A stretch of 64,000 bases of DNA. Origin: a bacterium (GTDB lineage Bacteria > SAR324 > XYD2-FULL-50-16). The DNA is taken from the NCBI GenBank assembly GCA_032250835.1, contig JAVVEA010000001.1, positions 512,001-576,000 of the forward strand, in the 5' to 3' direction. The translations under genes were made by a program, and so were the position numbers. A model generated the notes under the pieces. The model saw only the letters and a program-made list of their open reading frames with translations. It did no database searches and was not told the origin of the DNA. Positions 1-64,000 of this stretch are shown in pieces; within the stretch, counting starts at the first letter, position 1, and each line of letters opens with the position of its first letter.

Positions 1-190
1 CTTGAGCAACCTCAAGCCCGCAATCATTGAAAAAGGTGCCAATCAGGGTAAGCCGAGCAAGGCGAATTATGTCCTAACCGATGGCATCCAAGCAACGGCC
101 CGCCAGCAGGTCGCTGGATTATTAAACCAATTCCCGCTCTATCCCGAGCTGGACCTGGACTTTTTGCTTAAGCCCTGGGGCTTGAAGTAA
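1..190 (+). CDS. glyA: 3' end of probable serine hydroxymethyltransferase (partial, window edge)
   Basis: C-terminal ...KPSKANYVL...LLNQFPLYPELDL resembles the tail of long-form GlyA; followed by a strong terminator. Confidence 0.55.
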   Translation, partial: LSNLKPAIIEKGANQGKPSKANYVLTDGIQATARQQVAGLLNQFPLYPELDLDFLLKPWGLK

Positions 191-197
191 GAAATTA

Positions 198-227
198 AGG
201 CCCGCCGCAATGGCGGGCCTTTTTTTA
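198..227 (+). terminator. Rho-independent terminator
   Basis: aaggcccgcc-gcaat-ggcgggcctt hairpin followed by a T tract, just after the stop at 190. Confidence 0.9.
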
Positions 228-618
228 CCCCGCCTAAAGATTTTCTACCCAAGGCCCCCCCAAAAACATTCCCCGATATTGCCCAATTTTTTCCTTCTGG
301 ATTCCACCGACCGGGCAAAATGGGCTTCTTTTTTTCCTTTATCGCGCTAGGCCTGTCCGTTCTGTCTGACAAAACAGGTTCTTTTTAGGGCTAAACCCCT
401 AGAATGCACCTTCTCTGCGGCCCCTAAATACGGCTATCTAGAGAGGGTAATCCGTAGTAATACCGACCGCAAACAAGCCATGGATCGGGTTTTAGGTAAT
501 TCTACGAATTGCTATATTAACCAATTTTGACCAAAATTATTCTAGCCTGTACTAGGTCAGTAGTTTACCCTAAGCACCAAGGTTGTCCGACTCCTGCACC
601 TCCGTCGAGCTCCAAATT

Positions 619-2367
619 ATGTTAAAAAAAGCTGAACCCAGTTTAACACCGGAACGCGTCATCAGGCGGGGCCTCAACTACTTCCACAAAGAGGCCTATG
701 CTGAAGCGAGCCATTACTTCAGCAAGTCCTTCGCCCAACTGAACCCCAAACAAAGCGGCGAGCTCCGCGACCAACTTCAAATCCATTTCAACGCCGCCGT
801 AAAAGCGCGCCGATGGGCCGAAGCCGCTGCCGTTGGGGTCCCCTTATTCGAGGCTTTTGCCAAGGACTTTGAGTTGGCCAACCGGGTGGGCAATGCCTAC
901 CGTCGTCAGAATATGACCGACCTAGCGGCGGATTGGTATCAAAAGGCATTAGAGCTCAACCCTCGCTACCTAATGCCCCGCTACAACTTGGCTGCCCTAG
1001 ACGCCCAGGTAGACAAATACGACCACGAAGCCAAGGCCCTCTTGGAGCGTTTTTCTAAGGTACGCGAGTTTTTCTTGCCCGGCTATCTGGGCAGCGAAGA
1101 CCCCATCACCGAACTACGTGCCTCCTTAGAAAAGACCCAACGCACCGAACAGGTCGAGCAGCTCACCGAACAAATCCGCAAAAAGGCGCTTAGCGGCTCC
1201 CTCGAAGAGATTGAAGAGGCGCTTGCGCTTTGCGGTCAAGCCGACGAGTTAGAAACCGCCCCCTTTGAGGCGGGAGTAGCCGAAATGATTGATTGCCTGT
1301 CCAAGCGAGCCCATAGCTGTCTGTTTCTGACCCCGAGCAATCCCGCTTTCCGTACTTTAGAAAGTAACTTGGTCAACCTGGGGCTTTATGCGATGAAGCA
1401 TCAGGAAATCGAGCAGGCCGTTGAAGCCTTGGAGCAGATTAAAGCTAAAGAAAGCAACTACGCCTACTTAGACATGCTGCTGAGCCTCTGCAAAGCGCGC
1501 CAAGGGCGCATGGAGGAAGCGGCCAATGACCTAAAAATCCTGGCTGAAACTCACTCAGAAGACCGCTACATCAACGCAAACTTAGGTTTGCTTTATAAAG
1601 AAATGGGCAATAAGCGCGCTGCAACCCGTTATCTGATGCGCGCTTCGGCTTCCGTAGAAGAGACCGAAGGGATATTTTGCCCCACCGAACTCAAAGAGCG
1701 GGCCTTGCAGTTAAACGCCGATGGTCATTCCGACACCGCCTTAGAGTACCTAACGGTCTCGGTCCAGCACCTACCGAGGGTCGAGACTTGGTTGGCCTTG
1801 GCTTCGGTGAGCTTAGACGCCGGTCAATTGGTGATGGCCGAGGATGCGTTGGTCCAAGCGACCGCCCTCGCCGAAGGACCCAAAGGACCTGACAAAAAGG
1901 TGCTCGAAGAGGCCTGCCGCATCCTGCACAACAAAGCCGACCAACTGCGCCGCGCCAACCGCCTCCCAGAAGCGGCTCAGGCATACGTGCTCTCGGCTAG
2001 GTACTCAAAGGAACTGCCTCAATTTGAGCGGGCCATCAAACTTTTCCGCAATCTCGAAGACAATGCGCAGGCCGGAAAGGTAGAAAAAGAAATGTACGAG
2101 ATGCAGGCACAACTTCTAAAAGACGCCTCTAACAACCGCTTTGACAATTTGATGAGTGAGGGCCGCGAAGCCCTGAGCAACAAAGATTACCAGAAAGCGA
2201 TCACCGCTTTCGAAAACGCCTTAGAGGCCCAACCGGACCGGCAGGCCTTCGGGTATCTGGTTAAAATCTACCAAAAGCTAAACCACAAGCGGGCCCTTAA
2301 CCGGCTGCTGCAAAACTGGAAGTGGATCACAGAAAAGGGACCGGGGTCCGAAGAATTGGCCTCTTAA
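619..2367 (+). CDS. Tetratricopeptide-repeat protein
   Basis: Several TPR-like helices (GNAYRRQ...A..WYQKALELNP; NLGLLYKEMG; A...FENALEAQP); ATG at 619 preferred to TTG at 583. Confidence 0.8.
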   Translation: MLKKAEPSLTPERVIRRGLNYFHKEAYAEASHYFSKSFAQLNPKQSGELRDQLQIHFNAAVKARRWAEAAAVGVPLFEAFAKDFELANRVGNAYRRQNMTDLAADWYQKALELNPRYLMPRYNLAALDAQVDKYDHEAKALLERFSKVREFFLPGYLGSEDPITELRASLEKTQRTEQVEQLTEQIRKKALSGSLEEIEEALALCGQADELETAPFEAGVAEMIDCLSKRAHSCLFLTPSNPAFRTLESNLVNLGLYAMKHQEIEQAVEALEQIKAKESNYAYLDMLLSLCKARQGRMEEAANDLKILAETHSEDRYINANLGLLYKEMGNKRAATRYLMRASASVEETEGIFCPTELKERALQLNADGHSDTALEYLTVSVQHLPRVETWLALASVSLDAGQLVMAEDALVQATALAEGPKGPDKKVLEEACRILHNKADQLRRANRLPEAAQAYVLSARYSKELPQFERAIKLFRNLEDNAQAGKVEKEMYEMQAQLLKDASNNRFDNLMSEGREALSNKDYQKAITAFENALEAQPDRQAFGYLVKIYQKLNHKRALNRLLQNWKWITEKGPGSEELAS

Positions 2368-2725
2368 GAATAGGTGCTCGGGAGAGGAGGTGGCCGGGCG
2401 GCCGATTCAGGCACTAGGCCCCGCCAGCGAGGCTTGTGCGGTTTTCTGAGTGAAGGCTTCGCCCTGGCGGCATCCCGCACCATGGGGTGCGCTAGTCTAG
2501 CGCGCCGAAGGCTACCGCGCCCTCTCGTGAGCCAGAATCCAACGGCCTGCCTTTTAAAAGCTACCCAATCGTTAACTTAAATCCAGCTTAGGCCCATTGC
2601 CCTAGAGCGGGCATAGCCCAAAGCCAGCTTGGCAGCGAAAAACGCTGGTGGGCCCTTATGGGTAAAGCCGTGAGGGATCGGGCTTAAAGGATTTCGCAGC
2701 AATTAGGCCCAGGCGGAGCAAAACG

Positions 2726-4408
2726 CTAAAGCTTGCCTTCTTTTTCCAAGATGGCGTCCATAGCCGGGGCTAGGTTGCGTTGGATGATGCGGATTTGGCC
2801 CTCTTGGCGGCTTAGGTGCTGCACCGAAAAGCGCTCAACTAAAACCAACAGGTTGTAATAGGGCCGCAGTTCCGGCCGAGCGATGGCGTCGGGGCCAAGG
2901 TTGTAGAAATTGGCCCCCATCTCGCTTAAAATCCGTTCGGCCTCAAAGGCCTGGCGGATCAGCAAGAAGCATAACATCACATCACCAAAGAGGTCGGCAA
3001 TCGCCCCACAGTTGACGATGTCTGCCTGGGGATTTTTGCCTTCTTCGGGATCTAAGAGGTCGTTGACCAGCAGAAACAACCCGCCAGCAAAATCCCGGAA
3101 GATCATCACCGCCTCCTTGAGGCCGTCGCTTTTGGCTTCGCTGTCGCCGAAGCGCTCAAACTCACGGAATAGGCTCTTGAAAGCGCGCCCCTCGTTGCGT
3201 TTGAGGACTTTGGTGACCAGTTGTAAAGCCAAGTCCAGATCGGACCCACCGACCAGTCCGGCCACCGTCGAGAGTTCCAAGGGCCCCAACAGGTCTAACT
3301 GGGCCCCGCCGGTCAACTGTAAAGCTTTGTGTAGCATGTTGGGCACATGGCGGCCCGCGTAGACTTTAAAGACCAGCAAAAACAACTCCAGCAGGTCTTC
3401 ATACTCCGCCTGAGCTTCGCCGGTCGCTTCCTTCAAACAATCATGGTAAAAGGCGGTCTGGAGCAAAGCGCCGGTCATCCCTTCGCGGAAGGCCTTCAGC
3501 TCCATCAGAATATCCCCCGCCAAGGGATGGTACAGTAAGGCAACTTCCCGTTCATCTTCGGACATATCCTGGATCAAACGGCTCTGGCCAAAGGCCAAGG
3601 CCGTTTTATAGGCCTTTGAAGCGAGGCATGACTGCAATAATAACAGCTGCATCCGCGCCTTGACAAACAACTGGCTGTCCACGCCGTCTTCAACGTATTC
3701 CAAAAACCGCGCCGGAGCCCGATCCGCAAAGTCCACGTGCGCCGTTCCGGGACCGTAAAGTAAGGGGTCTTGAACCAGCTGAGCCCCTTTACCATCACTC
3801 AAAAACAAAGCCGTGCGGTCGCGGCCTTCTTCGGCCAACTCAGCCAAAACCAAATAAATTCGGGGCAAGTTCAGGTCCGCATCTTGACCAAAGAGGCTAT
3901 TTTTCCGCCCCGTCAGCCAATAACCTTGGGTGTCGCGCCGGGCCAACAGGGTGACCTCTAAGGAGCCCAAGGCAGCGGGGAACCAATCGATGGCCGCCAG
4001 CATCTTGCCTTCGGTCAAGGCCTTGACCATCGGGTCTCCGGCACCCAGCAAGGGCGTTAGATAGTCAACGGCCACTAGGTTTTGTAAGATCGTCAGGTAT
4101 AACTTAGGGTCCAACCGAGCCACTTCGCGTTGGTAGAGCTTGACCAAGCTTAAGGGAAGGCTGGGCGAAAGGGCCTGGATCTGGCCGCCGACTTCTTCAA
4201 AAATCAATTTAAGGCGGTTTTCGGGGCGCTGGTCCTTCAGGTCCGCCATCAGGGCCGATAAATTGCCCATAGCCTGTTCCTGCCAAGACTCTAAATCCTT
4301 TAAGGCTTCATCTAGGTTAAAGCCTTCAAAGGAATGAGAGTGGCCGAGTACCTGTAGGTTTAACAGGCGCTGCAAATGAAATTTTGCCCGTTCTTGTCGT
4401 TCGTTCAT
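2726..4408 (-). CDS. Divergent acyl-CoA dehydrogenase-like protein
   Basis: YWLTGRK and IYLVLA middle-domain segments, A..FG..R.Q, KVY...ALQLTGG and a C-terminal ACAD-type helical domain; the TEP..GSD motif is not evident. Confidence 0.6.
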   Translation of the reverse strand: MNERQERAKFHLQRLLNLQVLGHSHSFEGFNLDEALKDLESWQEQAMGNLSALMADLKDQRPENRLKLIFEEVGGQIQALSPSLPLSLVKLYQREVARLDPKLYLTILQNLVAVDYLTPLLGAGDPMVKALTEGKMLAAIDWFPAALGSLEVTLLARRDTQGYWLTGRKNSLFGQDADLNLPRIYLVLAELAEEGRDRTALFLSDGKGAQLVQDPLLYGPGTAHVDFADRAPARFLEYVEDGVDSQLFVKARMQLLLLQSCLASKAYKTALAFGQSRLIQDMSEDEREVALLYHPLAGDILMELKAFREGMTGALLQTAFYHDCLKEATGEAQAEYEDLLELFLLVFKVYAGRHVPNMLHKALQLTGGAQLDLLGPLELSTVAGLVGGSDLDLALQLVTKVLKRNEGRAFKSLFREFERFGDSEAKSDGLKEAVMIFRDFAGGLFLLVNDLLDPEEGKNPQADIVNCGAIADLFGDVMLCFLLIRQAFEAERILSEMGANFYNLGPDAIARPELRPYYNLLVLVERFSVQHLSRQEGQIRIIQRNLAPAMDAILEKEGKL

Positions 4409-4413
4409 TTGCC

Positions 4414-5085
4414 TTAGGGTTGAGTATTTTCCGCTGCTTTCTTTTCGTTTGCGGCGCGTTCTGCTGCGAGTCTTGCTTCGTCTTCAGGGGTGGGGACGAC
4501 TTTACCCTCTTCCATATCTTTTTTACGCTGAGCCCAAGCGCGGACCGCCTCTTCGGCTTTTCGTTTGGCTTCTTCTTCGGTGCGGCGTTTGCGGGCTTCT
4601 GCCTCGTTCTTTTCGGCTTCCAGGTCCACAAATTTCCCGGCATAGGGAACGCGGATCAGTTGGGTTAAATCAAAACGCCAGCTGCGGTCTTTCTCGCCTT
4701 CTAAGATAGCCGAAAGGACCATGTCTTTTAGCAGCTTTCGAGTCGGGTTGATTTTGTTTTCGAACTCCATGCGCACATGGATCGAGGCGTAGTTGCGGTA
4801 GAGAATGTCTAGACTGCGGATATCTTCGGCCTTGAGGCTAGGTTTCCAGCCCAAATCCACCATCCGCTGGGCGAATTCGCCTTTGCTTAAGCGTTGGCGG
4901 CTGGCCCGTTGGCCCGAGTCGTACATCTCAAAGTAAAGCTCTTCTTTCCACATATCCATCAGGTTTTTAAAATCCTGAAGGATCTGTTTGCGGATGACCC
5001 GGGATTCGTAAGGGTTCGGCTCGGCTAGACCAACAGACCAAGGAAGGCTCAGCAACAAAAGTGTCAAGACTGCGGCAGCTCGCAT
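4414..5085 (-). CDS. Secreted hypothetical protein with charged C-terminal tail
   Basis: Signal peptide (LTLLLLSLPWSVGLA); closely spaced between same-strand neighbours. Confidence 0.6.
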   Translation of the reverse strand: MRAAAVLTLLLLSLPWSVGLAEPNPYESRVIRKQILQDFKNLMDMWKEELYFEMYDSGQRASRQRLSKGEFAQRMVDLGWKPSLKAEDIRSLDILYRNYASIHVRMEFENKINPTRKLLKDMVLSAILEGEKDRSWRFDLTQLIRVPYAGKFVDLEAEKNEAEARKRRTEEEAKRKAEEAVRAWAQRKKDMEEGKVVPTPEDEARLAAERAANEKKAAENTQP

Positions 5086-5087
5086 CC

Positions 5088-6833
5088 TCACGCCTCTTCT
5101 TTGGGGTCGCTCAGTTCACCTTGGATCTCCTGCTCGAGCTTCTGCCGATGGCTGCCCTCGGTTGGCACCGGTTTGGCGGTTTGCTTAAAAAATGCCTTCT
5201 GGCTTAAAATGAAGGCATCAAAGAACTTGCCCAGCCACTCCTTTTGCTCGGGCTCCATATACTCAAAGGTATAGCCCCGATCGGTCACTTCCCAAAACTT
5301 TTTCGACTTCACCGCCAAGAGGGCGTCACGATAATAAATGAGTTTGTCGACCGTTTCAGAGCTTAAGTCGTCGATCACCATATCGATCAGTTTCTGGTCA
5401 CCGCCCTTAGAGTAGATGTAAGTAGCCAAGATGATTTGGCTTTTGCGGATCGCCTCAAAGGCCAAGAAATCCTTGGTGGCGTCGATGTTGTCTTCTAGGC
5501 TCATAAAAATGGTCAAGAGCCGGTCTAGATTTTCGACCTTTTTTTCAAAGGCCGTAGCCACCAAACTGCCTAAGTCAAAAGAAGCCGTGAGCATCACAAA
5601 CCACAATCCCTGTTGGAGACAGGTTTCACCGTAATATTTAAAGTAAAAGAGAATCTTCGCACTCTCTTCGGGGCTGTAGTCCATGATCGACTCAGCCAGC
5701 AAGCGGTATTGGTAAAAGAGGTTAAAAATGGCGCGGACATTTTTGTCGTTAACCGAAACGCGGATGAAGGTGTTAAAGAACTGCACCACCAGTTCTAGGG
5801 TTACGTCATCTTGGTTGCGGATGGCCTCTTCGCCCAACAAGCGGGTGTTGCGGGCAATGGCACTGACCGCGTCCGGCATGACGCGGATGGAGTTTTTAAA
5901 AATCAACTCCATGTCCATAAAGGCCTTAGCCTCAACCCATTGTTTCTGTTCGCAGATCTCGTCATAAAAAACCCGAGAAATGCCCACAAAATAATCCGGC
6001 GAGATTTGGAACCAAGCCTCGGGTAGGTCGCGCTTGAGTTCCTGGTAATCTAAGACCATTTCGCGGATTTGGTTGAGCGCCATTAGGCCCAAATTCCGGT
6101 CCATCTGGTTGACCGCCGATAAAGCACTGTCGGTAACCTGCTCGATGGCGTTGGCCATCTCCATCTGGTGCTTTTTGAGCTGTTCGGGGTCTTTGGTTTT
6201 TTGGGCCTCTTGCAACGCCTCATAGGCCGAGCGTTGGATGCTGTGCAATAAGTTGGTGGGCGTCAGGAATTTAAATACATAGAGAAAATAAGGTGCCAAC
6301 AGCGACACCTCGGTCTGTACGATCAGCAGCAACACCAATAAGGCCCAACCGGGGTAAAAATCATCCTTCACCCCGAAGGTCAAAAAGACCGCATAGAGCA
6401 CCGTGCAGACCATCAAGGCGAAGTAGGCACGGTTGATTTGGTCTTCTAAGAAGAGATCGATCAGCCGGGTGCCGTAGCGCTGGGCGGCCAATTGGAGTAC
6501 AATGGCAATCACGGTGATCATGATACCCAAAATCGCCACCGTCAGCTCTACGAAAGGACTGACCGAATCGTAGACATGGACCGGATCGGTGCCCAAGAGG
6601 ACCGAAAAAAAGTGCCCAACCGAAGTGGGCCGCAGATCGATCAGCCCTAAGGCCAGATAGACCACCAGAGTGTTGCCGAATAAAAACGCAAAGGGAACGC
6701 CCCAACGCGAGAAAGCCTTAGCAAAGGTTTCGGGCTCTACCAGCGGCTTGCGCTCTGGCCTACGCGCGATCAAGCTGTCAGCGGGAAGGTGCTCGACGGG
6801 CTCGCTGATCCCTTTGGGGTCGAATGTAGACAT
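5088..6833 (-). CDS. Membrane protein, DUF2254-like
   Basis: N-terminal TM helices with IVLQLAAQRYG.RL..LF motif; large cytoplasmic helical domain. Confidence 0.65.
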   Translation of the reverse strand: MSTFDPKGISEPVEHLPADSLIARRPERKPLVEPETFAKAFSRWGVPFAFLFGNTLVVYLALGLIDLRPTSVGHFFSVLLGTDPVHVYDSVSPFVELTVAILGIMITVIAIVLQLAAQRYGTRLIDLFLEDQINRAYFALMVCTVLYAVFLTFGVKDDFYPGWALLVLLLIVQTEVSLLAPYFLYVFKFLTPTNLLHSIQRSAYEALQEAQKTKDPEQLKKHQMEMANAIEQVTDSALSAVNQMDRNLGLMALNQIREMVLDYQELKRDLPEAWFQISPDYFVGISRVFYDEICEQKQWVEAKAFMDMELIFKNSIRVMPDAVSAIARNTRLLGEEAIRNQDDVTLELVVQFFNTFIRVSVNDKNVRAIFNLFYQYRLLAESIMDYSPEESAKILFYFKYYGETCLQQGLWFVMLTASFDLGSLVATAFEKKVENLDRLLTIFMSLEDNIDATKDFLAFEAIRKSQIILATYIYSKGGDQKLIDMVIDDLSSETVDKLIYYRDALLAVKSKKFWEVTDRGYTFEYMEPEQKEWLGKFFDAFILSQKAFFKQTAKPVPTEGSHRQKLEQEIQGELSDPKEEA

Positions 6834-6873
6834 TGGGTTGTTCAACAGTTGGTTTTCGCCTATAGTCTACCGC

Positions 6874-7089
6874 TTAGGGCTGATAGTCTGGCAGGATCTC
6901 CCAGTACTTGATGGCCCTAAAATTCACCACCTTGCCCGAAAGGAGCCCAAGATGTTCCACCGTATGCCAACGGACTTGATCAATCAAGTATTCTCCGTCG
7001 GGAAAAGAGATTTTCAAAAACCATCGTTCAGCCACTGCTTTGCTCAGCAGCATGCGGTCGTGGGGAACTTCGCCTTGTTTTCGGGTCAT
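6874..7089 (-). CDS. Small protein with probable Sm/Hfq-like fold
   Basis: ERWFLKISFPDGEYLIDQVRW...LGL...VVNFRAIKY aligns by eye with the Hfq Sm1/Sm2 motifs. Confidence 0.45.
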   Translation of the reverse strand: MTRKQGEVPHDRMLLSKAVAERWFLKISFPDGEYLIDQVRWHTVEHLGLLSGKVVNFRAIKYWEILPDYQP

Positions 7090-8488
7090 GGCTTCTAAGT
7101 TGTTGACCGGGCCGGGCCCGGAAATTCGGTTTGACCGTGGTAGCTTAAGTCTTAACGCGCCTAAAGACGATGTTTGGGCGGCTGAGTTGCCTTACTTAAC
7201 CTGGGACGCACGCGCCGGGCTTTACCGCTGCCACGCCCAAGACTACCGTGAACTGGTCCGGTGGTTTTTTAAGGCCCAACAGCCATACCAGGATCATGCC
7301 GCAGACTATAACAAGCTTGCCCTAAAACTGCAAAGCCCCCACCAGCCCCATGATTTCCAGCTAGAGGCCAAGGCCAAATGGGAACAGGCCAAACGAGGCG
7401 TTTGCGTCTTGCCCACCGGTTCGGGCAAAAGCTTTTTGGCCCAGATCATTATGGAGCAACTCGGGCGCAGCAGCTTGATTTTGGCGCCGACCATCGACCT
7501 GATCCTGCAATGGCAAAAAAACCTTTCTGAAGCCTTCGGGATTGAGGTGGGGCTATTGGGCGGCGGGACCTTTGAGGTCAAGGACATCACCGTCAGCACC
7601 TATGACTCGGCCCGCATCCACGCCGAACGTTTAGGGAGTCGCTTCTGCCTGTTGGTTTTTGATGAGTGCCACCACCTCCCCGCGCCGGGAATGGCCGAGA
7701 TGGCCCGGGCCTTCATCGCTCCCTACCGATTGGGCCTAACCGCCACCCCGGTCACCGAACCCGAACGGATCAGCTTAAGCAACGAATTGACCGGGCCGGT
7801 AGTTTACCAGCAACAAATCGACCAGCTTTCGGGCAGCCATCTGGCACCGTACCGAGTCGAGACCTTGGCGGTGGAGTTAAAAGACGACGAACGCGAAGCC
7901 TACGAACACTTCCGCTCCATTTACCTCCAGTTCCGCGAAGGCTTTAACCTGCTCTTTCGCGGCAACACCAACTGGAGCCAGTTTGTGATGCATGCCTACC
8001 GCAGCCCCGAAGGACGCGAAGCGTTAAAAGCCTTCCGCACCCAAAAGGACATTGCCGTTGCCGCCCAAGGTAAATTTGAAGAACTGGCGCGGCTCTTGAT
8101 CAAACACAAGGGTTCTCGTATCCTGATCTTCACCAACGACAACAAAACGGCCTACCGCATCAGCGGACTCTTTCTGTTGCCGTTGATCACCCACGAAACC
8201 AAGGCCAAGGAACGCAAAGAGGTGTTGGCCAAGTTTAAAACCGGTCAATGGCCGGTGCTGGTCAACTCAAGGGTGCTTAACGAAGGGGTGGACGTACCGG
8301 AAGCGGAGATTGCGGTGATCGTCTCGGGCACCGCCACAGTCCGCGAACATGTCCAACGCTTAGGCCGCATCCTGCGTAAACAGGAGGGCAAACAAGCGCT
8401 ACTTTACGAATTGATCACCATCGGCACCACAGAGGTCTATGCCAGCCGCAAACGCCGCGACCACCAAGCCTATGCCCGCTTTACCTGA
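7088..8488 (+). CDS. Superfamily 2 DNA helicase, XPB/Rad25-like
   Basis: Walker A LPTGSGKS, DECHH, LGLTATP, LNEGVDVP, QRLGRILR. Confidence 0.85.
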   Translation: MASKLLTGPGPEIRFDRGSLSLNAPKDDVWAAELPYLTWDARAGLYRCHAQDYRELVRWFFKAQQPYQDHAADYNKLALKLQSPHQPHDFQLEAKAKWEQAKRGVCVLPTGSGKSFLAQIIMEQLGRSSLILAPTIDLILQWQKNLSEAFGIEVGLLGGGTFEVKDITVSTYDSARIHAERLGSRFCLLVFDECHHLPAPGMAEMARAFIAPYRLGLTATPVTEPERISLSNELTGPVVYQQQIDQLSGSHLAPYRVETLAVELKDDEREAYEHFRSIYLQFREGFNLLFRGNTNWSQFVMHAYRSPEGREALKAFRTQKDIAVAAQGKFEELARLLIKHKGSRILIFTNDNKTAYRISGLFLLPLITHETKAKERKEVLAKFKTGQWPVLVNSRVLNEGVDVPEAEIAVIVSGTATVREHVQRLGRILRKQEGKQALLYELITIGTTEVYASRKRRDHQAYARFT

Positions 8489-9422
8489 AGCCTGGGGCGG
8501 CAAGCGTTATTATACGGTCGGCGAGCACTACAAACGGCGCTTTGGGCGCAAGGTGTTTAAAATCGCTTTGAGCGTTTCGCAAAGTTGCCCGAACCGCCAA
8601 AACGATGTCGGGGCCTGCGTCTTCTGCGACGAATGGGGCTCGGCGGGGATCTACGTGCGGCCTCAGCTAGACCTAAGCGCGCAGATGGAGCAGTACAAAG
8701 AGGGCATGAAGAAGCGCTTTAAAGCCCAAGCCTTTTTGGCCTATTTCCAGCCCTACACCAACACCTTCGCCCGCACCAAGGAGCTAGAAGCCCAAATCCG
8801 CTTAGCTCTGGCGGACCCGGAGGTTTTAGGGGTGATCTTGGGCACTAGGCCTGACTGCTTAAACCAAAGCCTCTTTGATTTGCTGCGGGACTTACAAAAA
8901 GAAACCTACGTGAGTGTTGAATTGGGGGTCCAGAGCTTTGATGACGCCGCCCTGACCTTCTTAAACCGGGGCCATGACGCAGCCCAAGCGATCCGGGCCA
9001 TTGAGCGCTTAAAAACCGAAACCCAGGTAGAGGTGGGCGTGCATTTGATCTTAGGATTGCCGGAGGAAAAAGAAACTCAGGTGGTTGCGGCGGCCCAGCG
9101 GATCAACCAACTTCAGGTAGACGACGTGAAGCTGCACAACCTGCATGTGCTCAAAAACACGCCGCTAGAGGCCCTATACAACCAAGGCCAGTTTTTGCCC
9201 TTGGAATTAGAAGACTATGCCTCGTCGGCCGTCACCTTTTTAGAGCATCTTTCGCCCCAAGTTGCCTTGGGCCGGTTAGCCGCCAAGGCGACCCGCGCCG
9301 AAGAATTGATCGCCCCGGCTTGGACGGCCGAAAAGATGCGGCCCATTAGGGTGATCGAACAATTGCTCGAAAGCCGCCAGACCTTTCAAGGTCGGCTTTG
9401 CCCCGAGGCCCCATGGAATTAG
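8472..9422 (+). CDS. Radical SAM protein, TIGR01212 (YhcC/YtqA) family
   Basis: CPNR...CVFC cluster motif, AYFQPYTNT, GTRPDC, VELGVQS, VKLHNLHVLKNT. Confidence 0.9.
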   Translation: MPALPEAWGGKRYYTVGEHYKRRFGRKVFKIALSVSQSCPNRQNDVGACVFCDEWGSAGIYVRPQLDLSAQMEQYKEGMKKRFKAQAFLAYFQPYTNTFARTKELEAQIRLALADPEVLGVILGTRPDCLNQSLFDLLRDLQKETYVSVELGVQSFDDAALTFLNRGHDAAQAIRAIERLKTETQVEVGVHLILGLPEEKETQVVAAAQRINQLQVDDVKLHNLHVLKNTPLEALYNQGQFLPLELEDYASSAVTFLEHLSPQVALGRLAAKATRAEELIAPAWTAEKMRPIRVIEQLLESRQTFQGRLCPEAPWN

Positions 9423-10378
9423 CTTATTGGCGTAACCTGCTTAAAGCCGGCTGGGACCTGCCCCGCGCTCTGGTGGTATTAAACCGGGCCTTGATCTTCG
9501 CTATGGCCCTGATGGGTGGCATCTTGGCGGCCAGCGCCCTAGAAAGCGTCTTGGACCAAGTTCCCAGCGCCCCCCAGCAAGTGGGGCCTCCACCGGGGCC
9601 AACCCGGATCGAAACCAAACCCTTCGACCAATTTGCCGCCACGCTAGACCAAAATATCTTTGGCGTCGAGCGCGGCAGTGCACCGAACAAAGAAACCGCC
9701 GACCCCGAACCCAGCGCCCCCCAAGGGAACTTGGCCCAATGGGTTGCCCGTTTAGAGTTAGCAGGCGTGTACGGCGCAAAGGTCCCCCGCTGCATAGTCA
9801 CCGACAAACAAACCAGCAACCAGGGGTTGTTTCGGGTCGGGGAAGCGCTGTTTGAGTCGGGTCCGGTCTTTAAAGAAATTGGCGGCACTTTAAAAGAGCC
9901 CAAAGTGTTGCTGGCCATGGGCGGGCAAGAGGCTTGGCTGGGCTTGGCCCAGAACCCAACCGCAGCCGCACCGACCCCGCTCCGTCAGCTACCGCCTTCA
10001 GCGGCCAAGGAGGCCCCGCCGGTGGCCACCGAAAGCGCCGACAACTACAGCAAAAATGGCAAAGATTATTTCATCACCAGTGCCGAGGTGGACTCACAGC
10101 TAAACAACCTACCTGCCTTGCTCAATCAGGCCCGGGTGATCCCACACTTTAAAGAGGGCAAACATGACGGCTACGTCATCAAAGCGATCGATAAGGGCAG
10201 CCTCTATGAGAAACTAGGTTTAAAAAACCACGACGTGATCCAAAGGATCAACGGAGAAACCATCGATAGCCCCGAAGAGGCCTTCAGCCTACTTAAAATG
10301 CTACGCAACGAGCGCCAAATCACCTTAAATATAGACCGCAAGGGCAGCGAAAAAACTTTGGTCTACCACATAAACTAA
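9413..10378 (+). CDS. gspC: Type II secretion GspC-like protein with C-terminal PDZ domain
   Basis: N-terminal TM, low-complexity linker, LNQARVIP...SLYEKLGLKNHDVIQRING PDZ domain. Confidence 0.75.
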   Translation: MELAYWRNLLKAGWDLPRALVVLNRALIFAMALMGGILAASALESVLDQVPSAPQQVGPPPGPTRIETKPFDQFAATLDQNIFGVERGSAPNKETADPEPSAPQGNLAQWVARLELAGVYGAKVPRCIVTDKQTSNQGLFRVGEALFESGPVFKEIGGTLKEPKVLLAMGGQEAWLGLAQNPTAAAPTPLRQLPPSAAKEAPPVATESADNYSKNGKDYFITSAEVDSQLNNLPALLNQARVIPHFKEGKHDGYVIKAIDKGSLYEKLGLKNHDVIQRINGETIDSPEEAFSLLKMLRNERQITLNIDRKGSEKTLVYHIN

Positions 10379-10463
10379 AGACGCGCGAAAATTGGTCCTG
10401 TACTATCGACTCAAAAAGAAATAAAAAGGACTTATTAGCGAACCCTGAGCGCCAAAAGCATCT

Positions 10464-10865
10464 ATGACCAAAGAACATCTCCCCGTCGGATCCGGCGAGC
10501 AGGACAAAAAAAACCAGCAGGCAGAGCAGTTCATCTTGGAGGTTTTCCACCAAGATTCGGTACAAGAGCGCCTAAGGGCTCAGTTGCAGAAAGTGGTCAA
10601 GACCGAGTTAAACAAAATGAGCGATCTGTTGCGTGAAGCAATCCGCGACTGGGTCCAGAAGGAAAAATCCAAGCACAACCCCGAAGAAGAACACCAGAAG
10701 ATGGTGTTGCTAGAAGAAAAGCTAGAAAACTTCGAGGCCAACTCTAAGCAACTAGAAGAAGAGAACGCCCGCATCAAGCGCCAAGTGGAGCTAAAAGAGC
10801 ATGAAAATAAAATCATGCTCAAGGGCATCAAGAAATTCATGAACCAAAACCGCGCCAAACAGTGA
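10464..10865 (+). CDS. Hypothetical coiled-coil protein
   Basis: E/K/Q-rich helical ORF; GTGA overlap with the next gene. Confidence 0.6.
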   Translation: MTKEHLPVGSGEQDKKNQQAEQFILEVFHQDSVQERLRAQLQKVVKTELNKMSDLLREAIRDWVQKEKSKHNPEEEHQKMVLLEEKLENFEANSKQLEEENARIKRQVELKEHENKIMLKGIKKFMNQNRAKQ

Positions 10866-11242
10866 AACAGTTGGTCAAGGCGGCGACGTTGCTGATCATC
10901 TTATCGGGGCTTCTGCTAACCCCTTGGCTCTTGGGTTCCCAAGAAATTGCCGTCTGGGTCCATCTCTTGCTTGGCTTTGGGTATACGGTCTTGTTTCTGC
11001 TCTTTGGCTTCGACCATATCTCATCGCATCTAGCAGAACTCCAAAAGAAGACCACAAAAAACCTGACCGGCATCACCCAGAGCGTCAGCGGCGGCCTCAC
11101 CCTGATCAGCGGATTTGTGCTCTACCTATACGGTTCTGAGCCCATGACCCCTTGGACAGAAGTGCATTTGGGCTCGACCTTGATCTTCTTCGTGGCGGTG
11201 GTGGTCCATTTCTTCCAGAAAAAGGCTCAGGAAACGGCATGA
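10862..11242 (+). CDS. Four-TM membrane protein with paired histidines (possibly heme b binding)
   Basis: Hydrophobic helices with His at WVHLLLG, FDHI, EVHLG, VVHF. Confidence 0.55.
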   Translation: MKQLVKAATLLIILSGLLLTPWLLGSQEIAVWVHLLLGFGYTVLFLLFGFDHISSHLAELQKKTTKNLTGITQSVSGGLTLISGFVLYLYGSEPMTPWTEVHLGSTLIFFVAVVVHFFQKKAQETA

Positions 11243-11513
11243 GTACCTTAGATACAATCCAAGCCAGTTGGTTTTTATGGCTCAGTTCGGTGGGGGTGTT
11301 GGTTTTATTGCTGCGCTTTCTGGGCAAAAACCGCCGTACTGAGGTACAGCCGGGCATGGCCACCAAGTCAGATCAGTTTTCGATGCGGACCGTATTTTTA
11401 AGCTTCCGTAGCGGTGAAGCGGGCCTCTTTTTTACGGTGCTCGCTATTTTGGCCAATTGCTTTCTCTTCGCGCTAGCGATTTCCCATGAAATCTACCAAC
11501 TAGTCCAGACCGG

Positions 11514-11517
<4 letters not shown>
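11239..11517 (+). CDS. Small two-TM hypothetical protein
   Basis: ATGA overlap with the upstream stop; two hydrophobic segments. Confidence 0.5.
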
Positions 11518-14190
<2,673 letters not shown>

Positions 14191-14294
14191 TTACAACCTG
14201 GGGCTGATCCGATCTAATTGACGTTCCGGGCCTAGCGAACGTTCCGTATGTTAATATCCCAGTATAGAGGCCCCATTCGTTCTCGTCAAACGCC

Positions 14295-17200
14295 ATGAAC
14301 GGCACCGCCCCATTGTTTTTAAAATTATCCCAAGCCTTAGGCGGCCTCGACCGACTACGCTCGGCAGGAATCCCCCTGGGCGGGGTTCAAGGCGGCGCTC
14401 GGGCCCTTTTGGCGGCCCAGATTTGCTTGACTCAAAACCGCGAAGTCCTGCTGCTGGCCTCTACCTATGACGAAGCCCGCGCGCTGGCCGAAGACCTGCT
14501 CTTTTATCTAGACCCGGCTCAGGTCCGATTCTTCCCGCACTACGACACCGCTGCATACGACAGCCAGTCTCCCGACAAAGAAGTGGTCGCCCAGCGCCTG
14601 AGTGCGCTGGCCGCTTTACAATCGAAGGTTGTGGGGGTCACGGTGAGCACCGTCCAGGCGGCGGCCCAGGCGATCTTACCGGCCCAGGTCTTAAAAGAAA
14701 GCTTTTTAAGCTTACAACAAGGCGACCTTGCCGAGCCTAGCGAGCTGGCCCAGAAGCTGGTTAAATTGGGCTACCAAAGGGTTGAGCAGGTCGAAGACCG
14801 CGGCGAGTTCGCCCAGCGCGGCGAGATTTTGGACCTCTTCGCTATCCACAGCGACAACCCGGTCCGCATCGACTTCTTTGATATCGAAATCGAGTCGATC
14901 AAGAGCTTTGACCCGGTCAGTCAGTTAAGCATCGAGGCCCTAGAGAGCATCACACTGCTACCGGCCCAAGAGGTGATCTTTGAAGCCGGGGGAATCGAGC
15001 GGGCCCTTTCGGAGCTAAAGAACTACCGAGAAGGCACCGACCCCCACGAATACGCCCAAATCTCTGACGCCATCGAGGCTAGCCAAGTCTTTTCGGGCAT
15101 CGAAAACCTCTTGCCGCTTTTTTACGAAACCAGCCCGCGCCTTTTTGAGCACCTCCCGCCAGATACCCAGGTGGTCTTGTGCGAGCCTGCCCATTTGGCG
15201 ACTCGCTACGAGGAAGTCTTTGGTGAGCTGCGCCGAGAATATGAATATTCCAAACGAGAGGGCCTACCGACCCTAGAGCCCGACCGGCTCTATTGGAGCC
15301 CCGCTCGTTGGAACGAAGAGTTGGACCGGCGCAAGCCCTTAGGCCTAGAGGCCATGGAGACCGAACAGTCCGGTGCCCAAAGCTTTTCTAGCCTCACCAA
15401 CCAAGGCTTGGCCGCCTTAGGCACCGAGCCCGGTGCGGCCCAACAAACCCCAACGCGCCGTATCTTGGGCCTGTTGGCCCACTGGCACCAAGCTGGGGCC
15501 CGCATTCTGGTGGCTACCGAAACGGGCAGCCACGCCCAACAGCTCAAAGAACTATTGGCCGAACTGGACCTGAGCGTTGAGGTCTGCGCCGATTGGGACC
15601 GCAACCGCCGCACGGACTTCCTCTTAGGCCAAAGTCCCGACGCCCAAGCCTTTGTGATCCTGCCCCAGCGGCTCAACCAAGGATTCCGGCTCGCCGACGA
15701 GCAAGGCCAGATCAGGTTGGTGTTGGTCACCGATGAGGAAATCTTCGGGCCCAAGGCCAAGAAGCGCCGGGTGCGCCAAGGCAAGGCCAAAGACCTCTTC
15801 TCGACCCTAGAAGACCTCAAGGTCGGCGACTATGTGGTGCACGTAGAGTATGGCATCGGCCAGTACCGGGGTTTGACCAGCATCGACACGGGCAGCCGGA
15901 CCGAAGACTTCTTGTTGCTCACCTATTCGGGCGGCGACAAGGTTTATGTCCCGGTGGACAAACTAAATCTGGTCCAAAAATTCACCGGCAGCGAAGGTTC
16001 GGCGGCACCGCGCCTGAACAAACTGGGCGATAAGTCCTGGGCGAAGACCAAAGCCAAGGTCAAAGCCGAGGTGGACGACATGGCCGAAGAGCTGATTGCT
16101 CTTTATGCGCGCCGCGCCGCCCAACGCGGCATTAGCTTCAGTCCCGACGCCAACTTAGCCCACGAATTTGCCCTTTCCTTCCCCTATGAGGAAACGCCCG
16201 ACCAATTGCGGGCCATTGAAGAGGTGGCCGCCGACATGGAAAAGGAAACCCCCATGGACCGGCTGGTCTGCGGGGATGTGGGCTTTGGCAAAACCGAAGT
16301 GGCGATCCGCGCCTGCTTTAAAGCGGTGGTGGACGGTTATCAGGTGGGCGTGCTGGTACCCACCACCATCTTGGCCCAGCAACATTTTGAAAGCTTTGTG
16401 GAGCGCTTCAAGAACTTCCCGGTCCGTATCGGTTTGGTCAGTCGTTTCCAAAAGCCCAAAGAGATCAAAGAAACCTTATTACAGCTCAAGGAAGGCAAGT
16501 TGGACATCCTGGTGGGTACCCACCGGTTGCTTTCTAAAGACGTGGTCTTTAAAAACCTGGGGCTTTTGGTGGTTGATGAAGAACAGCGCTTTGGGGTGCG
16601 GCACAAAGAGCAGATCAAGCAGCTGCGCGCCAGCGTGGACAGCCTAGCCCTTTCGGCCACGCCCATCCCGCGCACCCTGCATATGTCCTTGATGGGCATC
16701 CGCGACATCACCGTGATCAGCACCGCGCCGATGGACCGCCGCGCCATCCGCACCCGCTTGCTCAAATTCTCGGACTTTGTGATCCAAGAGGCGGTCGAGC
16801 GTGAGCTGCGCCGCCAAGGGCAAATCTTTTTTATCCACAACCGGGTGGAGTCCATTTACGAGGTGGGTAGCTACCTGACCCAACTGATGCCTAAGGTCAA
16901 AATCGGCATCGCCCACGGGCAAATGGGCGAGACGGACCTAGAAGACATGATGCACGCCTTCACCAACAAGGAATATGACATCCTTCTGGCCACCGCCATC
17001 GTCGAGTCGGGCTTAGACATCCCCAACGCCAACACCATCATCGTCAACAACGCCGATCAGTTTGGCCTAAGCCAGCTATACCAGCTACGCGGGCGGGTGG
17101 GGCGGTCCAAGGCCCAGGCCTATGCTTACTTCCTAACCCCTAGAGACAAGCTGCTTTCGGAGATTGCCAAAAAGCGGCTGTCCATCCTACAGGAGCTGAA

Positions 17201-17831
17201 CCACCTGGGCGCGGGCTTTAAGGTGGCTACCTACGACTTAGAACTGCGCGGTGCGGGCAACCTGTTGGGCTCGAAGCAGTCAGGCCACATCCAGGCAGTG
17301 GGCTTTGAGCTGTATACCCAGATGATCGAAGAGGCCATCTCTAAGCTGAAGAATGAGGATAAACCCCGCCAGGATGCGGAAGTACGGCTGGAATTAGGCC
17401 TCGCCGCCAACTTGCCAGAAAGCTATATTCCAAGTATGAATCAGAGGCTTGAGGCCTATAAGGAAATCAGCCTCACGGCCAATGAAGAAGCGCTTTGGGA
17501 ACTGCGCGCTGGGTTAGAGGACCGTTTTGGACCCCTGCCCGATTCGGCGGCCCAGCTCTTTTTGTCGATGCAAATCCGCCTGATTGCCCGGCAGATGGAT
17601 TTAGAACAGGTCACTTGGCGTTCTGGGCGGTTGGATTTGGGCTTTGGTCCCCGCTTCAATCCGGACCCTATCGGGCTGATGCAGTTGATCCAAACCTCGC
17701 CGCAGCCGCTTAAACTATTACCCGACAGCCGACTTCAGGCGCAGGTCGAGGGTGGTGTCGAAGGGTTGTTGTTATTTTTGAAAAACCTCAAGCCTCGCTT
17801 GGAGGAGATCTCTCTTGATGACCCAGCTTAA
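14295..17831 (+). CDS. mfd: Transcription-repair coupling factor
   Basis: UvrB-like N-terminus, VVHVEYGIG RID domain, GDVGFGKTEVA, DEEQRFGV, QLRGRVGR, TRCF C-terminal domain. Confidence 0.97.
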   Translation: MNGTAPLFLKLSQALGGLDRLRSAGIPLGGVQGGARALLAAQICLTQNREVLLLASTYDEARALAEDLLFYLDPAQVRFFPHYDTAAYDSQSPDKEVVAQRLSALAALQSKVVGVTVSTVQAAAQAILPAQVLKESFLSLQQGDLAEPSELAQKLVKLGYQRVEQVEDRGEFAQRGEILDLFAIHSDNPVRIDFFDIEIESIKSFDPVSQLSIEALESITLLPAQEVIFEAGGIERALSELKNYREGTDPHEYAQISDAIEASQVFSGIENLLPLFYETSPRLFEHLPPDTQVVLCEPAHLATRYEEVFGELRREYEYSKREGLPTLEPDRLYWSPARWNEELDRRKPLGLEAMETEQSGAQSFSSLTNQGLAALGTEPGAAQQTPTRRILGLLAHWHQAGARILVATETGSHAQQLKELLAELDLSVEVCADWDRNRRTDFLLGQSPDAQAFVILPQRLNQGFRLADEQGQIRLVLVTDEEIFGPKAKKRRVRQGKAKDLFSTLEDLKVGDYVVHVEYGIGQYRGLTSIDTGSRTEDFLLLTYSGGDKVYVPVDKLNLVQKFTGSEGSAAPRLNKLGDKSWAKTKAKVKAEVDDMAEELIALYARRAAQRGISFSPDANLAHEFALSFPYEETPDQLRAIEEVAADMEKETPMDRLVCGDVGFGKTEVAIRACFKAVVDGYQVGVLVPTTILAQQHFESFVERFKNFPVRIGLVSRFQKPKEIKETLLQLKEGKLDILVGTHRLLSKDVVFKNLGLLVVDEEQRFGVRHKEQIKQLRASVDSLALSATPIPRTLHMSLMGIRDITVISTAPMDRRAIRTRLLKFSDFVIQEAVERELRRQGQIFFIHNRVESIYEVGSYLTQLMPKVKIGIAHGQMGETDLEDMMHAFTNKEYDILLATAIVESGLDIPNANTIIVNNADQFGLSQLYQLRGRVGRSKAQAYAYFLTPRDKLLSEIAKKRLSILQELNHLGAGFKVATYDLELRGAGNLLGSKQSGHIQAVGFELYTQMIEEAISKLKNEDKPRQDAEVRLELGLAANLPESYIPSMNQRLEAYKEISLTANEEALWELRAGLEDRFGPLPDSAAQLFLSMQIRLIARQMDLEQVTWRSGRLDLGFGPRFNPDPIGLMQLIQTSPQPLKLLPDSRLQAQVEGGVEGLLLFLKNLKPRLEEISLDDPA

Positions 17832-18789
17832 GTTTCTCTGGCTGACCCTTGCGGCCCTGCTCTTGCTGTCTGCTTGCGAAACCGAAGAAAAGACTCGGGT
17901 GGCCCTGATCCCCGAGGACGAGACCATTGCGGTAGTCAACAACGAGAAAATCCACCTCTCTAAGTTCCAGGCCCGCTTCCAGGCCTACCTGAAGCGTTAC
18001 AAACACTTGATCCCCGCCGGTGAAGAAAACAAATTGGTGATCAAACGGATCGTGATCGACCAGTTGATTAACGAAGAGTTGATGGCCCAGGAAGCGACCC
18101 GAAAGGGCATCCAGGTCAGTAAAGAAGAGCTAGAAACGGCCGCCGAAGAAGCCCTTTCGCCCTACCCCAACGCCAACTTCGACCGCGATCTGGCCAGCGC
18201 CAACCTGACCAAAAAGGAATGGAAAGAGCGCCTTCAGCTCCAGATTTTGCTGAATAAATTAGTGGAGCAGGAGGTCATCAAGCGCATCCCGGTCACTAAG
18301 CGAGAGATCAACGCCTATTACAAAAAACACCGGCGCGAACTGGTCTGGCCCAAGGCGGTGCGAGCACGCAACCTGACCCTGGCAACCCAGGCCGAGGCCG
18401 AGGCGCTCTTGAGCCTGCTGGGTCGGGGCGGGGACATCAAAGATTTGATCCGCCGCCACTCGATCAGCCCGGACCGGGTCAACGACGGTGACTTGGGTTT
18501 TGTGGAGCGCGGCGAAATGCCCCCGGAAATCGAGGCGGCCATTTTTGGCCTGAATTATAAAAACCGCCTCAGCGGGATCGTGCATTCCCAAGACGGATAC
18601 CACATCTTTTATTGGCTTAAGTCGCGCAATAGCCAGCGGATGGACGTAGACGAAGCCAAGGAAGAGATCAAAAACATCTTGGTCGCCGAACGCCAGGGGG
18701 AAGCCTATGAATCCTGGCTCAAGCGGCTCAAAGAGGGGGCTACCATCAGTGTGGATGAAAGAATGCTGCAAACCGAGGAGGGGTTCTAA
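17818..18789 (+). CDS. Lipoprotein peptidyl-prolyl isomerase (PrsA/SurA, PpiC type)
   Basis: Lipobox LLSAC, SurA-like N-terminus, GDLGFV.RGEM...GYHIF rotamase domain; usual position after mfd. Confidence 0.85.
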   Translation: MTQLKFLWLTLAALLLLSACETEEKTRVALIPEDETIAVVNNEKIHLSKFQARFQAYLKRYKHLIPAGEENKLVIKRIVIDQLINEELMAQEATRKGIQVSKEELETAAEEALSPYPNANFDRDLASANLTKKEWKERLQLQILLNKLVEQEVIKRIPVTKREINAYYKKHRRELVWPKAVRARNLTLATQAEAEALLSLLGRGGDIKDLIRRHSISPDRVNDGDLGFVERGEMPPEIEAAIFGLNYKNRLSGIVHSQDGYHIFYWLKSRNSQRMDVDEAKEEIKNILVAERQGEAYESWLKRLKEGATISVDERMLQTEEGF

Positions 18790-19283
18790 TGAACCTAATC
18801 TTCCTAGGCTTTATGGGAGCGGGGAAGACGGCTATTGGTAAGCGGTTGGCGTTGCGGCTGGGTTACCAATTTCTGGATACCGACGCCTGGGTTGAGGCCA
18901 AGGAAAAGCGAACCATCAAGGAAATCTTTGCCACCGATGGGGAAGCTTATTTTCGGCGCTTAGAAACCGAATGTTTGGGCCGCCTCAAGGCGGTGACCAA
19001 TCACGTAGTGGCCACCGGCGGCGGGATCTTGTCGACGCCCGGCAACCTTGAGTTGATCAAGTCCTTGGGGACCAGCATCTTCATTGACGCCGATTTCCAG
19101 AATATTTTAGAACGGGTGCAACGCAACGACAAACGCCCGCTGGCCCAAGGCGAAGGGGCCGAGGAACGACTCGCCAAGCTTTACGCAGAACGCCGGCCCC
19201 TGTACGAACAGGCCGACTTGATCTTTAAGCCCCAAGGGACCCAGTTCCCCGCGATTATCAACCAATTGATCCGAATGCTCTGA
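18789..19283 (+). CDS. aroK: Shikimate kinase
   Basis: GFMGAGKT, DTD, GEAYFR, ATGGG, RPL. Confidence 0.95.
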   Translation: MNLIFLGFMGAGKTAIGKRLALRLGYQFLDTDAWVEAKEKRTIKEIFATDGEAYFRRLETECLGRLKAVTNHVVATGGGILSTPGNLELIKSLGTSIFIDADFQNILERVQRNDKRPLAQGEGAEERLAKLYAERRPLYEQADLIFKPQGTQFPAIINQLIRML

Positions 19284-20554
19284 TGTCTCTATTTGCAGAA
19301 CTTCAGGCCAGAGGCCTGATCGACCGTAGCACCTCCGAAGAGTTGGCCGGTAAGTTGGATCAAGGCGGCTTGACCTTTTACGTCGGCTTCGACCCCACCG
19401 CCGACAGCCTGCATGTCGGCCAGTTGGCGGTCTTTAACTTCATGGCTCTTTTGCAACGCGGCGGGCACCACCCCGTCGGGCTCTTAGGCGGGGCCACGGG
19501 CATGATCGGCGACCCAGGCGGCAAGTCCGCTGAAAGAAACCTGCTCAGCGCCGAACAACTAGAAGCGAACATCCAAGGCATTGCCGCCCAAATCCGCCGT
19601 TTTTTGGACTTTAACGAAGGTGCCCCGGCGCAGGTAGTCAACAACCACGACTGGCTGAAGGAATGGTCTTATATCGACTTCCTACGCGAAGTGGGCAAAC
19701 ACTTCTCGGTCAACCAGATGGTCCAGCGGGACTCGGTCAAGTCGCGGCTAGAACGCGAAGGCGCGGGGATCAGCTACACCGAATTTTCTTATATGCTGCT
19801 GCAAGCCTTTGACTTTGTGGAACTGCATAAGCGCTTGGGCGTGACCCTGCAATTAGGCGGCAGCGACCAATGGGGCAATATCGTTTCGGGCATCGACCTG
19901 GGCCGCCGCTTGGGCTGTGATCAACTCTACGGCCTGACCATGCCCTTGATCACCAAGGCCGACGGCTCCAAATTCGGCAAGAGCGAGTCGGGCACCATTT
20001 GGCTTTCTGGGGCCAAAACCAGCGCCTATGAGTTCTACCAGTTCTTCTTAAACCAAGCCGACGAAGACGTGGTCCGCTTCCTCAAGGTCTTGACCATGGT
20101 CCCCTTAGAGGAGATTGAAGCCCTGGCCGAACAGGTGGTCAGCGAGCCCCACAAGCGGGCCGCCCAACGCCGCTTGGCCGAAGAGGTGACCCGCCGGGTC
20201 CATGGGCAAGAGCAGCTAGACAAGGTGCTGCGGGCCAGCCAAATGCTTTTTGGCGGCGAGATCAGCGACCTGGACGAAGAGATGATCGGCCAAATCTTTA
20301 AAGATGTCCCTTCGGTGCAGATCGAGCGGGCCCGGCTGGACGCCGGGTTGCCCTTGATCGACGCCTTGGCCGAGTCCGGGGCCTGTGACTCCAAGGGGCA
20401 GGCCCGCAAGCTGATCCAAGGCGGCGGGGCGAACGTGAACAACGTCAAGGTCAGTGACCTGGATTATGCCCTTACCACACGGGACTTGTGTAGCTCCCGG
20501 CATATTGTGCTGCGGGCGGGGAAGAAGAATTATCGGTTGTTGGAACTTCTGTAA
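19283..20554 (+). CDS. tyrS: Tyrosine--tRNA ligase
   Basis: GFDPTADSLHVGQ (HIGH), GGSDQWGN, KFGKS (KMSKS), C-terminal S4 domain. Confidence 0.98.
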   Translation: MSLFAELQARGLIDRSTSEELAGKLDQGGLTFYVGFDPTADSLHVGQLAVFNFMALLQRGGHHPVGLLGGATGMIGDPGGKSAERNLLSAEQLEANIQGIAAQIRRFLDFNEGAPAQVVNNHDWLKEWSYIDFLREVGKHFSVNQMVQRDSVKSRLEREGAGISYTEFSYMLLQAFDFVELHKRLGVTLQLGGSDQWGNIVSGIDLGRRLGCDQLYGLTMPLITKADGSKFGKSESGTIWLSGAKTSAYEFYQFFLNQADEDVVRFLKVLTMVPLEEIEALAEQVVSEPHKRAAQRRLAEEVTRRVHGQEQLDKVLRASQMLFGGEISDLDEEMIGQIFKDVPSVQIERARLDAGLPLIDALAESGACDSKGQARKLIQGGGANVNNVKVSDLDYALTTRDLCSSRHIVLRAGKKNYRLLELL

Positions 20555-20578
20555 TCTGAAGGCCTATTCTAAAGAAAG

Positions 20579-21451
20579 GTGCCTGTGTCCCTTGAAGCTA
20601 CGTTAAATGAGATTGTACATTGCCAGCGCGTACTAAACGAAGTCGCGGTCTTGTCGGAGGCGCTGCATCTTAAATTATATGAAGAACCCTTTGGCGCAGA
20701 GGTGCTATCGCGTCTTTCGAGCGAAGGGCTCATGAAACAACAGCGGATCATCACCACCGCAACCAGAGCCATTCTGGCTCACGGCTACAACTGGGGGATT
20801 GCAGATGAGTTGTTAGAAGCCCTAGAGCAATCAGCTCAAAAGGTAAAAACTCACTTACAAGACCTTTCGACAATCTGGCGGCCCAGTTATGCCGCGTTGG
20901 AGCGGATTGGGGCCTTAGAACCATTGAATGATGCGGTCAGAACTAGCATCAGCTTGCTAGATCGCCTTGAGTCTTTACTGATGGACCTAGGTAGTCATCC
21001 CCAAAAATCGGGAAACATGAACCTCAAACTCCAACTCCACTACCCTGACATGCCCGCCCCCACCAAGGCCCACTCGACCGACTCGGGGGTGGACTTGACC
21101 TGTATGGCGGTGGAGGAAAAACGGGAGCGGGTTTATATGTTAGACCTAGGCGTCAGTGTGGAGCCCCCGCCGGGCTATTATACCGAGCTGTTCCCGCGCT
21201 CTTCGATCATCAAGACCGACTTCGTCCAAGCCAATTCGGTGGGCATCATCGACCAGGACTACCGGGGGCGGATTTACCTGCCCCTGCGTTACCTCGGCCA
21301 AGGTGACGGGATGGACAAGGCCCGCGAGCTGATCGGCCAACGGGTAGCGCAGTTGATTTTAAAGCGGATCGAACCCTTTGATTTAAAAATCGTGGACCAA
21401 CTCAACGACACCCCCAGAGGCCAAGGTGGATTCGGCAGCACCGGAGCTTAG
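20579..21451 (+). CDS. dut: dUTPase (core from ATG 21017) with an in-frame ~146-aa N-terminal extension
   Basis: SGVDL, PRSS, GIIDQDYRG, RVAQLI, RGQGGFGSTG trimeric dUTPase motifs. Confidence 0.88.
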   Translation: MPVSLEATLNEIVHCQRVLNEVAVLSEALHLKLYEEPFGAEVLSRLSSEGLMKQQRIITTATRAILAHGYNWGIADELLEALEQSAQKVKTHLQDLSTIWRPSYAALERIGALEPLNDAVRTSISLLDRLESLLMDLGSHPQKSGNMNLKLQLHYPDMPAPTKAHSTDSGVDLTCMAVEEKRERVYMLDLGVSVEPPPGYYTELFPRSSIIKTDFVQANSVGIIDQDYRGRIYLPLRYLGQGDGMDKARELIGQRVAQLILKRIEPFDLKIVDQLNDTPRGQGGFGSTGA

Positions 21452-22595
21452 GCTCGTCGAAGGGCTCGCGGAGCTGCAAGCGCTGCGCGTGGCTTTGGCC
21501 CATTATTGGCTGGTCACTTGGCGTGGCGGGGAGAAGGTTTTGGCTTCCATGCTCAAGCTGTTCCCCCATTCAGACCTCTACACCCTCTTTTACAGCCCAG
21601 GGCGCATCGGGCCTTACGTCGAAGGACACCGGGTCTATAGCTCTGCCTTAGACCTGAGCTTTGCCCGGCGGCATTACCAAAAGATGTTCCCCTTTTATCC
21701 GGCGGCAGTCAAAAGCTTGGCCCTGCAAGGCGACTATGACCTCTTGATCAGCTCTGAATCCGGGCCCATCAAGGGCATCGCCAACCCCAAGGGCTTGCCG
21801 CATCTCTGCTACATCCACAGCCCCATGCGCTATTGCTGGGTAGACCGGCAGTCTTACCTGGACCGGGTGCCCCAACGGCTGCGCAACTTCGCCGATGTTC
21901 AGTTTGAGCGGCTCAAGCGCTACGACCTTAGCACCATCGACGCCCCGGACCGCTATGTGGCCAACTCGCACAACGTCGCCGGACGGGTAGAGCGTTTTTA
22001 CCACCGACCTGCAGGCGTTTGCCACCCGCCCATTGAGCTGGACTTGTTCAAAGGCCCCTTAAGCCCCGGCGGCGGAGACTTTTACCTGAGTTTTGGGGCC
22101 CTGACGCCCTACAAGCGGGTTGACCTCTTGGTGGAAGTATTTAACCAAAATGGCAAGCCCCTAAAAATCATCGGCGAAGGCAGCGAACTCAAGGCCCTAA
22201 AGGCTATAGCAGGCCCCAACATCACCTTCACCGGGGCCTTGGAGCACCAAGAACTAAACCGGCAGCTAAAAGGGGCCCGAGCTTTGCTTTTCCCAGGAGA
22301 TGAGGATTTTGGGATGATCCCCTTAGAGGTGATGGCCCGGGGGATTCCGGTGGTTGCCTACCGCGCCGGTGGGGCCTTGGAGACGGTCTTGGAGTCGCCC
22401 GAAGGGGCGGCTCATAGCAGCGGCCTGTTCTTTGACCAACAAACCCCTGATTCGCTGGCCGAAGCTTTGGAACGCTTTGAGGCAGTCGAACAGGACTTTG
22501 ACCCCGCCAAAATCCGCGAACATGCCCGCCAGTTTGGCGAAGACCGTTTTTTGGCCTGTTTGGCCCAAGAGGTGAGGAGCCTACTTAAGTTATGA
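21426..22595 (+). CDS. Glycosyltransferase, GT4 family
   Basis: GGEKVL, YIHSPMRY, YKRVDL, EDFGMIPLEVMARG; start uncertain. Confidence 0.9.
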   Translation: MDSAAPELRLVEGLAELQALRVALAHYWLVTWRGGEKVLASMLKLFPHSDLYTLFYSPGRIGPYVEGHRVYSSALDLSFARRHYQKMFPFYPAAVKSLALQGDYDLLISSESGPIKGIANPKGLPHLCYIHSPMRYCWVDRQSYLDRVPQRLRNFADVQFERLKRYDLSTIDAPDRYVANSHNVAGRVERFYHRPAGVCHPPIELDLFKGPLSPGGGDFYLSFGALTPYKRVDLLVEVFNQNGKPLKIIGEGSELKALKAIAGPNITFTGALEHQELNRQLKGARALLFPGDEDFGMIPLEVMARGIPVVAYRAGGALETVLESPEGAAHSSGLFFDQQTPDSLAEALERFEAVEQDFDPAKIREHARQFGEDRFLACLAQEVRSLLKL

Positions 22596-23986
22596 TCTTT
22601 AAAAAGCAATCTCAAGTCTTTATGACGCTGCTCTTCTTCGTGGATCAGACGATCCTCTGGGGTAGCTGGTTGCTTGCCTATTGGACCCGCTTCCACCTGA
22701 TCGACTATCCCCAAGCCGAGAGCATTGCGCCCTTTGCGGGTTATTTTGAAATCAGTTGGGTGGTGGTGCTCTTCGGCGCGGTGACCTTTATCTACGCGCG
22801 GATGTACCACCCTAAGCGCATCTTCCACTACCGCGGCGAAGCAGGCGCGATCCTGCGGGCGAACCTGCTCTTGTGGATGGCCCTTTTAGGGGCCAGCTTC
22901 TTTTACCGGGGCTTTTCTTTTAGCCGGGTCCAGTCGCTGCATTTCTTGCTGATCAGCCTGTTGCTGATTTCCGCCTACCGGGGTGGGGTCCGTTACACCT
23001 TGGCCTGGATGCGCACCAAAGGGCGCAACTTGCGGTATGTCTTGGTGATCGGCGCATCAAACACCGCCTCCATGATTGTGAGCAAAATCCGCGAGAATCC
23101 CGGTTTGGGTTTGGTCATGCGGGGCTATTTGGCCAAGCAACCCAACGAGGCCTTGGGTTTAGAGTATTTGGGCAATTATCCCAACATCCCCGAAGTGATC
23201 CATTCCCAGGGAATCGACCAAGTCTTCGTGGCCCTAGATTCGGACCAACAATCGGACCTGGGCCAGATCAACCAATTGCTGGCCGAAGAGACGGTGGACT
23301 TTAACTTGGTGCCCGACATCTACCACAGCCTAGCGATCAACCCGGAATTTCTCGACCTAGACGGCATGCCCATCATCGCGCTGCGCCAAAGCCCGGTAGA
23401 CGGCTGGAACCGGGTGATCAAACGGGCCTTTGACATCGCCGTGGCGCTCTGTAGCATTCTGGTGATGACTCCCTTTTGGGTGGTCTTGCCGCTGTTGATC
23501 AAGCTGACCAGCCGGGGCCCGGTTTTCTACCGCCAAACCCGCATGGGCTTGGACGGTAAGAGCTTTGACATGCTCAAATTCCGCAGCATGCGCACCGACG
23601 CAGAAGCCAGCACCGGGGCGGTCTGGGCCCAAAAGGACGACCCCCGGGTCACCCGCATTGGCGCGCTGATGCGCCGAACCAGCCTAGACGAAATCCCCCA
23701 GCTCTTTAACGTGCTGGGCGGCAGCATGAGCATCGTCGGCCCGAGGCCCGAACGCCCCGAATTGATCGGCGACTTTAAAAAAGAAATCCCCAACTACATG
23801 CTACGCCACAAAATCAAGGCTGGCCTGACCGGTTGGGCCCAAATCAATGGGTGGCGCGGAAATACCTCCTTGGAAAAACGGATCGAATACGATATTTATT
23901 ATCTGACCCACTGGTCCATCTGGTTTGATCTGAAGATTTTCTTACTGTCGCTCTTTAAAGGGTTTATCGACCCCAATGCCTACTAG
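22592..23986 (+). CDS. Undecaprenyl-phosphate glucose phosphotransferase (WcaJ-like)
   Basis: N-terminal TMs, KRAFD, KFRSM, DDPRVT, SLDEIPQ, VGPRPERP, GLTGWAQING. Confidence 0.92.
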   Translation: MIFKKQSQVFMTLLFFVDQTILWGSWLLAYWTRFHLIDYPQAESIAPFAGYFEISWVVVLFGAVTFIYARMYHPKRIFHYRGEAGAILRANLLLWMALLGASFFYRGFSFSRVQSLHFLLISLLLISAYRGGVRYTLAWMRTKGRNLRYVLVIGASNTASMIVSKIRENPGLGLVMRGYLAKQPNEALGLEYLGNYPNIPEVIHSQGIDQVFVALDSDQQSDLGQINQLLAEETVDFNLVPDIYHSLAINPEFLDLDGMPIIALRQSPVDGWNRVIKRAFDIAVALCSILVMTPFWVVLPLLIKLTSRGPVFYRQTRMGLDGKSFDMLKFRSMRTDAEASTGAVWAQKDDPRVTRIGALMRRTSLDEIPQLFNVLGGSMSIVGPRPERPELIGDFKKEIPNYMLRHKIKAGLTGWAQINGWRGNTSLEKRIEYDIYYLTHWSIWFDLKIFLLSLFKGFIDPNAY

Positions 23987-24755
23987 GACCCCCGGCATGA
24001 AACCAAACCAAACGAAAAACAACGCACAGTTTTCCATTGAAATGGACTTCAAGGGGATGCTGGTGTTTATGATCCTGGTGGCTTTGACCGGGGCGACCCT
24101 CTTTTACTTAGGCATGATCTTCGGTAAGGCCAGCCGCTCGCCGAACGAAGACCTACGCCCCTCGATGAGCGATACGGAAGAATCGCCCGGCGACCTGCAA
24201 ACGCCTAAGGACCTAAAGATTTATGACTTGGGCAATAACGCAGAAAACGTGGACAGCCTCAAGAAGGAGTTTGAATCCCTTAAGGCGGACTCACAGCCCA
24301 CCCTCAACGCCGAAAGCAACGCCGTCAAACAAGACGCCGAGGCGACCCGCCAGTTGGCCGCTGCCGCCCAGCGCTTAGAGGCCGACCGCCAAGCCGAATC
24401 GGCCCCCGCTCCGGCAGCAGCAGCCCAGCCCACTGATTTGGCCGAAGTTCCCAAGCCCGGCTCCGCCCCAGGCATCAGTTGGCCCGAAGTAGCCCGCGAG
24501 ACCAGGGGCGAGACAGGTCCCGAATACACCATCCAAATCTTCACCACCCGCGACACCGCCAAGGCCGAACGGATGGTGGGGCAGCTCAAACAAAAGGGTT
24601 TTGACGCCTATTCCGAAGAAATCCGCCTCGAAGGCAACCTGCTCTACCGCGTGCGGGTGGGTCGGGGCAACCAGGACAAGATCGAACGGATCAAGACCCG
24701 CTTAAGTGGCGTGGTCGAAGGCTTGGGCCGTTTGCAGGTAGTACAAATCCGCTAA
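23976..24755 (+). CDS. SPOR-domain cell-division protein (FtsN/DedD-like)
   Basis: N-terminal TM, linker, YTIQI...L..KGFDAY...YRVRVG. Confidence 0.8.
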   Translation: MPTRTPGMKPNQTKNNAQFSIEMDFKGMLVFMILVALTGATLFYLGMIFGKASRSPNEDLRPSMSDTEESPGDLQTPKDLKIYDLGNNAENVDSLKKEFESLKADSQPTLNAESNAVKQDAEATRQLAAAAQRLEADRQAESAPAPAAAAQPTDLAEVPKPGSAPGISWPEVARETRGETGPEYTIQIFTTRDTAKAERMVGQLKQKGFDAYSEEIRLEGNLLYRVRVGRGNQDKIERIKTRLSGVVEGLGRLQVVQIR

Positions 24756-24979
24756 CCTTTCCTTTGAAGCCCCGCCAACTCTTGACGGGGCCTACCTCCA
24801 TCCCTACCGCCCGCTCCGCTGCCTTTAGGCAGCTGCCCTTAGCGACCCATTTCACCTAAAATACCTAAGATTTCGGCTGGGGATTCCTTCAACAGCCAGG
24901 ACAAGCCTTGCTTTGGCAGTGAATTTTAAATAGTATATTCAAAACTAAAACTCTTCAATCCCCGCTGCCCAGGACCTTG

Positions 24980-26911
24980 ATGAAGCGATTGACGATCAAA
25001 CAAAAGCTGCTCTTATTGATTCTTTTACCCCTCTTTGGGCTTATCTATCTGGCCTTTGTGCAGGTAAGCCACCAATGGGAAAACCGCCAAGCCGCCCAAT
25101 CGATGACCGCCTCTAGCCAACTGGCCGCCCATTTGGGCCAGTTGATGCACCAATTCCAAAAAGAACGGGGGATGACGGCGGGTTTTCTAGGCAGCAAAGG
25201 AGTGGCCTTTAAAGACCAATTACCTCCACAACGCAAGGCGGCGGATCAGGCTTTGACGGCTCTATTAGAAAGCCAACCTGCCCTGAAGGGTAGGTTGCCG
25301 GACTCGGTGAACCAAGCCCTGACGCAACTGACCCAGCGCTTTCAAGACCGAGCGAAGCTCCGCAATCGAGTGGACGCGCAGTCGGTAGCAGCTAGCGAAG
25401 CCATTGCTTTTTATACCGACAACAACCGCCAAAGTCTTGAGCTGGTCTTAAGCCTAGCCGCGAACGCCCAGGACCCGAGCCTCAGCGCTCCCTTTTACGC
25501 GCTCTTTGCGGTGCAGGGCGTCAAAGAAAAGTCGGGCATCGAGCGGGCCGTCTTGGCCAATGTTTTCGCCCGTGGGTCCTTCGGGCCCGACCAACGCCGC
25601 CGCCTCATCGACCTGATCGGCAGCCAGCAGGTCTTAATTGAACTATACCTTTCCTTGGCTGAGCCCGCCTTGGCCGAAAAGTTCCGGGGAATGCTCAAAA
25701 ACCCGGTCAGCACCAAGGTCAACCAACTGCGCGAGGAAGCTTTTTCGGAGCGGTTTTTAAGTTCTTCGACAGACTGGTTTAACGCAGCCACCGCCCGGAT
25801 CGACGACTTGGCGGAGTTAGAAAAAGGGATCATCGTCCGCCTGGGTGAACGGGCTCAAGAACAGGCCGATCAAGCGGGCACGTCGGTAGCCTTGACCAGC
25901 ACCTTTACGCTGGCCTTGTTGTTGCTGGTGGCGGTTTTGGCCTGGGTGTTGGGCCGGTCGATCTTGCAACCAATCCACCAAATGTTAGGGCTGCTCAAAG
26001 AGATCGCCGAAGGGGAAGGGGATTTGACCAAACGGCTCAAAGCCGATGGGCGGGATGAAGTCGCCCAACTGAGCCGTTACTTCAACCTTTTTGTTTCCAA
26101 TATCCAGGGGATTTTGCAGCAGATCGACCAATCTGCGAACACCTTGGCCAGTTCCATTTCCGAATTGTCCGCCGCCTCGGAACAGATGGCCCAATCAAGC
26201 CGCGAGATTGCCGGACAGTTGGACGAATCGGCCCAAGAGATCGGCAAGACCCAAAGCCTAGCCCAAGAAATCCACCAGGACAACCAACGCAGCGGCGAGT
26301 CGATCGCCGACATCAACCAAAAAGCCGACCAAGCCCTAGACAAGGCCGCCGAAGGAACCGAAGCGCTCAACCGCACCAACGATTCGATGGACCAGATCGA
26401 GCAGAGCAGCCGCAAGATTGAAGGGATCATCCGGGTGATCACCGAAATCAGCACCCAAACCAACCTACTTTCCCTAAATGCGGCCATCGAAGCCGCCAAG
26501 GCGGGGGAATTCGGCAAGGGTTTTGCGGTGGTCGCCGACGAGGTCCGTAACTTGGCGGACCGCAGCAACCAATCGGTGACCCAAATCCAAGGGCTGATCG
26601 AGCGGGGCGTAACGAATATCGAAGAAGGCAAGGCGGTGATCACCAAAACCACCGTCACCGTCCAAGACATCATCGACCATGTGCGCCATACCGCCAACGC
26701 GCTGTCCGAGATCGGCGCGGCCTTGAGCGACCAAACCCGCCGGGTGGATTTGATCAGCCGTTCCGCCGATTCGCTGGCCGCCCAGGGAGAACAGAACGCC
26801 CGCGCCGCCGAACAGCTTTCCCAAAGCACCACCGAAGTCGCCAAAACGGTCCATGAGTTGGACCGCGTGGCCGAAGCGCTAGCCGGGCATGTCGCCAAAT
26901 TCAAGATTTAG
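24980..26911 (+). CDS. Methyl-accepting chemotaxis protein with NIT (nitrate/nitrite) sensor domain
   Basis: HQFQKERGMTAGFLGS and KEKSGIERA NIT motifs, HAMP (GDLTKRL...DEV), [31 protein letters not shown]. Confidence 0.92.
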   Translation: MKRLTIKQKLLLLILLPLFGLIYLAFVQVSHQWENRQAAQSMTASSQLAAHLGQLMHQFQKERGMTAGFLGSKGVAFKDQLPPQRKAADQALTALLESQPALKGRLPDSVNQALTQLTQRFQDRAKLRNRVDAQSVAASEAIAFYTDNNRQSLELVLSLAANAQDPSLSAPFYALFAVQGVKEKSGIERAVLANVFARGSFGPDQRRRLIDLIGSQQVLIELYLSLAEPALAEKFRGMLKNPVSTKVNQLREEAFSERFLSSSTDWFNAATARIDDLAELEKGIIVRLGERAQEQADQAGTSVALTSTFTLALLLLVAVLAWVLGRSILQPIHQMLGLLKEIAEGEGDLTKRLKADGRDEVAQLSRYFNLFVSNIQGILQQIDQSANTLASSISELSAASEQMAQSSREIAGQLDESAQEIGKTQSLAQEIHQDNQRSGESIADINQKADQALDKAAEGTEALNRTNDSMDQIEQSSRKIEGIIRVITEISTQTNLLSLNAAIEAAKAGEFGKGFAVVADEVRNLADRSNQSVTQIQGLIERGVTNIEEGKAVITKTTVTVQDIIDHVRHTANALSEIGAALSDQTRRVDLISRSADSLAAQGEQNARAAEQLSQSTTEVAKTVHELDRVAEALAGHVAKFKI

Positions 26912-26980
26912 GCTCCCTTGATTGCCTAAGGGGCCATAAGTTGCCTATAAAGGGGCTTAACCTGCCCTAAAGTAGAGTTT

Positions 26981-27607
26981 ATGAAGTACTATGACCTCAC
27001 CCTAAGCCACAGCGACCAACTGGCCCTTTGGCCCCAGGACCCGCCCTTTGTGCGGGATTATATCTACCAGCTAGAAGCAGGGGACCCGGTCACCATCAGC
27101 CGCCTGAGCTTTTCGAGCCACCTGGGCACCCATGTGGACGCGCCGCTGCACTTTTACGCCGAGGGCGCATCGGTAGACCAGTTGGACCTAGAAATCCTGA
27201 TCGGCCCGGCTTTGGTGGTGGATTGCGGTGGGGCCCAAGTGGTGGACCGCGCTTTGATTGAGGGATTATTGGAAGGGCGACGCCCAGCGCGGCTGCTGCT
27301 TAAAACCAAAAATTCAACTTACCTGAAAGAGCCCCAGCTTCGTAGCGATTGGGTGGGCCTAAAAACCGACGCCGCCCAATGGCTAGTGGAAATGGGCGTC
27401 CAATTCATCGGCATCGACTACCTAACCATCGGCTCCCCCCAAGACAACATGCCGGTCCATAAGGCCCTACTCAGCGCCCCAGTCATCATCGCCGAAGGCC
27501 TAGACTTGCTAGAGGTCCCCGCCGGTTTGTACCAGTTGATCTGCCTCCCCCTAAAGGTAACAGGCGGCGACGGGGCCCCGGCGCGGGTGGTGTTGGTGGA
27601 AAGTTAA
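26981..27607 (+). CDS. Cyclase/kynurenine formamidase family metal hydrolase
   Basis: HLGTHVDAPLHF, GIDYL, GDGAPARVV. Confidence 0.9.
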   Translation: MKYYDLTLSHSDQLALWPQDPPFVRDYIYQLEAGDPVTISRLSFSSHLGTHVDAPLHFYAEGASVDQLDLEILIGPALVVDCGGAQVVDRALIEGLLEGRRPARLLLKTKNSTYLKEPQLRSDWVGLKTDAAQWLVEMGVQFIGIDYLTIGSPQDNMPVHKALLSAPVIIAEGLDLLEVPAGLYQLICLPLKVTGGDGAPARVVLVES

Positions 27608-27632
27608 TGGATCAAAGGGATTTATGGCAGCT

Positions 27633-28322
27633 CTAAATCTCCGCCATATACCGACGCCAAGCAATGGCCGGGGCGGCTTCGGTTTCTAAGAAGTTGGCTT
27701 CTAAACGCCAGTCGCCGGACTTGACCAAGCCGACCATGCGCTCCATGCGGTTTTTGTTGAGGTAGCGGGCGAAGAGGCTGGGGATTACCCCGGCTTTGTC
27801 GTCGCGCAAAATATGGCGGATGGCGCGTTGCACCTTGGGCTGGGGGACTTTTTCTTGGACCTGGGCCAAAAAGACAATGCGTTCGACCTCGGGGCTGGTG
27901 GCCAGCCATTTGATCAGGTATTCAAAGTAATGGTAGTCGAAGTGGCGGCGGCAGATGTTGCGGTAGAGGATGTCGGCGGCCTCAAGGTTGTCGGGGTCGC
28001 GCACTTCGGTATCGGTGATCTTGCGGGCGATCACCAAGACCACCTCGGGAAGCTCTTTGACCTTCTCGCGGAAGACCAAAAAGAACTTGTCCGTCAACAG
28101 CTGCATAAAGACCAAGGACAACTCCTTTTCCATCCCCCGCCCGCCGATGCCCGCGTCCAGGGCTACGCGGGTGATCAGGTATTGCACAAACCGGCCTTGG
28201 ATCATGTTGGCCAAGAATTGGGCGGTGGAGCCGTCTAAATCGGGATTGGGGTCTTCGGGGTCCAGGCCATCGAGGCAGTTTTTGATCGCTTGGGTGTAGG
28301 GGTTTAGTTTCCGGTGCGGCAT
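27633..28322 (-). CDS. Hypothetical protein
   Basis: 229-aa ORF with host-like codon usage downstream of the aminotransferase; family not recognised. Confidence 0.6.
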   Translation of the reverse strand: MPHRKLNPYTQAIKNCLDGLDPEDPNPDLDGSTAQFLANMIQGRFVQYLITRVALDAGIGGRGMEKELSLVFMQLLTDKFFLVFREKVKELPEVVLVIARKITDTEVRDPDNLEAADILYRNICRRHFDYHYFEYLIKWLATSPEVERIVFLAQVQEKVPQPKVQRAIRHILRDDKAGVIPSLFARYLNKNRMERMVGLVKSGDWRLEANFLETEAAPAIAWRRYMAEI

Positions 28323-28346
28323 CGGGGCTCTTCGGTGGCTGTGGCG

Positions 28347-29528
28347 CTAGCGATAGCGCGACATCAGTTGCGTAAAGACCGGCAGGCTGCGCTCGATCAT
28401 CTCCGTCTCAAAGCAATAGGCGAGCCGGAAATAACCGGGCATCCGGAAGGCCGAACCGGGCACGAGCAATAAATTTAAGTCTTGGGCCTCTTTGACAAAA
28501 GCCAAGTCGTCTTCAATGGGGCATTTAGGGAAGAGATAAAAGGCCCCTTCGGGCTTCACACAGCTTAGGCCCAAGCCGGTAAGGTGCTCATAAAGGATAT
28601 TTCGATTGGCTAGGTAAGGCGCCACATCCACCTGGGCCTCACCGACCATCGGCAAGATGCGCTGCATCAACACCGGCGCGTTAACAAACCCTAAGGTACG
28701 CAAGGCCAGCACCGTCGCTTGGGCCAGCAGATTGCGGTCTGGGTGTTTAGGCGAGATGGCCAAATAGCCGATCCTTTCGCCCGGCAGGGCCAAGTCTTTG
28801 CTCGAAGAGGTGGCCAAAATAGTCGCCTCGTAGGCTGCAAAGGGGTTGCCGGGAACCACGCCGTCATAGCAAATCGCCCGGTAAGGCTCGTCGCTAACCA
28901 AGGTGATCGGGTGGCCCAGCTCTTGGGACTTCTGGCGCAGCAAGTCGCCCAAAGCCGCTAGGTCTTCGCCCGAATAGACCACCCCGGTGGGGTTGTTGGG
29001 CGAGTTGATCACCAAGGCTTTGGTCTTGGGGCCGATGGCCTGGGCCAGGGCCTTTAAATCGGGCTTAAAGTTGGGCAAGGTGGGCAAACTGACCGGAACG
29101 CCTCCGTGGTTTTCGATATAAAAATCATATTCCACAAAGTAGGGCCGCAGCAGCAGCACTTCGTCGCCCGGATCCAGCAGGCTCTTGAAGATCACATTCA
29201 GCGCACCGCCCGCGCCGACGGTCATCACCACATCGGTCGGTTCAAAGCCCAAGGCCACTTCCTTTTCCAACCGCGCCGCCACAAAGGCGCGGGTTTCGGG
29301 CAGACCCGCGTTGGGCATGTATCGGTGCAGGCCCGCTTGGCCGCTTTGGATCACCTCTAAAATCGCTTGGTGCACCTCCGCGGGCGGTTCAAAGACCGGG
29401 TTGCCGAGGCTAAAATCAAAGACCCTATCGGCACCGAATTGGGCCTTGCGCCGTTCGCCTTCTTCAAACATGCGGCGGATCAGCGAAGACCCCTCGATGC
29501 TGGCTAACATCTTGCGGGCAATGGCCAT
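28347..29528 (-). CDS. PLP-dependent aminotransferase class I/II (aspartate aminotransferase-like)
   Basis: FSLGNP, NSPNNPTG, SDEPY, SKDLALPGERIGY. Confidence 0.93.
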   Translation of the reverse strand: MAIARKMLASIEGSSLIRRMFEEGERRKAQFGADRVFDFSLGNPVFEPPAEVHQAILEVIQSGQAGLHRYMPNAGLPETRAFVAARLEKEVALGFEPTDVVMTVGAGGALNVIFKSLLDPGDEVLLLRPYFVEYDFYIENHGGVPVSLPTLPNFKPDLKALAQAIGPKTKALVINSPNNPTGVVYSGEDLAALGDLLRQKSQELGHPITLVSDEPYRAICYDGVVPGNPFAAYEATILATSSSKDLALPGERIGYLAISPKHPDRNLLAQATVLALRTLGFVNAPVLMQRILPMVGEAQVDVAPYLANRNILYEHLTGLGLSCVKPEGAFYLFPKCPIEDDLAFVKEAQDLNLLLVPGSAFRMPGYFRLAYCFETEMIERSLPVFTQLMSRYR

Positions 29529-30358
29529 TATAAAAACTCCTCGGTAACGAAGTTTTTAATATAATCAAAGGCCTCGTCGACCTCATCAATGATTTTAAAT
29601 AGCTCTAGGTCCTTCTTGCTGATCACCTGCCACTTTAAGAGGGCGTCGAAGTTTAAGAAGTCGGTCCAGAACTCTTTACCGTAGAGCACAATGGGGATTT
29701 GTTTTTGCAGCTTTCCGGTCTGCATCAAGGTGAGCAGTTCGAACAGCTCGTCCATGGTGCCGAAGCCGCCAGGAAAAACCACCAAGCCCTTGGCCAGATA
29801 GGCGAACCAAAACTTGCGGATAAAGAAGTAGTGGAACTCAAAGGAAAGCTTGCCGGTTTGGTAAGGATTCGGGTCCTGCTCAAAGGGCAGAACAATGTTC
29901 ATCCCAATCGAGGGACCGTGGCCTTCGTCGGCTCCTCGGTTGGCCGCTTCCATCATCCCCGGCCCGCCACCGGAGCAGACGATGAAACGCTTTTCCTTTT
30001 GCACAATGCTGTTGGACCATTCGGTCAGTTTTTTCGCTAAGCTGCGGGCGGCCTCATAATAATAAGACAGCTTCAGGTCCATCTGGGCGGTCTGGTAGCG
30101 CTCCTGAAGCTCGTCGCTTTGCAACTCGGCGCGGTTCACCAATTCGGCGACGGCCTCTAAATTAGCCTCCGCTTCATCTTGCGGCAACGAGCGGGCCGAA
30201 CCAAAGAAGACAATGGTGTTTTTGATTTCTTCGCGTTCATACCGCTGGGCGGGGCCCGCAATCTCGCTGAGGATGCGGATGTGCCGCGCCTCGGGGCTGC
30301 GCAAAAAATCCTCGTTTAGGTAAGTGAGGTGGGGTCGGTTGTCTTGGGAGTCGTTCAT
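29528..30358 (-). CDS. LOG family nucleotide phosphoribohydrolase
   Basis: FGSAR, GGGPGMMEAANRGA, YFFIRK, PGGFGTMDE. Confidence 0.9.
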   Translation of the reverse strand: MNDSQDNRPHLTYLNEDFLRSPEARHIRILSEIAGPAQRYEREEIKNTIVFFGSARSLPQDEAEANLEAVAELVNRAELQSDELQERYQTAQMDLKLSYYYEAARSLAKKLTEWSNSIVQKEKRFIVCSGGGPGMMEAANRGADEGHGPSIGMNIVLPFEQDPNPYQTGKLSFEFHYFFIRKFWFAYLAKGLVVFPGGFGTMDELFELLTLMQTGKLQKQIPIVLYGKEFWTDFLNFDALLKWQVISKKDLELFKIIDEVDEAFDYIKNFVTEEFL

Positions 30359-30438
30359 AGCATACCAGAATGATGGAGCGCTCAATGTAGCTTGAAGCGC
30401 CCCCTAGGGCAACGGCTTTTTGGACTCCCTCAGTTGTA

Positions 30439-31320
30439 TTAAGGTAGCGGCACCAGCGGGATTTGGAGGGCTAGGCGGTTGTCTTCGGACATCGGCTGGC
30501 CGGGCGTCAGGTAAAGCCCTACCTCGGGCCCTGGGGCTAACTCCCGCCCGGAGTTGGGCAGCCATGCCCCATAGATATAATTTAAGGTATGGGGGTAGCG
30601 GCTCATGGGCCCTTGGTGGATAAATTCGGCGTAAAGACCCGCCGGTAGAATGCGCAGCTCAAAGCCCTCGGGTGCTTCGGGCCTGGGCCAGAGCAGGCCG
30701 CCAAAATATTCTTGGGCTTCCTGCCAGTCTTCTTCCTTGCCCGGTGTGATACTGGCTCGTTGGGCTCCGGCGGCTTCGGGCAGGGCGGCTAAATCGGGGC
30801 CTAGGCTCTGCCAAAGCTGGCTGACTGCCTGAATATTCTGCGCCGCAGCCTGAGCCATCAAGCCCACTTGAGTGGCCCGGCCGATCAAGTATCGCTCCTC
30901 AAGCTCAATTAACTTCGGTTCCATGCTGAAGCCTTTAAAGAGGTGGTTTAAGTAATCTGCGTCCATCTTAGCTTTCTGGGGGATCAGCCAGCGGCCCTGG
31001 TGGCTGCGTCGGAAAGCCGAGGGGCTTTGGCCAAAGGCCCGCTTAAAGGCCCGGCAAAAGACCTCGTGGGATTCATAGCCTTGGTTCAGCGCGATATCTA
31101 AAACCTTTTGCGGGGTTTCGGCCAAAGCCTTTGCGGCCACAGAAAGCCGCCGCGCGGCTATATACTCGCCCAGACTTTCGCCCAAGAGGACCTTAAAAAC
31201 CCGCTGGAAGTGCCAGGACGAATATCCGGCTACCTCGGCCACTTCAGCGCAGCTTAAAGCGCGGTCCAGGTGATTTTCCACAAAATCGATAGCTCCGTTG
31301 ATCCTGGTTAGATAGCTCAT
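30439..31320 (-). CDS. AraC family regulator with C-terminal GyrI-like effector domain (Rob-like)
   Basis: N-terminal double HTH (YSSWHFQRVF; GYESHEVFCRAFKR); C-terminal LPAGLYAEF.H.G...IYGAWLP. Confidence 0.9.
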   Translation of the reverse strand: MSYLTRINGAIDFVENHLDRALSCAEVAEVAGYSSWHFQRVFKVLLGESLGEYIAARRLSVAAKALAETPQKVLDIALNQGYESHEVFCRAFKRAFGQSPSAFRRSHQGRWLIPQKAKMDADYLNHLFKGFSMEPKLIELEERYLIGRATQVGLMAQAAAQNIQAVSQLWQSLGPDLAALPEAAGAQRASITPGKEEDWQEAQEYFGGLLWPRPEAPEGFELRILPAGLYAEFIHQGPMSRYPHTLNYIYGAWLPNSGRELAPGPEVGLYLTPGQPMSEDNRLALQIPLVPLP

Positions 31321-31396
31321 GGGCCCATGATAATAATTGAAAATAGTTCCTTCTTGATCAATCCTGCGCCCAGTTTTGGGGAGCTTCCCTTGGGGC

Positions 31397-31425
31397 TTGA
31401 GAAAGCTGGGGCGCTGTGGGATAAT
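31397..31425 (+). promoter_or_regulatory. Sigma70-type promoter of smpB
   Basis: TTGAGA-17 bp-GATAAT with an extended -10 TG. Confidence 0.6.
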
Positions 31426-31450
31426 GCGGTTTAACTAACGGTAGGGAACC

Positions 31451-31900
31451 ATGTCTAGTATTGTCCGCAACAAAAAGGCCTTCTTCGAATATGAGATTTT
31501 GGAGAAGTTCGAAGCCGGGATCGCCCTGGTCGGTACGGAGGTCAAGAGCCTACGCGCCGGGAAGGTGAAGATCATTGAGGCCTTCTGCCGGGTCAATAAC
31601 TCCTTTGAACTGGAGTTGCATATGCTCGACATCGCCCAATACACCCACGGCAACCTAAACAACCACGAACGCACCCGCGTGCGTAAGTTGTTGATGCACA
31701 AAAACGAAATCCGCCGCATCGACCAAAAGACCCGTGAAAAGGGCCTGACCATCGTGCCCATTTCGCTTTATTTTAAGCGCGGCAAGGTGAAGGTGGAAAT
31801 CGCCCTGGCCAAGGGCAAGAAACTACACGACAAACGCGCCGACATGAAGGCCAAAGACGCCAAGATGGAAATCGACCGCGCCCTCAAAGGCCAGCACTAG
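31451..31900 (+). CDS. smpB: SsrA-binding protein
   Basis: NKKAFFEY, EAGIALVGTEVKSLR, RKLLMHK, KGKKLHDKR. Confidence 0.98.
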   Translation: MSSIVRNKKAFFEYEILEKFEAGIALVGTEVKSLRAGKVKIIEAFCRVNNSFELELHMLDIAQYTHGNLNNHERTRVRKLLMHKNEIRRIDQKTREKGLTIVPISLYFKRGKVKVEIALAKGKKLHDKRADMKAKDAKMEIDRALKGQH

Positions 31901-32731
31901 TGTCCCGTTCGGTGGATTCGTTTACACAGCTTCCGTATTGGGACTTTGAGACAAAACTTAAACCAGCAGAGGCGACGGGCGTAGCTTCAGGTTCCAGGTT
32001 CTGGGTTCTGGGGAGCACAAAGCCTTGTTAGGTTAAAAGTGATGGGACTACTTTTTTTGGCTCATTAAGGAGCTTCGAGGCCGCAGGCCGAGGGCGACGT
32101 GTGTGACGACGCGAGCTGGCGAGTGTTGCGCAGCCTAAACCGTTGGCGAAGCCAACACTCAACGAAAAAGTAGCAAAAAAACCAGCCCCCAGGTGGCTCG
32201 CCGCTAAGACCCCGTACACCAAACTACGCTAAAAGCCAAAACTCGCCCCGCCAAGCAGCACCGAACGAAGTGAGGGCTGCGGGCGTAGCGACGCGAGCCA
32301 GCGAGTGTTGCTCATGTTGACGGTCGGCGAAGCCGACTCCCTTACGCTCGGTGCTCGAACAGTTGGCTTTCTTAACGCTCCGTTTGGCTACGGGCTCTAA
32401 GCGTCTCACCAACGGGGGAACCATAAAGGCCCTTACTGTACGGCTATGGCAAAAGGGAAATTTACGGCGTAGCCGACTCCTAAGTGGTCGGTGCTCGAAC
32501 AGTTGGCATTTTGGCTAGGCAATACTCGCCGGCTCGCATTGCTACCCACGCAGCCCTCGGCCTGTCGGCCTCGAAGCTGCTTAGCGTGGCTACGGGCTCA
32601 AAGCTGCTCGAAAAAATGGGGGAGGGTCTACGCAGTCAAGCTTTGGATTGAGCCGAAGAGTTTAAAATAGCCGGAAGTCTGAAATCAAGGTGGGAATCAG
32701 ATGTAAACCTAACAGCCAAACGAGACACTAG
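31897..32731. mobile_element. Non-autonomous MITE-like element, ~830 bp, CTAG-flanked, with nested internal repeats
   Basis: CTAG at 31897-31900 and 32728-32731; imperfect 26-bp terminal inverted repeats at 31901-31926 and 32702-32727 (19/26 identical); no credible ORF. Confidence 0.75.
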
Positions 32732-32780
32732 CGCGTCTCATCCAATCTTGGCGAGACGAGCTAGGCCTATAGGTTGACTT

Positions 32781-34307
32781 TTAAAAGTCTACAATGTCCG
32801 AAGTGCTCACGCCGGAAGCGCCGGTGGACAGGTCGATACTCCCCAGATAGTCCTTGCCGATATTGGCCGAGTCGGTGCCGAACTTCCACCAGTGTTTGAG
32901 ATTTGCAGAACTGCTATAATTGCCCCCATCCACACTCAAGTCGGCGGTGGCACTGCCGGAACTATAAAGCGCCGTCACTTCGCTGGCACTCAAGACGCTG
33001 CCCCAAAGGGCCAAGGAGTTGACGTTGCCGGTGAAGTTGTAAGAACTAATCGCTCCGTTGTAGTTGCCAACCGTCAGATATTCGTTCCCGTCGGTCTGGT
33101 TCCCGCTGAAGCTGCTACTAACTGGCGTTGCGCTAGCCAAGGAGCCGTTGACGTAAAACTTCAAGCTCTTGGTTGAGCCGTCCCAAGTCAAGACTAGGTG
33201 ATAAACCGAGCCGGTCGCGTAGCTGCTGCTAGTCAAGGATTCATGAGCCAAACTGCCGGTGCTTTGCCCATGGACTGCATAGCGGAAGTTGCCGCCGCTT
33301 TGGTAGCGGATTTCTATGGCCCCTTCTTCGTAGTTCGCCGTTGGGGTCATGAACAAGATATAGCCTTGAACGCTAGGGTAACTGGTCGGCTTGACCCAGG
33401 TGGAGATGCTAAAGGTATTGCTGACCCCGAAGGTGCTGGCTGTGCTGTTGCGCAGGAACTTGGTGGGGGATAGTGCGACGGCTTTCGCGTTGCTGGTCAC
33501 GCTCAAGCCCGAAGCGGTGAGCGCCTGAGTCGTGTAGCTCAGCGTCGATGCGCTGGCTAGGCTGGTAGCGTCGGTAGCGGCGGCTGTGGTGGTGATTTTT
33601 AGGTTGTAAGTCGTGCCGCTGGCGGCCCCGCTGGGGGTGATGACTAGTACCTTTTTGTCCGTAGATAGCGCCAAGCTTAAGGCGAGGCAGTTGGTGAAAC
33701 TGTCCGCCGAGATTTGGACGCTCCCGGTGCAGGTACCCGCACTGGAATTGGCCGTCAGGCTGGTGGTATCCATCGCCTTGCTGAAGGTCGCGGTAACGGC
33801 AGAACTCGCCGACACCCCAGTAACACCGTCAACTCGGTCGTAGCTAACCGTTGGGGCCGAGGCGACAATGAAGCCGTCGGCCATGGTATCGTTGGCTGCC
33901 ATCGTCGCACCGTTGCTGCCCTGGGCACCGGTCGTTACTTTAAGCTTGTAGGTCGTTGCCGCAGATAAATTGCTGCTGGGCGTCGCGGTATAAGATAGTT
34001 GGTCGCTAGATTCGCTAAGGGTCGAATTTAAGGGAACGCAGGTTACAAAATCGTCGCTCGAAAGCTGGATCACGCCGGTGCAATCGGCAGAACCGTCGTT
34101 GGTGGTGATGGAACTACTGCTCATGGTCTGATCAAAGGTGACCTTGAGGGTGCTGTTGGCCGCTACCGATGCATCCCCATTGGCTGGGGTAGTAGAGCTT
34201 ACCGTCGGTAAGTCGGCGGTGGCCACCTCATCTTCTTTCGGGGCTGCGCAGCCCAACAAGAAAAACGGAATCAACGCAATAGACAAGTACTTTAGGTTTG
34301 TTTTCAT
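32781..34307 (-). CDS. Surface lipoprotein with two Ig-like (Big_5/SbsA type) domains and a LamG-like domain
   Basis: Lipobox LLGC; two repeats with C.G..Q.S.D.F..C; FSISTWVKP...HLVLTWDG...YVNG...F.G....L..W. Confidence 0.85.
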   Translation of the reverse strand: MKTNLKYLSIALIPFFLLGCAAPKEDEVATADLPTVSSTTPANGDASVAANSTLKVTFDQTMSSSSITTNDGSADCTGVIQLSSDDFVTCVPLNSTLSESSDQLSYTATPSSNLSAATTYKLKVTTGAQGSNGATMAANDTMADGFIVASAPTVSYDRVDGVTGVSASSAVTATFSKAMDTTSLTANSSAGTCTGSVQISADSFTNCLALSLALSTDKKVLVITPSGAASGTTYNLKITTTAAATDATSLASASTLSYTTQALTASGLSVTSNAKAVALSPTKFLRNSTASTFGVSNTFSISTWVKPTSYPSVQGYILFMTPTANYEEGAIEIRYQSGGNFRYAVHGQSTGSLAHESLTSSSYATGSVYHLVLTWDGSTKSLKFYVNGSLASATPVSSSFSGNQTDGNEYLTVGNYNGAISSYNFTGNVNSLALWGSVLSASEVTALYSSGSATADLSVDGGNYSSSANLKHWWKFGTDSANIGKDYLGSIDLSTGASGVSTSDIVDF

Positions 34308-34485
34308 GGGAAAGTCCTCCTGTTACCCATTGATGGCCAGACATGAATCTTTCGCTCTGCAACTTCATGTTAACATTTAATCGAAAATTTCTGACCAATA
34401 ATCTACCTTCTGCATTGACCAAGCCAAAGTCGAATATTTTTCCACGACATTCGGTTTCTTCGAGATTCCGGCCTCTTGAAGCCGC

Positions 34486-34514
34486 TTGACCTAAAGACTG
34501 AAGCAAGGTAGAAT
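34486..34514 (+). promoter_or_regulatory. Sigma70-type promoter of ssrA
   Basis: TTGACC-17 bp-TAGAAT, ~50 bp upstream of the mature tmRNA 5' end. Confidence 0.75.
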
Positions 34515-34566
34515 GGTTTCAGCTTTAAAGGAGAATTTATCCTTTAAAGTCCCTGCCTTTCCTTTT

Positions 34567-34985
34567 GGGGGTGTAATTGGATCTCGACTGGGATGAGCGG
34601 GAAGTAGAGAAGCAAGCCGTGGTTGATCGAAGGGCCACGTGAAAAATCGATTGATTAGTAACTGCTAACAACAGCGAATACAACCTGAACGAAGTAGCTA
34701 TTGCTGCATAAGCAATAGCCATCTTAGCGATGGTTTTCGGCCCCCGGTTCTGCCGCGGGCTGGGCGGGAGCGGCGACGATGTCTGGTAATCGTTGTCTTC
34801 TGTAACACCACCAGGCTGGTTTTTTGCGGGGCTGTGACGCAAGAAACGAGAACAACCGCAGCTGGCGTGATATGAGGTCGCCCGATACCAAGACCATCAC
34901 GCAAGATCAAAATTACGGGCTAAGCTTGTAGAATGCTATTTCCTCCAGCCACAGGACCCGGGTTCGACTCCCGGCACCTCCACCA
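34567..34985 (+). ncRNA. ssrA: tmRNA; tag peptide (A)ANNSEYNLNEVAIAA* at 34664-34711
   Basis: 5' GGGGGTG pairs with 3' CACCTCC-ACCA with the G3:U wobble; T arm ccggGTTCGActcccgg; GTAACT-GCT resume context; tag ends in AA; smpB nearby. Confidence 0.97.
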
Positions 34986-35011
34986 AACATTTCAGGAACT
35001 TGCACGTCATA

Positions 35012-35031
35012 GTGTCCATATAGGTGTCTAT
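35012..35031. repeat. Candidate integrase arm-type binding sites
   Basis: GTGTCCAT (35012-19) and GTGTCTAT (35024-31) direct repeat with 12-bp period, ~27 bp after the ssrA 3' end. Confidence 0.4.
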
Positions 35032-36000
35032 TCTTGGACAACATGCGAAGTAATTTCTCTCAGTACCCTTAAAAGGCCTTTTTCCTCGCTTTTCCGCACA
35101 AATGCCAGATACTGGCCATCCCACCCTCTAAGCAATAGGGCCCGAACATATTGATATTCAACCAAAATGCCACTGGTCCCTAATGGCCCTTCATCTTGTT
35201 CAAAGGGCTCAGGCTTGAATATTTGAAAGTGCTTTTGGCCGAAAGCTACATGCCAAAGCTCACCTGATCTATCATAATGGGGACTATAGTCAGTTTGGGT
35301 TATAACCCTCTGCGCATTTTGTATTGAAGAACCATGGGTTGGTAGCTGAGATAGATCAACTACTAAGATGGTCGGTCCAAGTTGAAATTGTCCCTCTTTT
35401 AGATTCTGTTCGATCTGCTTGATGATAGAGCAAATAATCATTTTTGCAGACCAAGGATCATAAGTCGGCAGATGGTCTTTTTTATCGTCTTGGTCTTTTT
35501 TATATGGTTCTACGGTGGTGATAGAAATAGCCAATCGTTTTCCTTTTTTTAGCTGATCTTCAATATCGATCTTAGCATTAGTAAATTGGTCCAAAATATT
35601 TTTATATTTGGACTTACCATTGAGTTGGTGTAGCGATTTGACTTCAAAGTAGTACTTCGTTTTATTATAAGGCAGAAAATAGGTGAAATCTGGTTTTTTC
35701 CCAGCAGTCCCTTCAGGATTCTTTTCAAGTTGCGGCAAAGATGCTCTTAGTTCTTTATAAATTTTTGCTTCTCTTACAACACCGTGCAACTGCATAAGCG
35801 GAACAACATTGCCAAATTCATTAAGTGATTGAATTACAAATCTTTTAGCAACTTCACCATATTGTTTAAACATAAGCTCTTCTGAATCCTCCAAAAAGTA
35901 GGCAAACTCTTTAGTGATCTGTTGTAAAATTGTAATCTCACCGGATATACCGTTATATTCCTGTTTTAATAAGAGAATAAGTTGCCAAAGATTTTTGTTC
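35028..36000 (-). CDS. AT-rich hypothetical protein with PD-(D/E)XK nuclease-like motif; currently in frame with the integrase remnant
   Basis: E...KKPDF...YFEVKS motif; visibly lower GC than flanks; own start uncertain. Confidence 0.6.
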
Positions 36001-36001
36001 T

Positions 36002-36580
36002 CTAGAATTTCTTCCACGCCACCCCCTTCAATTCCTGTTCTGTAACTAAAGTTATACCGCTGAAAGGTCTTAGTGGTAGTATGCCCTGAAAGGGCCATGA
36101 TTTGGAAGAAGTCATTACCTGCAAGCCGCAAGTTATTGATGGCGCAGTGTCTCAAGTCATGGAAGGTGAAGTCTCCCAGGCCAGCCTGTTCAACGGCGGC
36201 AACATAGTCTTTGCGGATGTTCCCATAAAAGCCCGCTATCGGCCTCCCTTCCTTCAAGAAGACCCCGGCTGTTCCAATCCCGCGCGGTAGCTTCTTCAAC
36301 CAACTTTTAACCTTCGGGTGAATCGGCACAGATCGCTTGCGGCGGGTCTTAGTGTCTGTTCTTTCCAACCTAATAAAGCCCTCGCCCAAGTCCACTTTAT
36401 CCCAAGTCAATTTTACGATTTCGTCTTGCCGCATGGCCATATAAAAGGCCATCGAGACAATAGGCTTCAGGTATTCCGGGCTAGCGTTCCACAACCTCAA
36501 ATACTCTTGCTCTGACAGCACCCTTGCCCGGACGTTGTCTTCTGGAAGTTTCTTGATGTTGGTGATCGGGTCCACTATAA
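36002..36580 (-). pseudogene. Tyrosine recombinase/integrase remnant, N-terminally truncated and frameshifted near the C-terminus
   Basis: MRQDEI (R), KT, FHDLRH (HxxR), SGH, RY catalytic residues; native tail LVTEQELKGVAWKKF* lies in the +1 frame. Confidence 0.85.
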
Positions 36581-36592
36581 CAACACGAGGGG

Positions 36593-36868
36593 TTGAAGAA
36601 GCAGTCTTATGAAGAAATCGCTTTAAACCCAAAGTACTTAGCCCGTGATACTTCTGGAAAGGAAGATAAAAAGCTGAAGCTAATGAAGGCCATGGGAGCA
36701 AAGGCCAAGTTGTTTGACGACATTACCGAGGCGATCTTGCAAGACCAAGGCTTTGCTGTTGAGCCAGACAGTGAGCTATACAAGGTACTGCGGAAGAACT
36801 TAGCAGGATTGCAGCCCCGGCGAGATCAACCCGCTTCAGAAGCGTTTTTAACTGGCTATCATGTCTAG
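36593..36868 (+). pseudogene. Fragment possibly from the N-terminal region of another integrase-type protein
   Basis: ILQDQGFAVEPDSELYKVLRKNL resembles helical segments found upstream of catalytic domains in long phage integrases; abuts the truncation point of the minus-strand integrase. Confidence 0.3.
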
Positions 36869-37004
36869 TTATGTGACTATGCTAGATAGGTTGGAAGATG
36901 CAGAAGCTTTTGATGGCTAGGGTTTCATTGGCCCTATCTAAGCTCACCTGAGCTATCACCCAAGTTTTGTTGCCCTGTACTTAACCGCTTCCTAAGGGGT
37001 CGTG

Positions 37005-37295
37005 ATGATGCAGAAAATGCTGTTAGTGTTTATCTTTGCCCTTGTTTCCTTTAGTGAACTATTTGCAGGAAGCGCTTGGCCGATGGAGTTTCTTTCGGAG
37101 GCTGAATTTCGCCGGCTCAACGCGCAAAAATACTATTCACCGGTCAGATTGAGTAAGCAGGAAGAGCTAGCCAAAGCGCTCGAACTTGAAATCCTCGGTT
37201 TTGCTTATTTTATAGGGGACTATGGCGTTAACGATAGCTTCAGGAAAGTCACCAAGGGACACAAAACACTGCTCCCCTTAGGACCGCAACATTGA
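37005..37295 (+). CDS. Short secreted hypothetical protein, possibly truncated
   Basis: Signal-peptide-like N-terminus MQKMLLVFIFALVSFSELFA. Confidence 0.4.
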   Translation: MMQKMLLVFIFALVSFSELFAGSAWPMEFLSEAEFRRLNAQKYYSPVRLSKQEELAKALELEILGFAYFIGDYGVNDSFRKVTKGHKTLLPLGPQH

Positions 37296-37555
37296 CCCAC
37301 CCAAAGTTACCGACCTATTTCGTTTCCAGCGTTGGTTTCAACCAGCCTGAACGTCTCTTTTCTATGAGCCGGAAACCCGCTCCTGATGACGGTGACCAGC
37401 CCCCATTTGGCCAATTTTTGAAGTCATCCCGAGGTCATTTAACGTGGCCCCGTTTTTGAGGGGCTGTTCAGCAGGCCTGTTCCCGGCATGCTTAGCTTGA
37501 CAGTGGTCCGAAAAACCGGCACTTCAGAAGCAAAACCCCGAACCCGATAGCTATA

Positions 37556-38080
37556 ATGAGCAACTCAAGCCCCATAAAGGCAGGCGAACTGGCCTTGGAA
37601 CGAATCATCTTTGCCAGCCGTTGGATACAGGCCCCTGTATACCTCGGCTTGATCCTCGGCGCGATGCTTTACACCTATAAGTTCGCTGTCGAATTGATTC
37701 ACCTGACCCTAGAAACCCCGCATTTGACCGAAGAGCAGTTGATGCTGGGGATTTTGACCTTGGTGGATGTTTCCATGGTGTTGAATCTACTCTTCATGGT
37801 GGTGATCGGAGGTTATGCTACCTTCGTTAGCCATATGGATATCTACGAGCACGAAGACCGGCCCGATTGGCTAGAGAAAATCGACGCAGGCATGCTTAAA
37901 GTCAAACTCGCAGCGGCTTTGGTTAGCATTTCAGCGATCCACCTGCTCAAAGCCTTCGTCAACATCGAGAATAAAAGCTTTGAGCAATTAAAGTGGCAGG
38001 TGATCTTGCATCTGGTTTTTCTGCTTTCGGCGGTTGTGCTAGCGCTAATGGAATGGGTGATCAAAAAGAGCCATCACTAA
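37556..38080 (+). CDS. UPF0114/YqhA (TIGR00645) membrane protein
   Basis: IFASRWIQAPVYLGL, GGYATFVS, LKVKLA, SAIHLLKAF. Confidence 0.9.
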   Translation: MSNSSPIKAGELALERIIFASRWIQAPVYLGLILGAMLYTYKFAVELIHLTLETPHLTEEQLMLGILTLVDVSMVLNLLFMVVIGGYATFVSHMDIYEHEDRPDWLEKIDAGMLKVKLAAALVSISAIHLLKAFVNIENKSFEQLKWQVILHLVFLLSAVVLALMEWVIKKSHH

Positions 38081-38141
38081 TCCGAGTAGGGGTGACTTCC
38101 TTAAAACCGGCGGTCCGCCGAACCCTGTTGCTTATTAAACC

Positions 38142-38744
38142 TCAGGCCTTCGTCGCCAGGGCCAAAAAGATCGGGTAGGTGTTGGTTTCTTTGACGGCCT
38201 CAAAGGCAGTGACGAACCGGACCTGTTCAAAGCCATAGGTTTCCAGCAGTCCCTGTAGGTAGTCGCGCCGGATGCCTGAGTGAAAAACCCCCTGGGTCCC
38301 GGCGGGGTGGAAGCTGCCGTCCTCTTCGTCCAGATCGGCCAGCGCCACTTGACCGCCCGCTTTTAGGTGCTCGGCAAACTGGGCGATCATCTTTTCGGTG
38401 TCCTCGACGTGGTGCATGGCCATAGCGCTCATGATCAGGTCGTAAAACTCGCCGGTAGGTACATGGACCATATTTTGGCACAGGATCTCGACCTTGCCCT
38501 TCAGTTCCTGCTTGGCCAACAGTTGCTCTAACATAGCCTGCGAAACGTCCACCGCCGTGACTTTTTGGACGTAAGGGGCAATCTTAGAGGTGATCATGCC
38601 CGTTCCGGCCCCAAAATCCAAAACATGCATCTGCGGATGCAACGCGACTTCGTCGATGATCGACTGGCTGATGGCTTTAGATAGCTGGGCCACCAAACTG
38701 TTTTGATCCCACTCTTTGGCTTTTTCTTTAAATAGATCGGTCAT
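38142..38744 (-). CDS. Class I SAM-dependent methyltransferase
   Basis: VLDFGAGTG, AVDVS, MAMHHV, ADLDEEDGSFH; AGGAG RBS. Confidence 0.9.
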   Translation of the reverse strand: MTDLFKEKAKEWDQNSLVAQLSKAISQSIIDEVALHPQMHVLDFGAGTGMITSKIAPYVQKVTAVDVSQAMLEQLLAKQELKGKVEILCQNMVHVPTGEFYDLIMSAMAMHHVEDTEKMIAQFAEHLKAGGQVALADLDEEDGSFHPAGTQGVFHSGIRRDYLQGLLETYGFEQVRFVTAFEAVKETNTYPIFLALATKA

Positions 38745-39085
38745 CTGATTTCTCCTGGGTTTTTTATGCACTTTAGGCCCATTCTAAAGAGTTCACAAGC
38801 AGGGGCCGCATAGATTTTGCTGGGGAGCGTCCCGCCCCAACAGCCAACGAATCCCCACAAAGGCCGGGGTGGGTTTAAATCAAAAGGGTAGCAGCATTTG
38901 ATCCGCATTGTGTTAACCTGACCGCAAGGGGGCCGGCCAATCAAGGCCCTTTGCGGCCCCCAACGCGCCCCCGGTGGCCGCGCTCATTTTTAGGCTATTA
39001 CAGCCTAAGGGATTGTGAGATACTCGCAGGAGGAACTAGCCCCTAAGGAGCTGGGGGCAAGTTCAGAACCTTTCCTAGGGCAACC

Positions 39086-39550
39086 ATGACCCAGCTATAT
39101 TGTTTAAAGCAGGAACAAACCCTCAACATTCCTATCGACCAAGCTTGGCAGTTTTTCTCGAACCCCTACAACCTGGGCGAGATCACCCCGCCGCAGATGG
39201 GGTTTAAGATCACCAACGAAGCCAATGCGCTCAGTTATGAGGGGCAAATCATTAGCTACCAAATCGGGATTTTGCCCTTCATCACCACTACCTGGGTGAC
39301 TGAAGTCAAAGGGCTACAATTACACCGGCAATTCGTTGATGAGCAACGCTTCGGTCCTTACGCCTTTTGGCACCACCATCACTGCTTTGAATCCCTCGAC
39401 GGCGCGGTACGGATGACCGACGAAGTGCATTACGTGATGCCCTTTGGCTTGATTGGGCGGTTGGTGCATTTTCTTTATGTAGGCCGCAAACTAAAATCAA
39501 TCTTCGAGTTCCGCCGAAAAGTCCTGGCCCAACGCTTCGGGGAACCATGA
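39086..39550 (+). CDS. SRPBCC family protein
   Basis: WQFFSNPYNL.EITP, FVDEQRFGPYAFWHHHH.F. Confidence 0.88.
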   Translation: MTQLYCLKQEQTLNIPIDQAWQFFSNPYNLGEITPPQMGFKITNEANALSYEGQIISYQIGILPFITTTWVTEVKGLQLHRQFVDEQRFGPYAFWHHHHCFESLDGAVRMTDEVHYVMPFGLIGRLVHFLYVGRKLKSIFEFRRKVLAQRFGEP

Positions 39551-40011
39551 ATCTATTCATTTTTTCGCTAGAGCATGAAGAAAACGCCCGGTTCCACTGC
39601 GACCGGCATGTGGTCAAAATGTGTATCGAATACGCCCAGTTGCTCTCTACCGCTTGCCGGTTAAAGGGCCAAGACGAAGGATACCGGCTGACCCATGTTA
39701 ACCACCCTTGCTCCTTGTGGGTACAAAAATCAAAAGCCAACTGGCGATGGGTGTTGGACTTATTGGCGGCACTAAATGCGGAATATCGTTTTCGTTACGG
39801 CAAAGAACCAAACCATAAGTCCTTTGAGGTGGCCCAAAGCCTTACTTGCCCGGACTTACCTAACGAGGGGCTCAGCCCTTTTGCTCAGGTCATGCCCGAG
39901 CAATACCGACAAGCAGACTGCGTACAGGCCTACAGAGATTACTTTAGGGGTGAAAAGCGGCGGCTGGCGCAATGGACTAAGCGAGAGGTACCTGGATGGT
40001 TTTCAAACTAA
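39547..40011 (+). CDS. Pyrimidine-dimer DNA glycosylase/endonuclease V-like protein
   Basis: MNLF...HCDRHVVKM..EYAQLL, THVNHPC..W, EY.FRYGK..H, QVMPEQY, AYRDY, WTKR..P.W. Confidence 0.8.
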   Translation: MNLFIFSLEHEENARFHCDRHVVKMCIEYAQLLSTACRLKGQDEGYRLTHVNHPCSLWVQKSKANWRWVLDLLAALNAEYRFRYGKEPNHKSFEVAQSLTCPDLPNEGLSPFAQVMPEQYRQADCVQAYRDYFRGEKRRLAQWTKREVPGWFSN

Positions 40012-40021
40012 AGGATTGGGC

Positions 40022-40582
40022 ATGAAAAAGTTTTTATTATGGCGCTCTGGTCTCTTAGCGCTCCTGTTCGCGCTGGCTAGCCTTTGGCCTTCTGTGGCTT
40101 CGGCTGAACCGCCCGAGGTGGTGCCCAAGGTGGATTTAGCGAGGTATCTAGGGGACTGGTATGAAATCGCCGCTTACCCCCAATGGTTTCAAAAAGGTTG
40201 CACCGCCACCTTGGCAAACTACTCAATGCGAGCAGACCAAAGCTTGAGGGTATTAAATCGCTGCAAGCTCCAGGACCCAAAGAGCGGCAAAGAAAAGGAA
40301 GCCGAAGGAATCGCCTGGGTCGTCGATTCCCAAAGCAACGCCAAACTAAAGGTCCAGTTCTTTTTGTCCTCTTGGTTTCGGGCTGATTTTTTGGCCGGTG
40401 ATTATTGGATCATTGCTTTGGGTGAGGACTACCAATACGCCGTAGTGTCCGACCCGACCAAGGAATACCTATGGATTCTCGCGCGCCAGCCCATCCTGGC
40501 GGAGGCGACCTTAGAGGCGATTTTAAAAAACCTGCAAGCCCAGGGGTATGACCTGGAAAAATTGCAGTACACCAAGCATTAA
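40022..40582 (+). CDS. blc: Bacterial lipocalin (Blc-like)
   Basis: VDLARYLGDWYEIA, KLKVQFF, DYWII, YLWILAR. Confidence 0.88.
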   Translation: MKKFLLWRSGLLALLFALASLWPSVASAEPPEVVPKVDLARYLGDWYEIAAYPQWFQKGCTATLANYSMRADQSLRVLNRCKLQDPKSGKEKEAEGIAWVVDSQSNAKLKVQFFLSSWFRADFLAGDYWIIALGEDYQYAVVSDPTKEYLWILARQPILAEATLEAILKNLQAQGYDLEKLQYTKH

Positions 40583-40655
40583 CCGGCAACCCTCGCCCCA
40601 GAGCGGGCCCCGCTGGGAAATTAAGCCCTAAAAGCCGCGGTCAAACCGCTGGCCC

Positions 40656-41549
40656 CTACCCAGCGCCGATGCCGCCCCTTAACCCCAGAAAAAAGTCCTT
40701 TGGTGGCGCGCCGTGGTAGCGTTTGAACTCGCGGCTAAACTGGCTGACGCTTTCGTAGCCCACCTTGCGGGCCGCCTCGTTGACCCTCAGGCCGCTTTCG
40801 GTAATAAAGGTCCGGGCTTTGAGCAGGCGGATTTGTTTTAAGTATTGGATCGGTGAGGAATCGGTGACCTCTTTAAAAGTATGGTGGAAGGAGGAAACGC
40901 TCATGTTGACGGTCTTGGCCAGGGCTTCCACGTCCAGGGGTCGGTCGAAGTTAACGTGGATTTCCTTGAGCGCCATGTCGATTTTGGAGAGGTTGGTGTT
41001 GCGCATAGCTAGGGCATAAAGAGGTGCCGCCTTTTCGTCCTTGAGCAACTGAAAAATCAATTCCCTTAATATCCCTTCGCCTAAAATTTTGGTTTCCGTT
41101 GGCTTTTGCAGCAGCTGAACCAGCCGGAAAAGGATGTCTTTAAGCGCCGGGACGAGGTCCGCAATATAAAGCCCGCAATCCTTTTCGCTGGATTTATACC
41201 GGCTGAAGTCAACGGAACTGCCCATCAAATGGATGATGTTATTTAAGGTCGGGATGTCGATATCCAAAACCAACGCCAGCAAAGGCTTACCGGGCTTGAT
41301 GGAAGTTTCGCAGGCTAAAGGTAGCGGGACGGTGAGCACCAGATACTTGGCTGGATCGTAGGATAGGACCAAATCTTTAGCGTAAATTTTCTTTTCTCCT
41401 TGAAGGACAAAGATAATCCCTTGATTATATAACAACGTAGCCCTTCCATGGGAGTGGTCGTCTTTGTAGATACCCACCTGGGGCAATAAAGTCTGGTTGT
41501 AGCCCTGCTTAACCGCCAGCTGAGCGGCCAAATGAATGATTTGTTGCAC
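40656..41549 (-). CDS. AraC family regulator (YqhC-like)
   Basis: AraC N-terminal domain (VLQGEK) and MSVSSFHHTFK...SPIQYLK...VGYESVSQFSREFKR; GTG start after GGAG. Confidence 0.9.
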   Translation of the reverse strand: MQQIIHLAAQLAVKQGYNQTLLPQVGIYKDDHSHGRATLLYNQGIIFVLQGEKKIYAKDLVLSYDPAKYLVLTVPLPLACETSIKPGKPLLALVLDIDIPTLNNIIHLMGSSVDFSRYKSSEKDCGLYIADLVPALKDILFRLVQLLQKPTETKILGEGILRELIFQLLKDEKAAPLYALAMRNTNLSKIDMALKEIHVNFDRPLDVEALAKTVNMSVSSFHHTFKEVTDSSPIQYLKQIRLLKARTFITESGLRVNEAARKVGYESVSQFSREFKRYHGAPPKDFFLGLRGGIGAG

Positions 41550-41728
41550 CTTACGCTCCACTTCCTGTTTTCTTAAAGGATAACACACAATCCCCTTTGC
41601 GGCATGCCTAAAAATACAAATTTTGCAGGAATAGGTATGAAATAGGCAGGTTTGTGTATTTAAACTCAAGGTAGCCTGGATATAACATAAAGGCACAAAT
41701 TCAAAAACCTCAAGCTACAGGAACCCAA

Positions 41729-42703
41729 ATGGCAGAACCCATCAAAACGCTCTACTTACCCTCGGTCTTAGAAAAGCACGCCCAAGACCTGAGCGGCAAA
41801 GTGGTGGCCATCACCGGCACGACCAGCGGAACCGGCTTTATCGCCGCCCGGGAACTGGCCAAAAAAGGCGCAGAGGTGATCTTGTTAAACCGCGAAAGCC
41901 CCCGCGCCGAGCAGGCCTTAAAAGACCTCCAAGCGGCGGTCCCTGGGGCAGAATTTGAGGCCATCCCCTGCGACTTAGCCAGCTTCAAAAGCGTAAATCA
42001 GGCCTGCGAGCGCATTTTGTCCAACCACGGGGTTCTCGACGTGCTGATCAACAACGCTGCCGTGATGGCCCTAAAAGACTACGCCACCGAAGACGGCTGT
42101 GACATCCAAATGCAAACCAATGTCCTCTCGCATTTCTTGATCACCCGGCGGTTGTTCCCTTTGCTGAAAAAAAGCCGCCAGGGCCGCATCGTCAACCATT
42201 CGTCTATGGCGCGGATGGGCGAGCCCTTAGAGCTAAAATACTTTGGTAAAAATGGCGGGGAGCTGGGCGGCGACGGCACCGAGCAAGACAATCTGGGCTT
42301 TACCGGACCCCGGTGGCAACGCTACCACCAAAGCAAACTGGCCAACTTTGCCTTCACCTATGCCTTAAAAGCTCGTCTCGAACAGGCAGGCATCAACCAC
42401 GTCATCACGCTGGTCGCCCATCCTGGGTTGGCCTTGACCAGCTTGGCGGCGACGACGGCCAAAACGGGCGGCATGGATAAAGACGCGGAGTTGATGACCC
42501 AAGCCCAGTCAGCCGAAGACGGCGCGGCGGGGATCATCCGCGCGGCCATGGACCCTCAAGCCAAGTCCGGTGATTTTTATGGCCCAGAGCTTTGGACCGG
42601 CTTTCCAGACCTACGCGAGCCTGAAGCAGAACTCCTCAGCCGAGAAAACCTCGAAACCACCTGGAAGGGCTGCGAAGCTGCCGTAGGAACCTTTACTCTC
42701 TAG
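41729..42703 (+). CDS. Short-chain dehydrogenase/reductase
   Basis: TGTTSGTG, LINNAA, YHQSK, AHPG; divergent from the AraC gene. Confidence 0.9.
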   Translation: MAEPIKTLYLPSVLEKHAQDLSGKVVAITGTTSGTGFIAARELAKKGAEVILLNRESPRAEQALKDLQAAVPGAEFEAIPCDLASFKSVNQACERILSNHGVLDVLINNAAVMALKDYATEDGCDIQMQTNVLSHFLITRRLFPLLKKSRQGRIVNHSSMARMGEPLELKYFGKNGGELGGDGTEQDNLGFTGPRWQRYHQSKLANFAFTYALKARLEQAGINHVITLVAHPGLALTSLAATTAKTGGMDKDAELMTQAQSAEDGAAGIIRAAMDPQAKSGDFYGPELWTGFPDLREPEAELLSRENLETTWKGCEAAVGTFTL

Positions 42704-42989
42704 CACCCAAGGGCCCCCGCGGCCTGGGGGTCCAATCCATCGTTCCGCATCATTCCGGCCCGAGAGGCCTGATTTAATCCAGCTAAATGCGGAGTGAATG
42801 GGTCGCGAAAAAACCTAACCTTCCGCCGAACCGGAGGGGTGCCCCATAAAGTCCAGGGTCTAGCTCTGGTCCCTCCTGGCCCCAGTACGGAGGTTAGGGG
42901 ACTGGTGGTGTTTTTTCAGGTAAGAACTCCTGACCCTCCCTTTTTTTCAGATTATCTATCTGATTACATTTGACTTTAAAAATTACCAC

Positions 42990-43044
42990 TTTACAGACCG
43001 ACGGTCGGTCGATTATATTTTAATCACACCGACTAACGGTCGGT
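42990..43044 (+). promoter_or_regulatory. TetR autoregulatory operators overlapping the promoter
   Basis: Perfect palindrome GACCGAC-G-GTCGGTC (42996-43010) between TTTACA and TATATT; second site ACCGAC-N5-GTCGGT (43028-43044). Confidence 0.75.
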
Positions 43045-43083
43045 TTGCTTCTGTTCAAGGGATCATTTACCCAAAAGGTCGCC

Positions 43084-43710
43084 GTGGCTCGAACCGTAAA
43101 AAAAGCTTCCGAAAGACGCGCTGAAATCATTCAAGCTGCCCGAGAGCATTTCCAGACGGAAGATTTCCAAAAGCTCACGATGCAGAACTTGATGGAAAAG
43201 CTGAATATCGCCAAAGGCACGATCTATCATCACTTTAAATCTAAAGAAGAGATCCTTGAAGCGGTCGTGGAAGAGATGGTCGATGAAGAAGTGGCCCACC
43301 TCCGGGCTTTGCTCAAGGAGCATCAAGACCTAGCACCCATCGAAAAATTGGCCCTGTTGATTGCCGCAGGGCAAATGGCCGACGACCATGAAAAGCTTCT
43401 CGAAAACCTCCACCACCCCGAAAACGCAGCGATCCATGCCAGGCAGTTGGCCCGCCTTTTGTTAAAGATAGCGCCGCTTTATGCCTCGGTGATCCAAGAA
43501 GGCGTTCAAAAGGGGGTGTTTAAAACGGACCACCCCTTAGAATGCGCCGAATTGCTGCTCGGCGGCATCCAATTCCTAACCGATGAAGGTTTTTATCCCT
43601 GGGAAGCAGCGCACATATTGCGCCGGATGAACGCCATTCCCAGTATGGTTGAGAACTTGTTGGGAGCGCCGGTCGGCTCCTTTAACTTCTTAAACCAGGA
43701 GGCCCCATGA
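43084..43710 (+). CDS. TetR/AcrR family regulator
   Basis: RRAEII.AA...F...IAKGTIYHHFKSKEEIL HTH. Confidence 0.93.
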   Translation: MARTVKKASERRAEIIQAAREHFQTEDFQKLTMQNLMEKLNIAKGTIYHHFKSKEEILEAVVEEMVDEEVAHLRALLKEHQDLAPIEKLALLIAAGQMADDHEKLLENLHHPENAAIHARQLARLLLKIAPLYASVIQEGVQKGVFKTDHPLECAELLLGGIQFLTDEGFYPWEAAHILRRMNAIPSMVENLLGAPVGSFNFLNQEAP

Positions 43711-43879
43711 ATCGTTGGATTGACCAAGACCCCTTGGTGGATTGAGCGCCATCGCCGGGATCAGTGCGCTATTAGCCGATCTGTTGCTTCTACCGGCGCT
43801 GCTAACGACCTTTAACGTCACCTTTGCCGGGGACCGGCCAGCATCTAAGGTGCCCTTCGACAAAGGAGTAGTGCAATGA
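43707..43879 (+). pseudogene. Internally deleted MMPL/RND transporter remnant
   Basis: AGGAGG and ATGA-coupled start (MNRWIDQDP) joined out of frame to GLSAIAGISALLADLLLLPALL..., the typical last TM helix of MMPL proteins. Confidence 0.65.
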
Positions 43880-44018
43880 GTTGGTCATACCAGCTTAAAA
43901 ATCGGGTGGGTCTTCTGGGGCAGCGAGCTTCCCAACAGATGCTCCGGCGCAAAGGGGGATCAAGAATCCCCAAAAACCAACAATGAATCCGTCTCATCAT
44001 AAAACAAAGGGGAAGGCC

Positions 44019-45266
44019 ATGTGCATTCAAGGGAAGATATTCAAACGGATGATGCTGCTGGTCCTTATCGTTCTGGCCACCCCAGCCCAAGCCATCGAAC
44101 GCCGCAGAGCGCAGTTTTACACCGAAGAAAGTTACATGATCTTGCCCCTGCCCTACAGTATTCCAGGGATTGGTTCGGGACTGATGGGTATTGGCCTGCT
44201 GGGGAACGTGGGCGGGACCCACGCGGATGTCTACGCCCTGCAAATCACGGGCGACGCAACCGGCACCATCGCCGCGCTAGAAGAGGTGCACCTCATCCCT
44301 GAAACCCTCTGGGTCAGTTACTTTATCCAAGACCTGAGTCGTGCAGCCATTAACATCTACGAAAAACGGGGCATGGACACCCAGAAGGACGACTACCGCT
44401 TAGTAGAAGTCAACCAAGCCGACACGCGCCAGCCGGGGGTTACCTTGAGCCTGTGGGAGCGCCGGATTGAGCTTTCCTACCTGCACTTCGTCCAAAATGC
44501 TGCGGTCACCAAGATATACACGCCTGATGAAGAATTGATCAGTGAGTTTAGCCCCGCCTATGAATTTACCTCCGAGGCCACCTATATGATCGGGGTACTG
44601 GACTACACCGACGACAAACAAGACCCTCGGGTAGGTTTTCGCTTAGACTATACCCGCAGCCAGTCCCCGGCGACCAGCGAAGTCAACCCAGACTATTATA
44701 CCAGCAACGCCGGGGCCAGTGTGTACCTACCAGTCGGCAAGGCCAGCACCTGGGTGTTTAACTATTACCAGTCCGATGCGGTGGTGACCCGAGAGGGCAT
44801 CACCGATGAAGCCTACATCATCAACGAACTGGGTTTTAGCTGCGCCGACTCGGACACCACCTGTTTGGCCACCCAAGCCGACTTTGTGGCCGATTACCAA
44901 GCCCAGCGTAAATATGGCACCGCCGATAGCCTAGGCGGGCAAAATCGCCTCCGGGCCTATCCCCAGGGGCGCTACCAAGCAGCCCATATGCTTTACTATG
45001 GCACAGAGTTTCGCTGGAACTTTAACGAAGAGGTAACCCCCTTCGACTGGTGGATCTGGAAAGACGTTTCCACGGGCCTGCAACTGGCCTTTTTCTACGA
45101 AGCGGGCACCGTGGCCGAGCTCAAAAGCGACCTGGGCACCGCCATGCGCAGCAGCTCCGGCGTAGGCCTTCGGATGGTGTCGGGTTCGGGATATGTTTAC
45201 CGGTTCGACGTCGCCTCGGGCCAAGAAGGCAGCAACACCACCATGATCTTTGCCTACCCTTGGTAG
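44019..45266 (+). CDS. Outer-membrane beta-barrel protein, Omp85/TamA-like
   Basis: Signal peptide; LGG..RLRAYP.GRY loop, EFRW, G.GLR, terminal aromatic residue (YPW). Confidence 0.7.
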   Translation: MCIQGKIFKRMMLLVLIVLATPAQAIERRRAQFYTEESYMILPLPYSIPGIGSGLMGIGLLGNVGGTHADVYALQITGDATGTIAALEEVHLIPETLWVSYFIQDLSRAAINIYEKRGMDTQKDDYRLVEVNQADTRQPGVTLSLWERRIELSYLHFVQNAAVTKIYTPDEELISEFSPAYEFTSEATYMIGVLDYTDDKQDPRVGFRLDYTRSQSPATSEVNPDYYTSNAGASVYLPVGKASTWVFNYYQSDAVVTREGITDEAYIINELGFSCADSDTTCLATQADFVADYQAQRKYGTADSLGGQNRLRAYPQGRYQAAHMLYYGTEFRWNFNEEVTPFDWWIWKDVSTGLQLAFFYEAGTVAELKSDLGTAMRSSSGVGLRMVSGSGYVYRFDVASGQEGSNTTMIFAYPW

Positions 45267-45488
45267 GTCTGGATACCCAGGTCAGGCCCTAATAGCGCCA
45301 AAGTGGCCCCGTTCTCATTGGAAATGAGTTTAGAGAAATGCTGTCGGTGCTTTTGGGTTTCGGCGGTTCCAAGCAACTAAGGCAAAATAGGGTGCCCCTG
45401 ACGGGGGGCTTAAAAGAAGCTCAGGGGGATCTAGCTTTTTATTTGGCTCGGTGTGAAAATAGCGGCGAACCTTCTTGCAGGAAACGCT

Positions 45489-45950
45489 ATGGAACACCTT
45501 ACTGACCTTCTTAAAGAAGAGCGCCGCTGGCTGACGTTGGCGGTTTCGCATATCATTCTGGCCGATGGTGTGGCTGAAACCATCGAAAAAGAATACCTAA
45601 AAAAACTCATGCGCAACATTTTTCTTGGCGATACCAAGGAGGTCTTACCGGAAATCCAGGCCCTTTTCCGCGCCAAGACCCTGCCGCCGCTCGAAAAAAT
45701 CAAGGTATCCGACCTCGACCACCTGATTTACATGCTCGACATCATAGCCTTTTCGGTCTTTGTTAACGGCAAAAAGCCGCAGACTCAAACGGCCAAGTAT
45801 TTTGAGGCCGGCAAGGCGTTGGGGGTGAATATAGGAACCCTGTCTTTTCGTCTGAGCTTAGAGGCCGAAAAATTCCGGGTGGAGCGTAAGCTAGAACAGA
45901 TAAAATTGGACATAAAAAAGGACCGCATGAGAACCTTGCAGGTCGACTAA
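45489..45950 (+). CDS. Hypothetical protein, TerB-like
   Basis: ILADG....EKEYL motif resembles the TerB ADG...E repeat. Confidence 0.5.
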   Translation: MEHLTDLLKEERRWLTLAVSHIILADGVAETIEKEYLKKLMRNIFLGDTKEVLPEIQALFRAKTLPPLEKIKVSDLDHLIYMLDIIAFSVFVNGKKPQTQTAKYFEAGKALGVNIGTLSFRLSLEAEKFRVERKLEQIKLDIKKDRMRTLQVD

Positions 45951-46033
45951 ATCCTGTTTGATCTTGAAATCTATTACCTAACTATACTCGGACGCTTGGT
46001 CCGGCCTGTTTTGAGCTAACCCCCAATCGGAGG

Positions 46034-47107
46034 TTATTTTAGAGGCTGGTGCAAGCTTAAAAAGACATCCGATTGGTGGTATTCGATTTGTGATTTGATC
46101 CGCTCGATCTCCACGGCCTCGTTGCCCGCATCTTTGATCATCGCCAAGGCCGCATTTAGCTCTAAGATGTCCGGTGCCCGTCCCAAGGCGGAGCGGTAGG
46201 TGTTACGGATGCGCTCTAGCCTCATGGGAGTCGCTACCTCTAATAAGCTCTTGATGGTCTCGATCCCCCGGCTTTGAAGAAGCTTTAAAATCGGGTTCAG
46301 GTCTTTTATGGCGCATTTCACCCCGATTTCCATGAATACCTTGGGTAGGTTTTCAAAAGCCAGCAGGTCGGAATCTTGGTAGGTAGCGATTTCTTGGTTA
46401 TGGATCAGTTCTTCGTACAAAAGGTTAAACTGCTCGTCGATGGCGCTGATCTGCCTACTTAAAATTTGCAATCTCCGTTTTGCTGAGAAGTGGGTTCGGT
46501 TTTCTGGTTTATAGGCCAGAACATGCTCCAACTCACTCCAAAGCTCTTGGGCCATGGTTCTAACCTGAATCTCAAAGTAGGGCCGCTCCTGGATAGGCAC
46601 CGAGCTATTGGCCAGACGTACCGTATAATGCACCGAGGTATAGCCGCTTTCTTTGCTTTTCTGCTCGATGTGCGTCAGGCCAAACCGGCTGTGTAACTCA
46701 GGGCTGATGTAGGCTTCTGGCAAAAAGGACTCAGAAAGCTCAAAGAGCCCCGAACTACGGATTTCCTTGTCGATCAACGGTAGCTGCGAAGGAAAATAGA
46801 CGATCACCCGCACCCCTAGGGCATCGGGCATCTGCAAAAAACTGTTGGGCGAAAGGCCCTCAGGGAACAGGCGGGGCTTGCGGAAGACCTTATCCACCAC
46901 CTTTTCGGGGTGTTTGATCCGAACCAGAGACATCCGGATCGGTGAAGGCGTAGCGACCCCCTGGCTGAGCGCGTATTTTTCCCAATACTCCGAATGTTCC
47001 CATCTTTTTAAGAGCTCTGAAACCTCTTCAAGGGTGGGCTTTAATATGTGCAATTCATATTGCTCATATTCCCGTAAAAACTTCTTTAGGTCACTGTTTT
47101 GCTTCAT
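46034..47107 (-). CDS. RelA/SpoT-domain small alarmone synthetase with C-terminal extension
   Basis: RIK...K, D.LGVRVI, SGYTSVHY, EIQVRT...WSELEH..YK. Confidence 0.88.
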   Translation of the reverse strand: MKQNSDLKKFLREYEQYELHILKPTLEEVSELLKRWEHSEYWEKYALSQGVATPSPIRMSLVRIKHPEKVVDKVFRKPRLFPEGLSPNSFLQMPDALGVRVIVYFPSQLPLIDKEIRSSGLFELSESFLPEAYISPELHSRFGLTHIEQKSKESGYTSVHYTVRLANSSVPIQERPYFEIQVRTMAQELWSELEHVLAYKPENRTHFSAKRRLQILSRQISAIDEQFNLLYEELIHNQEIATYQDSDLLAFENLPKVFMEIGVKCAIKDLNPILKLLQSRGIETIKSLLEVATPMRLERIRNTYRSALGRAPDILELNAALAMIKDAGNEAVEIERIKSQIEYHQSDVFLSLHQPLK

Positions 47108-47583
47108 ATAGAGCAAGAGGGGAAAGGATTAACAAGCGCCGCTAACCTGTTTTTAATTTATAAATCCTCCCAAACGAAGCGCTCGCGTGATTTTAGCTCG
47201 CCAAGGGGATTTTGAATAGAAGAAAGGGATTCGCCGAAACCTGGGGAACGGGGGCTTGCTTTTAAGGGGCAGGCCAGAGCAAATGAGGATAAATTACGAA
47301 AAACTTGTTTCTATATTGCCACTCTCAGCCGTTGCGGCCATCATCAAGGGGTTCGTGCGACATCCCAGGGGGGTCTCAGGCCAGCTCGATGGGCTAGCGC
47401 ACAGAAAGAGTCAAAAATACTACAACGCACCCAAGGTCCTAAAACCTCCTCACCGAGGCCAAAACCTAGCCCCTGCGCCCTTAGAATATCTTAAAGGCTT
47501 GCCAACGGTTGAAAGGGCTGTGACATTTTACTTTGATAAAGCTCCCTTCAACTCAATCTCCTCAGTTAAACCCACCCATACCC

Positions 47584-47913
47584 ATGAGCCAAAACCAAAC
47601 GCCCTATTTTGTCACCATCGTCACCACTGAATTTTCGGGCAAAGATCCGGTCGGTTATGACCAATACCGCGCCGAGCTTTCGGCGGTCGTCTCTAGCCAA
47701 CCGGGCTTTATGCGGTCCGAGACGGTCCATAATGGGGAGCAGACCGTCAGCCTGACCTACTGGGAAAGCGAAGCCGCCATGCAGACTTGGGCCTCCTCAC
47801 CGGCGCACCAAGAAACCAAGAAAAAGAGCCATGCCGGGGGCTGGTATAAGTCCTTACGCCTAGAAATCGCTCAAGTGACCACCGCCATGGAATTCCCGCC
47901 GCGAAAGGGCTGA
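47584..47913 (+). CDS. Antibiotic biosynthesis monooxygenase (ABM) family protein
   Basis: QPGF, SLTYWESE.A...W...H, WY. Confidence 0.8.
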   Translation: MSQNQTPYFVTIVTTEFSGKDPVGYDQYRAELSAVVSSQPGFMRSETVHNGEQTVSLTYWESEAAMQTWASSPAHQETKKKSHAGGWYKSLRLEIAQVTTAMEFPPRKG

Positions 47914-48140
47914 AAACCAGGTCGGCGGCGCGGTGCCAGTTGGGGCAAAAAAGACCGCAGGCTTGCTGGCAAAGGCCAGCCACAAAGCCTCTGTCCCTAG
48001 GACGCCGTCCAGCCCTTGGGGAACCCTCGGGTCTAAAATCCGGTGCCCCTTGGGCGGATTGAAGGCACGAACCCGCCTCCTCCCGCTGTTTTAGCCAGGG
48101 GTTCTAAAGGCCTAGAGCATTCCCCCTATTGGCTTTAGGT

Positions 48141-49031
48141 CTAAGCGAGGGAATTTAGGTAATCTAAAAAGAGCTGTGCGGTGGGGCTTAGTTTTTTTCC
48201 CGTTGGGGTGATCACAAACAAATCGCGCTCTGGCTGCATATGGTCGATCTCTTTGGCCAAGAGTTGCCCCCTTTTGAGCTCCTCTTCGCTCGAGGCCAGC
48301 GAGACAATGGCCACGCCCATTTGATGGGCCACCGCTTTTTTCAGCGCTTCGGCACCGCCCAACTCGGCCACTACATTTAAATGCCCGGGAGCCAAACCCA
48401 GGGCTTTAAACCTCCCCAAAATCACCTCTCTGGTCCCAGAGCTATCCTCACGCAGCAAAAGCGGCTCCTGGGCCAACTCCTCTAAGGCTATGCTAGAGCG
48501 ATCCCGCCAGCGGTGATTGGGCGCTAAGATCAAGACCAATCGATCCTTTTTCCAAGCCTTCCAGCGCAACCCGCCGACCCCCAGCTTAGCCCCCACCAAG
48601 CCAATCTCGGCTTGTCCTTCTAGCACCTGATTGCAGACCAGCCGGGTGTTCGAAAGAATCAACCGGGGCCGGATATGGCCGTTGGCACGGCAGAAGGCGG
48701 CCAATAGGCTGGGCAAGATGTAATTTCCCGGTAGGCTGCTGGCGGCGAGCAGCAATTCGGTGGTTTGGCTGGCCTGTAACTGGCTCAAATCGGCTAGGGC
48801 GGCTTCTTTGAGGGCTAAGATTTGGGTCGCGTAGTTGGCCAAAGTTTTTCCGGCTAAAGTCAGCCGCACTCCGTGGCTGCCCCGCTGGAACAGGGCTTGG
48901 CCAAATTGTTTTTCTAAGGCGGCAATGGCTTCGCTCACTCGGGGCTGTGAAAGCCCCAAACTCTTGGCCGTGGCGGTAAAGCTTTGGGCCTCGATCAAGG
49001 CCAGAAATATTTTTAGCTGCGCGTCTTTCAT
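48141..49031 (-). CDS. LysR family regulator, selenium-metabolism/CysL-like type
   Basis: SFTATA..L.LSQP.VS..I..LE HTH; ASSLPGNYILP, REDSSGTR. Confidence 0.9.
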   Translation of the reverse strand: MKDAQLKIFLALIEAQSFTATAKSLGLSQPRVSEAIAALEKQFGQALFQRGSHGVRLTLAGKTLANYATQILALKEAALADLSQLQASQTTELLLAASSLPGNYILPSLLAAFCRANGHIRPRLILSNTRLVCNQVLEGQAEIGLVGAKLGVGGLRWKAWKKDRLVLILAPNHRWRDRSSIALEELAQEPLLLREDSSGTREVILGRFKALGLAPGHLNVVAELGGAEALKKAVAHQMGVAIVSLASSEEELKRGQLLAKEIDHMQPERDLFVITPTGKKLSPTAQLFLDYLNSLA

Positions 49032-49041
49032 GGGCTCACAA

Positions 49042-49089
49042 TATCGCCTAATCCGATAATTTTCATCCTAAATATACGATAACCCGTAT
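49042..49089. promoter_or_regulatory. Candidate LysR binding sites
   Basis: TATCG-N7-CGATA (T-N11-A core, 49042-49058) and ATACG-N6-CGTAT (49074-49089) in the divergent intergenic region. Confidence 0.6.
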
Positions 49090-49185
49090 GGTCGTAAAAA
49101 GAGTGTTCCCAAAAATTGTCTTCGCCCCTAAATGCTGATAGGAATCCAGATCAACCCATTTTTTAGAATCCCTAGGAAGACCTAC

Positions 49186-50040
49186 ATGAAAGCTTTATTC
49201 ACCCTCTTAGTTTCCCTTTTATTGTTGGCTCAGCCCTTGTTGGCTTTAGAGCTAAAGTTTAGTGCCATCCCCGACCAAGATACGGACCGCTTAGAGCAGC
49301 GGTTCTCCAAGGTGGCCCAATACCTTAGTGAGAAGTTACAAATCAAGGTAACCTACGTCCCCGTAAAGTCTTATGCCGCCTCGGTGGCCGCCTTTAAGAA
49401 CAATGAGATCCAGCTGAGCTGGTTTGGGGGGCTTTCTGGGGTGCAAGCGCGGTTGGCGGTCCCGGGCTCAACGGCCATCGCCCAAGGCAAAGAGGATCAA
49501 GAATTTGTGACCTATTTTATCGCCCACCACAGCACCGGCTTAAAGCCCGCCGCCGAACTGCCCAAAGCCCTGACCGGTAAGACCTTTACCTTCGGTTCAA
49601 AAGGCTCCACTTCGGGCCGCTTGATGCCTGAGTATTATCTCCGCGAACAGTTTAAGCAGGACCCCAGGGAGTTGTTCAAACGAGTCGGCTTTAGCGGGGA
49701 CCACTCCAAAACCATTGCCTTAGTGCAGTCCGGTGCCTACCAAGTTGGGGCCGTGAATTTTCAGGTCTATGAGCAGGAACTAAAAGAAGGCAAGGTTGAC
49801 CCGAAAAAGGTCCGCGTGATCTGGAAAACCCCCACCTACCCTGATTACAACTGGTCGATTAGAGGAGATGTAGACGAGGTTTATGGAGCGGGATTTACCA
49901 AAAAAGTCCAACAGGCCCTGCTTGAACTTACCGACCCCGACATCTTGGCCAGCTTCCCCCGAAGCGCCTTTATTGAGGCCGACAACGGGCTGTATGAGCC
50001 TATTTTGACAACCGGCGAGGCCATTGGGATCTTGCGCTAA
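49186..50040 (+). CDS. PhnD-like ABC substrate-binding protein, putative selenate type
   Basis: FSAIPDQ, WFGGLSGVQAR, FTFGSKGSTSGRLMP, GFSGDHSKT, TPTYPDYNW. Confidence 0.85.
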   Translation: MKALFTLLVSLLLLAQPLLALELKFSAIPDQDTDRLEQRFSKVAQYLSEKLQIKVTYVPVKSYAASVAAFKNNEIQLSWFGGLSGVQARLAVPGSTAIAQGKEDQEFVTYFIAHHSTGLKPAAELPKALTGKTFTFGSKGSTSGRLMPEYYLREQFKQDPRELFKRVGFSGDHSKTIALVQSGAYQVGAVNFQVYEQELKEGKVDPKKVRVIWKTPTYPDYNWSIRGDVDEVYGAGFTKKVQQALLELTDPDILASFPRSAFIEADNGLYEPILTTGEAIGILR

Positions 50041-50041
50041 C

Positions 50042-50701
50042 ATGCAGCCGATCTTTGACCTTAAGGGCTTTAATCTCGACTTTGGGGAACATCAAGTCCT
50101 TAAAGGCATTAACCTAAAGATCGAAAGAGGGGAAAAAGTCGCGCTTATCGGCCCCAGTGGGGCCGGTAAGACGACTTTGTTAAAGGAGCTATTTGCCCAA
50201 GCCGCAGAGCCCAAGGCCTTTGTTCCCCAAGCCCAGGCGATGGTGGCGCAACTGAGCCTCTTCCACAATGTCTATATAGGGGCCTTGGACCACCACTCCT
50301 TTTTTGTGAATCTGCTGAACTTACTGGTCCCGCAAGCAAAAATGAAGCAGAAGATCCTGCCGATTTTGCGGAACCTGGGGATTGAGCAACGAATCTTTGA
50401 ATCCATTGGCTCCTTTTCGGGCGGCGAGCAACAGCGGGCCGCCATAGCCAGGGGACTGTTTCGGCCCGCAGATTTATTGCTGGCCGATGAACCCGTTTCT
50501 TCCTTGGACCCGGTTAAGGCAGGCTCGGCTATCGACCTGATGCTGCGCGAAAAAGAAACGGTGATCCTGTCGCTGCATTCGGTTGACCTAGCCTTAAGCA
50601 AAGCCCAGCGAATCATCGGCCTGAAGGCCGGTCAAATCCTCTTTGACCGGCCCCAGGGTGCGGTAACCCCAGCGGACCTCAAGCAGCTATACCAGCCATG
50701 A
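50042..50701 (+). CDS. PhnC-like ABC ATP-binding protein
   Basis: GPSGAGKT, FSGGEQQR, LLADEPVSSLDP. Confidence 0.92.
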   Translation: MQPIFDLKGFNLDFGEHQVLKGINLKIERGEKVALIGPSGAGKTTLLKELFAQAAEPKAFVPQAQAMVAQLSLFHNVYIGALDHHSFFVNLLNLLVPQAKMKQKILPILRNLGIEQRIFESIGSFSGGEQQRAAIARGLFRPADLLLADEPVSSLDPVKAGSAIDLMLREKETVILSLHSVDLALSKAQRIIGLKAGQILFDRPQGAVTPADLKQLYQP

Positions 50702-52173
50702 TCAATCGGTCTTTAACGATCCTGGCGTTGGCGGTGCTGGGGTTGTTTTTTGCGGATCTGGAGATCTCGGCTTTAGAGCCCTGGACCGAATTGGGGAGAA
50801 TGCTTCAAGGGGCGCTTTCGCCCGACTTGCTGTCCCTAGAGGTGGTCGGTAGGGCCCTGTTTAACACCTTGGCCTTCGCTTTGGTGGGAACCTTCTTGGG
50901 CGGCTTGGCTGGCGGGCTGCTGGCCTTTTTCCACCACCTCAGGCTGGTTAGGTACAGTTGCGCCTTTGTCCGCTCGATCCACGAGTTATTTTGGGCCTTT
51001 TTACTGATGCCTATCTTGGGGCTCAATTCGGTCTGCGGTGTCTTGGCCATTGCGATTCCCTATGCGGGAATCTTTGCCAAGGTCTACGCCGAAATCTTAG
51101 AAGAAGCCGATCCTAGGCCCCTGCTGGCGATCCCAAAAGCAACCGACCCCTTAAGCCGCTTTTTCTACGGCTACTTGCCGGGCCTTTTTAAGGAACTCAA
51201 GCACTACACCAGCTACCGTTTTGAATGCGCTTTGCGCTCTAGTGCGATCTTGGGTTTTATTGGGCTGCCCACCTTGGGCTATCATCTGGAAACTTGGTTA
51301 CGGGAAGGGCAATATGGGCAGGCCTTTACGCTGATTTATATCTTTTATGGGTTGATCTTTTCGATCCGCGCCTGGGCCAGGCCCCGTTGGATACTCTTCT
51401 GGGTTGCGGGTGCTTTTTGGGGAATATCTAAGGAAATCTCTTTTTCGCTGGAAAACACCACCCGTTTTTTTAGTTATGAAATCCTTCCTTGGCCGGTCAG
51501 ACAAGGTGAAGGGATCGGCGAACTGGGTTCGTGGTTTTATCATTTACTGACCCACCAAGTCTTTGAAGGCACGCTGAATACCTTGATCCTCACCCAGGTT
51601 TCTTTGGCCCTATCGGGGATCTTGGCCCTTGGTTGGTTTCCGCTGGCCAGCAAAACCTTTGTCGGTCCCAGAGGTTGGTTCGGTGGGCATTTTGTCTTGG
51701 TGGTGCTGCGCAGCACCCCTGAATACCTGCTGGCCTATATCTGCATCCATCTGTTTGGCCCTTCGATGTTACCCGCGATCATCGCGCTTTCGGTCCATAA
51801 CGGCGGGATTCTAGCCCATCTTTCGTCGCTCAATGCGGACCAGATAAAACCGGACCTTTCAGGTGCGGCCAAGCCCGCCAACCGTTATTTTTATGAAGTA
51901 TTACCAAGAATCTACGGCCAATTCTTGGCCTTCTTGCTTTATCGGTGGGAGGTGATCTTCCGCGAATCAGCTATTTTAGGGATTTTAGGGGTGTACAGCC
52001 TCGGCTTTTTTATCGATAGCGCCATTGCCGCAGACCACCTGGACGAAGCCTTTGCCCTGATTGTTCTCAGTGGTTTGTTCAACATCCTGATTGACCGCGC
52101 CAGCCAGTTCTTCAGAAAAGGCTTTGCTCCCGGTGCAGGGATCAACCCGCCTCATTCTTTGGCTCTAGACTAG
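50698..52173 (+). CDS. PhnE/PtxC-like ABC permease with duplicated domain
   Basis: Two halves: YRFECALRSSAILGFIG and YRWEVIFRESAILGILG. Confidence 0.9.
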   Translation: MINRSLTILALAVLGLFFADLEISALEPWTELGRMLQGALSPDLLSLEVVGRALFNTLAFALVGTFLGGLAGGLLAFFHHLRLVRYSCAFVRSIHELFWAFLLMPILGLNSVCGVLAIAIPYAGIFAKVYAEILEEADPRPLLAIPKATDPLSRFFYGYLPGLFKELKHYTSYRFECALRSSAILGFIGLPTLGYHLETWLREGQYGQAFTLIYIFYGLIFSIRAWARPRWILFWVAGAFWGISKEISFSLENTTRFFSYEILPWPVRQGEGIGELGSWFYHLLTHQVFEGTLNTLILTQVSLALSGILALGWFPLASKTFVGPRGWFGGHFVLVVLRSTPEYLLAYICIHLFGPSMLPAIIALSVHNGGILAHLSSLNADQIKPDLSGAAKPANRYFYEVLPRIYGQFLAFLLYRWEVIFRESAILGILGVYSLGFFIDSAIAADHLDEAFALIVLSGLFNILIDRASQFFRKGFAPGAGINPPHSLALD

Positions 52174-52330
52174 AACAATAAATCCAGAGGGCAGCCATGC
52201 TACCTAGACCGGGACTCGGTTTTTTGGCACTTCTTTTGAAGCTTAGGAGCTAAAAAAGCCACCGGAATGCGGCTCGCTGGTTTTTCAAGGAAATCCAGCC
52301 CGCCCAGTACTAACTAAAGGTAATGATTTT

Positions 52331-53686
52331 ATGAACAAACTGCTCGATTGGTCTGGTTATCGCGACCGGGGCCTGGGTGATGCTTACGCCGACATCCCGA
52401 ATCATGGCGAGGATTTTGCCAAGGCTATTTCTGTCTGTATTCGTAGCGGAAATTGTCAGAAAACTGACAATCGTGGCGTCATGTGTCCTAGTTTTAAAGT
52501 CAGCCAAGCGCCTAATTTCTCCCCCGGCGGGCGCGTGCTGCTCTTTAAAAAACTCCTGAACCAAGACGATATTTCCTTTTTGCGCGATGAGGCGCTGGCC
52601 GAATCGTTGGCCCAATGCGTATCCTGTAAGGGCTGCAAACGAGACTGCGAAAACGGCCTGGATATGGCGGCCATCAAGGTGGAATACTTGGCCCAGCGTC
52701 ACCAAGCCGGGCTCGCGCCAAAGCGCAACCAACTCTTTGCCGAGTTTCCCTTTCTCCTGTACCGCTTTGGGGCCCTAAAACCGCTGATCAAATGGCGCAA
52801 CCGTAGCACCTGGCTAAAAAGCCTCGGCGAGAAGTTTTTAGGGATCAACGCCCAAATGCCGCTCCCCGAACCCGCCGCCGAGCGTTACCAGGGCCCCAAA
52901 GACCCGGTCTTGGCGGCCCAAAGTTCAGACCCCAACTGGTCGGTGGTTTTGCTGGTAGACAGCCTCACCGCTATGTTCGCGCCCGAAGCGGCCCGAGACG
53001 CCGAGAAGCTCTTGCGGGCGGCAGGTTATCAAGTAACGGTTTTACATCCCCAGTCCGACCCCCGCAACGGCCTGTTAGACAGCGGGCGTTCTTTGTTTTC
53101 ACAGGGCTTTATCGAGCGCGCCAAAGAACAGGCGCAACAGCTGTTGGGCCTACTGACCCCTTTTGTAGAAGCCGGGCACCGCATCATTGGCTTAGAACCT
53201 TCCACCCACCTGATGCTCCGCGACGAGTTTCTGGTGTTAGGCCTAGGCGAGCCCGCGCAAGCCTTGGCGGCTCAGACCCTGTTGCTAGAAGAATTCATTG
53301 CCAAAGAACTGGCGGCCAAGCGCTTCCAGGCCCAATTTAAAGCCTACCAGGGCCCCAGCCCGGTGCTGGTGCATGGCCACTGCCACCAAAAGGCCGTAGG
53401 GGCCATGAAGGCGATGCGCAAAGTCGTCAAACTGATCGACGAACTGCCCTACCAATATATGGCCGTTTCCTGCTGCGGGATGGCGGGTAGCTATGGGATG
53501 GAAGCCGAAAATGCGGCCCAATCAAAGGCCATGGCCCAACTGGAATTGCTGCCTAGCTTAGACGCAGAGCCCCAAGGGCTGGTGCTTAGCAATGGGTTCT
53601 CCTGCAACCAGCAGATCCTTGGGCTGCGCGGCCGCAAAGCGGTCCATCTGGCAACGTTGTTGTGTGATCATTTAAAGACGGACTGA
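52331..53686 (+). CDS. Fe-S oxidoreductase (4Fe-4S plus CCG domains, GlcF/YdiJ C-terminal-like), no FAD domain
   Basis: CIRSGNC...MCPS, CVSCKGCKRDC, HGHCHQ, CCGMAG, GFSC. Confidence 0.85.
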   Translation: MNKLLDWSGYRDRGLGDAYADIPNHGEDFAKAISVCIRSGNCQKTDNRGVMCPSFKVSQAPNFSPGGRVLLFKKLLNQDDISFLRDEALAESLAQCVSCKGCKRDCENGLDMAAIKVEYLAQRHQAGLAPKRNQLFAEFPFLLYRFGALKPLIKWRNRSTWLKSLGEKFLGINAQMPLPEPAAERYQGPKDPVLAAQSSDPNWSVVLLVDSLTAMFAPEAARDAEKLLRAAGYQVTVLHPQSDPRNGLLDSGRSLFSQGFIERAKEQAQQLLGLLTPFVEAGHRIIGLEPSTHLMLRDEFLVLGLGEPAQALAAQTLLLEEFIAKELAAKRFQAQFKAYQGPSPVLVHGHCHQKAVGAMKAMRKVVKLIDELPYQYMAVSCCGMAGSYGMEAENAAQSKAMAQLELLPSLDAEPQGLVLSNGFSCNQQILGLRGRKAVHLATLLCDHLKTD

Positions 53687-53795
53687 GCCCGACGCTGGGC
53701 TGGGAAGAAACGCCTTGGGCAGGAGGGGGCTTCGGGCCTTGGCAAAGCGGCCTGAGTGACTTAAACTGAAGACCAACCCAAACCAGGAAAAGAGC

Positions 53796-54134
53796 ATGAA
53801 AATCGAATGGTATTACCACCGCAACGGTTGAGTCTCCTGCGGTAAAGCCCAAGAGGTTCTTGGGGAAAAAGGCGTCGAAGTGGTAGAACAAATCGACGCG
53901 AGAAAACTGAAGATAGATGACGAACAGGCCTGGGAACGCCTCAGCCAAGCCAGCCGCGTGGTCATCGCCCAAGGTAAGGCGTTATTGGAGTTTGTCCCTT
54001 CGGCGGACACCCAGGATGACATCCTGCAAAAGGCCATGGGCCGTAGCGGCAACCTACGGGCCCCGACGATGCTGATCGAAGGGACCTACTACGTGGGCTA
54101 CAATCAAGGGCTCTACCAAGAGCTTTTTGGCTGA
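53796..54134 (+). CDS. ArsC/Spx-like thioredoxin-fold selenoprotein (UxxC)
   Basis: AGGA RBS and ATG 53796 give MKIEWYYHRNG-U(TGA 53829)-VSCGKA..., in frame with the ORF at 53880; GRSGNLRAPT...VGYN ArsC-like C-terminus. Confidence 0.88.
53848..53864 (+). promoter_or_regulatory. Bacterial SECIS-like hairpin
   Basis: CCCAAGA-GGT-TCTTGGG starting 16 nt after the in-frame UGA, with a G-containing apical loop. Confidence 0.7.
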
Positions 54135-54456
54135 TCCTTAACACCTCACGAAGCGGCTTAGGTTGGCGCGCCCGCTTAAGCGCCGCAAAGTCCCAGGCCG
54201 GGTAGAACGCCTCAAGTTCTACCCCCACCTCCACCTGATACCACCACCTCTGTTTTGCGCCAGCCTTGGCTTCACCGATTCCAACAAATCCCCTCCAACC
54301 GAACGGTTAAGCGGAGTAATCTATATTGATTTTAACGCTTAAGACATAGAACACAAATTTAATTGCTGATGATTCATGTATTTTGTATAATTTGATGGCC
54401 TCTCCAAAGTAAAAGGAGCTGGAAACTGACGAGGTACTGCTACTTATAGAGGAAAG

Positions 54457-56412
54457 ATGCAAAAGCTGTGGATGGTTATGCTAGTGGCCCTTTTGGTGGT
54501 TATTGGCTGTAAAAAAAATGAAGAAAATCAGACCGTGGTAATCAGCGGTACACCAACCGTATCTTCGGTCAGCCCTGCGGATGGTTCTGCTAGTGTGGCC
54601 ACCTCCGGCTCTCTGGAAGTCACCTTCTCTGCGGCCATGTCATCAGGCAGCTTAAATACTAACGAGTCAGGAAGCTCTTGTAGCGGGAGTATCCAGCTCA
54701 GCGCCGATAGTTTCGCCACCTGCGCCACCTTGGCGCCCCCCAGTTTAGACAGCACCGGCAAAGTAGCAACGGTCACTTATTCAGGTCTCACCAGCGCAAC
54801 GACCTACCAAGCAAAGATCACCACCGCGGCCACCGCTTCGGGAGGTTCAGCCTTGGCCTCAACCTACTCCTGGTCTTTTGTCACCGCCTCAAGCAGTACC
54901 GACAGCACCGCCCCGGCCAGTGCCGCCCTTTCAATTGAGGGCGGTGCCAGCGCGACCACTTCGACTACTGTCACCGTAACCCTCTCGGCCACGGATGCGA
55001 CGGGCGTGACGGGCTATTACCTCTCTAGTAGCTCCAGCACCCCCTCGGCTTCGGCTAGTGGTTGGATCAGCCTAACCGCCGCGACCAGCCTTTCGACTTC
55101 GGCCTCTTATAGCTTAAGCAACACCGAGGGAACCCAAACCCTTTACGCATGGTTTAAAGACGCCGCTGGGAACCTTTCTTCCGCGGCTAGCGACAGCATT
55201 TTATTCACCAGCACTTGGACCAAACAACCGGGCAACGCGAGCGCCCAAGACGGCAATGCCCTTACCCTTGATGCGGATGGCAACGTGATCGTCGTGGGGG
55301 CAACTTCAGGTAGCTTAGATGGCGCAGCCAGTTCCGGCGGCTACGATGCCTTCATCACCAAATACAACGCCGCCGGCACCTGGCAATGGACCACCCAGGT
55401 GGGCTCTATCGGCAGTGAGGCGGCGACGGCAGTAGCCACCGATAGCTCGGGAAATATCTATTGGGTTGGCACAACCGATAACTCCGTTTCGCCCAACACC
55501 AGCTCAGGTGGAATTGACGTCTTAGTAGGAAAAATTGATGCCTCTGGCACTCAGGTGTGGTTGGCGCAACCGGGAACTTCGGGCTCAGACTACGCCACGG
55601 GTATAAAGGTCTCTTCGGCAGGGGACCTGTACATTACCGGCTACTCTACTGGCTCGTTCAGCGGCAGCAACCCCGGCGGTACGGACCTTTGGTTTGCCAA
55701 GCTAAACAGTTCTAGTGCGCTCCAATGGATAACCCAAAGAAACCAGACTGGTAACCAACTGTCCTATGGGATCGTGCTCGATTCAAGCGGCAACATTTAT
55801 ATCGGGGGTGATACAGACACGGCTATGGACGGCCTAGCTTACATGGGCGGAACCTATGATGCCTTTGTTTCTAAGTTCGATACCTCGGGCAGTTGGGTTT
55901 GGACCAGTGCCTTTGGTAGCGCCACCGAAGACCATGTAAAACAAATCGCCATTGACTCGTCGGACAACCTCTACCTTAGTGGCAGCACCGATGGTAACTG
56001 GGACGGCGAATCTGCCCATGGCGGAATGGACCTGCACTTGACCAAATATAACTCATCGGGCGCTCGGCAGTGGACCCGTATCCGGGGTACCAACCTGACT
56101 GAAGAGGGCCGAAGCCTAGCGATTGCCAACAACAAAATCTATCTCTTCGGCACCACCCAGGGGAGCTTAGACGGCAACAGCCTAACCGGGACCACCGACG
56201 TGGCACTTTTGGAATTTAGTTCCGATGGGACTTGGAACTGGACCAAACAACTGGGAAATTCCGCTGCGGCGTTGACCGCCTACGGATTGGCACCAAGTAA
56301 AAATGGCGACCTCAACATCACCGGCTCGACCACCGGAGCTTTCTCGGGCTTCAGCCAACAGGGGGTTCGGGACGTATATTTGATCAAAAACCCTTCAGGC
56401 TATCTCCCTTAG
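54457..56412 (+). CDS. Surface lipoprotein with Ig-like domains and SBBP beta-propeller repeats
   Basis: Lipobox VIGC; Big_5-like domain; repeated D..GNIY..G.T.G.L.G...G..DAF..K...G...W. Confidence 0.85.
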   Translation: MQKLWMVMLVALLVVIGCKKNEENQTVVISGTPTVSSVSPADGSASVATSGSLEVTFSAAMSSGSLNTNESGSSCSGSIQLSADSFATCATLAPPSLDSTGKVATVTYSGLTSATTYQAKITTAATASGGSALASTYSWSFVTASSSTDSTAPASAALSIEGGASATTSTTVTVTLSATDATGVTGYYLSSSSSTPSASASGWISLTAATSLSTSASYSLSNTEGTQTLYAWFKDAAGNLSSAASDSILFTSTWTKQPGNASAQDGNALTLDADGNVIVVGATSGSLDGAASSGGYDAFITKYNAAGTWQWTTQVGSIGSEAATAVATDSSGNIYWVGTTDNSVSPNTSSGGIDVLVGKIDASGTQVWLAQPGTSGSDYATGIKVSSAGDLYITGYSTGSFSGSNPGGTDLWFAKLNSSSALQWITQRNQTGNQLSYGIVLDSSGNIYIGGDTDTAMDGLAYMGGTYDAFVSKFDTSGSWVWTSAFGSATEDHVKQIAIDSSDNLYLSGSTDGNWDGESAHGGMDLHLTKYNSSGARQWTRIRGTNLTEEGRSLAIANNKIYLFGTTQGSLDGNSLTGTTDVALLEFSSDGTWNWTKQLGNSAAALTAYGLAPSKNGDLNITGSTTGAFSGFSQQGVRDVYLIKNPSGYLP

Positions 56413-56879
56413 CGTTGTCGGGCCAGACACATTGAACCTGGTTTTTGTCAGGCTAGCTTAGATCTTGCTGGTGCTGGGGTTGATCAGTGCAAGGCGCTTC
56501 GACTTTAAGTTCCCTGAATTTGCCGCTTTTAGGGTTCCACCTTGCATTCCGTCGACCACCCCAGCCCTGCTGTTCCCTGGCAAATCGGTCGCAACAAATC
56601 CCCCCTAGCCCTTTTCGCACCCAGAGGCTCCTACAGTTGGGTTGTAATCTCAAATTGTCTATACCCTCCTCTGCAAGTCTAGATTGGATTTAATTTACCC
56701 AATAAAATCAAGCAAACCTGATCTACAAAGCTACCCTCTCTAAATGCCTTGAATTTTTCGGGTAGTTTGCGAGGGGAACTTGATGTTACCATGAAAATAA
56801 GATTCACTGTTTTGGGCTGTCTAGCGGCATATGCCCTTGGGACTACAGCCTAAGAAACACTACCAGCAATAGGAACCCT

Positions 56880-58595
56880 ATGAAAACTTGGTCGATTCGA
56901 GGCAAAATTGTGGTCGGCTTCGCTTTCACCTTGGTGATGCTCGCGACAATCAGCGGGTTTGCCTACTATAGCACCGCCAGTTTGATCCAAGCGGCGGGGT
57001 GGGTTTCGCACACCCGGGACGTGATGGGTAAGTTAGATTCCTTATTGTCCCTGCTCAAAGACACCGAAACGGGACAGCGGGGCTACTTGATCACTGGCCG
57101 CGATAACTACCTGACCCCTTACATTGAAGGCAAAAAGCAACTGGTAGTAGCGCTGGATGAGATCCAAACACTGACCTCGGACAACCCGAGACAACAAGAG
57201 CGGATCAAGCGGCTGCGCCCCTTGATCGACGCTAAAATGGCCGAACTCAAAGAGACTATCGACCTACGGCGCGACCAAGGATTTAACGAGGCGCTAGAGG
57301 TGGTCCTGACCGATCAGGGCAAGGAGATCATGGACAATATCCGCAAGGTGTACGAGGAAATGTATAACGAGGAAAACACCCTGCTAAAAACCAGAGAGGC
57401 AGAAGCCCATTCAACAGCTCAGACTATAGTGGTCACCAGTTTCTTGGTGTCCTTTGTGTTGGTGGTGTGGATCGCTTTTTGGCTGGTGAAAAATATCAAC
57501 GGCATTCTTTCGGCCGTGATGGAAGACATGGCCATTACCTCCGACCAACTAGACACCGCCTCTCGCAGCTTGTCCCAAAGCGCCCAACAACTCTCCTCCG
57601 GGGCCACCGAACAGGCGGCTAGTTTAGAACAGACCTCGGCGGCGATGGAAGAGATGTCTTCACAGGCCAAAGAAAACGCGGCCAGAGCGGACACCTCTGC
57701 TTCGGCTATGAAGGATGTGGCTCGTTTGGTCGGCGACTCAGTTTCTGGGGCCAAGGAAGCGGCTATGCTTTCGGACCAAGCCAAAGACTCGGCTGAAAAG
57801 GGAAGCCAGTCGATGAAAGAAATCGCTTTCGCCATGACGGAGATCAGCAAAGGCAGTGAAGAGATTGCCGACATCATTGAGGTGATCAATGAAATCACCC
57901 ACCAGACTAAGATGCTGGCCACCAACGCCGCCATCGAGGCAGCCCGCGCCGGGGAACAGGGCAAAGGCTTCGCGGTGGTAGCCGACGAGGTTTCCAAGCT
58001 GGCTGAAAGCTCAAAGAGCGCCGCCAAGGACATCGCGCACCTCATCAAAGACTCGGTACAAAAGGCTAAAAATGGCAGCGACTTAGCAGCCAATGGAGAA
58101 GATTCCTTAAAAGAAATTTTGGAACAATCCATTAAAGTCGCGGACCTGATCCAACAGATTTCGTCCGGTTCGGCGCAGCAAGCCCAGAAGGTCGCAGCAG
58201 TAGCCGAAATGATGGACGCCATCACCAACGCTTCAAACGAACAAGCCAAAGGAGTAGAGCAGGTCACCCATGCCATGGTTCAAATGGACCAGTTGACCCA
58301 GGCCAATGCCGCCAACGCTGAAGAAACCGCGGCTTCTTCCGAAGACCTGATGGCTCAGTCTTCGAGCTTACAGCGGGTGGTAGCCGACCTTTCCCTCCAC
58401 GCGGGCCACGAGGCAAGTCGCTCACCCCAGCCGGGCTATGCGGGCCCGATGACCGGACCGGCCCGAGTCCAGAAGATTGAAAATCAGCCCCGTGGCTCCG
58501 CAACAGCCGCCTCGACCCCAAAAAGTGGGGCGAAAGGCCAGCTACGCAAGCCTTCCGAACAGATACCACACCATGGTGACTTTGAGGATTTTTAA
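56880..58595 (+). CDS. Methyl-accepting chemotaxis protein with CHASE3 sensor
   Basis: [18 protein letters not shown]...[49 protein letters not shown]. Confidence 0.93.
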
Positions 58596-58679
58596 GCTGG
58601 AATAAAACTGCTTTGGTGAGAAGCTCTAAAGGGTTACCGCTGGGGGCCTTCGACTAGAGAATATGGAAGGCTCTCCGAA

Positions 58680-60572
58680 TTATGGCCGCAGCCGCAAAGA
58701 AACCAGGGCGGTTTTTAGGGCTTCGGGGTCTAGGGGTTTGTTTAAAAAACCGTCAAAAGGATCGCTCAAAGAGCGCGCGTCCAGTTCCATTTTACTGTAG
58801 GCCGTCAGGGCAAAAATCAGTAACGGGTCCTTTGCCGGGGTCTGGCTGCGGATCTTTTGGGCCGCCTGGGCCCCGTCGTATCCCGGCAAGTCTATGTCCA
58901 TCAAGATCAGGTCGGGGCCAAGTCGTTGCGCCATTTCCAACGCCCCAGGACCGCTAGTGGCGATGCCCAAAAGCCGGTAAGATTCCAAGGCCTTCTTAGT
59001 GCTTTCTTGATGGATCGGGTTGTCTTCCACAACCAATATCTTCAGGTCCGCCAGCCAAGCGTCGGTATTTATCTCATGGGTTTTGGGGGCCTCGCCCTTG
59101 GGCAGGGTGAAGTAAAACCGGGTGCCTTGGCCCGGTTCGGATTTTACTCCCAGCTGACCGCCGTTGCGCGTCACAAACTCGCGGCAAAGCACCAAACCCA
59201 AACCAGACCCCACTTCGCCATCGGTACCCGGCTCAGAGTGCGCTTTACCTAGCGCAAAGAGGTTGCCCTGCTGCTCGGGAGTCAGGCCTCGGCCCGTATC
59301 GGTTACCGAGAGTTCCCAGTAATCCCCTAGGTCCGCTTGCGTGAGGCTAACGCGCCCGCCGTTAGGGGTGAACTTGATGGCGTTGTTTAATAAATTGCGT
59401 AGCGCCGTGTTGAGCATACCCAGATCACCGAAGGCGAAGGTATTGCGCATCAATTGAGCGTTCAATTCAATCCCCTTGTGCCGGGCCTGCACTTCTGCAA
59501 TAGCCAAGGCTTGAGAGCACATGTGTTCCAAGTCAAAGGCTAAGGGCCTGCATTCAAGTTGCCCCTGTTGGCTGCGGGCCCAAGAAAGTAGGTTTTCTAA
59601 TAAGTGATAGGTGCTCTTGGTGGTTTTTTTGATGGTTTCAAACATGTCTGCGGGAATCACTTCGCCTCCAGACAAAATTTCGTTAAACATAATCGAAAGG
59701 CTTCCGATGGGCCCGCGCAGATCGTGACTGATCAGGGAAAAAAATTTGTCTTTGGTTTGGTTGGCAAGCTCCAATCGTTCCTGCAACTCTACGAGAGAGG
59801 TCACGTCCGTCGAGATACCGACCAAGGCACTCACTCTGCCTTCTTGGATCAAAGGGATTTTAATGGACCAATAATGCCGCAGTTCCCCAGAGGCATCCAC
59901 AAAGGTTTCCTCACCAGCGGCCTTTTTCGCTGAACTCAGAACTTTTTGGTCCATCTGAGCAAAATGTTCGGCCTCTTCTACGGACATCAGGTCGCTATCT
60001 GATTTCCCGACGATCTCCTCTTGAGAGCAGCCGTAAAGCTGCGCTGTTAAATCATTAACATACAAATACCGCCCGGTCGCATCTTTCATGTAAACATGGG
60101 CTTCGATATTGTTTAAGATGCTGTCTAAAAGCTGCTTCTGTTCTTGAACCTTTCGTTGCAATTTGAGGCGCTCAGTGATGTCCGTCGAAATACCACACAT
60201 TCCCGTTATTTTCCCTTGTTCGTCAAAGAAAGGAACTTTAACAGACCAATAGGTACGCCTTTCTCCTGTGGTAGCGATAACGTTCGTTTCCTCTGTTTCC
60301 AGGCTTTCGCCTCTGTCTAAAACCAACCGGTCATTTTTGCGCAGTTCATCGGAAACCTCTAGATCAAAAAACTGCTCATCCTTTTTGCCGATCACCTCTT
60401 CTAAAGGAGCGCCAAAGAGGTCGCAGACCATCTTGTTAGCATAGCTGTAGCGCCCTTCTCGGTCCTTGGTAAAAACATAGGCCCCCACATGGTCCAGCGT
60501 CGTTTGCAGCTGAAGATTCAACGCCTTCAACTGCTTGATTTCTTGCTGCGCGTCGGTCAATTTATCGTTCAT
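58680..60572 (-). CDS. PAS-PAS hybrid sensor histidine kinase/response regulator
   Basis: Two PAS/PAC domains, SHDLRGP, NAIKFT, DTGRG, GSGLGL, REC domain (VEDN, MDIDLP, KP). Confidence 0.93.
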   Translation of the reverse strand: MNDKLTDAQQEIKQLKALNLQLQTTLDHVGAYVFTKDREGRYSYANKMVCDLFGAPLEEVIGKKDEQFFDLEVSDELRKNDRLVLDRGESLETEETNVIATTGERRTYWSVKVPFFDEQGKITGMCGISTDITERLKLQRKVQEQKQLLDSILNNIEAHVYMKDATGRYLYVNDLTAQLYGCSQEEIVGKSDSDLMSVEEAEHFAQMDQKVLSSAKKAAGEETFVDASGELRHYWSIKIPLIQEGRVSALVGISTDVTSLVELQERLELANQTKDKFFSLISHDLRGPIGSLSIMFNEILSGGEVIPADMFETIKKTTKSTYHLLENLLSWARSQQGQLECRPLAFDLEHMCSQALAIAEVQARHKGIELNAQLMRNTFAFGDLGMLNTALRNLLNNAIKFTPNGGRVSLTQADLGDYWELSVTDTGRGLTPEQQGNLFALGKAHSEPGTDGEVGSGLGLVLCREFVTRNGGQLGVKSEPGQGTRFYFTLPKGEAPKTHEINTDAWLADLKILVVEDNPIHQESTKKALESYRLLGIATSGPGALEMAQRLGPDLILMDIDLPGYDGAQAAQKIRSQTPAKDPLLIFALTAYSKMELDARSLSDPFDGFLNKPLDPEALKTALVSLRLRP

Positions 60573-60914
60573 GTAAATTCAAGTGGGTTTTGGCAATCTA
60601 GGCAAGTTACTTTGGCTACCTTAACATCCCCCCAAAAAATGCTAAGTCCCGGCAGGCTGAGAAACTCTTTGCGGATAGAGATTACCACTTTTATAGCACC
60701 TACAAAAGCCCAAACCTTTAGTTAGACGACTTTGATGAAAGATTTCACCGCCACCGAAACCGAGACCTTTGGGATCGCCTGAGGTAAACTAGCTTGCCAA
60801 AAGGGGTTTAATTCTGGGTTCGAGTTGATTCGGAGAGTGGGCTCAGCTAACATCAACCGTAAGTCCTTAGAAACAGGGCCCACCCTTACCCCTTGAGACA
60901 GCCAGACAAAATCT

Positions 60915-61202
60915 ATGCGAAAACTTCGATACTTAGGCGAGCCCTCTAACTTTGTGGCCCAGTTGATCGAAACCAACCACCGCGATTCGGCCAGCTTGAT
61001 CCGCGAAACCCTGCTTGAGGTCTGCCGCGCCGGCAAGATCCATTCGGCGGTACAAAAGGCGGGGGACAAAGAGAATATGTACCGGGTCCGCTCGCTGCCC
61101 GGCGATTCGGACGGTTTGCTGCACCCGGGCTACGAAGCCATCTTTTTACTGCTCGAACAAGCGGTCTTGGTGCTCGAAATCCGGCCTCTTTCGCTGGACT
61201 GA
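60915..61202 (+). CDS. Small hypothetical protein, possibly RelE/ParE-like fold
   Basis: 95 aa with MYRVR...GYEAIF...VLVLEI pattern. Confidence 0.4.
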   Translation: MRKLRYLGEPSNFVAQLIETNHRDSASLIRETLLEVCRAGKIHSAVQKAGDKENMYRVRSLPGDSDGLLHPGYEAIFLLLEQAVLVLEIRPLSLD

Positions 61203-61270
61203 TGGGCTTACCTTATTTACAAAGAACTTAGTGATTTACGCACTTTTTGATTTGAATTTTAGGAGTAAAA

Positions 61271-62290
61271 ATGAAGCCACACCTTCTGGGGTTATGGTTG
61301 GTCCTCTTCGCCCTCGGCTCTGCGGGTTGCTCGGATATTCGGCGTGAATTTTGGTCTCTGGTCCATGAAGCCGACCTGCACGATGTATCCAAATTTAAAG
61401 GCGAGCGCCGCGACTATGAGCTGATCAAGGCCAAAGTCCAACAGCTAAGCCCCAAAGGCTCCCCCATTGCCTCAGACGATCTGGGGCAAGTTCCGGTCGG
61501 GGACGGATCAACTTACCCCTTGTATGTTTTACATTACCGGCCCCCTAAACCCACCGCCCAGCCGCTACGCATTCTAGTCAGTGGCAGCGTACACGGAGAC
61601 GAGCCAGCGGGAACAGCAGCAATTTTCAGGCTCGCCGAACAATTATTAGCAGACTTGCCAGAGGACCTAGAGGTCTGGATGTTTCCGGTCGCCGCGCCCA
61701 GAGCCTATGTAAAAGACTCCCGCTTCACTGAGCCGATCAACGGCCAAAAGAAGGCCAACCTAAACCGGGATTTTCTGATCGACCTGCCGGAATATGAAGA
61801 AGCCAAGGGAGAACGGGACGAAACGGGCCAGTTGATTCATGCTACCCGAGAATCGACGTTGTTCACTCGGTACCTGATCGACCTGAAAGTGCAGGTCAAA
61901 AGCTTCGACCTGCACCTCGACTTTCACGAATGTTCGATCTGCCAAGCGGGGATGTTATTCACCAATGACCTTAGCCAAGGTAAAATGCTGGATGCCATGT
62001 ATCCGCCGCTTAAGCCGAAGCCAGGGGAGAAACCCTTTCCCTTAAAACAATATGACTTTTTGGTGGACTACCTAAAGACCTACAAGGATCAGCTATATTT
62101 TGTGGACCCCTTTAAAGGCCCGCCGGTCTTTTCCCGCTGGACCTTTGTTAAGCTTGGCGTACCAAGCTTTACCACCGAAACCGGGCAAGGCCGTAGCCTC
62201 AATGACCGCGCTCAACTTCAGTTGGCCATCTTAAACCATGCGGTAAACTACCTAAGAACCCAACGAGCCCAACCTTCAGGTTCCAATTAG
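61271..62290 (+). CDS. M14-family zinc carboxypeptidase-like lipoprotein
   Basis: Lipobox SAGC, SVHGDEPAG, NLNRDF, LDFHE, TTET; AGGAG RBS. Confidence 0.85.
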   Translation: MKPHLLGLWLVLFALGSAGCSDIRREFWSLVHEADLHDVSKFKGERRDYELIKAKVQQLSPKGSPIASDDLGQVPVGDGSTYPLYVLHYRPPKPTAQPLRILVSGSVHGDEPAGTAAIFRLAEQLLADLPEDLEVWMFPVAAPRAYVKDSRFTEPINGQKKANLNRDFLIDLPEYEEAKGERDETGQLIHATRESTLFTRYLIDLKVQVKSFDLHLDFHECSICQAGMLFTNDLSQGKMLDAMYPPLKPKPGEKPFPLKQYDFLVDYLKTYKDQLYFVDPFKGPPVFSRWTFVKLGVPSFTTETGQGRSLNDRAQLQLAILNHAVNYLRTQRAQPSGSN

Positions 62291-62340
62291 CCCCGCAGGC
62301 AGTGGAGCCTGGGCCCGAGCAGCTGAGCCCGCCTTAAGCT

Positions 62341-62697
62341 TTAAGTGCAACAACGCCTAGGCTTTGGCAGACCCGCAATCCGGGCTGCCTGAGCAATTGG
62401 GCCCAAGGGGAAAAGCCGGTAAAAGGTTTTGATCGCCTCCGTCCGCTCCAGGCCTTTAAGCTCTGCATAGCGGTTCATCAGCACCTTGTTGTGCGGTGCT
62501 TCACCCTGAGCAAAAAACATCTCCCGCATCAGGTGGATCACCTCCCAAGAGGCTTCGGTCAATTCCAAGCCATCATCATCCGCAAAGGCCAGGGCGATTT
62601 GATCATTCCAGTCCTCCGGCTGAGGTAAAAAACCATCATCCAAAGGGATTTCCTGGCCCCCGACAACCAACCGGTTTTCTTTTAATTCTTTTAACAT
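62341..62697 (-). CDS. TusE/DsrC family sulfur-relay protein
   Basis: LDDGFL..PEDW...A..DGLELT..W.VI..MR, LFP.GP..QAARIAGLPKP..C. Confidence 0.85.
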   Translation of the reverse strand: MLKELKENRLVVGGQEIPLDDGFLPQPEDWNDQIALAFADDDGLELTEASWEVIHLMREMFFAQGEAPHNKVLMNRYAELKGLERTEAIKTFYRLFPLGPIAQAARIAGLPKPRRCCT

Positions 62698-63033
62698 GCT
62701 GTCTGGTTCGATTCTGGGGTTCACTTTTAGCGTGATGGCTTGAGGCCCCTAGAGCTTGCTTAGCCTAGTCCGGCTAAAACTCAAGATGGGATGGACACCA
62801 TACCTTTGCTCAATAGGTTGCCCCGAAGGCTGTGGGCTGTAAAGAAATTTGCTACCTAGAGCCGCCAGCAATCAAACCCAATGGGGTTTCCATTACCATA
62901 TGGGACCCCAAAAACCGGGCACAAAAGCCTTGTAGGGCGGAGCCAATCTTCTTATAGTTTGGCCAAGCCGCCTTTTTTGCGGTTCCTTCGAACCCAATCC
63001 TGAGCCCCTAGCCAGACCCTTTGCGCTGACAAT

Positions 63034-64000
63034 ATGAACCCCTCGTTCCTCTTTCTGCTGGCCTTCTTGGCGCTGTTGCAACTGCGGGGTGACGGCTACT
63101 TTCCCTTCCCCAGGGATTGGCCAAAAGATTGGTTGTTGGCTTTGGTCCTAGGCCACCTAGCCCTGCTGTGGGCGCTGCTCCTGGGGTTTATTCGGGCCCA
63201 GCACCAAAATCGACCGCTCTTAGGGAACTGGTTGCGCTGGGTGGGGCCCGCCAAGTGGGGGGTAGCGCTCGGGGCTATTGCGTTGATTGTTGCCGGGCAG
63301 TGGTTGCAGGCCCAGCGTTTCGCCGCCATAGGTTACCGTTGGGAGCCCGGCGTGATGTTCACCCTCTTGGCCGCCTCGTTGGTCCTAGTAGCGCTGGCTT
63401 TTGCAAAGGAGCGGACGGGGCGCGAGCGGACCGCCTGGGCCTTGCTGGCGGCGGCGGCTCTGGGGCTTAAATTCTACCCCATCTTTTGTTTCCCCATCAC
63501 CGCAGAGCGTAGCGACATGCTACCGATCTTATCCGAAGCGGGCCAAGCTTGGCTCTCGGGTACCGAGGTCTACCGGTTTTATCTTTTAGACAACGGCGTC
63601 GAAACCCAAAATGTGCGCCTACCGGGCATGATCGCCCTTTACCTACCGGCGGTGGCGCTGGGTTTAGATTTACGCTGGGTGGTCTGGGGCTTTGAGGCGT
63701 TGGTTTTTGGGGCCTTGATCGTCCTGGGCGGTCGGTTGCCTTCTCAAAAGCGTCCGGTCTGGGCGCTGCTGCTGGTGGCCTTTTGGCTCCTCCCCTATTG
63801 GCAGATGCGCCATGAGTTGTATGAAGTGCCCTTTTGGTTGCTCTTGATGGCCGCCTTCTGGGCCTTGGAGCGTGAAAAGCTGTGGGCCTTAGCCTTTTTG
63901 CTGGGGGTGATGGTGGCCACCTTACAATGGGGCTGGCTCTTTGCGCCCTTCTTCAGTTTGGCGGTATTGCGCCGCTGGGGTTTAAAGCCTAGTTTATTGG
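63034..64000 (+). CDS. Polytopic membrane protein, possibly a GT-C-fold glycosyltransferase (partial, runs off window; absent from ORF track)
   Basis: Frame read from ATG 63034 appears open to the window end; many TM segments; SDMLP...YLPA..LGLDLRW. Confidence 0.65.
   Translation, partial: MNPSFLFLLAFLALLQLRGDGYFPFPRDWPKDWLLALVLGHLALLWALLLGFIRAQHQNRPLLGNWLRWVGPAKWGVALGAIALIVAGQWLQAQRFAAIGYRWEPGVMFTLLAASLVLVALAFAKERTGRERTAWALLAAAALGLKFYPIFCFPITAERSDMLPILSEAGQAWLSGTEVYRFYLLDNGVETQNVRLPGMIALYLPAVALGLDLRWVVWGFEALVFGALIVLGGRLPSQKRPVWALLLVAFWLLPYWQMRHELYEVPFWLLLMAAFWALEREKLWALAFLLGVMVATLQWGWLFAPFFSLAVLRRWGLKPSLL

What the first reader, a model, noticed from the sequence alone, without database searches (positions are those of the whole stretch)
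32048..32610. Nested modular repeat architecture inside the element: candidate large structured RNA or ssDNA
A ~70-nt module occurs three times: direct at 32066-32135 and 32253-32311, and inverted at 32513-32583. A second module, AGCCGACTCC-N7-TCGGTGCTCGAACAGTTGGC, repeats exactly 140 bp apart (32331 and 32471). Each copy is followed by TGGCTACGGGCTC (32385, 32587), and a degenerate inverted copy lies near 32202-32240. CTACTTTTT (32048) pairs with AAAAAGTAG (32165). Modules are nested in one another and could form alternative long-range pairings. This is more complex than a simple MITE and I do not recognise it as a known family. It would be co-transcribed with smpB if no terminator intervenes.
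Basis: partly seen in the sequence, partly recalled or inferred. Interest (0 to 1): 0.7.

Follow-up and report, generated by a model that had tools for sequence, protein, structure and literature searches.

The report
Mosaic hairpin repeats behind smpB
The flagged stretch is one nested cluster of a genome-wide family of small hairpin-forming DNA repeat modules, an uncatalogued relative in kind of the REP/BIME and BOX repeats of other bacteria, not a gene for one large RNA.

Summary
Window 31931-32616 is not a single RNA gene. It is one array of a dispersed repeat family: about 150 module copies at 37 loci of this 3.66-Mb genome.

The syntax is a core, M1-B-C. A roughly 100-nt module, A, sits optionally at three fixed places: the loop of the M1/B hairpin, the B|C junction, and inverted inside C. 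In the window all three places are filled. The array lies inside an 827-bp inverted-repeat shell flanked by CTAG, inserted at the smpB stop codon.

Module A has three hairpins kept by compensatory changes. They are strand-specific: G.T wobbles, tandem G.A pairs and GNA triloops. Module A occurs 66 times here but only 3-5 times in three genomes of two related genera, 5 of 10 of whose loci lie beside tRNA or tmRNA genes (four directly 3' of one), on the same strand.

There is no Rfam match, no expression data, and no identified mobilising enzyme. My best reading is non-autonomous, REP/BIME- or BOX-like structured repeats that spread as DNA. The scan has reported the same kind of mosaic hairpin repeat in other genomes. 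Interest is moderate.

The parts
31897..31900 (.). CTAG direct repeat (left). It includes the smpB stop codon TAG at 31898-31900. Candidate target-site duplication of the shell element.
   Evidence: both full copies of the shell (the window and C22:338631-339455) are flanked by CTAG on both sides.
31901..31930 (+). Left terminal inverted repeat of the 827-bp MITE-like shell (TGTCCCGTTCGG...GTTTACA).
   Evidence: pair I3 (33 nt, 76% complementary to 32702-32734); homology with the C22 copy starts exactly here.
31931..31997 (+). Module M0. It runs into GTTCTGG heptamer repeats.
   Evidence: 5 copies in the genome.
31998..32062 (+). Module M1. Its 3' end (32048-32056) is the 5' arm of hairpin P1.
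   Evidence: 23 copies; in paralogues without an insert P1 is a 12-bp hairpin with 3 covarying pairs.
32063..32164 (+). Module A, copy 1 (A1 subtype), inserted in the loop of P1. Hairpins: H1 32069-32098, H2 32106-32129, H3 32142-32156.
   Evidence: Model R1 gives 111 bits here. The M1|B site is empty in 15 paralogues and filled in 5.
32165..32248 (+). Module B. 32165-32173 is the 3' arm of P1. 32202-32220 is the 5' strand of the long-range B:C helix.
   Evidence: 24 copies; a 16-bp helix with 2 covarying pairs.
32249..32341 (+). Module A, copy 2 (A2 subtype), at the B|C junction.
   Evidence: The B|C site is empty in 11 paralogues and filled in 7.
32345..32435 (+). Module C, intact. 32386-32403 is the 3' strand of the B:C helix.
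   Evidence: 25 copies..
32436..32464 (+). Spacer X, unique to this copy.
   Evidence: 1 copy; it does not align with the C22 copy.
32465..32508 (+). Remnant of an A-module H3 hairpin (CGGCGTAGCCGAC) followed by the 5' half of a second C module.
   Evidence: family D1..
32509..32590 (-). Module A, copy 3 (A3 subtype), inverted. It replaces the small internal hairpin of the second C module.
   Evidence: (I1, I2, I4). A3r is followed by a C 3' half at 6 loci.
32587..32616 (+). 3' half of the second C module (variant), a second possible partner for 32202-32220.
   Evidence: family D5..
32617..32727 (+). Right, shell-specific part of the MITE-like element, ending in the right inverted repeat (about 32698-32727).
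32728..32731 (.). CTAG direct repeat (right).

Best explanation
Window 31931-32616 is one locus of a lineage-specific family of non-coding, hairpin-forming, mosaic intergenic repeats. It is the same kind of thing as REP/BIME, pneumococcal BOX or Neisseria mosaic elements.

Shown:
- There is a core unit M1-B-C of about 250 nt. It is held together by a 12-bp hairpin (M1 with B) and a 16-bp long-range helix (B with C).
- A separate three-hairpin module A of about 100 nt occurs solo, in tandem, and as an optional insert at three fixed apical or junction sites of the core.
- In the window all three sites are occupied.
- The composite lies inside an 827-bp inverted-repeat shell flanked by CTAG, at the smpB stop codon.

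Inferred:
- The modules spread and recombine as DNA.
- Module A acts as a folded single strand of one defined polarity, most likely ssDNA exposed at replication forks or transcription bubbles. It lands just 3' of other hairpin-forming sequences: tRNA and tmRNA 3' ends, terminator T-runs, and loops of other repeats.
- Spread depends on an enzyme supplied in trans. The only candidate seen is the genome's single Y1 (HUH) transposase, and nothing links it to the modules.
- Where an array follows a gene with no terminator in between, as after smpB, it would be carried in the 3' untranslated region and fold there. That would be a side effect, not a dedicated function.
For: Copy number. 143 BLAST matches in the own genome. 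150 non-overlapping module copies at 37 loci, with a recurring order M1-(A1)-B-(A2)-C-(A3 inverted). Paralogous sites occur both empty and filled: M1|B 15 empty, 5 filled; B|C 11 empty, 7 filled.

Location. By a crude ORF call, 15 loci lie between convergent genes, 17 between tandem genes, 1 between divergent genes, and 4 at contig ends, of 37.

Structure of A. 83.8-88.4% of cells are paired against 28-43% with partners slid. 54-55 cells changed on both sides against about 18 in shuffles, 0 of 500 shuffles as high. A tandem G.A/A.G (29 copies) swaps in concert with C-G/A-T (21 copies) of 58.

Structure of the core. 97% paired, with 7 pairs changed on both sides.

Strand specificity of A. 134 G.T against 44 A.C cells. 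122 GCGNAGC/CCGNAGG heptamers on the forward strand against 3 on the reverse, in 58 copies. Such heptamers form very stable DNA mini-hairpins whose RNA versions are considerably less stable (PMC13037366, abstract and passages; PMC3201870, abstract in the search listing).

Insertion sites. Solo A1 copies directly follow hairpin plus T-run sequences. Tandem A copies abut tRNA-Ser(cga) and tRNA-Ser(gct).

Amplification. Model R1 finds 66 copies here against 5, 3 and 3 in three relatives and 0 in the other 15 genomes of the family.

The locus as an insertion. smpB is directly followed by tmRNA in 3 of 6 relatives' loci examined. Here 2.67 kb intervene.

Not coding. The H2 loop is 10 nt in 48 copies and 11 nt in 9.
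Against: - No mobilising enzyme is identified. No TnpB, reverse transcriptase or IS110 transposase was found. The single Y1 gene is flanked by an unrelated 25-nt inverted repeat.
- No target-site duplication or clean empty-versus-filled junction could be defined for A. At M1|B the filled form lacks the 5 nt GGCAA of the empty form.
- The subtype of A is tied to its position (A1, A2, A3). This fits a few old captures followed by copying of whole composites as well as it fits repeated insertion.
- Single modules are not more stable than shuffled sequence (z -0.3 to -2.1).
- G.T wobbles and co-orientation with tRNA genes fit an RNA role equally well.
- My hairpin model for A was drawn by eye on the forward strand, which biases the strand comparison.
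- Copies are paralogues, so cell counts overstate the number of independent events.
Confidence: 0.55

Rival explanations
1. Module A is primarily a functional RNA element. It would be a structured 3' trailer or internal spacer of stable-RNA operons, for example a processing, termination or decoy element comparable to tRNA external or internal transcribed spacers. It was later copied around this genome, and the arrays act as 3'-UTR structures.
For: In relatives, 5 of 10 loci with an A-like copy lie beside tRNA or tmRNA genes:
- between tRNA-Leu(tag) and tRNA-Gly(gcc) inside a six-tRNA operon;
- the same spacer in a second genome;
- after tRNA-Ser(gct);
- between tRNA-Ser(tga) and tRNA-Ser(gct);
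- after tmRNA.

With the two tRNA-Ser loci of this genome, all 7 are on the strand of the RNA gene, so the forward strand is transcribed there. Conserved G.U positions lie on that strand. Unpaired stretches such as CGACG.G.GUA are conserved across three genera while the stems vary. The core is co-oriented with flanking genes in 9 of 11 tandem contexts (my reading).
Against: - The position differs between genera: after tRNA-Ser(gct) here, before it in G007. It is absent after tmRNA and in the Leu(tag)/Gly(gcc) spacer here.
- 15 of 19 family genomes have no copy.
- A3 copies are always inverted relative to A1 and A2 in the same array, so one transcript cannot carry all copies in the folding sense.
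- GNA triloops closed by C-G are the hallmark of DNA mini-hairpins, not RNA ones (PMC13037366, passages).
Confidence: 0.25
2. One reading: 32048-32610 encodes one large, locus-specific structured RNA or ssDNA whose nested modules form alternative long-range pairings.
For: The 880-nt intergenic region folds well below shuffles on both strands (z -6.9 and -8.1). The B strand 32202-32220 has two possible partners, 32386-32403 and 32588-32605.
Against: - Every module recurs at many other loci in other combinations.
- The low folding energy comes mainly from the inverted A1/A3 copies.
- The only other copy of the whole element (C22) has a different left interior.
- Relatives have no such sequence after smpB.
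- No Rfam family matches.
Confidence: 0.03
3. The array is duplication debris: neutral leftovers of local duplications and recombination, with no constraint on structure and no mobility.
For: Arrays are patchworks with truncated units, tandem 92-96-nt runs and heptamer slippage. Recombination between arrays is evident: the window and C22 copies are about 97% alike from B onward but unalignable to the left.
Against: - Compensatory and concerted changes keep the hairpins.
- The module architecture is kept across three genera.
- Copies lie on 18 contigs, not locally.
- There is a strong strand asymmetry of mini-hairpin motifs.
Confidence: 0.1

Closest known systems
REP sequences and BIMEs (bacterial interspersed mosaic elements), including GTAG-tagged REPs and their RAYT/TIRYT transposases (Di Nocera et al. 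2013, PMC3733652: abstract and sections 5, 7 and 16 read; Nunvar et al. 2010, PMC2817692: abstract in the search listing only)
   Same: - Extragenic and multi-copy, mostly between convergent or same-direction genes.
- Hairpins with compensatory subfamilies and G.T pairs.
- Clustered into mosaics with other motifs.
- Sometimes inserted inside larger palindromes.
- H2 of module A is a 7-bp stem with a 10-11-nt loop, preceded by GTAG in 41 of 58 copies, like a GTAG REP.
   Different: - The unit is about 100 nt with three different hairpins, not one palindrome of 20-40 bp.
- 13 of 58 copies have GTGA in place of GTAG.
- No RAYT gene is flanked by these units.
- The one Y1 gene has its own unrelated inverted-repeat family.
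- The link to tRNA and tmRNA 3' ends in relatives is not a described REP trait.
Pneumococcal BOX elements (boxA-boxB(n)-boxC) (Croucher et al. 2011, PMC3049150: abstract and outline read)
   Same: - Modular elements with a variable number of internal modules between fixed ends.
- Extensive secondary structure.
- Restricted to one species group, with few copies in close relatives.
- No known transposase.
- Judged to be parasitic repeats that affect co-transcribed genes.
   Different: This is an analogy only. It concerns a different phylum, and sequence similarity was not tested because no BOX sequence was at hand. Here the variable module is itself an independent dispersed element, and it can be inverted.
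MITEs (miniature inverted-repeat transposable elements). This applies to the 827-bp shell only.
   Same: Inverted termini of about 30 nt, a 4-bp flanking direct repeat (CTAG) at both copies, no ORF, small size.
   Different: Only two full copies and one fragment exist, and no autonomous partner is in the assembly. Most of its interior is made of the other repeat family.
DNA mini-hairpins d(GCGNAGC), as at ssDNA replication-initiation sites (PMC13037366: abstract and passages read)
   Same: The heptamer motif occurs up to three times per A module, on one strand only.
   Different: Those are single functional hairpins in phage and plasmid origins. No priming or origin role was tested here.

Membership tests
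tmRNA (ssrA), expected next to smpB | Match to the tRNA-like domain, tag reading frame and covariance model RF00023. | tested here: not met
   ARAGORN and Rfam find nothing in 31000-34000 / 31000-33800. The real tmRNA is at 34567-34985 (136 bits).
Any Rfam family | Covariance-model match. | tested here: not met
   0 matches at E up to 1 over 31000-33800 on both strands, 4227 families.
REP / GTAG-tagged REP | A single palindrome of 20-40 bp with an unpaired GTAG (or CGTC) at one end. | tested here: inconclusive
   Hairpin H2 alone fits: GTAG in 41 of 58 copies, GTGA in 13, a 7-bp stem and a 10-11-nt loop. The repeated unit, however, is about 100 nt with two further hairpins.
REP / REPIN | A cognate RAYT gene flanked by the same repeats. 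| tested here: not met
   There is one Y1_Tnp gene (C43:2594-2884, 44 bits). It is flanked by a 25-nt inverted repeat unrelated to modules A, B or C. No Y1_Tnp gene was found in G006, G007 or G013.
BIME-type mosaic | Clusters of repeats in fixed relative order and orientation, joined by conserved linker motifs, in extragenic DNA. | tested here: met
   Recurring order M1-(A1)-B-(A2)-C-(A3 inverted) at many of the 37 loci. 32 of 33 loci classified by a crude ORF call lie between convergent or tandem genes.
MITE (the shell, 31901-32727) | Terminal inverted repeats, a target-site duplication, no transposase gene, more than one copy. | tested here: met
   Arms of 33 nt, 76% complementary. CTAG on both sides of both copies, with homology starting and ending exactly at the arms.
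IS200/IS605-derived palindrome-associated elements | Subterminal hairpins on one strand at both ends, insertion 3' of a fixed tetra- or pentanucleotide, and a TnpA (Y1) gene carrying the same ends. | tested here: inconclusive
   H1 and H3 are same-strand subterminal hairpins with similar C-GNA-G tops. The bases 5' of A copies share no fixed short word. No Y1 gene carries these ends.
Pneumococcal BOX | Sequence homology to boxA, boxB and boxC. | not tested
The comparison is by architecture only.

The most novel reading that the evidence does not exclude
Module A is an undescribed class of strand-specific structured element tied to the 3' ends of stable RNA genes. It could be either of two things. 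One is a hairpin-targeting ssDNA mobile module that integrates just downstream of tRNA or tmRNA CCA ends and terminators without any known transposase. The other is a functional trailer or spacer RNA of tRNA and tmRNA operons. In this one lineage it escaped and seeded a genome-wide mosaic. Its tandem G.A pairs and GNA-triloop mini-hairpins would be the recognition features.
Probability: 0.2. Interest if true: 0.65.

Novelty: new member of a known kind. Interest (0 to 1): 0.4.

Why it matters
The finding adds a well-resolved example of mosaic, structured intergenic repeats from a little-studied uncultured lineage. One related genome is labelled Candidatus Lambdaproteobacteria in its record title.

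Three features are testable:
- Paralogous empty and filled sites for a nested module.
- A marked one-strand bias of DNA mini-hairpin motifs, which bears on the old question of whether such repeats act as RNA or as ssDNA.
- A link to tRNA and tmRNA 3' ends in relatives that lack the amplification.

Practically, these repeats break the assembly: 4 of 37 arrays end contigs. They could also be mistaken for sRNA genes.

Tried and rejected
- **tmRNA or tRNA in the flagged region.** None found.
- **Expression.** The look-up of sequencing runs listed no RNA holder, only one soil DNA run with 0.04 of the words, which I did not lay. This gives no information on expression.
- **RNAalifold on the 58-copy A alignment.** It gave an uninformative structure (-1.16 kcal/mol) because the H1 subtypes are misaligned. 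I used a hand-drawn structure instead.
- **First H1 register.** The register used was revised after the single-sequence folds.
- **Wider searches for A.**
  - Genome contigs pattern scan: 2 other records.
  - Metagenome contigs: the same contig again.
  - Viral contigs: 0.
  - plasmids, blastn with the whole shell: no match.
  - Model R1 over 88 genomes of the class: nothing beyond the three genera, except one 31-nt partial hit at E 6e-4.
- **B, C and M1 in relatives.** Not found by BLAST in 40 relatives. I built no covariance model for the core.
- **H3 as a free-standing REP.** Rejected. About 53 matches to the loose hairpin pattern, of which roughly 42 carry the three stem variants typical of module A; their positions relative to A modules were not checked.
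- **AAGGAG at the 5' end of A as a ribosome-binding site.** Rejected. No start codon follows, and the bases form the outer stem of H1.
- **Coding potential.** Rejected because of 1-nt length variation in the H2 loop.
- **Mobilising enzymes.** TnpB, RT and IS110 were not found in this 97%-complete assembly. Insertion sequences are often left unassembled, so this does not show absence.
- **Replication-strand bias.** Not testable on 43 contigs.

Full report
**1. Check of the observation**

The region lies between smpB (31451-31900, + strand) and a 508-aa minus-strand ORF (32781-34307).
- The ~70-nt module occurs twice direct and once inverted (D2, I1, I2, I4).
- The second module recurs 140 bp apart (D1).
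- The TGGCTACGGGCTC word occurs at 32385 and 32587 (D5).
- The 9-nt complement 32048-32056 / 32165-32173 is read directly.

smpB made a tmRNA gene the obvious candidate, but ARAGORN and Rfam find nothing here. The real tmRNA is at 34567-34985.

**2. The region is one locus of a dispersed family**

The 921 bases 31880-32800 give 143 BLAST matches in the organism's own 3.66-Mb, 43-contig genome. The starts and ends of the matches pile up at sharp boundaries, which cut the region into modules. I searched each module separately and kept the best non-overlapping hits (275 HSPs reduced to 150). This gives 150 module copies at 37 loci on 18 contigs:

| Module | Copies |
|---|---|
| A1-type | 26 |
| A2-type | 26 |
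| A3-type | 16 |
| C | 25 |
| B | 24 |
| M1 | 23 |
| M0 | 5 |
| small pieces (C2 2, T 2, X 1) | 5 |

Four arrays end a contig, so the true number is probably higher.

**3. Syntax of the arrays**

Read in one orientation, the arrays share an order: M1-(A1)-B-(A2)-C, with an inverted A3 inside C.
- The M1|B junction is empty at 15 sites, holds an A at 5, and holds an A at 2 more that run into contig ends.
- The B|C junction is empty at 11 sites and holds an A followed by C at 7.
- An inverted A followed by the 3' half of C occurs at 6 loci.

Module A also occurs without the core and in tandem runs of 92-116 nt period. In the window all three sites are filled, a second split C follows the first, and that produces the 'nested' picture.

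**4. The outer shell**

The whole array sits in an 827-bp element, 31901-32727. It has imperfect ~30-nt inverted termini (I3) and CTAG on both sides. The left CTAG contains the smpB stop codon.

A second copy, C22:338631-339455, starts and ends at the same bases and is also flanked by CTAG. The two copies are about 97% alike from module B onward but cannot be aligned to the left of it. Arrays therefore exchange segments.

In 3 of 6 relatives' smpB loci examined, tmRNA follows smpB within about 30-130 nt. In the other three loci it was not within the locus. Here 2.67 kb intervene: the shell plus the ORF, which has Big_5 and Laminin_G_3 domains.

**5. Structure**

*The core.* Eight paralogous M1-B-C cores without inserts were aligned. 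They give a consensus fold with:
- a 12-bp hairpin joining the end of M1 to the start of B (3 pairs changed on both sides);
- a 16-bp long-range helix between B and C (2 such pairs).

Overall 97.2% of cells are paired, against 34-61% with partners slid. The three A sites are the loop of the first hairpin and two places inside the region enclosed by the long-range helix.

*Module A.* I aligned 55 copies from this genome plus 3 from relatives. RNAalifold failed on this alignment, so I tested a hand-drawn three-hairpin model.
- 88.4% of cells are paired (83.8% with the extended H1), against 28-43% slid.
- 54-55 cells are changed on both sides, against about 18 in shuffles; 0 of 500 shuffles reach that.
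- In the outer stem of H1, a tandem G.A/A.G (29 copies) is replaced in concert by C-G/A-T (21 copies) of 58. A second tandem G.A/A.G is present in 46 of 58.

*Caveats.* The copies are paralogues, so these counts are not independent events. The model was drawn on one strand. Single modules do not fold better than shuffled sequence (z -0.3 to -2.1 on the forward strand).

**6. Strand asymmetry**

On the forward strand of A the model has 134 G.T cells and 44 A.C cells. The 58 copies carry 122 heptamers of the form GCGNAGC or CCGNAGG on the forward strand and 3 on the reverse. H3 loops are GAA or GCA in 48 of 58 copies.

Such heptamers are the 'mini-hairpin DNA' motif. It is very stable as DNA and considerably less so as RNA (PMC13037366, abstract and passages). 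The C-G closing pair is what matters for stability (PMC3201870, abstract in the search listing).

This favours, but does not prove, an ssDNA role. A3 copies are always inverted relative to A1 and A2 in the same array, so one transcript cannot hold all three in the folding sense.

**7. Distribution**

- BLAST of the array against 40 relatives matched only the A part, in two genomes.
- An exact degenerate pattern for A found two other records among about 185,000 species genomes. One is titled Candidatus Lambdaproteobacteria bacterium RIFOXYD2_FULL_50_16, the other an uncultured bacterium.
- In JGI metagenomes the pattern found only the first of these again. It found nothing in viral contigs. A blastn of the whole shell found nothing in plasmids.
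- A covariance model of A (R1) finds 66 copies here, 5 in G006, 3 in G013, 3 in G007 and none in the other 15 genomes of the family.
- Across 88 genomes of the class it finds nothing further, apart from one 31-nt partial hit.

**8. What lies next to A**

In the relatives, 5 of 10 loci with an A-like copy are beside stable-RNA genes, on the same strand:
- between tRNA-Leu(tag) and tRNA-Gly(gcc) inside a six-tRNA operon (G006);
- the same spacer in G013, where only a 3' fragment of the upstream tRNA remains;
- directly after tRNA-Ser(gct) (G006);
- between tRNA-Ser(tga) and tRNA-Ser(gct) (G007);
- directly after tmRNA (G006).

In this genome, 2 of 45 tRNA genes, tRNA-Ser(cga) and tRNA-Ser(gct), are followed within 8 and 1 nt by tandem A copies. 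None follows the tmRNA.

Solo A1 copies directly follow a hairpin plus T-run. One of these is scored terminator-like by the scan. The other has too long a loop for the scan's rule.

By a crude ORF call (ORFs of at least 120 aa, longest kept first), the 37 arrays lie between convergent genes at 15 loci, tandem genes at 17 and divergent genes at 1; 4 are at contig ends.

**9. Enzymes**

The assembly (97% complete) has one Y1_Tnp gene. It is flanked by a 25-nt inverted repeat unrelated to the modules. That repeat has about 51 copies, 10 of them within 1 kb of an array.

No TnpB, reverse transcriptase or IS110 transposase was found. G006, G007 and G013, which have few A copies, have no Y1_Tnp match. 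That is a single-case correlation, not evidence that the Y1 enzyme moves A.

**10. Comparison with known systems**

In kind this matches REP/BIME mosaics. Those are extragenic, lie between convergent or same-direction genes, form compensatory subfamilies with G.T pairs, cluster with other motifs, and are sometimes inserted in larger palindromes (PMC3733652: abstract and sections 5, 7 and 16 read). It also matches the modular, transposase-less BOX elements (PMC3049150: abstract read).

H2 preceded by GTAG (41 of 58 copies) resembles a GTAG REP. However, the unit is three hairpins and about 100 nt long, and no RAYT carries it. I therefore do not file it as a REP family.

The shell passes the MITE criteria.

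I found no description of this family. My searches were Rfam, three full-text searches and the collections above. These do not amount to an exhaustive literature check. Supplementary files of PMC3733652, which list REP families by genome, were not read.

The scan's own notes list several similar mosaic hairpin repeat families in other uncultured genomes, some beside tRNA genes. I did not test those.

**11. Verdict**

The object is a new, lineage-specific member of the known class of mosaic structured intergenic repeats, not a large RNA gene.

The mechanism is inferred: spread as single-stranded DNA into sites just 3' of hairpins. RNA-level function of module A remains the main rival.

Noticed in passing
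window 31901-34566: The usual smpB-ssrA adjacency, seen in 3 of 6 relatives' loci, is split here by 2.67 kb. The insert is the 827-bp repeat shell plus a minus-strand 508-aa ORF with Big_5 and Laminin_G_3 domains. The tmRNA keeps a promoter-like site of its own at 34486-34514.
   Followed up: partly
G000 C43:2594-2884 (L021:1346-2102) and about 51 sites genome-wide: The single Y1 (IS200-like) transposase gene is flanked by 25-nt inverted repeats. Copies of that repeat are scattered in the genome, and 10 of 51 lie within 1 kb of module arrays, for example on both sides of the array at C13:47117-47546.
   Followed up: partly
L066:1046-1661 (G006) compared with G000 C40:66477-67172: The tRNA operon Pro-Arg-His-Arg-Leu-Gly carries an 82-nt A-like module between tRNA-Leu(tag) and tRNA-Gly(gcc) in G006. 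The same spacer is 37 nt without it in this genome. In G013 (L063) ARAGORN does not call the upstream tRNA-Leu, and only its 3' end is recognisable.
   Followed up: partly
G000 C38:80915-81010 and window 31985-32012: Runs of the heptamer GTTCTAG / GTTCTGG (2 to about 8 units) sit at the M0/M1 border of several arrays.
   Followed up: no
G000 C1:1-465, C1:123013-123273, C7:85692-85836, C8:18-462: Four arrays lie at contig ends, so these repeats break the assembly and the copy numbers given are lower bounds.
   Followed up: no
L067, L070 (G013) and L073 (G006): Short A-like variants of about 80 nt, with H2 replaced by a long A/U-rich hairpin, follow a degenerate tRNA-3'-end-like word (AATCCCTATCTCC). 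At L073 they form a tandem run of three at a contig start.
   Followed up: no
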